Positions 1-64,000 of a DNA stretch of 64,000 bases are shown here, piece by piece. The stretch is from assembly GCA_951406725.2 (NCBI GenBank), contig OX597816.1:138384001-138448000 (forward strand), read 5' to 3'. Under the pieces are notes generated by a model. It saw nothing but the letters and a program-made list of their open reading frames with translations, was not told the origin of the DNA and ran no database searches. This DNA is from Octopus vulgaris (taxonomy: Eukaryota). A program made the translations under genes and the position numbers. Every line of letters begins with the position of its first letter. Position 1 is the first letter of the stretch.

Positions 1-339
1 AGAAAGGGTTATATTAAAAGAGAAATGTAGTTCTGGAGGGTTGAGGGCAATGTTTAGTTAAGAAACCGCGTAGGGAACGAAATGTCATTGAGGGTAAGAT
101 AAGGAGTTAGTGATAGACTGATATAAAGATAGCGACTACATAAGAGCAGATGCCATTGTAATAGTTTGAAAATGACAGAGGGAGGATACGGCCTGACAAT
201 GATAAGTGCATGCTTGTCTGTCATGTGAATAACATTTTATAAATGTTGGTTTAAAGTATATTTGAGTGCATGCGTGCGTGTGTGTATGTGCGTGTGTGTG
301 TATGTGTGTGTGTGTGTGTGCGCGTGTGTGTGTGTGTGC

Positions 340-380
<41 letters not shown>

Positions 381-486
381 CGTGTGTGTGTGTGCATGCG
401 TGCATGCGTGTATGTGTGTGTGCGTGTGTGTTTGTGTGTGCGTGTGTGTGCGTGCGTGTGTGTGTGTGTGTGTGCATGCGTGCGTG

Positions 487-531
<45 letters not shown>

Positions 532-537
532 GTGTGT

Positions 538-578
<41 letters not shown>

Positions 579-1000
579 AGAGTTTTGGCATATTACAGAA
601 GTAGGAGGCGTACTTTACTGCAGAGTGTATTTCAGTGTAAAAAGAACAGCTGTTCAAGGATGAAATAATTTCGCTCTATGAAAAAAAGAAACCCAGCCTT
701 TGTGATGCTGTCCCAGCTACGTGATGTATGTGTGGTCTCCGTCAGAGTTTGTCAGATATAAGTGGAGTTCTTGTGAAGGATGTAACTGTTGGTGCAGGCT
801 ATTGTTCAGAAGTAGGAACGATTCTATGTCATGTTGTTGAACGAAAGAAACTGAAGCTTCAAATTCTCACGCAGGGTGTTTAGAAGTTCATTAAACACAA
901 ACATGAATGTTGTACATACTTGACATATGGAGATGAATACCTGCGTAACTGATGCTTTGTGAGACGAGACAGTACTGTTTGTCGGTATTTATTTACAGAA
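1..1000 (-). mobile_element. Highly decayed Penelope-like element RT remnant, interrupted by a (TG)n microsatellite
   Basis: Minus-strand peptides [21 protein letters not shown] (resembles the PLE 'FY.LPKIHK' motif), LM*SLSLYQSI (resembles 'MDV.SLYTSI') and LRGFLTKHCPQPS appear in PLE order, with many stops. Confidence 0.4.
267..575. repeat. Imperfect (TG)n microsatellite
   Basis: Directly visible. Confidence 0.95.
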
Positions 1001-1423
1001 AAGGTAGATAAATATAAACTAACATGAATATTAAGGTTGGCAAATTGGGAAGATTTATAAATTCCTCAATATTTAATTTGATGTTTCAATATCGATGTTT
1101 CACTTCTATGTTTCAATACTTTGTCGAATGCCCTCGAGTATCAGAAAGCAAATTCCTTGATATACTGAAATATGATACTATTGGTTATTTATCGACGCTG
1201 GAATTATTTTAGGTTGGTGTGTGTATGTATATATATATATAATAAACCTTTACGTAAATAAATAACGTGAAATACACGAAGGGACGAACAAAAAAACAAA
1301 CGGGTCATTCAAAGCCTTCATTCTTCAGTCATATATATATATATATGATAACAATTTAATAATAAAATATATGCATACATACATACATATATGTACGTAC
1401 CTACATCTATATGTATATATACA

Positions 1424-1484
<61 letters not shown>

Positions 1485-1647
1485 GTTATCGCCATACTAA
1501 TATGGCATTCTTATAAAAATAAGAAAAAAGCTGTCCGCTTATTAGCTCCATGAGGCCATCGCCTTAAGTTAGCTATTTGATACACAAACTGTATCCATAT
1601 AACCTTCGAACAAGGGAGGTCAGTCGCTCCACACTACTTGACCGGCA

Positions 1648-1689
1648 GCTACAGACGCGTTTCGGGGTATTGCCCCTTTTCAATGCAGC
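1648..1689 (-). ncRNA. Minimal type I hammerhead ribozyme, U3:A8 variant (mirror copy)
   Basis: Reverse complement of 2253-2294. Confidence 0.75.
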
Positions 1690-2252
1690 GTAGCCAGCCA
1701 GTAGGTGTCGCTTCCGACAATCTCTGTTCGATGGTTTTATTTACCTAGTTTCGGTGGAATACATCCACTTGTTTTCAATAATAGAAATATTAAAATAACT
1801 AAGTCTCTCTAAAAGAGAACAGCGGCAGCGTTCCCGGAAAATAATAGTTATCGCCATACTAATATGGCATTCTTATAAAAATAAGAAAAAAGCTGTCCGC
1901 TTATTAGCTCCATGAGGCCATCGCCTTAAGTTAGCTATTTGATACACAAACTGTATCCATATAACCTTGTTCGAAGGTTATATGGATACAGTTTGTGTAT
2001 CAAATAGCTAACTTAAGGCGATGGCCTCATGGAGCTAATAAGCGGACAGCTTTTTTCTTATTTTTATAAGAATGCCATATTAGTATGGCGATAACTATTA
2101 TTTTCCGGGAACGCTGCCGCTGTTCTCTTTTAGAGAGACTTAGTTATTTTAATATTTCTATTATTGAAAACAAGTGGATGTATTCCACCGAAACTAGGTA
2201 AATAAAACCATCGAACAGAGATTGTCGGAAGCGACACCTACTGGCTGGCTAC

Positions 2253-2294
2253 GCTGCATTGAAAAGGGGCAATACCCCGAAACGCGTCTGTAGC
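2253..2294 (+). ncRNA. Minimal type I hammerhead ribozyme, U3:A8 variant
   Basis: GCUGCA-UUGAAAA-GGGG(CAAUA)CCCC-GAAA-CGCG-UC^UGUAGC, with stem I extendable to 2242/2303. Confidence 0.8.
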
Positions 2295-2520
2295 TGCCGG
2301 TCAAGTAGTGTGGAGCGACTGACCTCCCTTGTTCGAAGGTTATATGGATACAGTTTGTGTATCAAATAGCTAACTTAAGGCGATGGCCTCATGGAGCTAA
2401 TAAGCGGACAGCTTTTTTCTTATTTTTATAAGAATGCCATATTAGTATGGCGATAACTATTATTTTCCGGGAACGCTGCCGCTGTTCTCTTTTAGAGAGA
2501 CTTAGTTATTTTAATATTTC

Positions 2521-2579
<59 letters not shown>

Positions 2580-2583
<4 letters not shown>

Positions 2584-3009
2584 TACAGGGCACCACAAAT
2601 AAACGTAGAAAACAACGAGAAACGAAAACATAAAAACAAACAAGGAAACGGACTTTTTTTAACAACGAAAAAACAGAGTACAAGACAAACAATACAAGGA
2701 ATATTCCTCTTCATCAGCTGCCCCTGATTGGTTCGACTCAATGCGTGTTTCGAAGGTAAGGGCAGAACACGATCCGGCCGAAACAATCCTTCCTGCAAAA
2801 TGAATTAAATAAAATTCCTTTGCAGAGGGGTAAAACAAGGAAAGAAAAAAAGTGACAAGAACAGGACGTAAAAGCAATACATATAAAAATACAGTACACA
2901 TAAAGAATAAAAATAGGACAATGAAACCAACATTGAGGGCTTTTTTAAGCCTAGACGGTGGAAAAATGACTGAGCGCCTCGCGTCGTTTCGTTTCTTATC
3001 CTCCAAGTA

Positions 3010-3010
<1 letters not shown>
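2580..3010. mobile_element. Short interspersed repeat between (TA)n tracts (probable PLE-derived non-autonomous element); related copy at about 55700-56150
   Basis: TA flanks on both sides. The layout ...CTTCATCAGCTG...TTTCGA is similar to CCCTTCATCTGTTGTC...TTTCAAGC at about 55818. Confidence 0.4.
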
Positions 3011-3057
<47 letters not shown>

Positions 3058-3061
<4 letters not shown>

Positions 3062-3215
3062 GGAGTGCTGAAGGGTTCCTGTCTTTGGGTAAAAGAAAAT
3101 GCAGGAAGATTAGTTAGTTATGATTTTATTCAACACATTTCCCTCCTAAATTCATACATTTACGTATTGCAGCAGTCCTTCAGTTTTTCTAAGCCCCGTA
3201 TAAGAACTCAGAAGG
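3058..3215 (-). mobile_element. Mariner (Tc1/mariner) transposon 3' end: TIR plus transposase C-terminus remnant
   Basis: TA-GAGGGAGTGCTGAAGGGTTCCTG TIR-like end. Minus-strand [21 protein letters not shown] matches the mariner C-terminal 'G..KL..RW.KCI...G.YVE*' with a frameshift. Confidence 0.7.
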
Positions 3216-3297
3216 CTTTTCAGCACCTCCTCATCTACATGCATGTATATGTATATAAATATATATATATGTAGTATACGTATATGTATATTTATAT

Positions 3298-3364
<67 letters not shown>

Positions 3365-3567
3365 CTCTCTCTCTCTCTCTCTCTCTCTCTCCTTCATTCT
3401 TTCTCTGTATCACACTGACTATTTCTGTGTCTGTTTTTCTCTCTCTCTCTGTTTGTAACTGAGGGTGCCGATGCACCTATATTGCAAGAAATAAGAGTTA
3501 AAGCTCTTAATGCTGTAAGAAGCACGCAATATATATACACTGACAGGGGAGATGAGTGTCTCTAGGA

Positions 3568-3613
3568 TCACTAGACTTGTTTCGTCTATCGTTCTTAGGC
3601 CCGTCAGTAATGA
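3568..3613 (-). ncRNA. Degenerate minimal hammerhead motif
   Basis: UCAUUA-CUGACGG-GCCUA(AGAACGA)UAGAC-GAAAC-AA-GUC^UAGUGA. Stem I is intact; A9G and one stem II mismatch. Confidence 0.55.
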
Positions 3614-3679
3614 CGACTCAAACGCTCGATGGCTTGGCTAAATCCAGCTGTCAGTATATATATTTTTTACCTTAAAACG

Positions 3680-3905
3680 GCTTCACATTTTAGCATAAAG
3701 CCAGCAAATACGGGAGAGGAGGTAAGTTGATTACATCGATCCCAGTGTGTGAACCGTAGTTATTTTATCGCCCTGGAAATAATGAAAAGCAAAGTCGACT
3801 TCGGCGGAATTTGAACGCAGGACGTACTCGTACAGATGATGGAAATGCCGCCAAACATTTTGCCAGGCAAGCAGAATTGTTGATTCTGCCAGCTCACCGC
3901 CTTCT
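3680..3905 (-). mobile_element. tRNA-derived SINE family B (diverged copy)
   Basis: Contains AAAGTCGACTTCGGCGGAATTTGAAC and ends CTGCCAGCTCACCGCCT like other family B copies. Confidence 0.8.
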
Positions 3906-4066
3906 TCACCATAAATATCGATCAATAGTTTAGAACACGGTGACATAAAACATTTTTTTCTTATTTCTCTTAATTATAGAAAGAATGCTAAGTGTGATCT
4001 CAAGAAATGGAAAACAAAAACATAAATAGATATGATTATATATGTATGTATATATGTATATATATG

Positions 4067-4237
4067 GGTTTTCGCGAGGAATACTCACTAAGAGAGAGAA
4101 TTCGCCGGAGGAACCTGATATCCGAGCTAAAGATGAGGAAACAAATGGGAGAGAAGGGTTTACGAATCCAAGATGGACAGATAATCAAGTCCTACCTCTG
4201 GTCCCATGCTGTAGTGCTGACAGGGAAAGTGATGTGA
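4067..4237 (+). CDS. C-terminal part of LINE ORF1 (truncated)
   Basis: FREEYSLRERIRRRNLISELKMRKQMGEKGLRIQDGQII matches the CR1 ORF1 C-terminal pattern 'DLT..ER..R..L..ELK.R...GE..L.I..G.I'. Confidence 0.7.
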   Translation, partial: GFREEYSLRERIRRRNLISELKMRKQMGEKGLRIQDGQIIKSYLWSHAVVLTGKVM

Positions 4238-4329
4238 GGGCAAATCGAAGTGAAGTTGATACCCCCGTCAACGATGCTATCTCTGATGCCCTTTATTCTG
4301 CTTGTTCCCCAACTCCCGCCCCTCAGACT

Positions 4330-7121
4330 TCACAGCTCAGCATCGTCTACACCAACTCGTGCTCCTTATTCCCAAAGTTCAGTGAACTATTTACACTGGC
4401 CATACGTGACTCCCCTGATGTGATAGCTATCACCGAGACTTGGCTGACTCCAGCAGTAAAGGACTCAGAAATCCACCTGCAGGGCTACGTCCTTTTCAGA
4501 TGTGACAGAGGAAAAGGGCGAGGTGGAGGTGTTGCTGTGTATGTTAAGTCTGAGCACAAACCGTCCTGCGGTATTCTACCCACAAATGCTCAACCTACAA
4601 CCAAATTCGATGCCATTTATTGCAAACTGAGCCTATCTGAGTTTTGCCTGCCCGTGTTGGCTGTCTACAGGCCGCCTCTAGCCGACCCCCAGGACGATGC
4701 TCATCTACTCGAAGCGATAAGATTCGTTTCAGCTTCGCATGACTGCTTGGTACTAGGCGACTTCAACGCTCCCACGATCGATTGGCCCGCATCAATTTGT
4801 ACAACATCTTCCCGGTTCGGCCAGGCCCTTCTTGACGTGGCTGAAGATTGTTTTCTATCGCAACATGTTGAATATCCGACAAGGCATCGGTCTGGGCAGC
4901 AGCCATCTATGTTAGATCTGGTATTCTCCCGCTATCCAAGATCAGTGTCAGACGTATCTGTGTGCGCCCCTCTTGCCAAGAGTGATCATGCGGTCCTGAA
5001 GTTCGTCATGCACACAACTTTTTCCACGCCCGCGATTACTTCGCTGCCACGTAGAGTCTTCTCTGCAATTAATCTTGAAATTCTAACCGAGGCTTCCGCG
5101 CTTCTGGACTGGCGATCCCTGATGACGTTGTCCTCAGTTGACGAACTATGGTCATCCCTCAAAGCATATGTAATCTGTTTGACTGACCAGGCAGTTCCCG
5201 TTGGGCTTCCCAAGAGGAAGAAACACAAGCCCTGGGTGACGAAGAAGGTTAAACGAGAACGTCGACTCAGAGATATTGCTTGGGCTGAATTCAAAAATCT
5301 GGATTCGACTGCAGCTTTTGAGGTGTACAAAACTCAACGAGACCGAGCCGTGAAAATTGAAAAGAAAGAACGCTTCAGTTATGAATACAAAATCGCGGCA
5401 AATGCCAGTAGCAATCCAAAAACCTTCTTTGCCCATGTCCAGCGGAATTCCCGCTTGAACAACCAGATTGCAACGTTGGTAGACTCAACAGGCGTATTGA
5501 TTGAGGACCCTTATCAACAGAGTCAATTATTTGCCGAAGCTTTTTCAACTATTTTCAAACAAGATGATGGTCGTGAACCCCCTCCATTTGATAGATCGGT
5601 ACCTCCAATGCTTCGATTGATCATCACGCGGGACGAAGTCAAACGTGTTATTCAAGGCCTCGATGTCAACAAGGGTCACGGCCCTGACGGCATACACCCA
5701 CGGGTTATCAAAGCGTTGGCTCCGGTCATCTGCGAGCCCTTAACACGACTATTCAATATGTCATTGGCGACGGGTGTTATACCTGCAGACTGGAGAACAG
5801 CGATAATCTGCCCAATTTTCAAGAAAGGGAGCCGCGAAGACCCGCTTAACTACCGACCGGTTTCCCTCACATCAATAATCAGCAAGATGTTCGAAACCAT
5901 CCTTAAGAAAAGTATGATGCTCCACCTCCTAAACACAGCCTCGATCACTGATTCCCAACACGGCTTCGTGCCGAAGAGATCATGCTTGACCAACTTACTA
6001 GTAATGGAAGAATTGGTGACGCGCATCCTCGATGATAGTGATGCTGTTGACATCGTTTTATTGGACTTTGCCAAAGCTTTTGACTCGGTAAACCACCGCC
6101 TACTACTTGTCAAGCTTCAAGCATATAGTTTCCATCCGGATATTGTACGATGGGTTGGTGCCTTCCTCTCAGATCGCTCCTTCCAAGTTCAAGTTAATGG
6201 TTCGCGGTCCGACGTCTCCAGTGCGAGCAGTGGCGTGCCTCAAGGTTCAGTGCTTGGGCCCTTGTTGTTCTTAGTCTTCATAAATTACTTGCCCGACGAC
6301 CTCACGCAACACACCCTTCGATTTGCCGACGATATCAAACTGGTCGCTCCTCGCGGTAGTATAGAGGATCTTCGTCGATGCCTCCACCAAATTTGGAAGT
6401 GGTCTAACGATTGGGACCTGTGTCTGAACGTGTCAAAGTGCTGTCATCTGCCTGTCGGCTCTACTCCTGCAACTCAACTTGATTTCGAGCCGGGTCGTCT
6501 GCTGCTGGAGAGGACCGATCAGGTAAAGGACCTGGTATCTTGGTGGATTCCTCCTTTTCGCCTTCGGCCCAGTGCGTCCATGCTGCCAACAAAGCGCGCG
6601 GAATTCTGTTTTTGATTCGACGGTCATTCGGAATGCTCACAGCAGCCATATTCCTGCCACTCTATGTCACGCTGGTGAGACCCATATTGGAGTATGGGAT
6701 TCAAGCCTCTTCTCCTTATCTCCTCAAAGACATACAGCATCTCGAAAGAGTCCAGAGGCTGGCTACCCGCATGGTTCATGGTCTCAAAAATTTGTCCTAC
6801 GAAGAAAGGCTGAGGACGCTCGACCTTTATTCTCTTGAAAAACGCCGCCGCCGTGGTGATCTCATTCTCGCCCACAACATCATAAGCGGGAAGTGTAACC
6901 TCTCGAAAGAGCTGTTCTTCACTCTTGCTCCGGAGCGTCGGCTGCGGGGTCATTCCGAAAAGCTCTACCTGCGACGATTTCATCTCAATCGAAGGAGAGG
7001 AGCTTTCTCCGTCCGGGTTGCGGATCCGTGGAACAAGCTGCCAGACGAGATGGTGAAGATGCCGACGACCGCTTTGTTCAAAGCCTCCCTTGACCTCAAG
7101 TGGCCTGAACTCTTTACATGA
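4330..7121 (+). CDS. LINE ORF2: apurinic endonuclease + reverse transcriptase, with one 1-bp deletion at about 6534 (start codon not defined)
   Basis: APE motifs YTN, TETW, VYRPP, GDFN, LDLV, SDH; RT motifs NYRPVSLTS, QHGF, LDFAKAFDSV, GVPQGSVLGP, FADD. KDL-GILVD is restored by adding one G at 6534-6535, joining ORFs 4042..6615 and 6540..7121. Confidence 0.92.
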
Positions 7122-7202
7122 TCACCACCCTGTACTTAACTCCATGTCCCCCTACATGGCCTTGCTATTTGCCTTTGAGCCAAATTAACTAACTAACTAA
7201 CT

Positions 7203-7283
<81 letters not shown>

Positions 7284-7288
<5 letters not shown>

Positions 7289-7443
7289 CAGGTGTAGCTG
7301 TGTGGTACGAAGCTCGCTTCCCAACGACATTGTTACGGGATCAGTTCATCCGCGTGGCACTTAAGCATGTGTTTTCTGCTATAGCCTCGGGCCGACAAGG
7401 CCTTGTGAGTGGATTCGTTAAATGGAAACTGAAAGTAGCCCGT

Positions 7444-7445
<2 letters not shown>
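7284..7445 (+). mobile_element. tRNA-derived SINE family A, 5' part
   Basis: AGGCGCAGGTGTAGCTGTGTGGTA head ... GGAAACTGAAAG, matching the full copy at 38394. Confidence 0.8.
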
Positions 7446-7493
<48 letters not shown>

Positions 7494-7534
7494 TATATAA
7501 GAGAACGAAGTGTACGTACGTCGCTATATATATA

Positions 7535-8106
7535 TGTAAAATAAAATACAAAATGGGACAAGAACGCAAAACATCCGGACAACTAGGTGATACAAAAAGG
7601 GACAACAAAACATCCAGATAGACGATACAAAAAATACGGACGGGTCATTCGAAGCCTTTTATCTTCAGTCAAGAACCGGATCATCCTTGCAATTTCGGCT
7701 GATTAATCTTGAGATTGCTCCAATCTGGCCAGGAAAAACTAAGCTAAGAGCATTAGATTCCTTGGAAAAAAGTATCGAATGTATACGAAAGAAGGACGCA
7801 AAAACGGACGATGTTACACGAATATAAATACAAAAAGACAGTAAAAACGCAATAATAATAATAACAACAGATGTCTTTCGACTGGGGACGAATTGAATTC
7901 AGTTGGCTTGTGTGGAAATGAAGCCTTACGGCACTCTCTCTTCTTCCCCTCTTTAATTCCTTTGTTCCTCTTTTTCTCTCTCTTCTCGTCTCACGTGACC
8001 GTTGGCCAACTGCTAGCCCTTTTGCGTCTGACCACGGTCACTGCCACAGATATACTCTTTCCTCTGCCGTAAGGCTTCATATCCACACACGCCAGCTGAA
8101 TTCAAT
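7535..8106. mobile_element. TA-associated interspersed repeat (family E) with an inverted junction; other copies at about 1245-1330, 32735-32790, 39390-39640, 39825-40162, 56150-56420
   Basis: Shared CGGGTCATTCGAAG..CTTCAGTCAAG and CTAAGAGCATTAGATT blocks; 42-bp inverted repeat at 7892-7933 / 8065-8106. Confidence 0.7.
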
Positions 8107-8429
8107 AACTGGTACTTATTTAATCGACCCCGAAAGGATAAAAGGCAAAGTCGACCTCGGCGGAATTTCAACACAGAACGTAACGGCAGAACGTAACCTA
8201 TTTCTTTACTACCTACAAGGGGCTAAACACAAAGGACAAACAAGGACAGACAAACGGATTAAGTCGATTATATCGACCCCAGTGCATAACTGGTACTTAT
8301 TTAATCGACTCCGAAAGGATGAAAGGCAAAGTCGACCTCGACGGAATTTGAACTCAGAACGTAACGGCAGACGAAATACGGCTACACATTTCGCCCGGCG
8401 AGCTAACGTTTCTGCCAGCTCGCCGCCTT
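8107..8429 (-). mobile_element. SINE family B, dimeric body
   Basis: Two copies of ACTGGTACTTATTTAATCGACCCCGAAAGGAT..AAAGTCGACCTCGGCGGAATTT and one head (..GCCAGCTCGCCGCCT). Confidence 0.85.
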
Positions 8430-8438
8430 CGTAGATAC

Positions 8439-9497
<1,059 letters not shown>

Positions 9498-9544
9498 CTT
9501 AATGTTTATTCTTACTTTCTGATATCAACATCATCGCTAAAGTA

Positions 9545-10012
9545 AAAAGTAAAGTTTTCTTTCTCGAGTCATACCGACTCATGAGGGCTGGTTTCCCGGT
9601 TTCAAGGCGTATATATTCCCTACCTGGATGGCTCGTCGGTCCATCGCAGCATTACTCATTTTTACCAGCTGAGTGGACTGGAGCAATGTGCAATGAAGTG
9701 TTTTGTTCAAGAACACAATGCATTCGCCGGTCTAGGAATCGAAACCACAATCTTGCGATCGTGAGTCCAGCAACCTGACCACTAAGTCATGCATCTCCAC
9801 TGGCCGGTCTCCCGGTTTCATGGCGTATATTATCCCCATCTGGACAGGACGCCGGTCTGTCGCAGGATTACGCACCTTTGCCAGCTGACTGGACTGGAAC
9901 AATAATGAAGTATCTTGCTCAAGCACACAAACCGTCGTTCGGTCCGAGACTCGAAACCACAATCTAGTGGTTATGAGTGCAACTTCCCTAACCAATAAGT
10001 CACGCGCCTGCA
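9545..10012 (-). mobile_element. Two tandem copies of tRNA-derived SINE family D; related copies at about 18555-18800 (+), 38036-38350 (+), 52435-52682 (+)
   Basis: Repeated CCAGCTGA.TGGACTGGA..AATGAAGT.T.TTG.TCAAG.ACAC...TCGAAACCACAATC with a tRNA-like head on the minus strand. Confidence 0.75.
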
Positions 10013-10021
10013 AACTTCCTC

Positions 10022-10062
<41 letters not shown>

Positions 10063-10263
10063 CGCGTGTGTGTGCGTGTATATATATATATACATATATA
10101 TATACATATATATATATGTATGTATGTATGTATGTGTGTGTATATATATATACACACACATACATACACACACATGCATATATGCACATGTGTATAGACA
10201 AGCACAGACATACATACACAGACACACTAATGCACACATACATATGTACATACATGTGCGTAT

Positions 10264-10308
<45 letters not shown>

Positions 10309-10487
10309 TCCGTATATCCATATAAACACACACACATATGTATGTGTGTGTTTGTATGTATGTATGTATGTATGTATGCATGTATGTGTATATATTTATA
10401 TATACATACATGTAAGTATATATATATATGTATTAGTTATATACGCACACATACACACACATACACAATACACATACACAACAGACA

Positions 10488-10524
<37 letters not shown>

Positions 10525-11280
10525 ATGCACATGCACGCGCAAACGCACATACATAATTACACCAGATCCTGCTGTCCAGTCTTGCTTATAATAAACGTAG
10601 AATTTTCTGCAGATATTCTTTCACTTGATCTACATATTCATTCTTAATGTGTTGACATGGGAACTTGTGAGAACCTCTCAGAAAATGAAGGCTGCAAATA
10701 TATGAGAACACACCTAGTAACCTTTTAAATTTCACTCGTAATCGTGCATGTGAAAAGTAACTCGTTTTGACAGAACCTGTCCTCACTGCCGTTCTTCCAC
10801 CCCACAATCCACCAACTTTCTTACATAGTTCTTTTTTTATTTTATTACATTCAGAATACTTCATTAATAGTATCTTTTTGTTTTGTTCTTTTGTTTGTTT
10901 GTTTTTTTTTTTTGTTTGTTTTTTTTTGGGGGGGGGGGGGGTTCGGTTCGGGGATTAAAGGTTTTAATGGTGTGTATGTATGTGCTGTGTTGTCTGTATG
11001 AGTGTGTGCGTGTGTGTTTGTGTGTGTTTGTGTGTGTGTGTGTGCGTGCGTGCGTGCTTTTGAGTATTTTTGTTGTTTTTTTTACATTGTTATTTTGTTT
11101 GTGTTTTCTTTTTTTTTTCCCCCTTTCTTTCTCGGTTTGTTTTTCTTTGAATACAAAATTGGAAAAAGTATGAAGAAAAGAATTTTGAAAATAAAAAAAT
11201 AATAATAATAATAATAATGATGATGATTAGAAGCACCAGTGGCAAGCTTTAACAAAAACAGCTGTTATGTGTATGTTAAG

Positions 11281-11332
<52 letters not shown>

Positions 11333-11504
11333 TAATAATAATAACAATAATAACAATAATGATGATGATGATGATGACGACGAAAATGATAACAGAAAAT
11401 GCACGAAATAGTCAATAGCGCTGACATATGGTGATGACATTAAATAAGAGACTATTTAGTCTGCTGCTAGTTGGCCAGTTTTTATAGACTAGCAAAATAA
11501 TAAT

Positions 11505-12190
11505 AATCCTCTCTACTACTAAAGGCACAAGGTCTGAAATTTTGGGTGCGAGGATAAGTCGATGACATAGACACCAATACTCAACTGTTACTTAATTTAT
11601 CGACCCCGAAAGGATGAAAGGCAAAGTCGACCTCGGCGGAATTTGAACTCAGAACATAAGGACGGACGAAATGCCGCTAAGCATTCCATCCGGTGTGCTA
11701 AAGATTCTTCAAAGTAATAATGATGATAATAATAATCTTTTCTGCTATAAGCACAAGGCCTGAAATGTTGGGGAAGGGGATTGGTCGATTACATTGACCA
11801 ATAATGTTCAACTGGTTCTTATTTCATAAACACCGAAAGGACGAAAGACTAAGTCTACCTCGGCGGAAATGGAACTCAGAACGTAGCAACAGACGAAATG
11901 CCACTGAAGATTTCGTCTGGCGTGCTAACGATTCCACCAGCTCGCTGCCTTAATAATAATAATGATAATAATAATAATAATTATTATAACAATAATCTTT
12001 TCTACTTAAGACACAAGGCCTCAAAATTTGTGGGGAGGGAACTATTCGATTACATCAACCCAAGTGTTTCACTGGTATTTCATTTATAGACCCCGAAAGA
12101 ATAAAAGGCGAAGTCGACCTCAGCGGAATTTGAACACAGAACGTAGAGACGGACGAAATCCCGCAAATGATTCTGCTAGCTCGCTGCTTT
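11505..12190 (-). mobile_element. Three consecutive SINE family B copies separated by (TAA)n tails
   Basis: Three diverged copies of CGACCCCGAAAGGATGAAAGGCAAAGTCGACCTCGGCGGAATTTGAAC. Confidence 0.85.
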
Positions 12191-12204
12191 GATAATAATG
12201 ACAA

Positions 12205-15200
12205 CAACTGCATTTCCCTCCCGGTCAAAAGAAGGCAGCAGGACAATCCTCTCAATGGACTCAGCTGATAACCGGTTCTCTCCTACACGTGGCAACAGCT
12301 GTTCGACAAAGCTCCACAGGTCATTAATGCATGGACACTAGATGAGTGCATGCAGGACGGTTTCATCGCCCTGCGCATACCCCGGACAGGTCTGTCTGAC
12401 AGCATTTCCGCCTCTGTAGAGCTTGCATCGAACCAGCAGAGCTCCCCAGTAGCACAGCCAGGCCAGAGATTTCTGGAAGTTATCCATAGACCCTGGCCCG
12501 AAAGTCTCCCGGAAAATACCAGTTAGTTGACCCCTCCCGATGCCCAGAGTTTCCCCGGGTATGTCGTGGCTCTTTCTCTCCACTAATTTTCTATAGAGCT
12601 CCATGGTACAACTTCCATCGACCGCGTTGCCCGACTGGCAGTCCGTGAGCGCTTGCCGACACTCTAGGTGCCAAGCGTCGTTTCTTGATCTGCGTTTGAC
12701 CCAGAACTGTAGCCCCATCAATGAAACGAGCTGCGGAAAGTCCCTTTTGACGGAAGGCAACCACACCTGCTCACCGTTAAGGAAACGCTGGATATGTCAC
12801 AGCCTCAGCACATGTCTGCGCATCATTAGCCACAGCATATCCAGTCAGCATCTGTTGACAGTAGATGGATCGTCTGACAAGCGGAACACGTCCCTTCCAA
12901 AGAAAGTGGAAGAGCAAGCGCTCAAATTTTATCAGGCACGAGGTGGGGCAAAGGACGACGGTCAGGCGGTAGTAGATGACGGAAGCGATGTAAGCATTCG
13001 CCAACTCCACCCGATCCTTCAGCAACAGCTTCCTCTCTTCCCATTTCTGAATGAAATTGGCAACCCTGCTCCCCCAACAGTTCTTGTCCACCTGGAGGTC
13101 TGGATCAAACCAGACGCCGAGCAATTTAACCGGTCCTTCTGTCCAGTGCCCTACAACGCTGTCGATTAGCATTCACCTACCGCTGCAGGTGCCGAGCTGC
13201 AGACCCACCGACTTTGCCTGGTTGAATTTTGCTCTTGTCACCACTTCATACTCCTTTAGAGCGGTGCCAACCACCTCGATTTCCGAGATGCCCGACACTA
13301 TTACGGTGACGTCATCCGTGTAAGCCGACTCGAACCTTCTGCAGGATGCCCCTCGAAACACCAATGTTTCGCAGCAATGGCTCGAGAGCTAGTACGCACA
13401 GAAGAGGTGAAAGTGGGCATCCTTGACCGACCGAACGAGCTATGCCGAAAGGTGGCCATTTACTTTGACTACCGAAGAGATGTCACTGTACATTGCAGTG
13501 ATCCAGCCTCTGAAAACGTGAACGAAACCTGCTGTCGTGAGAACAGCCTCCAACGGTTGGTGGTCGATCCTATCAAAAGATTTCGACTCATCCAAATTGA
13601 TTAGGGCCCCACCCATGCCAGGTTCCTTACCCACCCTCTCGATGATGTAGTGCGTGAGGTGGAGGTTGTCGTGGATAGTTCCGTATGGGATAGTGCATGT
13701 CTGCGCGTCACCGACCAATTTATCGACCACAAGCGCCAACCACTCGGTTAACACCTTTGCAAAAATATAATCTGCATTCAGCAGAGTTATAGGCCTAAAA
13801 TGATCAATTTTGTACCCCATGATTGAGTCAACAACCCCACTCCACGACTCACAACACTGGGAATTCCCCCGTTCTGCTGTCAGTTGTGGTAGACGTCTGC
13901 CAGGAGAACACCGAACAAGTTTGGCATGGGAAAATAAAGCTCCAAGGGCTGACCATCCCGCACCAAAGACTTCTCTCTTGCGCAGGCCTTCATCACGTCC
14001 CGGATATCTTCGGCTGTTATCGGCATTTTTCAGAATTACGCATCCCTAGCTGAGAAGCGCAGCATTCCGCTGAGATAGGAGGTGAAATCCACAACCTCCC
14101 AGAACCATCGCGCAATTCTGTGAAGTCCGCTGAAATTCCGCACACATCTGCTTGGACTCGGTTATCATGCACCCATCACAGCTCGCTAAAGACCGAAGTG
14201 TTGATTTGTTTCCTCGAAGCGCTTCTTCCACTCGGGCCCAAGGAAAGGCTTTCGTCCCCTACTGTCTCACGGCACGGGCACTAGTTCTGACAACATAACA
14301 TTTGTGCTTGGTATTGAAGAAATGATCAAGAGTCGATCTCGCCGCTAGCACGTCAGTCGCTATGCCTTTACTAAGCACCTCTCCTAGCTTCCTAACTAGG
14401 TCTCCCTCTATCTTAGATTCCTCTAACGCCTTTGAAAAGTGGGCAACTTATCTACAGGGCATCAAAATACGCTGCCTAGATACGATCTGCAAGACCCGAT
14501 GCAGTTCACCCATGTCCACATTGGCGCATTCAGGAAATCCAGTCGGTACGTGTCAGCCAACTGGAGACGTCTCAGCAGGTTTGTGAGGCTTTTACTCCCC
14601 CCTCTCCTAGAAGCTAGCCCCACCCTATCCAGACTCGTACCTCCCGAAATATTAGAGGCAAAAGAGAGGAAGAGTATATATTTCAGATACGTATGACGCA
14701 AAACCCGGAGGTCTGAAATAGCGTCCATCAGTCATGTTGAGAAGGCTCCCACAAAAATTTTAATAGATGTCACCCAAATACAGAGAGGAAGGCAGTTTTC
14801 CAGCATTGAGGTCCAAGATGGCATTTCAGTCCGGTGACTTTGGCTGCGGATCTGGTTCCACTTGGAAACCGGCTAAAAGCCTCTTCGTGGCGCGAACCTT
14901 TGGCCTTCCCACGTCATGCGGGCAAGCCCTCTGATTTTTTTTGTCTGCTTTGAGGGGTAGCAATAGGTGATCTGGAACCCTAAGGGTACTGGTGTCGTAA
15001 ATTGCATCCTTTCTCTCAATTTCGTTGTTTGAAGTACGTGAGTTAACAAATTTTTGTTGGTACTCCTCACGAGCACATAATTCGCTGATTCCATATTGGT
15101 GACTGTGAGCTTTATTTTGGTGTGTACATGTGGTTGTGAGAGCATTGGAGCATTGGTGGATTTGGTTGGGGTAGTGGTGGTTGTGAGTATGGCGGTGCTT

Positions 15201-15881
15201 TCAGGAGGTCTGTGTCCCCACAAATGTCGTATTCCAATACGACACGCAGTTCCACCCCATCGGGCAGCTGGATCAGGTCCAGGATCTTCTCGATGTTTAC
15301 TGGTTTCACATGGATTAATATTTCCAATTTGATCTCACACCACTTCTCCCTGCTGCGCCTTTTCACCTTCAGTAGTGACTCTGGGGGCTTGATTCACACA
15401 AGCGACAATCCAAAAGACGTCTATGCCCGGTGCTACACCATTTATTCTGAATCTGATTGTTCTCTTTGGGAGGTAGGTTGGATACAGGACCCACTCCTCA
15501 ATCCAACGGGTTGGCACTGCGTTTCTTCGTGCGAGGTCCCCATTTTTAAAGAGGTCCTCATTGCTGGCAAACTGCCTTCTTCTCTGTATTTGGGTGACAT
15601 CTATTAAAATTTTTGTGAGGGCCTTTTCAACATGACTGATGGACGCTATTTCAGCCCTCCGGATTTTGCGTCATACGCATCTGAAATAAATACTCTTCTT
15701 CTCTATTGCCTCTATTATTTCGAGAGGTACGAACACTGCGGCCTTACCACCTTCAATTTTAATGATATCGTTTGCTTTTGCGACTTCACACGTTTTATCA
15801 TCGAGTGGTATGACAAACATTTCTCTCTCTTTGTGTTCACTACATCAGCAAATATTTTATTTTTATTGCTGTCGTCGTTGC

Positions 15882-15915
<34 letters not shown>

Positions 15916-16520
15916 ACAACTGCTGCTGCTGTTGCTGTTGGTGAGGGTGGGGTGGTGATGGCAGAATTGTTGTCACTTCCACCGTTTCCACTCTTACTAC
16001 CACCGTCACCATTATTTTCATCCTCTCCGCTTTCGATGTTAGCATAACTTTTTTCCGCTAAAATCCGTTGCTACTACTGTCTCTGCCACTGCTGCTGCTA
16101 CTACTGCTACTGTTGCCACTGCCACTGCTCCTACTGCTTCTACTGCTGCTGTTTCTTGCGTTGTTGTTGTTGTTGTTGTTGTTACCACTAGTACTACTTC
16201 TGCCACTGCCGTCACTGGCGCCGCCGCTGCTGTCACTGCTGCCGCCGCCGCTGTCTCTGATGCTGTCGATGTCGATATTGCTTCTGCAGTAACTACGTGC
16301 TTTTATACCTTCACTTTTCTCCTACCCCTCGCATGTATTGTTGCTACTAAGGGAGGGAAGTCTTTAGCAGTTACTAGAACTGCGGGAGGGGCAGTTTTCT
16401 TTTCCTTAACTCTTTCAAGATGCGCTCCGCCATCTTGTTGAATTGTCAGTGATTACACGCCCACCGAACTTATTTCGTGGGTCGAATATGGCTCCGCGAG
16501 GGGCTAAACATACACAGCAA
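12205..16520 (-). mobile_element. Decayed near-full-length Tx1/L1-clade LINE (ORF1 remnant + partial APE + RT + zf-RVT)
   Basis: Fragments DHFRPITLLNADY, DESKSFDRIDH, SAYTDDVT, VKLLGVWF, CPGYAQGDETVLHAL (CCHC-like), APE LADTYRLDFLNAPMWTW, ORF1 zinc-knuckle remnant DICGDTDLLKA, and a candidate start CAAGATGGCGG near 16433. Many stops and frameshifts. Confidence 0.85.
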
Positions 16521-16672
16521 AACCAATGACAGGTTCCTGGTGTTTCTATTAACAAGCTGGAACAAATGTACAACGAAGCAGCGTCACCGAACTAGTATAA
16601 ACAAATGTTTTAAAAACGAATTTACTTGGAGCATTCGAAGACATGTCCGATATCAACAACAACAAAAATAAC

Positions 16673-16718
<46 letters not shown>

Positions 16719-16722
<4 letters not shown>

Positions 16723-17488
16723 GAGCACTCAGAGAGCGCAAGCTTCCGCCAAGGCAATACCAACGTCCTCTCAACGATTAGCCGGAGGTGATTTTTAAAA
16801 TGAGCATATCTGAAATAAACTGGATTGCTCTCAAAAACGGGAATACTAAAAATGAACCCGACAGCTCTCAAAAGGAAAAATAATGCATATATATAGAGAG
16901 AGTGAGAGGTGAAGGGTGAGGAGATGACATACTAATACTGTGACGGAGAAGTAGTGAGAGTAATAGCCATGACTGAGAAGGAGTGAGAGAAAGTAATGAC
17001 AATGAGAAAGATGAAACAAAGTGGCAAAGAGAGCGTCGTATGAATGGGAAAGGAAATGGTGATAGATGAATAACAAGGGAAGGAGGGGGAAAGCCGATAA
17101 ATGGTGTTTCAAGTGTGAGTATATGTGTGTTTAAAAGAGAGGTGTGTGTGCGCGCGTGTGTGTGTGTGTGTGTGTGTGTGTACAATAGAAATGGATGATA
17201 ATGTTCAAAACTGAAAATGTGTGAGTATATGTGTGTATGTGTGTGCGTGTACAAAAGAACTATGTAAAACTTCACATATACATGTAAAGTAAAACAAAAA
17301 TCGGGAAAATATCCTTGTCCGGTACCAGATAGATCTCAAAATCTAATGAGACCGTAGCAGTCATAAGGCCAAACATCCCTGAAAGTTTCATTCGAATCCA
17401 TCCAGTGGTTCTTGAGATATCTTGCCTACGGACAAGCAAACAAACGCGACTGAAAACAATACCTCCGCCTTAGCGAAGGAGGAGGTAA
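16719..17488 (+). mobile_element. Helentron-associated non-autonomous element (HINE / DINE-1-like)
   Basis: 5' AAGAGCACTCAGAGAGCGCAAGCTTCCGCCAAGG (subterminal IR), internal microsatellites, 3' hairpin ACCTCCGCCTT-AGCG-AAGGAGGAGGT, inserted in (TAA)n. Confidence 0.7.
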
Positions 17489-17541
17489 TAATAATAAATA
17501 ATAATAATAATAACAACAACAACAACAACAACAACAACAGC

Positions 17542-17573
<32 letters not shown>

Positions 17574-19093
17574 CGATAAAACATAAGAGGCCGAGGAAAA
17601 CATCAAAAAATTTTCAAATGAGCGAGAAAATGTGAAACTTTAGAACGCTCAACAATAACTGCAACAAGCATGTTAAATTCAAATTAAAGCAAAGTCATGC
17701 ACAGAAGTGATAAAGAGGCTTTAAGAGAATTACTGTGTGTTTGGCTCGTTAGCAAAATGAATGCAAAACCTGAAAATAAATTCATAAAAGAGTGCTGCGT
17801 GTCAGCCGAGATATTTTATCATGTAAGAAGTGTTCTAAATAACCAGATGAGATATTCAGCCATTAATCAAATAGAATTACTGACACAACGGCACCTAAAG
17901 TATTGAAAAATATATAGCTCGCTATAAGCTATAAAAAGCACTTTACTAATAATAGTAAATCGTAATAGCAATGAAATGCCTGCACCGGATTTGAACTTGT
18001 GACCTTAATAACAGGTAATTCATTACCTTCTTTTTATTTGACCGAGAATTTGAGAGCTGTACGTGGTCTGTTGACTGCTAAAGATAACAGCCAAAAATCC
18101 CCTTCATGTAGTAAGTATCCTACTGTTGGGTGACATTTCTTTGGATGCGGTTCAAGACGCATGTGTGTTTGTGTGCCTGTGGGTATGTGTCAGTATGCGT
18201 TTGTGTGTGTGCCTGTGGGTATGTGTCAGTATGCGTTTGTGTGTGTGTGTGTTTATAAGTATGTGTTTGTGCGCGTGCGCACAGAGACAATGCTGTCTCA
18301 GATGTAAAAGTTATCATTCCATTTTGGGTTTCATTAGAGCTTTATAGAATTTATTAAGACAGATTTCGTGATGGCGTCTTAGCTTTGTTGGAGAAACCTT
18401 TAGCGATGCTACGGTTGCTTAACAATAATTGCGACCTTCAAAGGTTTTAGTTGCAGCTGTTCATCTTTAAGGCGGATCGAGGACTAATATTTGCTTGAAG
18501 ATGTGCAGTAATTATATTTTTGAGTTGTCATTGCTGTTGTTTACATCTTGGCGTGGTCGTACTTGGCCTTTTGGTTAGGGTGCTGCATCCATGATTGTAA
18601 AATTGTGGTTTCGATTTCTGGAGCGGGCAATGTGTTGAGTTCTTGAGCAAAACATTTCACTTCACTTCGCTCCAATCCATCCAGCTTGCAAAATTGAGTA
18701 ATCCTGCGACGCACCGGCATTCGGTCTAGAGGTGGGGGAATATATATCTTACAGAACCCGAGAAATCGGTGTTATGAGCCTGTGGCTAAGGGAGGACTTT
18801 TGATTTCTTTTCTTAGTTCTTGGTAAACCTAATCAATCAGTCCTATGATCAAAGATGTATTTGCGGCAACCATTCGGATATAGTGCAGCTAAGACACATT
18901 AACTACTATACTCTGCCTTTTCAAATCCGTAAGATGTGACCTTAGGGAAATTTCGCTTATCTCGTTGGATTTCTGGTTGGAACACGTTATTCTTTGCCAC
19001 AGTTCATTGGTGCAAAGACCCCGTAGGAATGCTCAGTGAGTTCACCATTAGTTTGATCTACTATACATGAGCTAAAATCACTTACCAGACAAG

Positions 19094-19162
<69 letters not shown>

Positions 19163-19194
19163 CATGTATGTATGTATGTATGCATGTATGTATG

Positions 19195-19228
<34 letters not shown>

Positions 19229-19254
19229 TGTATGTATGTATGTATGTATGTATG

Positions 19255-19579
19255 ATTCCCAGACCGGGCGTTGTGAGTGTTTATTGAGCGAAAACACCTA
19301 AAAAAGCTCCACGAGGCTCCGGCAGGGGATGGTGGTGATCCCTGCTGTACTCTTTCACCACAACATTCTCTCACTCTTACTTCCTGTTTCTGTTGTACCT
19401 GTATTTCAAGGGGCCGGCCTTGTCACTCTCTGTGTCACGCTGAATATCTTCGAGAACTACGTTAAGGGTGCACGTGTCTGTGGAGTGCTCAGCCACTTAC
19501 ACGTTAATTTCACGAGCAGGGTGTTCCGTTGATTCGGATCAACCGGAACCCTCATCGTCGTAACCGACGGAGTGCTTCC
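19255..19579 (+). mobile_element. tRNA-derived SINE family C variant (5'-truncated)
   Basis: GTTGTGAGTGTTTATTGAGCGAAAACACCTAAA shared with the 30954 and 32862 copies; 3' part shared with 52520-52680. Confidence 0.75.
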
Positions 19580-21554
19580 CAAGTTATCTAATATCTGAAC
19601 TAATAATTAGACTATGCTTCACTGAAGATGCTTAGTAAGATCGTAACATGTTAGGGAGATATCACTGTACTTTTAAAAATAAGGAGCTCGGTCTCCACTC
19701 TGCTTTCTATCTAATTATTTATATTATTTAAATATTTATTTAAATTCCGAGATTTTCTCTGCTTTAGTTATTTGGGTAGCAGTTCTCATCATTACAAGTA
19801 CAGTCTTCATTAATTTAAATATCTTGGCTTAATCCACCAAGTATGCATGCGCTCACTTTACTATGAAGTTTTCATGCTGTAGACGTCCTTAAGTATTTCC
19901 CGTTTTTTTTTTCTCGTTTCCTTTTGTACACAATTTCTTAATGTGACTATGTGTAAATTCTTAAGAAATAAAATGTGCAGAACAGATTTTCGGTTTTAGC
20001 TACATTAATTGAATTTTTTTTTCTTTTTGGAATCAGTTGAAACAAGTTTTTTCAGGGATTGGTTGTAGAGAATTAACTCGACTCATATTACTGGTTCTTG
20101 CTTGTCAACCTTTGCTTCTTTCAACAGAAGAACTGCAACTCAGATTGTAGAGAAGTCAAGATTAGATTCTCTTAGCTATTCAATCCGACATTCCAGTGCT
20201 CTGCATCTGTCTATAACTCACTTTTCTTTCCACAATTTTCATGAAGAAAATGAAGAAATTTATCATATGACTATGTTTATACAATCTAGCTCCATCAGCG
20301 AACATTATTTCAGAAAACGTGATTCCAGAAAGAAAAAAAGAAACTATATATATGTATGTGCGTGTGTGTGTGTGTGTGTGTGCGTGTGTGTGTGTAGATA
20401 TATATATATGTACACATATATACATATATTTTATGTTGAATCTTCTCGAGTGTTGACGTGTCTATTCTCCTAGCGGCTCATTATTTCTAAACTTACATGG
20501 CAGAAAAATGTCAATAAACATATCAGATCTCTCCTCTGTTTGATTGCTAATTAAGTCCTTGTCTCTTCTATAAAGCTTCCTCTTCTTTCATAATCACTTG
20601 ATGATTTAATGACATTAATATATAGTATCACTCAGATTCGTATTCTGTAATTTTTCCCTTTTTTTTTTTAAAGCAAAGATATAGATTTTCTCGGTTCATC
20701 TATAATTCAAATGCTAAGTGGAGATTCTCTGACACCAAAAGAACGTCAGAAACGAGACATAATACAGCAAATGTGTGTTTAAAGTCTATAAATCATTTCA
20801 ACTTTAATTTCAACAACGATAAACATTTGTATTTATGAGATTGGGTTTCTCTTGAGTGGCATTTACTGAAATCAGCTTGCTTTATTTATAAAGCTAGTTT
20901 CAAATTTTTTTTATCGTATTTTTATGTGATAAGATATAATTTTGCATTATTCAATAGATTACCTTTTTTTTCCTATCGCTTGTCACCAACGGTGCCATAG
21001 CAGTGAATATTTAGTGTCATTCTAATTGAACTAAAAATATAGAAATAAATATATAAACTAATATTTTATAGTTTTAAGTCGGTCGTTGATTTAGTTGCTT
21101 TTTCAGCTTTTAAATTTTTCCACTTAAATCGAGTTAAAACTGTAACTATTTCTCGTAAATATAATTAATTTGGCGTGAATATTCTGTCAGAAAATAAGTT
21201 ATGAATTAGTGGCTTATAAGTAGGGGAAATGTCACCGATTAAAGCTTATAATTTATGTATGAACAGCCTTTACACAATACAGTGTACTACTTGAAGATAG
21301 GCAACGACAGATTTCTTGAGCATCAGCTTCACTCACTCGGTTTTATCCCCATACAAAGGAAAGAGGGCATACCGTTTGTATGAGGATATAAATATGTCTC
21401 TCTAAATTATTTACACAACGAAAGTCGAGCAGACGTGCACAGAATTCGCCAATTAAGCTCGGAATTTAATTAAAACCCCAAATCCTACTGTGGTGCTGAC
21501 CGACCAAAGCCTTGTAAGAAGATTTAGTAAACGGAAACTGAAAGAAATTCCTCA

Positions 21555-21622
<68 letters not shown>

Positions 21623-21869
21623 ATATATATACATATATATACATATGTATGTGTGTATGTATGCATGTATACATGTATGTATGTATGTATGTATGTATGT
21701 ATGGATGGATGGATGGATGGATGGATGGATGGATGGATGGATGTGTGTGTGTATGTACGTAGGTGTATGCTTACTAACGTAGCGGTTCAGCAAAAAAGAC
21801 TTATAGGATAAGTACCAGGCTTAAAAAAAAAAAAAACAGTTACTGAGCTAAAATTCTTCAAGGCGCGGT

Positions 21870-22990
21870 AACTCTTCTAAATGCTGTGTTCAAGAGTTTT
21901 GGCAAAGTTTTTGTCTTAAATGCAGGAGCTAGTCGTCGATACTCTGCTAGGTGAGATACAGACATGCACCGTCAGGAATAGACGTAGCCACAATAATCTC
22001 CATCTTCCGCCATACATCATACGAGGAGTGGGTAAAGAACCGAACATCGGAGTGGCCCCGATAAATTTACATTAATCGAAAGCGTTCGATAGAGTTTGTG
22101 ACTATCCTTACAGCGACTGGTTGCGGTTTCCATCATCGAAGGTTGGGTCGTTGCAATATACAGTGGCACCTGCTTTGTGGTCAGTCTACAAACTGCATTG
22201 CCACCAATCAGAACCGTTCAGTATCATGCGTTCGGCCTGTCGGCGCTGCCTTCTCTCATTCTTTCTATATTCTATTTCTGGCACTCGAACAAATTCTGCA
22301 GAGGCTTGAGGTTTCGATCGGCGTCCTGCGTGATTTAAAAGTTGAGAGAGAGGTGTGTCAGCATATGTAGGCGATGTCACGGTAATAATGTCGGATACCA
22401 AACGCATGAAGATATGACTGGTGCAAAAATTAACCAGGAAATGTCGTTAGGCCCGCAGATCAGTACCTTCAGAAACAGATCCATGCCACCCGACAGCGCC
22501 GTAGGGCGCTGGACAGATATATTTAAATTGCTTGGGCTTCGATTTGTTTCGATGAGGTGACGAGAAGAGTAACCAACCTCACCCAACAATGGGCAAAGAG
22601 AAAGCTATTACTGAAGAGTATGGCGAGGATAATGAACGCCTACCTTCGATCCGATTTCTACTACCGATTGATCGTTGTGTTTGCCCTGCTTCGTTGCTAA
22701 CCATACTGTAGCGCTTGCACTTATACTTTCTGGGGAAAAGGCGTGTCCCGTTGGCCAGATATCTCATTTGATGCGAACACTCACATCAAAAATGGCTGGT
22801 TAATAATGTGCAGACATGAGCTGAGCATACAATCCCTCTAGCCATTCTTTGATGGTGAGTATGTATGGTTAGCACATGTTAAGTTCACTTTTCCCACAGC
22901 TCATCTATTTGAAAGAGCAGCAATCCTGGATCAAATACCTGGCCTTGAGAGTGCCGTCAGGCGTTCACATATTACTAGTAGTCGGGTAGT
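21870..22990 (+). mobile_element. Second decayed fragment of the Tx1/L1-like LINE RT
   Basis: LLNA, KAFDRV, AYVGDVT, GAKINQEMSLG, GRWTDIFKLLG are collinear with the 12205-16520 element. Confidence 0.75.
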
Positions 22991-23019
22991 GCTGTTGGCG
23001 GAAGCCCCACCATGGTGTA

Positions 23020-23472
23020 CACATGCTCGTGGTCAGAGATTCACATATCGTCAGCCACTAAGAGACATGGTCAACTGGTTAAGGTCAAACAACTGACAAG
23101 CAAAAATGTGGTATTGAGCAGAATATTTGCTGTAACCCATCTTTTATATCTATTTCTTTACTACCCACAAGGGGCTAAACACAGAGCGGACAAACAAGGA
23201 CAGACATAGGTATTAAGTCGATTACATCGACCCCAGTGCGTAACTGGTACTTAATTTATCGACCCCGAAAGGATGAAAGGCAAAGTCGACCTCGGCGGAA
23301 TTTGAACTCGCAACGTAACGACAGACGAAATACGGCTAAGCATTTCGCCCGGCGTGCTAAAGTTTCTGCCAAGCTCGCCGCCCATCTTTTATACCAAGAC
23401 AAAACAATGTACTTGATAACACTTCCAATCAGTAAAGATCAGAAGCCATGAGAGCCACTGCCTGGTACTGCA
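23020..23472 (-). mobile_element. (TAA)-associated repeat (same family as 45737-46185) interrupted by a SINE B
   Basis: Reverse complement of TGGGCTACAGCAAATATTCTGCTCAAT..CAGTTGTTTGACC..AGTGGCTGAC. Confidence 0.7.
23149..23380 (-). mobile_element. SINE family B, full length, with 13-bp TSD CCCATCTTTTATA
   Basis: TSD at 23136-23148 and 23381-23393. The central GCCTTTCATCCTTTCGGGGTCGATAAA..AGTACC block resembles the Meta SINE domain (from memory). Confidence 0.9.
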
Positions 23473-23511
23473 TCATCATCATTATCACCATTATTATTAT
23501 TATTATTATTA

Positions 23512-23559
<48 letters not shown>

Positions 23560-23560
<1 letters not shown>

Positions 23561-23866
23561 GTTTTTTCCTTCTTTCTTCAAATTTTCTTCCGTTTCTCGC
23601 CGAGTGTTTTCCATACACCTAGAGCAGAGAAGGGCATTGTATGCATTCCCTGATTACACACGCAAATTCACAGATAAAATATGTATTTAAAAATTAATAA
23701 ATAAATAAATTCATGGATGGATGTTATTTTCACAGCGATAGTGCTCTTCTCAGTATATGAGCCGATTTTTTGCATTTCCTGTAGGGATGGTAAGTCTGGA
23801 ATCATTTTCAAGTAGGTTTCAGTACCTTTTTTTTATCATTCCTAGAGATCCTACAATCACTGGTAC
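23560..23866 (-). mobile_element. 3' end of an RLE (R4/Dong-like) non-LTR retrotransposon in an (ATT)n array
   Basis: Minus-strand VPVIVGSLGMIKK..TYLKMIPDLPSLQEMQK..AHILRRALSL* followed by 3' UTR and (TAA)n. Confidence 0.7.
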
Positions 23867-24847
23867 TTGTTGTTGTTGTTATCATTATCATTATCATTAT
23901 CATTATCATTATCATCGTCATTATCATCATCATCATCATCATTATTATTATTATTATTATTATTGTTGTTGTTGTTGTTATCGTTATCATTATCATTATC
24001 ATTATCATTATCATCATCATCATCATTATTATTATTATTATTATTGTTATTATTAAGCAACAAACTACCAGAATCGTAAGCACACCGGGCAAAAAGCTTA
24101 ATTCAAATTCCGTGTAGGTCTACTTTACCGTTCATCCTTTCGAGGTTGGTAAAATAAGTACCAGCTAAATACTGGGATCAATGTAATGGACCTATCCATT
24201 CTCTGAACTTTCTGGCTTTGTACCAAAATTTGAATTTTTTTTATCATTTCCATTGTTGTTGCGTTGGCGGTATTGGTGGGGTGGGGGGTGGGGGCAACGC
24301 TTGGCAAATACTTTATTGGATGATGTTAGACTCTTTCAAAAATCTGTGAGAATGCATATTAGCAGAACTAAGCTATGCTCAAAAAGGACATAGGCAACAA
24401 AAATACGATAACGTTGATGAAAAGTAAAATAAAATAAGAAAAATTAAGAAAAAGAATAAGACACTGAGATTACTAAAACGAGGCTCTGTCTCGCATGTAT
24501 TGCGCGATTAATGCAATGTCAATTGTCTGACGATAACTAATCTACTGTCAATCCCTTAAATGGAGCAGCTGTGCTGAATGGTAGAAGGATAATAGCACAC
24601 ATACACATTTAGAAACGCAAACGCACACACATACACACACACATACACACACACACACAAATGTATACACGCATACAGAGACTCACACACACAGCATCTT
24701 ATATACTAATGTGTATGTGTGTGTGTGTGTGTGTATGTACGTATATATGTATGTGCATGTATGTACGTGTATATATGTATGCATGTATATATATATGTAT
24801 GCATATATATGTATATACACATATATAATTATATATACATATATATT

Positions 24848-24878
<31 letters not shown>

Positions 24879-25209
24879 ACATATATATATGTGTATATAT
24901 ATATATATGTGTGTATATATATATATATGTGTATGTATGTATAAACAAACATGCGTACGCACACATATACATACACACACGTGCGCGGACATATGCATAC
25001 GCACACAAACTCTTATATATTAATGTGTCTGTGTTTGTGTGCATGTATGTTCGTATATATAAATATATAAATGTATACACAAACAAACACATGCAGACAT
25101 ATATACATACACATATATACATACATGCATACATACACTAACACGCATTTATGCATACATAAAGATACATGCGGGCGCACGTACACACCAAGCATCCAGG
25201 CGACCACAA

Positions 25210-25478
25210 GACACAGTGAATAATATTCTTACAAGATAAAGGAGAACAACGCCCATGATGGTGGCAGTGTATTCAAGTGGATATACACGTCAGTTAAACT
25301 GATGTAGGGGCTGCAATAACTGACAAGTTTTAGGGGACAATTGACTGGAGAGAGAAATTATAACAAAACTAGCGAGTATTATAATGTTAAGATCGATGAG
25401 GTGGGAGGCGGAGATTCCGTATGAATATGCTGTATGAATATGTGGCTGGGCTGGAGGCAGTGACTAGGTGATACAGTA
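25210..25478 (-). mobile_element. Very decayed PLE GIY-YIG remnant
   Basis: Minus-strand YCIT*S... resembling the 'IYCITCS.C' start of the GIY-YIG domain; weak. Confidence 0.3.
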
Positions 25479-25480
25479 AT

Positions 25481-25889
25481 TCTTTTATTCTTTTATTCTT
25501 TTATTCTTTTACTCGTTTCAGTCACTTTTTAGTCGAACAAATTGACTCCTGGATTTAATTTTTGTTAAGCCTAGTACTTATTCTATCGGTCTCTGTTGCC
25601 GAAACGATAGGTTACGGGTCGTAAACACACCAGCACCGGTTGTACAGCAGATACAAAGACACACACACACACACATATGCACACGCACGCACACACACAT
25701 ACGCACACACATATACACATGTATACGACGAGCTTCTTTCAGTTACCATCTAACAAATCCGCACACAAAGCTTTGGTCGGCCCGAAGCTATAGTAGAAGA
25801 CACTTGCCCAAGGTGCCACGCAGTGGGACTGAACTCGGTACCATGTTGTTGAAAAGCAAGCTTCTTACCACACTGCCACACCTGCGCCT
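25481..25889 (-). mobile_element. SINE family A
   Basis: Full head, internal (CA)n and (TTTTA/TCTTT) tail in reverse orientation. Confidence 0.85.
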
Positions 25890-26009
25890 AATTTAAGGAA
25901 GGACGGCGCTCAAAAATCTAGATCTTACTCCATTTCACAGGGTACAAACGCCTAGTTTGTTACATTCATTTTGTACTATATTAATCCTAACCGCCAAATC
26001 CTGCATCTT

Positions 26010-26443
26010 TTGTCGTTCGTTTTTTGCGTGCTTCAGTCATTAGATTGCTGTCATGCTGTGGCCGCAGTCTTGAAGTATTTAGCTGAATGAATCGATGCCA
26101 GTACTTTGTAAGAGTGATACTTATTCTATCGGTCTATTTTGCCAAACTGCCAGCTTACGGAGTCGTAACAAAACTAACACCGGTTGTCAAGCTGTGGTGG
26201 AGACAAATACAGAGAGAAAAACACACCTACATCAACATATATACTTACAGAAACGCACACACACAAACACACACGCGCACATATATGAATATACGACAGG
26301 TTTCTTTCAGTTTCCGTGTACCAAATTCACTTACAAGGCGTTGGTCGGCCCGAGGCTATAACAGAAGAAATCTACCCAAGTTGACACGCAGTGGAACTGA
26401 ACCCGGAACCATGGGGCTGGAAAGCAAACCGCTTACTACACAG
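26010..26443 (-). mobile_element. SINE family A (diverged)
   Basis: Collinear with 38394-38768 in reverse. Confidence 0.8.
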
Positions 26444-26896
26444 TAAGCTTACTACAATCACCTCTAACCCGACCACGACCACTACCGCCACCTCCACCAC
26501 CGTCTCCGCCGCCAGAACCGCCGCCTCAAATATAGCCCAAGTAAAGGAACCTCTACGGGGGCGTTCGTTTTGCTAGAAATAACGGCTAAAATTTCCTCAT
26601 CTAACTAAATTTCCTCAGCGGTGGTGCCCCAGCATAGCCGCGGCCTTCGGGCTAAAACATTTTAAAGGATTTAAGGATTTAACGTTGAACACTAGGAGGA
26701 AAGGACACACGGCAAGATATAGTCTTATATGCAGTATGTAATAAATAAAATATCAGCTGGTCATTCAGGTTTTGATCTTAAATTTGCTTAGTAAGGATAC
26801 ATTTTCACGACTATGACCCCCATTAAAACCACTGAGACTTCACCACCAGAGATACAGGAGACGCACTCTCTCATAACGTGCTCATAACCATACACG

Positions 26897-26930
<34 letters not shown>

Positions 26931-26994
26931 TGTATGTATGTATGTATGTATGTATGTATGTATGTATGCATGTATGTATGCATGTATGTATGTA

Positions 26995-28425
26995 TCTTCT
27001 ATTTCTTAATTATTATAAATCTTCTACTGAGGAGGGAGCCAGTTTCCAACAAAAATACAAGGCTCCATCTTTGGAATGTAGTTAACACTGACAAATTCAC
27101 ATTAGGAACCGGAGAAAAGTCTTGCATATTTTTACTGTTCCACGCACAGATTAGACTTGTAATGAACGAATCAGCCGATCAATTTCTCTTTCTGAAAATC
27201 CTAGTTTATCCAGATTTTCCTTTAAGCATTTACTAACAAAACCTAGTGCTCCAATTATTATTGGTAAGAATATGAATTTATAGTCTGGATATAGAAGCTG
27301 GAGGTTTTGAAGCAGTTGTCCATAGATAACCTCTTTTTCTTTGATTTTCAAAGAGTTATTTATATCTGCCGGGCAGATAACCTCTATGATGGTAGATACC
27401 TGTGCCACTTTTTCCTAACAACAATATACGGCCTGTTTCGCTTACATTTGACAAAGGTTTTGATGGGAATATTCCACCAGTATTCCTTGAGTTGGTGTTT
27501 ATGAATGTATTCCATAATAGAGGGATCTTCTAAGTTTATTTCAGGACAGTCTTTTTTGCGGATGGCATTGTAAATTGTTCTAGCAACAACATCGTGCCGC
27601 ATAGGGAGGTAGTATCGTGACGAAATTTTAGGACAGCTGCTAATCACATGCGGAATGTCTTCCACAGGAACATGACATAACGTATACTTGCGGTTGCATC
27701 TTGGGATTACAAGAGCATCACTGTCTCTCTTGTTCACCAGGTACTTTGTGGTAATCTCCTGTTCCTGGATTGCAAACGCATAACCTTCAAAGTATGATGA
27801 GATGTAGTGGTCTTGTGTCCAAAAAAGGCTGCGCTTCGTGTTAATTCTACTGTCTTCTTGAAGCTTCTGGGCAACATACGCATGCATGGTTTTTTTGTTC
27901 TTTTTTTTGTATGCTTTCCATCCAGCTCTTCTCTGAGGTAAAAGAACCCAGCTGTATAGGAGATCATCAGTAAGAGAGTGTTTCCTGAGTTCACTGCCAA
28001 CTTGTACAATGATGCTCACTTCACTTTTCAGGACTGCATTAATATATTTATTTTTGCTGCTGTTGTTTAGCAGGTGCTGTCTCAGTGATACCATAAGGCA
28101 TTCGAAGGCTGTCTGCACTGATCTCAGGCCTCTACAACCTCAGTGGAATCAACGGCCATCCAACATCTAGGAGTAACAGAGAGAGCTCCTGGTCTTTGTT
28201 TACACAGCTCTCTCGAAGTAGGAAATACCGAAATAACACTCACCTCATTGCAAAGATGAAGCTCTTCCTTGCTTTCGAATTACCTTGCTTGTTAGGTGAA
28301 AGTCTGAACGGTGTTGTGCGAACGTTGTTGACTTTAAATTTCAGCAAGAGTTACTGTTGACAGCCATTGACTTTAACTTCTAGAACAAGATAATTTGTCA
28401 GTGATGGTCATACCCGCCTACCAGT
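26995..28425 (-). mobile_element. 5'-truncated R4/Dong-like RLE retrotransposon flanked by (TATG)n
   Basis: GCRGLRSV, FAIQEQEITT, zinc-knuckle remnant CNRKYTLCHVPVEDIPHVISSC, MRHD, WWNIPI, NRPYIV, IIEVICPAD, KEKEVIY, PIIIGALG. Confidence 0.88.
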
Positions 28426-28574
28426 TGCAACTACCATATGCGTATGTATGTATGTATGTATGTATGTATGTATGTATGTATGTATGTATGTATGTATGTA
28501 TGTATGTATGTATGTATGTATGTATGTATGTATGTATGTATGTATGTACGTACGTATTTATGTACGTTTGTACG

Positions 28575-28812
28575 TTTCTCTTCTGTTTTTAATAATTTAA
28601 ATTCTTCCTTTGAAGAATGTATGTAACGAAAGCAATGTCACATTTTAAACTTGAGAAAAGTCTTGCATAATTTTACCGTTCTGATTACAGCTCGTATTTG
28701 TAATGTGCGAGACAATTAGTTGATTCCTTTTTCTGGAAATCCCAAACTTATCATTTACTTACAAAACCAAGTGCTTCAATTATTTTTGGTATAAATGTAA
28801 ATTTATGTCTTT
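28575..28812 (-). mobile_element. Diverged second 3' end of the same R4/Dong-like lineage, also between (TATG)n
   Basis: HKFTFIPKIIEALGFVSK; GAGAAAAGTCTTGCATA.TTTTAC shared with 27113-27136. Confidence 0.75.
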
Positions 28813-30811
28813 ATGTATGTATGTATGTATGTATGTATGTATGTATGTATGTATGTATGTATGTATGTTTGTATGTATGTCCAGTTTCAGCATACTTTGC
28901 GTCTTTACAATAACACTGACAAGGTATTGGTTAATAGGAATCTAAAAGTAGATTTACAACCTCGTAGAATCGATTCGAGAGTCATGTAGTTTGAAAGCAG
29001 ACATGTTGGAAACCGTTCTTGTAGAGTATTTTAGAGTATTTTACTACTATTGCAGCTTGTTACTTACTCTTTATCATCCCTAATTCAGAAGAACTAAGAT
29101 CAAAGATATTCCACCATTACCCATCCTGTCTTTTATTATTATTTTTTCTTCAGTAGCATATTATCCAGTGCTATTTATTTTCTTTAAAATGGCAGCCGTG
29201 ATTTAAAGGAGATGTTACCCATAATTTTAGCTAATCAAGTAACGTCATATAGGCTTTCTCGTTCTCGCCTGTGTTTGTGGAAATATTTTTGTAACATCAA
29301 CAGTTCCCCTGCGTTTATAGTAAACAGTTTTTTTATCAGTTTCAGCTTCATAAACTGCAATGATTATGGTCGATTCCTTCAGAGATGAGTTCAAGCTATT
29401 ATGAAAGTATTATGCAAAGCTATTATGAAAACTGATTTGTAACAAAAGTCGTATGTATATCATGACACTTAGAATTTGAACTTGAAAGCACCAAGTTTTC
29501 CTCTCTTGTCCAGGTTTTTTTCTCCATTAGACTAACAAATTGCATAGTTAGAAGAATCAATATAATGGATTTAAAAGAAAACTCTCCCGGTATGGCGATA
29601 ACAAGCAATCTAACGATAAATCAATTCCAAATACAAATACACAGTAAAAAAATCTTGAGTATAAACACTTATCTTTAGAATATCATGACGCAATGGTTGT
29701 GTGTTCGCGTGTGTGTGAGTATACATACATACATACACGCACATACACACGCACACATATGTATATAACGGCAAATCGAAGATTAAAAATAACAAATAAC
29801 AAAACAATAAAACTCAAAAGGACGTACACATGGTGTGTGTTAGATTGACTTTCAGTATAAGATGGAGAGAAGAGTGGATGTATAACGTTTCGAGCATTAA
29901 TTTTTTTTATTTGCTTCAATCATTTGACTGCGGCCATGCTGGAGCACCGCCTTTAGTCGAAGCCAGGACATATTTTTTGTAAGCCTAGTTCTTATTCTAT
30001 CGGTTTCTTCTGCCGAACCGCTAAGTTACGGGGACGTAAACACACCAACATCGGTTGACAAATACAGACACACAAACACACACACAAATATATATGTATG
30101 TATGTATATATATATATTTATACATATATATATATGTATATATATATACATATATATATATACACAGAAACACACACACACAAACACACACATACAAATG
30201 TATATACACATACATATAAATACATGCATATGTGTGTGCGTATGTGTGTGTGTGTGTATGTGTGTGTGTGTGTGTGTATGTGTGTGTGTATAACGATTGG
30301 TTAGAGAGAATCAAAGGCTGCCCGGGATGTTAGAACTCACATCTTCTGCATACATGACAGGCGTTCTACTATTTGAACAGAGCAATTCTTCGAACTTGGA
30401 TACTTTATTCTTACCAGCGCGAACTGTATATTGCTGACATCAAAAAACATTCGAAACTTCGAAAGAGCGTCAAATAGTTCGGTTTTCAAATTTTTCAGGT
30501 TGAACTTACAGTAAGTCGACTTCAACCATTAAAAACGATTTATTTCAAGTTTCTAAATTCTATATGTAGATACGTATGTAGTGATACATATACAGTTAGT
30601 AAGTTAGTAATTTAGTAAGCCATTCATTAGACTGCAGACATAATGGACGACGACTTTCAATAGTGGCAGTCAATTATATCGATTCCAGCTCTTAGTCTGA
30701 ATCCTTTTACGGAATTTCTAATGATTTACATCTTTCTAACAAATTACCACTATCTAGGGAGGAAAATATTACGATACTTTTACACCGGCGTACACAAAGA
30801 AATACACATAA

Positions 30812-31277
<466 letters not shown>

Positions 31278-31643
31278 GATGTATGGACCTATGTATTTTA
31301 TCCTTTACGACCACAGGATTTACTACGCCATGCTGGAGCACCGCATCGAAGAAGTTTTTAATCGAACAAAACGGCCACAGGATTTACTTTCGTTTTATAA
31401 GCCTGATGCTTATTCTACCGGTTTCTTTTGCCGAACCGCAATCATATAGGGACGCATACGCAGAAACACCGGTTGTCAAGCGGTGGTAAGGACAAACTCA
31501 GAGAGAAACACACACACACACACACACATATAATTACATACCATGGTCTCCTGGGTTTCTCTCTACCAAAATCCACTCACAAGGCTATGGTCAGCTAGAA
31601 GCTATAGTGGGACTGAACACGGAACTATGTGGTTGGGAAGCAC

Positions 31644-31864
31644 CTCTTTTACTCTTTTACTTGTTTCAGTCATTTGACTGTGGCCATGCTGGAGCACCGC
31701 CTTTAGTCGAGCAAATCGACCCCAGGACTTATTCGTTGTAAGCCTAGTACTTATTCTATCAGTGTCTTTTTGCCGAACCGCTAAGCTACGGGGACGTAAA
31801 CACACCAGCATCGGTTGTCAAACGATGTTGGGGGATAAACACAGACACACAAACATACACAAGC

Positions 31865-31939
<75 letters not shown>

Positions 31940-32118
31940 CACATACATATATACGACGGGCCTCTTTCAGTTTCCGTCTACCAAATGCACTCACAACACT
32001 TTGATTGGCTCGAGGCTATAGTAGAAGACACTTGGCCAAGGTGCCACACAGTGGGACTGAACCCAGAACCATGTTGTTGGTAAGGAAGCTACTTACCACA
32101 CAGTCACTCCTACACCTA
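31644..32118 (-). mobile_element. SINE family A, full length; an older copy lies at about 31300-31640
   Basis: Reverse complement of the 38394 consensus with an internal microsatellite. Confidence 0.9.
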
Positions 32119-32151
32119 TATATATATATATATATGCACACACACACACAT

Positions 32152-32211
<60 letters not shown>

Positions 32212-32548
32212 GCACGTTACCTTACCAGGTGTGCAAGCGCAATTGCAAGCGACAGTTGTGTACTTTATGCTGAGGTATAACATTCATGTATGCAAATTAC
32301 AGAAATAATAGAATAAAGAAAGCGGTACATGTGTATGTGTGTGTGTGTGCTTGTGTGTATGTGCTCGTGTGTATAAGTATGTGCGTATCTTTGTACGAAT
32401 ATGTGCTTACAATTTGTTACTGTTGACGAGAAGATGTCTATCTTGTTTCAGTAATCTGTATCTTTTGACACCAAACTGATTTGCAATTTAATGAGATTTT
32501 AATATACTAATCTGTTTTACTTGATCTTTTTCTTCCCTTTTTTCCTGC

Positions 32549-32667
<119 letters not shown>

Positions 32668-32670
32668 CTA

Positions 32671-32728
<58 letters not shown>

Positions 32729-32813
32729 CGCCACCTTAATTTAATTCGTCCCTAGTCGAAAGACACCTGTTGTTAATGTCCTACATACATATAGCGGCGT
32801 ACGTGTACTTTGT

Positions 32814-32863
<50 letters not shown>

Positions 32864-33299
32864 CGGGCGTTGTGACTGTTTATTGAGCGAAAACAGCTAA
32901 AGCTCCACCAGGGTTAGGCAGAAGATGGTGGCGATCTCTGCTGTACTCTTTCGCTACAACTTTCTCTCACTCTTTCTTCTGTTGGTCTGCTGGCTTAGCC
33001 AGCGGAATGGCGTCATTTGAAGGCTAAAACAATGCGAAGCGCATTATGACCAGCGATGTGTAGCAACACGTCAGTGTGATCGTCTTTGCAAATATAAGTT
33101 GCAGAACTATACATGAGACATCTGCATGAGATTGAACATGTATACAATTCTACCAATTACAAATAGGGTCACTTTTCAAAAGTCCTCGTTTTTGTGCGCC
33201 AAACTACCGGAAATATTTCTGCAGAAAATAATTCTCAGCTGTGAATTTTGCCGGTTAGAGAACATAGCTATTTAAATTTAAATTTTAAATAATTCTCGT

Positions 33300-34305
33300 T
33301 TGTTCATACATAAATACATTACTAAGAAAATACAAAACATTTTCACGGAAGTCTCCCTAAACACATTCTTAATATCACTAATCTAAAACCAAGCTAGTAC
33401 AACGAACACACAATCCAGACACCTCTCTATCACGCTTACACGACATGATAAGCCAATACTAGATAAACGTCCTTCCCCATCACGCAACTTTACTAAGTCC
33501 CAATTGCTGACCTTACAAAATTTAAGAAACAAAAACCTCATCTACCTACCTTCAGATAAAAGGAAAGAATTCTGCATTAGAGATAAACCCGCCCACAGCA
33601 AACTTGCTACCGAACATCTCAGTGACACCACACTATACGAAAAGTTTCACAACATCACACCTCACCAACCGGAGTCCACCATCAACACCAGGTGGACCAA
33701 CATCTGTCACCAAAGGAATCTCTCTAAGAAGGCCAGAGTGAACTACACATCTAAAAACACCACTATTTCTTCTACCGTTTAATAAAATCATTCCACCATT
33801 TAATAAAAACCCACAAACCCGGACCTAAGCTTAAAATCAGACCCATAGTATTAGGAATTTACGGTCCTTTCTATAAGATTTCTTAGCACCTCTCTAAACT
33901 CCTCAAACCCTTAATACACGCATTCCCCGGACACGTCAGTTGCACCCACGAAGTCTTCTCAAGACTCAACGATATCGATCCATCCATACATAAAACTAAT
34001 AAATACCCTTTTAGTTTAGACGTTGTTTCCCTTTACACCTCTGTACTCGCTCTCCCGACCGCTGATATCCTCATAGAACAGACCAGGTCCTTACCTCCAC
34101 CCCAACTCTCCTTGCCGCCACTCTCCCTCCTCATCTCTCCCTCTCTCCCATACAACCTCCTCCTCCCCATCTTCCCCTTCATCTTCTCTCACCTTCCCAT
34201 CCATCAACCTCCAGCTCTTGGGCCTCACACCTTCGGACATACGAGAGTTAGTAACCATTATAGTTGGTAACACCTATTTCCAATATAACGGTGTGATTTA
34301 CAGAG
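33300..34305 (+). mobile_element. Decayed Penelope-like element RT fragment
   Basis: IYLPSDKRKEF, HLSDTTLYEK, FHHLIKTHKPG..KIRPIV, FSLDVVSLYTSV, NTYFQYNGVIY; truncated at (GATA)n. Confidence 0.85.
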
Positions 34306-34307
34306 AC

Positions 34308-34340
<33 letters not shown>

Positions 34341-34341
34341 G

Positions 34342-34381
<40 letters not shown>

Positions 34382-34631
34382 CAGATATCCGCTCTCTTAG
34401 CCTATATCATCAACAATAGCCTGTTAGCTAAGAGCGTCATTAAGGAGACATCCATGTTTCTTTCACTACTACCCCACGACTGTCATTGGTGTATGCGTAA
34501 TACTAACTCCTGATACTCTGTCAAATATGTTCCATTTTACAATAACCTTCCCAGTTCGAATGCTGATTGCCTCTCTTTCATTGTCAGATTTATTATTATT
34601 ATTATTATTATCATTATTATTATTATTATCA

Positions 34632-34746
<115 letters not shown>

Positions 34747-34799
34747 CAATTATATTCGAAGTAGACAGTCACATGGTAGTGTTCATCTTTGTTTTGCGC

Positions 34800-34831
<32 letters not shown>

Positions 34832-35087
34832 AGGCACACAATTTCTTTTTGCGTCTCTGTTTCTCTGACTCTTCTCCTTTTCTTCCATATACCATCTATT
34901 CACGCTTTAATCCTCTCCAACATACTACTTCTCTTTAACTTACACACACACACGCGCGCATTTTGTGTGTGCACGCGCGCGTGTGTGAAGAGAGAGAAAG
35001 ACAGGGAGAGAAATAGATGCAGAGATACTTTGAGCAGTAGAATGTGCATACATGCATCGTGTATTCCATGAATGTACACATACATGG

Positions 35088-35192
<105 letters not shown>

Positions 35193-35861
35193 TATGCATG
35201 TATGTATTGCGTGTGGTCTTTGTTTGGCCATGTGTGTTTGTATGTTATGCATTTTATGTAGAAGTATGATTGCGTCAGGCCGCTCATACATTTGAAAGTA
35301 CATGCATGCGTGTGTTATTCATCACATAGCCTCCAGTCATTACAAATAACCCTAAGGCTGAAACATTCTCTTTTCTAGCCCTAATTGTTATAGATTCCAC
35401 TCCTTAACCGTTCTTCAGTTCCGTCTTGATCTCACTTAAACAATGACACTATACAGCTCCCTTTCTCTCCCGGTAGTCTAAAACACACCGCCCCACACTA
35501 TGAACATAAGCTACGCTATCATTTCTGCTATTGTGCTATTGCTTCTTGATACATTTTGAGCAATGTTACGGTGTTATCTGTTCTTGAATCCAATTGCAGT
35601 TAGAGCGCCCGGGAACATTTTCATACAGATGCCTTTGTGTATTTGTATGATATTGCTTTCAAATTTTGGCACAAAACCAGCAATTTCAGGGGAGGTGTAA
35701 ATCGAATACATCGCCCCCCCCCCCCGCCCCCTGTACTCAACTGGTATTTATTTCATCGAATCCAAAATAATGAAAGGCAAAGTCGACCTCGACGGAATTT
35801 GAAATCAGAATGTAAAGATGGTTGAAATGCCGTTATGCATCCTGCTCGACGTGCTAACGAA

Positions 35862-36194
35862 TCTTTAGTCGGGCAAATCGACCCGGGACTTATTCTTTGT
35901 AAGCCCAGTACTTATGCTATCGGTCTCTTTTGCCGAACCGCTAAGTGACGGGGACGTAAACACACCAGCATCGGTTGCCAAGCAATGCTAGGGGAGCAAA
36001 CACAGACACACATACATATATACATATATACGACAGGCTTCTTTCAGTTTCCGTCTACCAAATCCACTCACAAGACTTTGGTCGGCCCGGGGCTATAGCA
36101 GAAGACACTTGCCCAAGATGCCACGCAGTGGGACTGAACCCGGAACCATGTGGTTGGTTAGCAAGCTACTTACCACACAGCCACTCCTGTGCCT
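35862..36194 (-). mobile_element. SINE family A (young), abutting a SINE B remnant at 35655-35860
   Basis: Near-identical to the reverse complement of 38394-38710. Confidence 0.9.
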
Positions 36195-36429
36195 ATATAT
36201 ATATATATATATATAGATATTCTTTTTTCCTTTTACTTGTTTCAATCATTTGACTGGAGCACCGCCTTTAGTCGAACAAATCGACCCCACGACTTATTCT
36301 TTGTAAGCCTAGTTCTTATTCTATCGGTGTCTGTAGCCGAACCGCTAAGTTCCGGAGCCGTAAACACACCAACATCGTTTGTCAGGTGATGGTGGGGGGA
36401 CAAACACAGACACAAATACATATATATAT

Positions 36430-36575
<146 letters not shown>

Positions 36576-36740
36576 AATACAAATAAAAAATGGAGGAACA
36601 AATTCATTTCAATCATCAACTTATAGATATTACCATTTCATATTATTTATTAACTATATAAATAGGAACATCCAAATCGAACAAAACAATATACATCAAT
36701 ATGCACGATAATAATACCATAAGAATAATACACATAAAAT

Positions 36741-36873
36741 GGTCATTACAGCTGTTTCGGCCTATAGATAAAAGTATCTCATTCTGTCTATATTAGTCAG
36801 ATGTATTGAGGTAATATGCAGTTAAATATGAGTTACTTATATATATATACCCCAAGGCCTCGTCAGGGATTAC
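36741..36873 (-). ncRNA. Hammerhead motif with long stem II, stem I disrupted
   Basis: CUGACGA-GGCCU...AGGCC-GAAAC-AGCU-GUA, in an AT-rich element between (TA)n tracts. Confidence 0.55.
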
Positions 36874-36959
36874 AAAGTACAATTATAAAAATGTAAATAT
36901 AAATATGAAACAAAATACACATACAATAGTATATATATATATATATATATATATATACT

Positions 36960-36995
<36 letters not shown>

Positions 36996-37000
<5 letters not shown>

Positions 37001-37428
37001 ATAGACAGAGAACACAACTGGAAAATACAGAAACTAAAAGAGGCGGCACATATGCTAGGACATTGTAACCTCCTAAGCAGACCTAGTGCAGATATGAGTA
37101 ACCTATGGGAACCGGTATTAAGGAAGAAGAGGAAAATATTAGATTTATAAGCCATGAAATATACTCCATAATTGCCCAAGGGCATATGGCGTAGTGGTTA
37201 AGAGCGTGAGCTACTAACCCCAAGATTATGAGTTTTATTCCAGGCAGTAACCTGAATAATAATGATAATAATAACATCGGAAAATACCGTAGAAATTACC
37301 CCAGGGTACCTAATGAAGGCTGGTGAGTACATCAGCCGAAACATTTTAACAGCAAACAAGATGAGGACAAATATCCGTCAAATGTAAATAATGTACATAA
37401 TTCCTCATCTCTCAAATATAGAACTGTT
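36996..37428 (+). mobile_element. PLE 3' end: GIY-YIG C-terminus, tRNA-like segment and decayed HHR
   Basis: IIDREHNWKIQKLKEAAHMLGHCNLLSRPSADMSNLWEPVL*; GGCATATGGCGTAGTGGTTAAGAGCG (about 37181); CUAAUGA-A-GGCUGGUG(AGUA)CAUCAGCC-GAAAC (37310-37342). Confidence 0.7.
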
Positions 37429-37936
37429 TTATTTTTCTATTGACACACAGTGTGGAGGTATACAAACAGACACTCCAAAACTTGTGAGTTAGAGGATTGT
37501 AGGAAGGCACCCTCAAAATGGAAACCTGGCTAGAATGTTGCCCTGGCTCGAGTGAGCACTTCGCCAAAGACCCCCAATGTACAAATGTGGTATTAAAACG
37601 GATGATGGTTGAAGTCTACTACCCAAGGTCATTTCATAATCTAGAATATTCAGTCTTCCTACGATTAACTTTAGTTTCATTTTGAAGTGCTTAAGTGGCT
37701 GACACCTATATAGTCTAAACACCAATTTGACATTGCTTATATTAAAATGATCAGATGTGTAACATTTAATTCGTTTTCGTTTAATATTTATTAGTGTTGA
37801 AATCATCGACTGGAGGTGTGATGCCTTGCTAAGTTAGTGAAATTGGTAACAGTACCGCGTTTGCTTAGTGTTAATTGTCTGACGAACTATCTGTCGAGGT
37901 GGTATACATATATACACATGTGCATATAGTTAACTG

Positions 37937-38007
<71 letters not shown>

Positions 38008-38345
38008 CGTATTTATGTATGTATATAAACTCGTAAAGGCGCAAGGGCTCAAGAGTTAGAAAGGTGGGCTCAATCATTAAGTAATGACATCGATTCGGAC
38101 TAACCGTTGTGTTCTTGAGTAAACACTTTATTTCACGTTGCTCCAGTTCACTCAGCTGTAGAAATGAGTTGCATCGTCACTAGTACCAAGCTACATCACC
38201 CTTTGTCTTTCCCGTGGAGACATGAAGCTGGTATGCATGGGTGACTGCTCGTCTTCCATAAACAACCTTCCCCAGACTTGTGCCTCAGAGGGGCACTTTT
38301 TAATTGCAATCTCATGGTCATTCATGATCGAAGGGAGTCTTTACC

Positions 38346-38393
<48 letters not shown>

Positions 38394-38396
<3 letters not shown>

Positions 38397-38768
38397 CGCA
38401 GGAGTGGCTGTGTGGTAAGTAGCTTGCTTACCAACCACATGGTTCCGGGTTCAGTCCCACTGCGTGGCATCTTGGGCAAGTGTCTTCTGCTATAGCCCCG
38501 GGCCGACCAATGCCTTGTGAGGAGATTTGGTAAATGGAAACTGAAAGAAGCCTGTCGTATATATGTATATATATATATATGTATGTGTGTGTATATGTTT
38601 GTGTGTCTGTGCTTGTCCCCCTACCATTGCTTGACAACCGATGCTGGTGTGTTTATGTCCCCGTCACTTAGCGGTTCGGCAAAAAGAGACCGATAGAATA
38701 AGTACTGGGCTCGACTAAAGGCGGTGCTCCAGCATGGCCGCAGTCAAATGACTGAAACAAGTAGTAAA
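38394..38768 (+). mobile_element. tRNA-derived SINE family A, reference copy (about 19 copies or fragments in window, also near 21480, 29905, 36220, 38838, 39010, 39735, 40215, 42625, 56780)
   Basis: A box TGGCTGTGTGG, B box GGTTCAGTCCC, CORE-like CTTGGGCAAGTGTCTT, internal microsatellite, 3' GGTGCTCCAGCATGGCCGCAGTCAAATGACTGAAAC. Confidence 0.9.
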
Positions 38769-39273
38769 AAAATATATATATATAAAGAGAGAGAGAGAGA
38801 GAGAGAGATGGATGCCTATATATATGTATATACACACACAGGTGTTGCTGTGTGGTAAGAAGCTTACTTCCCAACCACATGGTTCCCAGGTTCAGTCCCA
38901 ATGTGTCGCAGGTTCAGCAAGTGTCTTCTATTGCAGCTTCGGGCCGTCCAAATCCTTGTGAGTGAATTTGATAGACAGAAACTGAAAGAAGCCCAACATA
39001 TATGCATGTATCTTTTATCTTTTCCTTCTTTCAGTCATTTCACAGATTTGACAGCGGCCATGCTGGAGGACCGACTTGAAAATTTCTAGTCAAACAAATC
39101 GTCTTTACGACTTATTTTTTTTTAAGTCTAGTACTTATTCTATCGATCTTTTTTGCCGAACTGCTACTTTACGGAAACATAAGCACATCAACACCGGTTG
39201 TCAAGTGGTGGTGTAAGACAGACACAGACACACACTTACACACATGCATATATATAAATATGTACATACATAT

Positions 39274-39328
<55 letters not shown>

Positions 39329-39637
39329 TGTATGTATGTATGTATGTATGTATGTATGTATGTATGTATGTATGTATGTATGTATGTATGCTAGCTTTCT
39401 TACAAAAAAATCTAATGCTCTTAGCTTAGGCTTTTTGGGAGGCAACCAGATCGAAATGTCTCAAGTGTAACTGCCCGAAACAGTAAAGACTTCTGGTAAC
39501 TTGACTGAGGAAAGAAGGCCACGAATGACCTGTCTTTTTTTTTTTGCCGGTCCTTCTAATTGTTGCTTCTCCTGTCCGCCTTTGTATCGTCTATCTGTCT
39601 GAATGTTTTATTGTCCTCCATTGCGTTTTTGTTCCAT

Positions 39638-39674
<37 letters not shown>

Positions 39675-39682
39675 TTGTGTGT

Positions 39683-39722
<40 letters not shown>

Positions 39723-40155
39723 ATATATATACTATAGGCTATAGCAGAAGACACTTGCCCAAGGTGCCACACAGTGGAACTGAATCCGGAAACCATATGG
39801 TTGGGAAGCAAGCTTCTCACCACACACACGCCAGCTTAATATAAATCGTCCGCATCGAAAGACATCTGTTGTTATGTCCTGTTATTTTTCCATCCTTGTT
39901 TTCGTATACATTCGCTGCTTTCTTCCAAGGAATCTGATGCTCTTAGCTTTGTTTTTGCTTGGGGCCGGCCAGATTGGAGCAAACTCGAGTATAACCAACC
40001 AGCTGAAATTGCAAAGATGATATGGAACTCGACTGAGCAAAGCAAACTTCGAATGACCCGTCCTTGTTTTCTTTGTATTGTCTATCTGGATGTTTTGTTG
40101 TTCCTTTTTTGTATCACCTAACTGTCTGGATGTTTTGCGTTCTTGTCCCATTTTG

Positions 40156-40194
<39 letters not shown>

Positions 40195-40713
40195 TATATA
40201 TGCACATATATACGCGAAGAGCTTTTAGTTTCCGTCTATGAAATCTACACACAAGGCTTTGCTAGTCCCAAGGCTATAGTAGAAGACACTTGCCTAAGGT
40301 ACCACACAGTGGGACTGAATCCGGGAACCATATGGTTGGGAAGCAAGCTTCTCACCACACAGGCACGCCTGTACTTACACACACACTGCACACACACAAA
40401 TATATATATATATGTGTGTATATATATATATTTATGAACACATATACACCCATACAGAAGTAATACATATGTGTATATCATCGTGAATTAAGAAAGTCTA
40501 CTGAGACAGGAATAGCCTGTATGGTTTATGTCCTTATTTGTTATCGCTCTTTACGCCAATGTTCAAGCACTAACAACAGGAAAAGAACGGCCGGCATCAC
40601 TATACAAACTCACACACACACACACACATTTATACAAATGTGTGTGTAATGATTTCAGTTGACACTAGTGAGTAGATTCATGATGTGTGAAGTTCATTGG
40701 TTTATCAAATATA

Positions 40714-41109
40714 TCTTTATATATAAAAGTAAGGTTGTGTGTCTGTCTCCTACGATTTAGATTCCTAACTACTCCCACATTTTGCGGTGCAGTTTAACCA
40801 AAACCGGGTATCTTATAGTTGTAATTCATATGGAGCCCTTCTGGGTATTAGCGCGCGTCTATGATTAGTCTACGATTTTAAAAATAATTTATCATCATTT
40901 TTTCCCATTTTAATGCATTTTTTTCGCTATTATATAAGGGAAGTAACTCTCTAAAAATGTCTACGATGAGTCAACGATTAAAAAAAAATTTACCATCATT
41001 TTTTTCCATTTTTAATGCATTTTTTTGCTATTTTTTGGCTATAACTCTCTAAAAATGCTTTATAGTTATTTCCCTTACAAACCCGAGCAACGCCGGACGA
41101 AACTGCTAG
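40714..41109 (+). mobile_element. Non-autonomous Helitron
   Basis: A|TCTTTATATATA 5' end; 3' CCCGAGCAACGCCGG hairpin then CTAG|T; internal tandem duplication. Confidence 0.85.
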
Positions 41110-41262
41110 TTAGTGAATAAAAGAAATCAGATGCCTGATACTGAAATATGATCCCGCACTTGCCACGTTAAGATGTGTGCATGTTTGCCAGCTACATTTG
41201 CTATTTCAATCTATGCGTGTGTACGTGAGTGTGTGTGTATTTGTGTGTCTGTTTGCAACTTT

Positions 41263-41466
41263 ATCTCTTTTACTCTTTTACTCTGTTACTTGTTTCAGTC
41301 ATTTGACTGCGGCCATGCTGGAACACTGCCTTTAATCGAGCAACTCGACCCCGTCACTTATTCTTTTTGTAAGCCCAGTACTTATTCTATCGGTCTCTTT
41401 TGCCGAACCGCTAAGTAACGGGGACATAAACACATCAGCAATGCTAGGGGGACAAACACAGACACA

Positions 41467-41557
<91 letters not shown>

Positions 41558-41720
41558 GACAGGCTTCTTTCAGTTTCCGTCTACCAAATCCACTCACAAG
41601 GCTTTGGTCGGCCTGAGGCTATAGTAGAAAACACTTGCCCAAGGTGCCACGCAGTGGGACTGAACCCGGAACCATGTGGTTGGTAAACAAGCTACTTACC
41701 ACACAGCCACTCCTGCACCT
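41263..41720 (-). mobile_element. SINE family A, full length
   Basis: Reverse complement of the family consensus. Confidence 0.9.
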
Positions 41721-41969
41721 ATGTATACAATTGTGCAGCAAAGATATGTACACTTAAAAGTCAAGTAACACCGTTAGCCAAATACAAACAAAAACATTAC
41801 ATATGTGCATATATATGCATTCATAAACACATTCAGAAAAAGACGCAGCGCATACACACACGCATATACCTACCTACCAGCCTACATACATACATACATA
41901 CATACATACATACATACATACATACATACATACATACATACATTCATACATACATACATTCATACATAC

Positions 41970-42059
<90 letters not shown>

Positions 42060-42148
42060 GGAAAGTTTACGAAAATAAACAAAAGACGAAGACAGGTGGT
42101 GTACAAAACAAACATGTATTAGTATAGCGCTCAGGAATAGAAAAATTA

Positions 42149-42183
42149 TTTTACGTTTCGAGCCTACGCTCTTCTACAGAAAG
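42149..42183 (-). ncRNA. Minimal hammerhead-like motif (A6U variant) in a TA-adjacent repeat
   Basis: CUUU-CUGUAGA-A-GAGC(GUAG)GCUC-GAAA-CG-UA^AAA. Confidence 0.55.
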
Positions 42184-42858
42184 GTACACAGAAAAAAAAA
42201 CAAGGAGAGAAACAATGAGAGAAAAATGTGTGTAGTGGCTAACGATCTATCATGACACACACACATACACACATAAATTACTGAAATAAGTAAAAGAATA
42301 AAAGTATACACACAAACATACATGTGTATGTGTATTCTTCTTCGCCTTCTGATATAATCCAGATCTCGTTAACCGCATTGAATGATAGGGCACACACAGA
42401 ATTGTTTAAAGTAAACAAATCAGCGGTACTATATTCGAGTAGAAGATACTGAGTTAGCTTCACTGGGTGTCTCACAACATTGAGAGTATATAATCAAGAC
42501 AATAGAGAATAATGGAATTATAGATCTGCAAAAAATATTCATTACAACATTATTCCCATTAAATTCTAGTAGGAGACTTATTTCTGTTGGACAAGTGCCC
42601 CAGTGTCCTTTAATGTATGAACTATCTCTTTTATTCTTTTATTTGTTTCAGTCATTTGACTGCGGCCAAGCTGGAGCATCGCCTTTAGCCGAACAAATCG
42701 ACCCCCAAGACATATTTTTGAAGCCTAGTACTTATTTTGTCGGTACCTTTCGCCGAACCGCTTAGTTACGGGCACGCGAACATACCAACAACGGTTGTCA
42801 AGCGATGGTGGGGGGACAAACACAGACACACAAACATACACACACATCAATATACATA

Positions 42859-42927
<69 letters not shown>

Positions 42928-42967
42928 GGTCTGTGGTAAGGCAATTCGTTGCTAAACCCTTTATTGC

Positions 42968-43021
<54 letters not shown>

Positions 43022-43621
43022 TACGTATTTTAAAATAGTGTACATTTAAACACAAAACAAAATTACCCTTTAACAGGTAATTTTTACACTCCCAAATACA
43101 TTCTCACATGGATTTACAAACGATTTGTCTTCCAAACTAGTACGAATATTTAAAACACATATTCACATATTCATGTACACATTTTCATTTTCATCTGTTC
43201 ATATTTTTTTCAATATTTCTATAGGGAGAGGACTGATACGCCCAAGACTCTTTTAATTTTTTCAGGGTCTCTGAGTCGGCTAGGAAGGAGAGATGAAGCT
43301 CACTTGAAACCAGTGAGTGGGAATTCTGTCAAGTGAATTCTATATTACATGAAAAAATGGGAGTTGTTAAACTGGCCGACGGATAATGTCTACTATTTAA
43401 AAAACATGACTCAGGAGAAATACCATAAGGCATCTTGTCTGGTGCTCTAACAATTCTGCTAATCCATTGCTCTACTAATCCTACGATTCTGTTAATCGAT
43501 TATCCTATCGACTTCCGCAAGGTGAAAGGAAAAGTGCTCTGAGGGATTGAACACAATGCACAGTAACCACAGTAAATACTGGAAGGTGTATTGTCTTGCG
43601 CTGTAACTACTCTGTGTGTGT

Positions 43622-43689
<68 letters not shown>

Positions 43690-43786
43690 ATATATATATA
43701 AACAATTGTAGCGTGGAAGGTGTTTGTAAGCCATTTAAGAAACACACAAAAGCCGTTTGATGATTCACATCAATATTTAAGTTTAA

Positions 43787-43838
43787 TTTGTCAAAATATT
43801 TTCGTCGCCCTTAAGACTGCGACCTGTTCACTGACAAA
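43787..43838 (-). ncRNA. Minimal type I hammerhead, G3:C8 swapped core
   Basis: UUUGUCA-GUGAACA-G-GUCGC(AGUCUUAAGG)GCGAC-GAAA-AUAU-UU^UGACAAA; 7-bp stem I and 5-bp stem II are perfect. Confidence 0.72.
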
Positions 43839-43940
43839 AATCCGTGCTGCAGATTTGTAAATACAGAGAAAGCAAAGACAGAATTGTTTTCGTTTCAGCA
43901 CACGATCTCAGATCAAATCACTTGCTATGCAAGTACATCT

Positions 43941-44055
<115 letters not shown>

Positions 44056-44738
44056 GTTAATCCAAACAAGAGACCACAAAAAAACACAACGCGAGGACGT
44101 GGAACAAATATAGTTGGACGCTCAGGAAGGTATGTATGTATGTATGTATGTATGTATGTATGTACGTATGTATGTATGTATTGAGTCAACATGAGATCCA
44201 GATATACTCAATATAGATTTCTTTATTAAACCACGCAGGGTCGAACAGTGAAGGGACAATACAATGTAGAATTTTTTTCTTTTCAAAACCGATCAATAGG
44301 GATCGAAAACGTCATGGGATGTGTACGCAAAGAGATAACAAGGTAACATTTTATCAACTGAAATTCCCAAAAGGCGGAGAAAATATAACACAGACTAGGT
44401 TTATCCGTGGAAAGTAAAACCTACAAAAGACCACGGTAACCTCGGAAAGAAACATGAGAGCAAAGCACCCTTTCTCTTTTTGTTCTATAGGTTCATTCAG
44501 TAGTGCTGAAATGATTTGAACTTACACTCCGAAACTTTTACCGAGAACCAAGTCCACAGGGTAAAGAGTGACTACAAGAGGAATCCAGGTGAGCAGATAT
44601 GGAGACAATGATGCTAATAAACAAATGAAATTCCTTCGGTTCGATATACAAGGTAAGTTTACATGTAAAGACAGAGAAAGCAAAGACAGAACATTTTCAG
44701 ACGATGAATAATTCAAGTATAAATTTATAGATATTTTT

Positions 44739-45324
44739 AATATTCTTTTCTACTCTAGGTACAAGGCCCGAAACTTTTGGGGAGGAGGTCAGTCGATTAG
44801 ATCGACTCCAGTAAGCAACTGGTACTTAATTTACCGATCCAGAATGATGAAACGCAAAGTCGACCTCGGCGAAATTTGAACTCAGAACGTAAAGACAGAC
44901 GAAATACCTAATTCTTTACTACCCACAACGGGCTAAACACAGAGAGGACAAACAAGGACACACAAACGGATTAAGTCGATTATATCGACTCCAGTGCGTA
45001 ACTGGTACTTATTTAATCGACCCCGAAGGGATGAAAGGCAAAGTCGACCTCGGCGGAGTTTGAACTCAGAACGTAGCGGCAGACGAAATACCTGTTTCTT
45101 TACTACCTACAAGGGGCTAAACACAGAGGGGACGAACAAGGACAGACAAACGGATTAAGTCGATTATATTGACCCCAGTGCGTAACTGGTACTTAATTTA
45201 TCGACCCCGAAAGGATGAAAGGCAAAGTCGACCTCGGTGGAATTTGAACTCAGAACGTAACGGCAGACGAAATACGGCTACGCATTTCGCCCGGCGTGCT
45301 AACGTTTCTGCCAGCTCGCCGCCT
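44739..45324 (-). mobile_element. Trimeric SINE family B (184-bp period) with one head and a flanking TSD
   Basis: GACGAAATAC at 44898, 45082 and 45266; TAGATATTTTT at 44728-44738 and 45325-45335. Confidence 0.85.
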
Positions 45325-45736
45325 TAGATATTTTTTTATATTAACAGAACAAACTTACACAGAGTACAGAAGTCGGTGAAGACTAAAGGGGAGATGGCAT
45401 GGTGTTACAGGTCCGGCAGTTGTTTCTTGGGGTGTCGAAGGTCCTCCATAATCTTTGTAGATATAATTCACCAGAATATGTAACACTAGTACTGGAAAGT
45501 ACTAAACATTCGATAAATCCTACCTCCGTCTACAGGGTCGAAAAATATCTGACATTTAAGATTATGATGCAGAGAAGCTTCACGAAGTTTAAATGTATGT
45601 ATGTACATATGAGTTAGTGGACAAATGAAGGAAAGAGGAACTCACACACATTTTGTAGGAGTGCCAAATAATTGAAATAATCTAGTAATAATAATAATAT
45701 TTATAACAATAATAATAATTATAATAATAATAATAA

Positions 45737-46182
45737 TGGGCTACAGCAAATATTCTGCTCAATATCACAGATTTGCTTGTCAGTTGTTTGACCATAACCA
45801 GTTGAGCATGTCCCTTAGTGGCTGACAATATGTGCATCTCGGAAGTAGATGGGGAGCATCATAGTCATGTGTTGAGAGGGATTCTATGGAGTTTGAATAA
45901 TTCACCTCTGGAAACATAGGTGTTTCATTCAACATCCTTAAACAACCCTTATTCAAGGACCTTTTGAGCGGGATGGGTTACTCGACCAGAAGAAAATTCT
46001 AACTGGGCCCCACCTGCAAGGTCATGTGCTGTTTATCTTCATATGAGATCACCATGTCGCGCACATATGGTTGTGATGCATGTGCCTGGTGTACCCTTAT
46101 CAGACGGGTAGTCATGATGGGTATACTGGGCTTCGTATATTTTACCCCAGTGTCACTTTGATGACATACACTGCTCTCTCAC

Positions 46183-46185
<3 letters not shown>
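45737..46185 (+). mobile_element. Non-coding repeat with (TAA)n on both sides (probable RLE-LINE-derived non-autonomous element)
   Basis: Homologous to 23020-23140 (minus); ends ..CTCTCTCACT-(TAA)n. Confidence 0.65.
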
Positions 46186-46272
<87 letters not shown>

Positions 46273-46456
46273 TACTTTTCCAAATCACTCAGGGAGAGTT
46301 ATACAGTAACAGCACGATAAAGTGATGACTTAATGTGGAAGTCTCAGGAAAGGGAAGAATGTTACTGTTATTTAATCCAAAGAAACACCGTTTCTAGTTG
46401 GCTACACGACACAAGCGTTCTGCGTCCTTATAGATATATATATACATATATGTATG

Positions 46457-46578
<122 letters not shown>

Positions 46579-46894
46579 AGAGAGAGAGATTGGTATATAG
46601 ATAGATAGATAGTAACATAGATACATAGATAGGTATGTATGTAGGTAGATAGGTAGGGAGATGTATGTATGTAGATAGAAAGATAGATTGATAGAGAGAG
46701 TGAGTGAGAGGGAGAGACATATCTCTGTGCGTGTGTGAATGCATGTATGAGCATATTTAAGTCTGTATGGTATGTTTCTATATATGTACTTGTCGGTGCA
46801 TATGATTTTCCTTAAAAATTTACTTTCTATTAAAAGGTAGCGAGCGAGAAAAAGCATGAGATAGATAGCCAGGACATAGAGAGAAAGACCTATC

Positions 46895-46976
<82 letters not shown>

Positions 46977-46995
46977 TTACATACCACTCTATCTG

Positions 46996-47056
<61 letters not shown>

Positions 47057-47384
47057 TTTTCAGTCTGTCATGTATGTATGTATGTATGTATGTATGTATG
47101 TATGTATGTATGTATGTATATATCTATGTATGTATGTATGTGTATAGCGATGCGTATGAATTGTGTGTATATGCACATGTGTATTTCAGAGTCTGCAACT
47201 GTATTTTCTAGCTTTCGCATGTGTCCCTCTGTGCAATATATATATTTTCTATATGTGCGTGTGTTTGTGTGTAGGTGTGTGTGTGTATACAGGTAGACAG
47301 GAGCCTATTAACAAGCAATATCAGAACTCCGCCTGGAATAGAAAGCAAAACAATGTCTGTAAACTGTCGGGAAATGACAACTGG

Positions 47385-48260
47385 TTGATGGCGTCGGTGG
47401 TGGTGGTGGTGGTGGTGGCGGCGGCCATGGTGGGGGGAAGGCGACGGTGGTTGGGATTGTGGTGGTGGTGGTGGTGGTAATGGCATCGCTGGTGGCGCCT
47501 ATAATGGCGATGGTGTGGTTGGGTTGGTGGTGATGTAACGGTGGATGGTTGCGTTGAGGTTGGTGATAGTTTTGGTTGTTGTGGCGGTGAGGTAGTGAGG
47601 TTTTGGGATGTGGTAGTGGTGGCGGCGGTAGTGATGTATGGTCGTGTGGTTGTGACAATGGTGGTGCAGGTGGTGGTGCAGGTGGTGGTGGTGGTGGTGG
47701 TGGTGGTGGTGGTGGTGGTGGTGGTGGTGTTGATGGCTTTGGAAGTTACAGTGTGGAGGTTACGGGTAAGCGCATTCAAATGCTATGTGTTGTGTACTGA
47801 GATAGGTGGAAGCGGGGAATCCGTGGTTTGACTGGCGCTTCTGGTGATGGTGGCGGTGGCAGCGGCTGCGATGGTATGGTGATGGTAGTGGATATGTTGG
47901 TGGTAGCAGTAGTAGTGATGTATGTTCTTGTGGTTGTGATAATGGTAGTGAAGGTGGTGGTGGTGGTGGTGGTAGTGAGGGTTATGCTGATGTTGTTGTT
48001 GGTGGTGGTGGTTGTGGTATTGGTGATGGTAGAAGTGATAGCGGTGGTAGCGTTGGTGGCTGTAAGTGTTGATGTAGGTGGCGTCGGTTGTGGAATTGGT
48101 GGTGGCAGTGTTGATGGTGATGGTGGTGGTGATAGTGGTGGTGGTGGTGATGGCGGCGGTAGTGGTGGTGGTGGTGCTGCTGCTGCTGCTACTGGTGGGG
48201 GGGGGAGGAATGGCGGTAGAGGCGGGTTGATGTCGGTACAAGGTAGCAATGGCGGCGGCA
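47385..48260. repeat. Degenerate (GGT)n low-complexity region with internal duplication
   Basis: GTAGTGATGTATG.TC.TGTGGTTGTGA.AATGGT occurs at about 47629 and 47912. Confidence 0.9.
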
Positions 48261-48663
48261 ACGAATGCCAAATCAAGATGAGAAAAGTCTGTGTTGTGTG
48301 CGCTGTGCTGTGCTGTGCAGTACTTATGAAAAACAAAAACAGCAACAAAAAAAAAAATAATAAAAGAACAACAACAAAAAAAAAGAAAAAAGAAAGAAAG
48401 AAAAACCTGGGAGCCATCTATAGAAAGCAGGGTTCAGAGTACGTGGCAACAAGTCGCGGCGTCACGTTATCACACTTGAATACAAATAAGACCTGACTCA
48501 TTTCTAAGTTCAAATTGAGCAATTGTGGTGTAGAGACCTGTTCATGAATATCAACAAATAAATGACAGCTAGACAAACAAATGATTACCGTATGCCAATG
48601 TTCGCTGCCTCTTGGAATCTTCTATCAAAATACTTCTCTACTCCACCCCAACTCTCAACTCCA

Positions 48664-48697
<34 letters not shown>

Positions 48698-48699
48698 CG

Positions 48700-48743
<44 letters not shown>

Positions 48744-49446
48744 ATTTACACTGCTTACTCTATTTCTCTTCCTCTTTTACTCTATTTCTATTGTATCTCA
48801 TTCATTGATAATCGCTTTCTCTTTCTCCTACATTAATCCATTTTTCTCGTTTTTGTGTAATCTTATTTTCTCTTTCATTCTATCTCTCTCTCTCTCTCTT
48901 CTTCATTTTATCTTTCTTGCCATTCTCATTCTATTCCTTTCCTTCTTCGTTTTTCTTTCTTTCATTGAATACTTCATTCTACGCTCTTCGCTCTTTCGCC
49001 TTCCCTATCATCAATTCTTTTCTTTTACTTTTCATTCATTCTTTCTTTCTTTCTTTTTTTTTTTTTTGATATCCGAACATCCTTCTCGTCCTGTTTCTCG
49101 TTCTTCCTCGTTATTTTTCTCCTTTCATTTCTACCTCCCACTCTCACCCTCTTTGTTAGTATAATCTTTCTATGTATTTATCCATGTAAAAACATACATG
49201 TTATCTGAATATATAAGAATGTATGTATGCATCTCTCTTCCCCACTCCCCTTCTCCCTATCTATCTCTCCCTCACTCCCCTTCTCCCTTTGTCTCTCTCC
49301 CTTCCCTGTCTCTCTCTATATATTTTACGTATACATATGTATTTCTGCATAATGCGTTTGTACCTATATCTGTTATATGTACATATACAGGTGTGTGTGT
49401 GTATGATGTTTTTATGCATACATATATGCGTGGGTGTATGCATGCA

Positions 49447-49488
<42 letters not shown>

Positions 49489-52400
49489 CTCTGTGGTGTC
49501 TAACATTCATTTATCCACATTTCTCTACGCCCTAATTTCACTTCCTCGCTCTCTATCAGTCTCCATACTTATTATCTCCCTTTGTTGTTGAACTTTTTAC
49601 TATTGACATTTCCATTCCTATGCACCAGACCCATACCCCCATTCTCTCTCTATGTGTCTGTCTCTGTGTGTGTCTCTCTCTCCCTCTTTCTCTCTCTTCG
49701 TTTCCTTCTTCACCTTTCACTTTTCTTTCTTTTTATATTTCTCCACCTTATTCTCTCATCTCCCCCACCATGCACCAAATACCCCCACATACACATAGCC
49801 GTTATCGTCTGGTGTTGTCATCTTTATTGTTGCTGTAGATAGCTGTGCTTGAGTGTTGGCTTGCCGTCCAACGTTGTATGTTGGTGGGGGGTCTTTCTAC
49901 CCAACCTCGCCCTTTCTACACGCTCAAACAATCGTACACAATCATATGTACATTAACACACGCACGTGCATACGCACACATACACGCATATATTGCACAC
50001 ATATGCACACATATGTAAACAGAACCATCTTTCTATACACACATATATACATACATAAATTTGCACGTATGCACATAAATACGTATATATATCCATGCAT
50101 AAATACATATATACATATAAACATACATACATACATACATACATACATACATACATACATACATACATACATACATACATACATACATACATACATACAT
50201 ACATACATACATACATACATACATACATACATACATACATACATACATACTTAGATACATAAATGAGCGCTCAAACATACGATCAGTAAGATAACTACAC
50301 AATCATAACACAAGTACGTGCTGCCTTTTTAAATAGACAGCAGAAATTAAAGCGAAATGTCAAATGACTTCGGAGATATTATTCAGAGAAAATGACGTTT
50401 TCTAATTAACCATTCGTCGATGTTTATTTTTTTGTAATCTCTCATGCTTTTGTTTAGCGCAGCTTCAGCAAAGCTCGGCGCGAAACAAGAAATAAAGAAG
50501 TGGCGATAAGTACAATGAAGAACAACAGCTGGAATAAGAATGCTATGAAATGAGTGTGGGGAACGAAGGGAATGAATGTGGAAAGGATTGATCTCCAGTC
50601 GACAGTATTAGAGAATAACGTCGTTTTGGAGATAATGGCGTTGTGTGGGGCCGAACTAAACGTTGTGTTGTTTTCATAATGTTTTATTTTGCTAACTTGT
50701 AATCCACGCGCTGTTCTAATATATACAAAATATAAGGTCGTGTGGTGTATTTCAATATGGCAATCATGTAGTGTGTTAAGATGGGATTGTCATATCATTT
50801 GTTTACTGTGACGACATGAAATATTCTCTTTATGACGTTCGGTCTTGTATGACAGAAGAGAATCTTACTCGTTAAAACACACTCCGAAGTGTTTTAGCAG
50901 AAATAATACATTGCTCCATTAAAAGAGAACTGCGAATAATCGAATCGTTAGAATAGCTGAGGATCAAAAGAAGGGTGAGGTTAGTGGGTTCGTGTCCTGT
51001 TTACCATTTCCGAAATATGTCCCTAGTAAAGTTACATGAATCTCCAGTCCGTTCGACACAACTAGATAATACACTGTAAAAGGGAATGGGCCAACGGTTA
51101 CGCAAGAAACAAAAGTGAATGTTTAGTTATGTTACAGTGATGTATCGACCCTCCTGTAGAAATAAGTATTAGTTAACACACTAATAACGTATTCTTGCAC
51201 TCTATTCCAAAAACAGAATCTTTGAAAATTTTGAAAGAGCCATCCTTTAAAACTTGCTTGATTTGGAATCTATTAAAATAATTGGCAGTGTTTCTCTACT
51301 TTTCTCCGTTTGTCAGTCCCTCAAAGCGAAATAAATCTGATCTTACTACTCTATATTTACTTGAGGTTGAATGGCAAGAAATGTTGGTAGCATACTTTTC
51401 CCTCTTTTAATTTTAATTTTAATAAATATTTTTACTTTAAACATTAGTATTCATTTCTTTATTTTGTATAAGCGCCATGAAATTTTTCTAACAAAGGAAA
51501 ATAACTATTGTAATTTTTTAATAATACCTACTTTTAATCAGAATGATAAAGTGTACTACCAATATTACCCATAACATGACAGTTGAAAAACTCCAGTATC
51601 TAATATAATCCTTTCTTATTGTGGCACACAGCCAGCAATTTTGCAAGGTGCCGAAGTCGGTTACACCAACCCTAGTGCTGGGCTGGTACTTATTTTACTG
51701 ATACCGAAAAGATGAAAGGTGAAGTGAACCTCGGCGGAATTTAAACTCATTACATAAAAATGGACGAAATACTCTTTGGCCGGTGTGCTAATGAGTCTAC
51801 CAGCTGCTGCCTTGAGTGTCATAAATAATAAGAATCCAGTTTCACTGATACCAACTAACTACAGTTTTGTCAACCTTTACTCTAACGATGAATGTGTGTA
51901 GGCTTTCCCTGCCAAGTGAGTTTAATACAGTTCAAAGATTATTAAAGATCGATGCTCATATCGAACTTTTGTAGGTAGATTGATATCTGTTAGAAAAAGC
52001 GTGGTCAGATGAAGTGCTCACTTGGCCACATTCTCATTTTTTTTCCTCTGTCCTTCCTACCCCACACTGCGGGATAGGAAGCGCCGCGCAAAATAAAATT
52101 ACTACTATTTTACAGAGAGATGGTAGTAATAAAGAGAAGAACTGTAATAAAGAGAAGATCTTGGAACTGGTTTCGGTAGGCTGCATGTAATTAACTAATT
52201 CAGAGAAGCAGAAGCAGTTCCAATATGGGTCGAAGTGGTAGACAGATGAAACAGGACATCCGTTGGCAATTTCAGAAGCTCACAAACAGATCGGCAAATT
52301 TGTTATTATTATAGTAATAACGCTATGCAAAATATGTAAATCTCGACGAGATTAATGTCATAACAATATTGTATGGTGATGTACAGTGCCTCAGTAATAC

Positions 52401-53109
52401 TATGGTGTAGAAAGTCTTAACGTCAATGTCTTGTAAAGACGCAAGGCTTAGTGGTTGTGGGAGCAAGTCACTTTATTTTCCGGTGCTCCAACCGACTCAG
52501 CTGGCAAAAATGAGTAGTATTTGTATTTCAAAGGGCCAGCTTTCTCACACTGAAACTCTCTGGAAACCACAATAAGGGTACGCCTGTCTGTGGAATGCTC
52601 AGCCACTTATAACGAATTTCACGAGCAGGCTGTTACGTTGATCGGATCATTTGGAACGTTTACCGTCGTAACCGGAGTGCCAGTTTCATGTCAATGTGGC
52701 TGATAAGATTATAATTCCTATTATTTTCATATCTTGATGCAGGACCATAAAATTTAGGAGTAGGGGTAGTCGATTTTAGGTGTAAAAGCAAAGCTGACCT
52801 CGGCGAGATTTAGGCAAGGAACGGAAAGAGTTGTAAGAAATTCCGCTAAGCATTCTGTACAACGCACTACCTATCCTTCCTGCTCGCCGCTTTTGTAACA
52901 ACAACATAATCAACAGTAATAGTAATAGTAACAATAATTTGTTTCAAATTGTTTCAAATTCTGGCGCAAGGCCAGTAATTTCGAGGGTGGCTGTAAGTCG
53001 ATTACATTGACCCCAGTGCTCAACTGGTACATATTTGATTGAAAGGATGAAAGGCAAAATCGACCTCGGCGGAATTTGAACTGAGAACATAAAGACGAAC
53101 GAAATGCTA

Positions 53110-53175
<66 letters not shown>

Positions 53176-53189
53176 TATAATAATAATAT

Positions 53190-53498
53190 ATGTCGATGGG
53201 TAATGTCATTGTAATAGTATTTCAATGTTCTTGATTAACCAATGGTACTGAATGTGGATGAAAAAAACGTAATAGTGGAATGATATAATGTAATAAAATG
53301 TCAATGTGATTGAAATAATAATGATAATATATGTTGATGTACAGTGTTACATTCACAGTATAATGAATTTGATGTAGTAATTATAAAGTATGTTTATGTG
53401 AAGAGTTACATGAGCATTAAGTCTTAGCATTTGTTAATGTTAATGTGATTAACGAAATGTATTATTCATAACGTTTTTGTGCAGTGTCGTATTAACAG

Positions 53499-53548
<50 letters not shown>

Positions 53549-54315
53549 CCTAGTAGCAAAGCCCGATTTTACCCGGTCGGTTTGGATGATGTGGCCGTAA
53601 AACATGCTCTGTGTAAGCATTCGACTTGTTTGGGCACGCTTACGTTAAAAAACAATCTTAGAATTACTTCTTTCTGTCAAAACACTAAAAATAACAGACA
53701 AACATAAAAAACAACCAAGATTCAACCAAATCAAAAAATAAACCCTAATACTAAGCGAACAAAGATGAACTATCCCACTTCCATTGCACGCGCACACGCA
53801 CGCACACAAACACACACACAAACACACACACAAGCACACACACACTCACATACACACTCATTTACGTGCCCCCGTTTACAAAACACACACATATATTCAC
53901 AGAGGTGAAACGCTGTTTAATTTATTTTTTCAGCGTACAATTTTCATCATCCCACTACCAAGTAAGACATCAGCCCTTCCTTCCTTATTCATCTATCACC
54001 CCCTTCCTTTCTCATCCATAAAAACTAGAGTATTATAAAAGTAGATTATCTCGGTAACCATGGGAGTAAAAAAAAAATATGACATCACCCCTTCCTTCCG
54101 TATTCATCTATCACCCCTTCCTTTCTCATTCATAAACACAAGAGTATTATTATTGTTGATTATCTCGGTAATCATAGGAACTATCAAAAAAATACAAAGC
54201 CCAGCATCACCACCGGATCATTCTACAAATCTGTGTAATTATTCACGCAATTCCACCTAGCCGTTTGACCGTAAATCCCAAGACAAGAAAAAATCGCCCG
54301 TGCCAAATTTATATG

Positions 54316-54346
<31 letters not shown>

Positions 54347-54760
54347 TGTATACAGTATGCTAATGTCAAATGTAATTAACGTAAAGCGACAATATATGTA
54401 CTGTATATACTGTATATTGATATAAAGCGTTACGTTCATGGTATGATATAGTATTTATTAATGTCAATGAGACTAATGAAATGTAATAGTACTATATTAT
54501 GTTGATTGATGTATAGTGCCATAGTAAATGTATGATAAGCAATGCGTTAATGTCAAAGTAATAATGATAATGTTTGTTTATGTAAAGAGTTACATTATCT
54601 ATATGATATAGTGTTTGTTAATGTCAGTATGACTGATCTATCATAATAATGATAATGTATGTTGATTGATGTACGTTGCCAGACTAATAGTATGATATAC
54701 ATTGCATTAATGTCGAAGTAATAATGATAATCTGTTTAGGTAAAGAGTGACGCTATATAT
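53190..54760. repeat. Degenerate AT-rich ~160-bp tandem repeat interrupted by a Helitron
   Basis: ATGATATAGT at 54443 and 54603; AAGAGTTACA and TTAATGTC motifs recur on both sides of 53550-54345. Confidence 0.65.
53550..54345 (-). mobile_element. Non-autonomous Helitron with internal ~115-bp tandem duplication
   Basis: CTAG at 53550-53553 next to a CCGA..TCGG hairpin (3' end on minus); TA-rich 5' end; CATCA.CCCTTCCTTCC.TATTCATCTATCACCCC occurs twice. Confidence 0.7.
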
Positions 54761-55058
54761 GTAATCCTTGTATCAACCAGATTATCGAATTTCGTTATAC
54801 ACCACTAGCCACAATGCACTTACTCGCATTGTTGTAACTTCCGAATGATTCAACCACGCTGATTAAGTGGGTAAGCCAACATTTCTCCTTGAACGGAACG
54901 CCGAGAAAAATACTTCATAAGTCTTCTGTTGACACACCAGGCTAACATTAGTGATGAACTTCCGGTAGTCTTGTGGTAGGTTACGGTTCCTTACAATTCT
55001 ATATTGTAAATCCGTAGATGGGCATCAGACAAACTGGTTTTTACACAGAGTGATATAT

Positions 55059-55248
55059 AAGAAACATGTTAAAAATAATGGTCATTACATATTTTTCCTT
55101 TATTGGAGCAAATTTGACTTACAATTGTTTCCAGTACTCATTATAGGTACATTATTTATCAGTAATGTACCTATAATGACTGCTGGAAGTCAAATTTGCC
55201 CCAATAAAGGAAAGATATGTAATGACAATTATTTTAAACTTCTTTCTT
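55059..55248. repeat. ~190-bp imperfect fold-back (MITE-like)
   Basis: GTCATTACATATTTTTCCTTTATTGGAGCAAATTTGACTT..TCATTATAGGTACATTA / TAATGTACCTATAATGA..AAGTCAAATTTGCCCCAATAAAGGAAAGATATGTAATGAC. Confidence 0.85.
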
Positions 55249-55249
55249 G

Positions 55250-55288
<39 letters not shown>

Positions 55289-55418
55289 TTAGAGATAAAA
55301 CCACTATTAGGCAAATCAAACAATGAAAAACTTAAGCCAATACATAAAATTAATTAATTTATATTATTTTAAATATATATCAAAAGTATTAAAAGTTTAA
55401 TAAAAGATAATGAGTAAA

Positions 55419-55489
55419 ACACTACGATCGTTTCATGGCTGTCCAATTCGTAATAATTCGAGTTATGGTTATAGTCAATCTTCAGGTAT
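55419..55489 (-). ncRNA. Hammerhead motif with eroded stem II
   Basis: AUAC-CUGAAGA-UUGACUAU...ACAGCCAU-GAAAC-GAUC-GUA^GUGU. Confidence 0.6.
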
Positions 55490-56423
55490 AATATATAATA
55501 AGAGTAAATATCAAATAATGTCAGTTACAGCTAGTGATCGACATTTTGATTCAAATTCGTGTATATTCCAAATCAGAAATGGCTGAAAAATTAGCATCAT
55601 CTTTGAAACGAAGGTGATAAAACTATTTTGATCCAATAAATTTGTTGAGTGCTTTTCTTTCGTTTATCCACTCACTTGTGTGTGTATATATATCTATGCA
55701 TATATGGGTACAGGACGTCACCAACTGTGCAAGCAACATGAAATATATAAACAAATTAGTTAAATACGTGAACAAGAGAAAAAAATGGAAAACAGGACAA
55801 GTAAACAGAGAGAAAGGACCCTTCATCTGTTGTCGGCTGTCTATCTACTCCTCATTTCAAGCATTCAACAACAGTATGAGTCTTCAAAAACAACTGCTCC
55901 CATAAATTCTAAAATAGAATTTAGGATTTGTGGAGGGTCAAAGTCGGAAACAAAAATAGGACAGTGGAGACATACAAGGAAACCGAAAGGAAACAAACAT
56001 GGAGAGTCGTTAGACCAGGACGAGAAGAAAATAGTGAACGATGGGAGAAGATAAAAAATAGAAGAGAGAGAAAAAAAACGTCCAGTCTTTTGAACTTCAG
56101 TGCAGGAAAAGAAAGATGGATAATGGTCTCCGTTTTTTGCTTGTTTGTTTGTTTGTTTTGTGTGTCTTTCTTGCCGTAAACATTCGCCAGCTTTCTTCAA
56201 AAAGGGTCTAATGCTTTTCTGGGGGCAACTAGATCGAACCATCTGAAGTGTAACTGGCCGAAATGGTCGTGACTTCTGGTACTTGACTGAGGAAAGAAAG
56301 CCACGAATGACCCGTCTTTTTTGCCTGTCCTTCTAATTTTTGTTTCTGTTGTCCGCCTTTGTACGTCTATTTGTTCGAAGATTTTATTGTCCCCTATTGC
56401 GTTTATGTTCCATTTGTATATGC

Positions 56424-56484
<61 letters not shown>

Positions 56485-56602
56485 TAAGAAAATTGGTTTG
56501 TGAAAGCATGTGGTTGAATATATAGAAAATAGTAAAAAGTGAAAAACTACAGAAGGCTTAAAGGTTAAAAAATATATATATTTGCGTCAATATGTCTGAA
56601 GA

Positions 56603-56653
<51 letters not shown>

Positions 56654-56674
56654 TTTGTGTATACATACATACAT

Positions 56675-56748
<74 letters not shown>

Positions 56749-57448
56749 GCATGCGTGTGTGTATGTGCATAGACATATATTTTACGTTCCAGTTCTTTCA
56801 GTAATTAGACTGCGGTCATGTTGGAACACCGCCTTGATGAATTTTAGCTGAACATATCGAAGCTTATACTCGTGATTTTAAGTTTGATATTTATTTTGTC
56901 GGACTGTTTTGATGATTCGCTAGGTTACGGGGACCAATACCGTTTCTCAAAAGGTGGTGTGAGACAAAGACAGACACAAAAGCAAACACACACACGTACG
57001 CACACGCACACACTCACACACACACACAACACACGCGCAAACGCACGCACTCGTGCACAAACTCGACCGCGCACGCACATACACACGCACACATACACGC
57101 ACACGCAAACGCACGCACATGCAAATTCACGCATACGCATATGCCCGGGCGCACACACACGCACATATTTATACGCACGCAAACACGCACACACATACAC
57201 GCGCACGCGCAAGAAAACGCACGCACACGCAAATGCGCGCACACGAACGTGCACGCACACGCGGACACACACGTGTGTAGGCGCAAACGGTAGCCTATGC
57301 ATTTTTAGCAAGGAAACTTCTTACTCTACCTCCACACTTGCTCGTATAAATATACGTGTACACGATGCTGCATATCCATGTATGACACAATAGTAATCTC
57401 TAATATCTCATTATGTATTTGTGAGAATAAATGTGAATGTGTGTGCTC

Positions 57449-57513
57449 TTCTGTCTACATGTTTCTGTACATGTTTCTGTCTACATGTTTCTGTCTACAT
57501 GTTTCTGTACATG
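57449..57513. repeat. Minisatellite TCTGT(CT)ACATGTT x5
   Basis: Directly visible 12/14-bp units. Confidence 0.9.
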
Positions 57514-57536
57514 TGCGTGTGTTTTGTGTGTGTGTG

Positions 57537-57788
57537 TAGTTAGTTAGTCAGTTAGTTAGTTAGTTAATTTTTTGGCTCAAAAAGCAAAAAGCAAGGCGAT
57601 GTAGGGGGACATGGAGTTATGTACAGGGTGGTGTTCATGTAAAGAGTTCAGGCCACTTGTGGTCAAGGGAGACTTTGAACCGAGCGGTCGTCGGCATCTT
57701 CACCATCTCGTCCGGCAGTTTATTCCACGGATCCGCAACCCGGACGGAGAAAGCCCCTTTCCTTCGATTGAGATGAAATCATCGCAGA
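57537..57788 (-). mobile_element. 3'-terminal ~250-bp copy of the CR1 LINE at 4067-7205
   Basis: Reverse complement of about 6970-7205 with scattered substitutions and a (TAAC)n tail; inserted in (TG)n. Confidence 0.93.
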
Positions 57789-57899
57789 TGTGTGCGTGTG
57801 TGTGTGTGTGTGTTGTGTGTGTGTGTGTGTGTGCATTCTATTATTCGTTTCAGCCATGCGCCTGCGGTCATGCTGGAGCACCACCGTAAATGTTTATGT

Positions 57900-58130
57900 A
57901 TAGTCTTTTGCTTGTTTCAGTCATTTGACTGCGGCCATGCTGGAGCACCACTTTGAAGGATCTTTAGTCGAATGAGTCGACCCAGTACTTATTTCTTTTT
58001 TTTTTATGAAACCCGGTACTTATTCAATCGGTCACTTTTTATCGAACCGCTAGGTTACGACGGCGTAAACACACCAACACCGGTTGCCAAGCGCCAATGG
58101 GGGCGTGCAAACACAGACACAAAGACACAC

Positions 58131-58168
<38 letters not shown>

Positions 58169-58225
58169 TTATATATATATATTTTTGTGTGTGTGTATGT
58201 GTGTGTGTGTGTGTGCGTGTGTGTG

Positions 58226-58276
<51 letters not shown>

Positions 58277-58443
58277 GTGTGTGCGTATACAATGGGCTTC
58301 TTTCAGTTTTCGTCTGCCAAATCCACTCACAAGGCTATGGTCAGCCTGACGCTATAGTGGAAGACACCAGCCCAAAGTGCCGCGCAGTGCGACTGAAAGC
58401 AGAATCATGTGGTTGGGAAGCAAGCTTCTTACCACACAGCCAG
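57900..58443 (-). mobile_element. SINE family A
   Basis: Family consensus in reverse with an expanded internal microsatellite. Confidence 0.85.
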
Positions 58444-59169
58444 GTCTGTAAATGTTTTTCTAAATCTGTTTGTAAGGGAGGCGACGCAATGAAAATCAAC
58501 AGGTAGCTTGATTTCAGTTTTTTAACATTTTCACATATAGAAGCAAATTGCTTATTTGGTATCCAAATGATTAAGAATCTCAATCAACGTCACTTCAGCA
58601 TCGACTCAAAGCCAAGATACAATTACAGAACGGTGAAGCCATTATACAAACTACTGAGACGGAATACTGATTTCTCTATGTGCAGCTTCATTCAGCAGAG
58701 ACTATCCAACACAGCCGTGACATCAACATTGAAATTAACTCTTTTCAACAGCAGCCGTCATTGTATGAATATAAATAAATGTTTGACAGAGTGAAAAGAC
58801 ATGCAAGCAGTTGGATGCATAAATGATGACGATGACGATGACAATGACGACGACGACGACGACGAGACCGACGTTGATTATGATGGTGAAGATGATGATG
58901 AAGAAGAGAAAAAGAATCATCCTCATTATCATCATCATCATCATTACAACCACAAGCAGCAGCATCTTGAGCATTGTCGATGCTGTCGTCGTTGCTGACA
59001 CAGATATTAAAAGAAAATATTGCAAAAACGAAATATAAATGAACGAAGACTGCGTTTAAATGTAGGAAGCGTTGTACGACAGAATTACAATAAGGAATTC
59101 CAATTCATCATTACATACATGTATAAATACATAAATACATACATACATGTATGTATGTATGTATGTATG

Positions 59170-59201
<32 letters not shown>

Positions 59202-59269
59202 CATGCATGTATGTATGTATGTATGTATGTATGTATGTATGTATGTATGTATGTATGTATGTATGTATG

Positions 59270-59677
59270 TAGGTGCAGACGAGGCAGTGTGGTAAGAAGC
59301 TTGCTTCCCAACCACATCGTTCCGGATTCAGTTCCACAGCGTGCCACCTTGGGCAAGTGTCTTTTACTATTGCCTCGGGCCGACCGAAGACTTGTGAGTG
59401 GATTTGGTAGACGGAAACTGAAAGAAGCCCATAGTATATGTATATATATATATATATATATGAGTATATGTATATGTGTGTGTGTATGTGTGTGTGTGTG
59501 TGTATGTGTATGAATGTATACGTTTCTGCGTCTGTGTTTGTCTCCCCACCATCACTTGGCAACTGATGTTGATGAGGTACGTCCCCATAACTTAGAGGTT
59601 CGGAAAAAGACCGATAGAATAAGTACGAGGCTTACAAAGAATAAGTACTGGGGTCAATTTGTTCGACTAAAGGCGTC
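59270..59677 (+). mobile_element. SINE family A
   Basis: Family consensus, truncated at CGACTAAAGGCG. Confidence 0.85.
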
Positions 59678-59689
59678 AGTCAAATGGTA

Positions 59690-60250
59690 TCAATGAAGAG
59701 AGAAGGTGAGTAGGAGTGTAGTAGGTGTCAGATGAAGAGAAGAGAGGAGGGGACCTGAGCTCATGTGGCGCAAAAGAGCGAAGAGAGAAGATTAATTTCA
59801 GTTCACAGCGAAGGCGAGAATCCGGATAACCCCTGTGCAAAGACAATCTGAACACAAATAAGTGTTGCAGTAAATGAATGACCTGTAGAGCTGAAATAGC
59901 GTGAGACCGGGGTGTCATCGCCACGTCTGATGTCTCGGAGGTGCTCCGCGAACCGGTCAGCCAAGCTGCGTCCCCTTTGACCGACGTACAGAGAAGAGCA
60001 AAAAGAGCACGAGATGCAGTAAATGACGTTGCTAGAAGTGGAAGTAAAGGAGTCGGTGATATGATAGGGACGATAATGGTGGTATTCGAGAGGTAGGGGC
60101 AAGTTGGGCAGCGTGGGCGGGAGCAGGGGAACGAGCCAAACTGGGAGGTGGGTTAATGGAAGAAACTGTGGAACAGGTCAGGCAGGTTGTGGGCTCGTTT
60201 GAAGGAGGGGCGGGGCAGGTTGGGGAAGATGTGCGAGGTGGAGGGGTCGC
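59690..60250 (-). mobile_element. Penelope-like element (Neptune-type) linker + GIY-YIG endonuclease remnant
   Basis: FKRAHNLPDL, GSFPCSRPRCPTCPYL (Cys linker), SFTSTSSNVIYCISCSFCSSLYVGQRGRSLADRFAEHLRDI..PVSRYFS..GHS, RLRCELKLIFSLRSFAPH. Confidence 0.9.
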
Positions 60251-60902
60251 CAGAAGGCTCGGAGAATGGTGTGTTGGAGGAGCAGGGTGGTTGGATGGTA
60301 CGTTAAGATTGCAGTATCTGGATTCCTGTCCAGATATGATATTTAGATCACAACCTGGTAGGGATCGAATTTGTTCACTGAAAAGCGGATTGTGAGCTTG
60401 AAGGCAACTATAACTACTATCTGTTAATCTTATGGAAAACATATCTAAATATGGTTATGATACTTTACTTTGACCTAAGCGTGTTTACGGTACTTCATTC
60501 AATCGTCCCTTGTACTCCGATAAAACAACTGAAAGCACTTCTTCCGCAAGTTTGTCTTATGCACTCATATATTCTAAAGAAGAAAATGTGAAACAGAAAC
60601 ACATAAAAGACTGCCCCAAAACTGAGAAGACGGCATCGGGTTTGGTCTGTGATGTTCATAACTCATTTGGTTTCTCATTGGTGTTTCGTTTCCTTCATAG
60701 CCAATTCCATATTAGAGGGAATATGGCTCTTAAAAGTGCATTTGTATACATCTGTGTGTTAGTGTGCGCATACGTGAGCGTGTGTATGTGTATACGTATT
60801 CCTAAGTGTTGGGTATATGTGATGACATGCTTGAGCTTGTGTCTACGTGCATGCCTCTGTCTGTGTACGCAGTAGTGAATATGTATGTACATCTGTTTGC
60901 AC

Positions 60903-60945
<43 letters not shown>

Positions 60946-61930
60946 ATATGTGTTTGTGTATGTACTTGTGTATGTTTATATGGAACTATATATGTGTAAC
61001 TACGTGTGCGTATGCGTGTCTGGCACTGAATACATATATATGTATGTGTGTTAATGTGTGTGTAAGGGAGATAGAGAGAGAGGGGGGAGAGTGAGAGTGC
61101 GAGATGGGTAGGTGTCGTGTTCAAGAATTAACATGTCAGCCAGTAATTACAATGACAGAGGAGTGTTCGTAAGCAGCCATTTTAACAAGCTTTCGTTACG
61201 GCTGTTATCATTTCAGCAGCCATTTATAGTTGTTGACGTAGACATATCTTTTAACAAACCATCTCTTCACATGGAAGAGATGGTTTGCACGAATAGTAAT
61301 ATCATTATAGCTTTCTTCTACGCACACACGAACAAACAAATACACACAAACACACGCATGCACACACACACACACACACACATGAAAACATACACGCAGA
61401 ATTTTACACAAGTGCACCCTTTATACTTGCACGCAATGGTATTTACACTCACCCACACACAATATACGTATAGACATACGCACACAAATGCTATGTCCCA
61501 CACATCAACACACAGAACCGCTAACACAGGGCAAAACATATATATATATATATACACTTGTCCATACGAATAGATAACTAGTATATAACTCACGCAAACA
61601 CATACACGAAGTCCGCAGCATGATGCTACGTTTCAACACGCACGCAAACATACACAAATAAGCTGTAATGTATATACATACATACATACATACATACATA
61701 CATACATACATACATACATACATACATACATACATGCATACATATACATATACATATATACACATTCACATACATACATACATACATGCATACATACATA
61801 CGGGTGTATAATAAATGAAATGAGATATTGTCTAATTTGTCACACACGCATGTATACTCCATACACTAGTCGTAAATGCATATGGCATACTCATGACAAA
61901 CACTCTATTACACACGTACACACATGTACG

Positions 61931-61974
<44 letters not shown>

Positions 61975-62984
61975 CATACATACATACATACATACATACA
62001 TACATACATACATACATACATACTGTGTGCACAGCAGTGAATATGTAAGTACATTTGTTTGCACACTGCGTGTGTGTATATGTGTGTCTGCTTTTGTGTA
62101 TGCATTTGTGTATGTTTATATGGAACTGTATGTGTAACTACGCGTGCGTATGCGTGTATGGCACTGAAAACATATATATGTACGTGTATGTTATGTGTGT
62201 GAGAGAGAGAGAGTGTGTGTGTGTGTGTGTATGTATTATATATATGTATGTATAAATTTAATATATGCGTGTGTGTGTGTGTTTTTTCAATTTTAACACT
62301 CACGACCACACACATGCAATCGCAAGTAATAACACAAATACACACGTATCATACTACACTCTCACACACGCATACATACATACATACATACATACATACA
62401 TACATACATACATACATACATACATGCACACATACATACATACATACATACATACATACATACATACATACATACATACATACACACATACATACATACA
62501 TACATACATGCACACATACATACATACATACATACATACATACATACATACATACATACATACATACATACATACATACATACATACTGACTAATTGACA
62601 TGACAGATAGGCAGACAGACGTACTCACACCAGAACACGTAGAGACATAAAGCCAACACGAGCAAAGAGTGAGGGGAAATGAAAAGTTGTCTCAATCGTC
62701 ACGCACATGAAAAACACATAGACACACACACTCACACACACGCCCACAGACACTTCACACTAAATATATTCGCATACAACTACAAGAGTAAGTCAGATGT
62801 ATATACACACACACGTAGAATTCAGGTACACCGCACTACCATCACCACCGTCACCAACACCGCCACCTCCAATAGCACAGCCGCCGCCGCCGCCACTACC
62901 ACCACCAGTCACACATACGCGAACACTACGCTGAAACGCATACATAAATCCATAGATTTCGCAAACCAGATACACTCACACACA

Positions 62985-63023
<39 letters not shown>

Positions 63024-63145
63024 ACACACACATGCACATACACACCACATACAATGCATATGCAGTCATTCACTCAGCCATTATATATTAACACTACACA
63101 CTATCTACACATACATAAACCCATACACATCACACAGCAGACACG

Positions 63146-63176
<31 letters not shown>

Positions 63177-63295
63177 CTGGACTCTTACCACACTTACACA
63201 CATACGCATATACAAACAGCCGTTTACTCACACATACATACATACATATAAACATACATCCATACATACATACATCCATACATATATATATATAT

Positions 63296-63354
<59 letters not shown>

Positions 63355-63377
63355 TATATACACATATATATGTAGAC

Positions 63378-63416
<39 letters not shown>

Positions 63417-63455
63417 GGTATATGTCACCCGCTTCTCTTACAGTTACACAAATAA

Positions 63456-63526
<71 letters not shown>

Positions 63527-64000
63527 GTGAAATGAGGTGTAGTCTCAATTGTCACTTCGGTGGGATTACGCTATCGTTAAAGTTTTTTCTTTCGCGTAGT
63601 TTTTCTCTGATTTACTTGTTCTCGGTTTTGTTAAGATTGACAGATCGGTGTATTTCTGTCTGCGGAGACCCAGGGAAGATGGGATGAGGAAAAAGGAAAA
63701 AGGAAAAGGAAAATGAAAAGAGATTGTGAGAAGGGGAGAAAGAATGATAATAGAGACCAAAACAGAGAGATAAACACAGATAGGTGAAAAAAAGCAGACA
63801 TACGCCACACGGCATAAACGGCAGTCTCAATATAGCAAGAAATGTTTCTGTATTTTTCTGCGCCATTTTCGAAATTCTTTCTCTTCCTTTCGTTTTTTTT
63901 CTTTTTTGTTTCCTTTTGATTGTTTGATTTCTGCTTATTATTGATTATTGATTTTCAGCATGTCATTGACGTTAGCGTTGTTGCTAGTTGAACGTTGATA

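Follow-up and report, generated by a model that had tools for sequence, protein, structure and literature searches.

The 64,000-nt stretch of Octopus vulgaris DNA analysed here (hereafter, the window) contains, embedded in (TA)n, a perfect palindrome built from a single repeated unit of 362 nt, and the question it raises is what kind of element this unit is, and which machinery inserted it and turned one of its arms around. The matter is of some general interest, because the enzyme that mobilises animal retrozymes is still a hypothesis, Penelope-like elements (PLEs) having been put forward as 'a strong candidate' (PMC7229834). A unit that encodes no protein, bears the insertion marks of Penelope and forms arms longer than one unit makes this hypothesis of Penelope mobility testable, and a locus of this kind can serve as a trace of the part that Penelope would play in moving retrozymes. 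The answer developed below, which we consider reasonably likely, is that the window copy belongs to a multi-copy family of non-coding hammerhead retrozymes, that it was inserted into (TA)n by Penelope, and that one arm was inverted by fold-back of the cDNA. The parts of this reading do not stand equally firm: the retrozyme identity of the 362-nt unit is highly probable, that the enzymes of a PLE drove the insertion is probable, and snap-back as the inversion step is held to be moderately likely.

Architecture of the locus and of its predicted hammerhead

Exact comparison of both strands showed that residues 1479-1968 and 1974-2463 form arms of 490 nt that are 100% complementary and separated by a loop of only 5 nt (1969-1973), in full agreement with an earlier note based on the sequence of this locus. 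Both arms are made of the same unit, with a period of 362 nt and zero mismatches: 1479-1606 equals 1841-1968 (128 nt), and 1965-2164 equals 2327-2526 (200 nt). The unit is thereby present 1.55 times on the + strand (1965-2526) and 1.35 times on the - strand (1968-1479), in a head-to-head arrangement in which the 5' ends (in the RNA sense) meet at the centre. The tandem nature of the arms had been recognised in the earlier note as well, and only its boundaries required adjustment, to 1965 (not 1969) and 2526 (not 2525). Because the junction coincides with a 4-bp hairpin that is native to the unit and found again at 2327-2339, residues 1965-1968 are shared by the two arms. At its 3' end, the right arm is 63 nt longer than the left one, so that this extension is one-sided. 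The (TA)n setting and the absence of an ORF, also pointed out in that note, were corroborated by the runs found on both sides (Table 1) and by the fact that, when both strands of the circularised unit are considered, the longest ATG frame comprises 38 aa and the longest stop-free stretch 55 aa. No further copies of the 362-nt unit were found elsewhere within the 64-kb window, and no host gene was identified around the locus among the ORFs of at least 120 aa examined.

Table 1. Coordinates of the palindrome, its arms, its predicted ribozymes and the adjoining (TA)n runs, as positions in the window
Feature	Position	Strand	Remarks
Left (TA)n target run	1427-1481		Last 3 nt overlap the end of the left arm
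Left arm, inverted, 490 nt, 1.35 units	1479-1968	-	3' end (RNA sense) at a CTATTAT site
Type I hammerhead of the left arm (predicted)	1648-1689	-	Mirror of 2253-2294; core start 1683; predicted cut after 1654; coordinates obtained through the 490-nt fold-back
Fold-back junction, native 4-bp stem with 5-nt loop (1969-1973)	1965-1977	+	Putative self-priming point
Right arm, 562 nt, 1.55 units (unit = 1965-2326)	1965-2526	+	GC 41.7%; no ORF
Type I hammerhead with closing stem (predicted)	2242-2303	+	From fold and descriptor
3' extension of 63 nt, one arm only, Penelope-like 'tail'	2464-2526	+	Ends at the second CTATTAT of the unit; tail as described in PMC8557442 and PMC3846280
Right (TA)n target run	2524-2580		First 3 nt overlap the end of the right arm

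Each arm carries one predicted hammerhead, with cores starting at +2259 and -1683, and the predicted fold places the cut after C2288; both the number of ribozymes and the position of the cut coincide with what had been proposed before. Briefly, the fold comprises helix I (2253-2258/2289-2294, 6 bp), the core from U3 to A9 (2259-2265), helix II (2266-2269/2275-2278, 4 bp with a 5-nt loop), residues G12 to A15.1 (2279-2282) and a short palindromic helix III (2282-2287), and it is completed by an internal loop (2250-2252/2295) and a closing stem (2242-2249/2296-2303). The core reads U3-U4-G5-A6-A7-A8-A9, that is, a U3:A8 pair replaces the usual C3:G8 pair. Such a replacement has been described as a natural covariation that is active in vitro (PMC3088659, PMC4209133) and occurs in schistosome PLEs (PMC4209133). 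Reading the core as CUGAUGA with an insertion was abandoned, given the 6-bp helix I and the U3:A8 core of the fold. Two copies of the unit can pair through the palindromic helix III, so that a hammerhead dimer would perhaps be needed.

The ribozyme call is based on our own relaxed descriptor, on the predicted fold and on the published U3:A8 variant. The relaxed type I descriptor matched these two sites only in the 64 kb and none of 2000 dinucleotide shuffles of the unit, while helices I and II showed pairing probabilities of 0.94-1.0 within the predicted circle. Three Rfam searches gave no hammerhead, either at the gathering score or at E values up to 10, and the exact hammerhead pattern had 0 matches among metagenome and viral contigs. 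What Rfam did match at the junction were generic models of miRNA hairpins, none of which reached its gathering score, and these matches were discarded. The U3:A8 core escapes both Rfam and descriptors built on C3:G8, which suggests that families with this core are undercounted and may explain why no octopus retrozyme appeared among the literature matches listed, which are mainly open-access papers whose supplements may list cephalopod ones.

A multi-copy family and its predicted RNA circle

The existence of a multi-copy family, anticipated by the earlier note, was confirmed in public sequencing runs, since 20 of the 24 runs listed (11 studies, 8 organism labels) contain 94-100% of the 31 words sampled from the unit, and the contigs that match it number in the thousands in two deep DNA runs, X8 and X3. 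Fifteen of the 20 matching runs are free of a possible-source flag (five carry one), as are all the rows of seven of the 11 studies. In four matching runs, the contigs total only 5-6 million letters, and the fact that the unit is matched even there suggests that it is present in high copy. The contigs of four of the 20 matching runs (X3, X4, X7 and X8) were aligned to one unit (2040-2401). The window's DNA may originate from X3, X4 or X8. None of the matching runs is recorded as RNA; for nine of them RNA status is by guess only, so that X7 represents no evidence of expression. The summed depth of the contigs is not a copy number, and the contigs show neither the ends nor the strand nor the level of any RNA.

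A head-to-tail wrap joint of 362 nt was found in all four runs, and in X4 the unit formed a single unbranched loop contig of 392 nt with 0 differences. X8 yielded 2449 contigs, 928 of them at least 99% alike and 601 less than 95% alike (with X8 covered to ~80%), and the corresponding figures in X3 were 1863, 654 and 494. Because the contigs span identities from at least 99% to below 95% in both runs, young and older copies of the family coexist. The earlier qualification of the unit as 'very young' would consequently be applicable at best to the window copy, and not to the family (601 of 2449 and 494 of 1863 contigs being less than 95% alike). The window copy is identical to the majority sequence of X4 and X7. 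As for the perfect identity of its arms, it could also stem from the polishing of reads, which may even out differences between copies of an abundant repeat.

Insertions other than that of the window can be glimpsed in the same runs. Among the 18 loose contig ends shown out of 220, two enter (AT)n, and the others resemble, by eye, diverged unit; no continuation into an ORF was seen by eye among these 18. One contig of X3 shows another copy that ends at 2103 into (AT)n, and one contig of X7 a copy that starts at 2330 after (AT)n. A further contig of X3 (depth 44) links the unit to the opposite strand at 2057/2268, which corresponds to an inverted copy with another junction. The window's own fold-back joint was not among the six joints listed for the four runs, in which contigs prove presence, not absence. 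In X8, five contigs run, behind 2244, into an apparent decayed hammerhead, as expected of old, defunct copies. No editing signal was readable in X7, where two A>G and three T>C changes were counted among 10 changed places.

The behaviour of the unit as an RNA was explored by folding the circle, that is, the monomer opened at the predicted cut site. Its minimum free energy was -121.9 kcal/mol, compared with -83.5 ± 5.1 in 100 shuffles (z = -7.5; 0 of 100 as low), and that of the antisense circle was -104.1 kcal/mol. The whole unit is predicted to fold as a self-contained rod plus a multiloop, in which the first 57 nt past the predicted cut pair with the stretch preceding the core, an interaction that would hold the ends of the monomer together. 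The variants of the family avoid breaking the pairs of this predicted circle: among the 21 listed substitution sites, 11 are unpaired, seven keep the pair and three break it, against 8.15 pair-breaking sites expected when the same changes are placed randomly on the same bases (P 0.006, an optimistic value, given possible linkage between the sites and a structure derived from the majority sequence). Removing the four sites that are rare in DNA runs left two pair-breaking sites of 17, compared with 6.5 expected (P 0.006). No listed substitution site falls within 2228-2296, and both sites in the closing stem retain pairing.

Insertion anatomy and the inversion step

PLE insertions have been described as partial tandems with an inverted, 5'-truncated copy, a one-sided tail of 30-40 bp and a bias for microsatellites (PMC8557442), and the palindromes at their head-to-head junctions have been interpreted as the result of self-priming on the antisense strand (PMC3846280). 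As the inverted arm, the junction hairpin, the one-sided 3' extension (63 nt, longer than the published tail) and the (TA)n setting of the window copy correspond to these published Penelope marks, the palindrome is most likely a self-primed product. The fold-back is no special design of this locus, the same form having already been published for Penelope insertions (PMC8557442, PMC3846280). The assignment, in the earlier note, of the non-coding, hammerhead-bearing unit to a retrozyme or Penelope-type family, arranged as a partial tandem with an inverted part, is supported. Two further details concern the ends. Both outer ends fall on CTATTAT, a motif with exactly two occurrences in the unit (a pattern noticed after the fact), and both show 3-nt microhomology to (TA)n, of a kind possible at 24 of the 362 positions of the unit. 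Snap-back of a cDNA end is possible at 25 of the 362 positions, the junction being among them.

The following sequence of events is proposed. Tandem copies located elsewhere would be transcribed and cut by the hammerhead after C2288, yielding monomers whose ends, held by the long rod, could be circularised by a host ligase. A Penelope GIY-YIG/RT protein would nick (TA)n, and the nicked end would prime at CUAUUAU (equivalent to 2520-2526) by 3-nt microhomology. Reverse transcription would then run for 562 nt, a copy that exceeds the unit and crosses an intact cut site, so that the template would have to be either a circle or an uncut multimer. In the last steps, the end of the cDNA would snap back at the 4-bp hairpin (1965-1977) and copy itself for 490 nt, until self-copying stopped at the other (proximal) CTATTAT and the product was attached to (TA)n on the far side, with the 63-nt tail remaining at one end only. 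Stalling of the reverse transcriptase at the base of a helix at the junction was also considered and dropped, as the junction lies at a small internal loop inside the long rod. The following observations count against this proposal: no autonomous PLE sharing the unit's sequence was found, and the PLE remnants of the window do not match it; the anole PLE protein primes at sites without homology to the cut DNA (PMC11167929), whereas a 3-nt microhomology is invoked here; the tail has 63 nt instead of the 30-40 bp of published PLE insertions; and the X3 inversion joint at 2057/2268 is not a single-site snap-back.

The main rival to snap-back, although an unlikely one, is twin priming on a linear primary transcript, in which both nicked strands would prime cDNA at the two CUAUUAU sites, with no need for a circle, and both cDNAs would run up to one shared 5' terminus or stopping point close to 1965-1974, where they would be joined via 4-nt complementarity. 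Such a course fits the properties of the anole PLE protein, which cuts AT-rich DNA on both strands and extends both, starts within the RNA downstream of the hammerhead, with two neighbouring internal starts defining the tail, and has uncut RNA as its main substrate (PMC11167929). It would also agree with the termination of both arms at the same motif, with the two unlike ends of the X3 joint and with the copy of X7 that begins at 2330, which, in one contig, hints at a fixed 5' boundary. However, two independent cDNAs would have to stop at most 9 nt apart, and to do so on a hairpin, a coincidence that snap-back explains without any extra assumption, and no promoter or start site was found.

Relation to known elements and output of the locus

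The closest known relatives of the unit are the metazoan non-LTR retrozymes (Cervera and de la Pena 2020, PMC7229834), above all those of mussels, whose units measure 350-390 bp. Animal non-LTR retrozymes are described there as LTR-less elements of 150-450 bp with less than 50% GC, and the testable features given for them (PMC7229834, PMC7761336) are all present in the unit. Specifically, it shares with them its size of 362 nt, its GC content of 41.7%, the lack of ORF and LTR, a canonical type I hammerhead, the organisation as a tandem multi-copy family, and a strongly self-paired predicted circle in which the ribozyme is free to fold. Differences lie in the U3:A8 core, which takes the place of C3:G8, in the (TA)n target and in the two arms of this copy, which meet head-to-head in opposite orientation and carry one ribozyme on each strand. 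Non-LTR retrozymes self-cleave and accumulate as linear and circular monomers. They also lack a PBS and a polypurine tract and have target site duplications of more than 4 bp, when present; here, a duplication would be unreadable within (TA)n. The two consecutive hammerheads that characterise an 'active' copy (Li et al. 2026) are not found at the window locus, which counts against the retrozyme reading, as do the negative Rfam searches. The retrozyme class, the inverted form and the core variant have each been described already, and the 362-nt unit is most likely an additional member.

With EN+ PLEs and their pseudo-LTRs, the locus has in common the partial tandem, the inverted 5'-truncated copy, the junction palindrome, a one-sided extension resembling their tail and the (TA)n or AT-rich target (PMC3846280, PMC8557442, PMC11167929, PMC4209133). 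Their hammerhead lies upstream of the 3' end, as it does here, at distances of 175 and 238 nt. In contrast to them, it has no RT/GIY-YIG ORF, a canonical and not a minimal hammerhead, a tail of 63 nt in place of 30-40 and 3-nt microhomology to the target at both ends. An ORF with a telomerase-like RT and a GIY-YIG endonuclease being absent from the locus, this is no autonomous PLE, and the unit works like a Penelope passenger. Vertebrate retrozymes have similarly been presented as PLE derivatives on the basis of co-occurrence and pLTR phylogeny (Li, Clavereau, Pollet 2026, bioRxiv 10.64898/2026.07.22.740005), in a work in which eight of nine predicted Xenopus retrozymes showed no cleavage, a further point against the retrozyme reading here. 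Common to both cases are the proposed parasite-helper relation and the existence of monomer-type daughter copies unable to transpose; unlike theirs, the argument made here draws on how the insertion is built, and no pLTR that matches the unit was found within the window.

This kinship raises a second alternative, namely, that the 362-mer is the pseudo-LTR region of an autonomous PLE, of which the window would contain a heavily 5'-truncated copy, and not an independent retrozyme. We regard it as quite improbable, even though every insertion mark found here is a PLE mark, the window contains PLE remnants, PLE debris has been reported to carry two hammerheads, one on each strand, at distances of 100-700 bp (PMC4209133) and retrozymes are described as pLTR derivatives (bioRxiv 10.64898/2026.07.22.740005). 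Against this possibility stand the head-to-tail self-joining of the unit in four of four runs, with the unbranched loop of X4, the loose contig ends, where the 18 shown of 220 gave no ORF continuation by eye, and the fold of the whole unit into a self-contained rod plus multiloop. The build of the ribozyme points in the same direction: helix I of 6 bp, helix II of 4 bp and a short palindromic helix III are the canonical metazoan arrangement (PMC4209133), to which the predicted retrozyme-type hammerhead conforms, whereas the pseudo-LTRs of PLEs carry a minimal form (PMC4209133, PMC7229834).

The palindrome must finally be considered as a possible product of sequencing. A perfect palindrome with a short hairpin at its turning point is what a fold-back chimera looks like. 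An artefact of the library or the assembly within a real family (a fold-back chimera, or polishing that equalised the arms) is nonetheless very improbable. Complex PLE insertions are known to cause trouble in assemblies (PMC8557442), and this copy matches the sequence that predominates in X4 and X7, but a simple fold-back would reproduce the right flank on the left side. Instead, the left arm ends 63 nt earlier, on the motif that also closes the right arm, and gives way to unique DNA unlike that on the right (a comparison of the two flanks gave one 22-nt match, E 0.08). This layout agrees with published natural PLE insertions (PMC3846280).

If the retrozyme reading is followed, the output expected from the locus itself is limited. 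The relaxed descriptor found one hammerhead per strand; therefore, any circle must derive from tandem copies elsewhere. A 362-nt monomer cannot be excised from this site, and the window copy would make no contribution to the production of circles. In the predicted fold of a read-through transcript from either strand, the ribozyme lies fully paired inside the 490-bp duplex. Transcription outwards from the centre of the palindrome would give no duplex, and dsRNA from it, which the earlier note proposed as a substrate for ADAR and endo-siRNA pathways, would need an outside promoter. A promoter scan gave no exact pol III A or B box, octamer or sense TATA, and no tRNA-derived head was found; one B-box-like match with a mismatch was located at the junction, along with several T runs.

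A more ambitious notion, which must be considered doubtful, is that a cephalopod retrozyme with the U3:A8 core has remained nearly unchanged across several octopod taxa through selection on its RNA fold, with abundant circRNA and self-primed fold-back insertions. If this were true, the fold-backs would prove directly, at the level of the genome, that retrozyme RNA is copied past unit length by Penelope enzymes, and such insertions would seed perfect dsRNA hairpins in a host lineage known for heavy ADAR editing.

Other elements are scattered over the window. A LINE on the + strand (4036-7121), which we take to be of the CR1/L2 type, has an endonuclease-RT frame of 859 aa (Pfam RVT_1, E 9e-32, and Exo_endo_phos), appears to extend into a second frame and looks recent. 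A decayed RT remnant occupies 12338-14045 on the - strand (Pfam RVT_1, E 1.4e-4, below cut-off), and broken frames at 33387-34270 (+), with no Pfam match, contain motifs that are presumably those of a Penelope RT. The broken remnant of a Penelope-type GIY-YIG endonuclease with Cys motifs lies at 59676-60454 on the - strand (Pfam E 0.045, below cut-off); among 226 candidates, it matched only a protein labelled as Octopus bimaculoides, with 74% identity over 53% of the remnant. Two SINE-like tandems, whose units we assume to be octopus SINEs, are found at 44791-45275 and 11497-11934 (period 184, 2.6 copies, and period 227, 1.9 copies, respectively). To the right of the palindrome, a segment (2581-3013) lies between two (TA)n runs, and on the - strand, at 2717-2711, there is a CUGAUGA box followed by a hairpin and lacking GAAA, which the hammerhead scans did not call and which is perhaps the decayed hammerhead of an older insertion.
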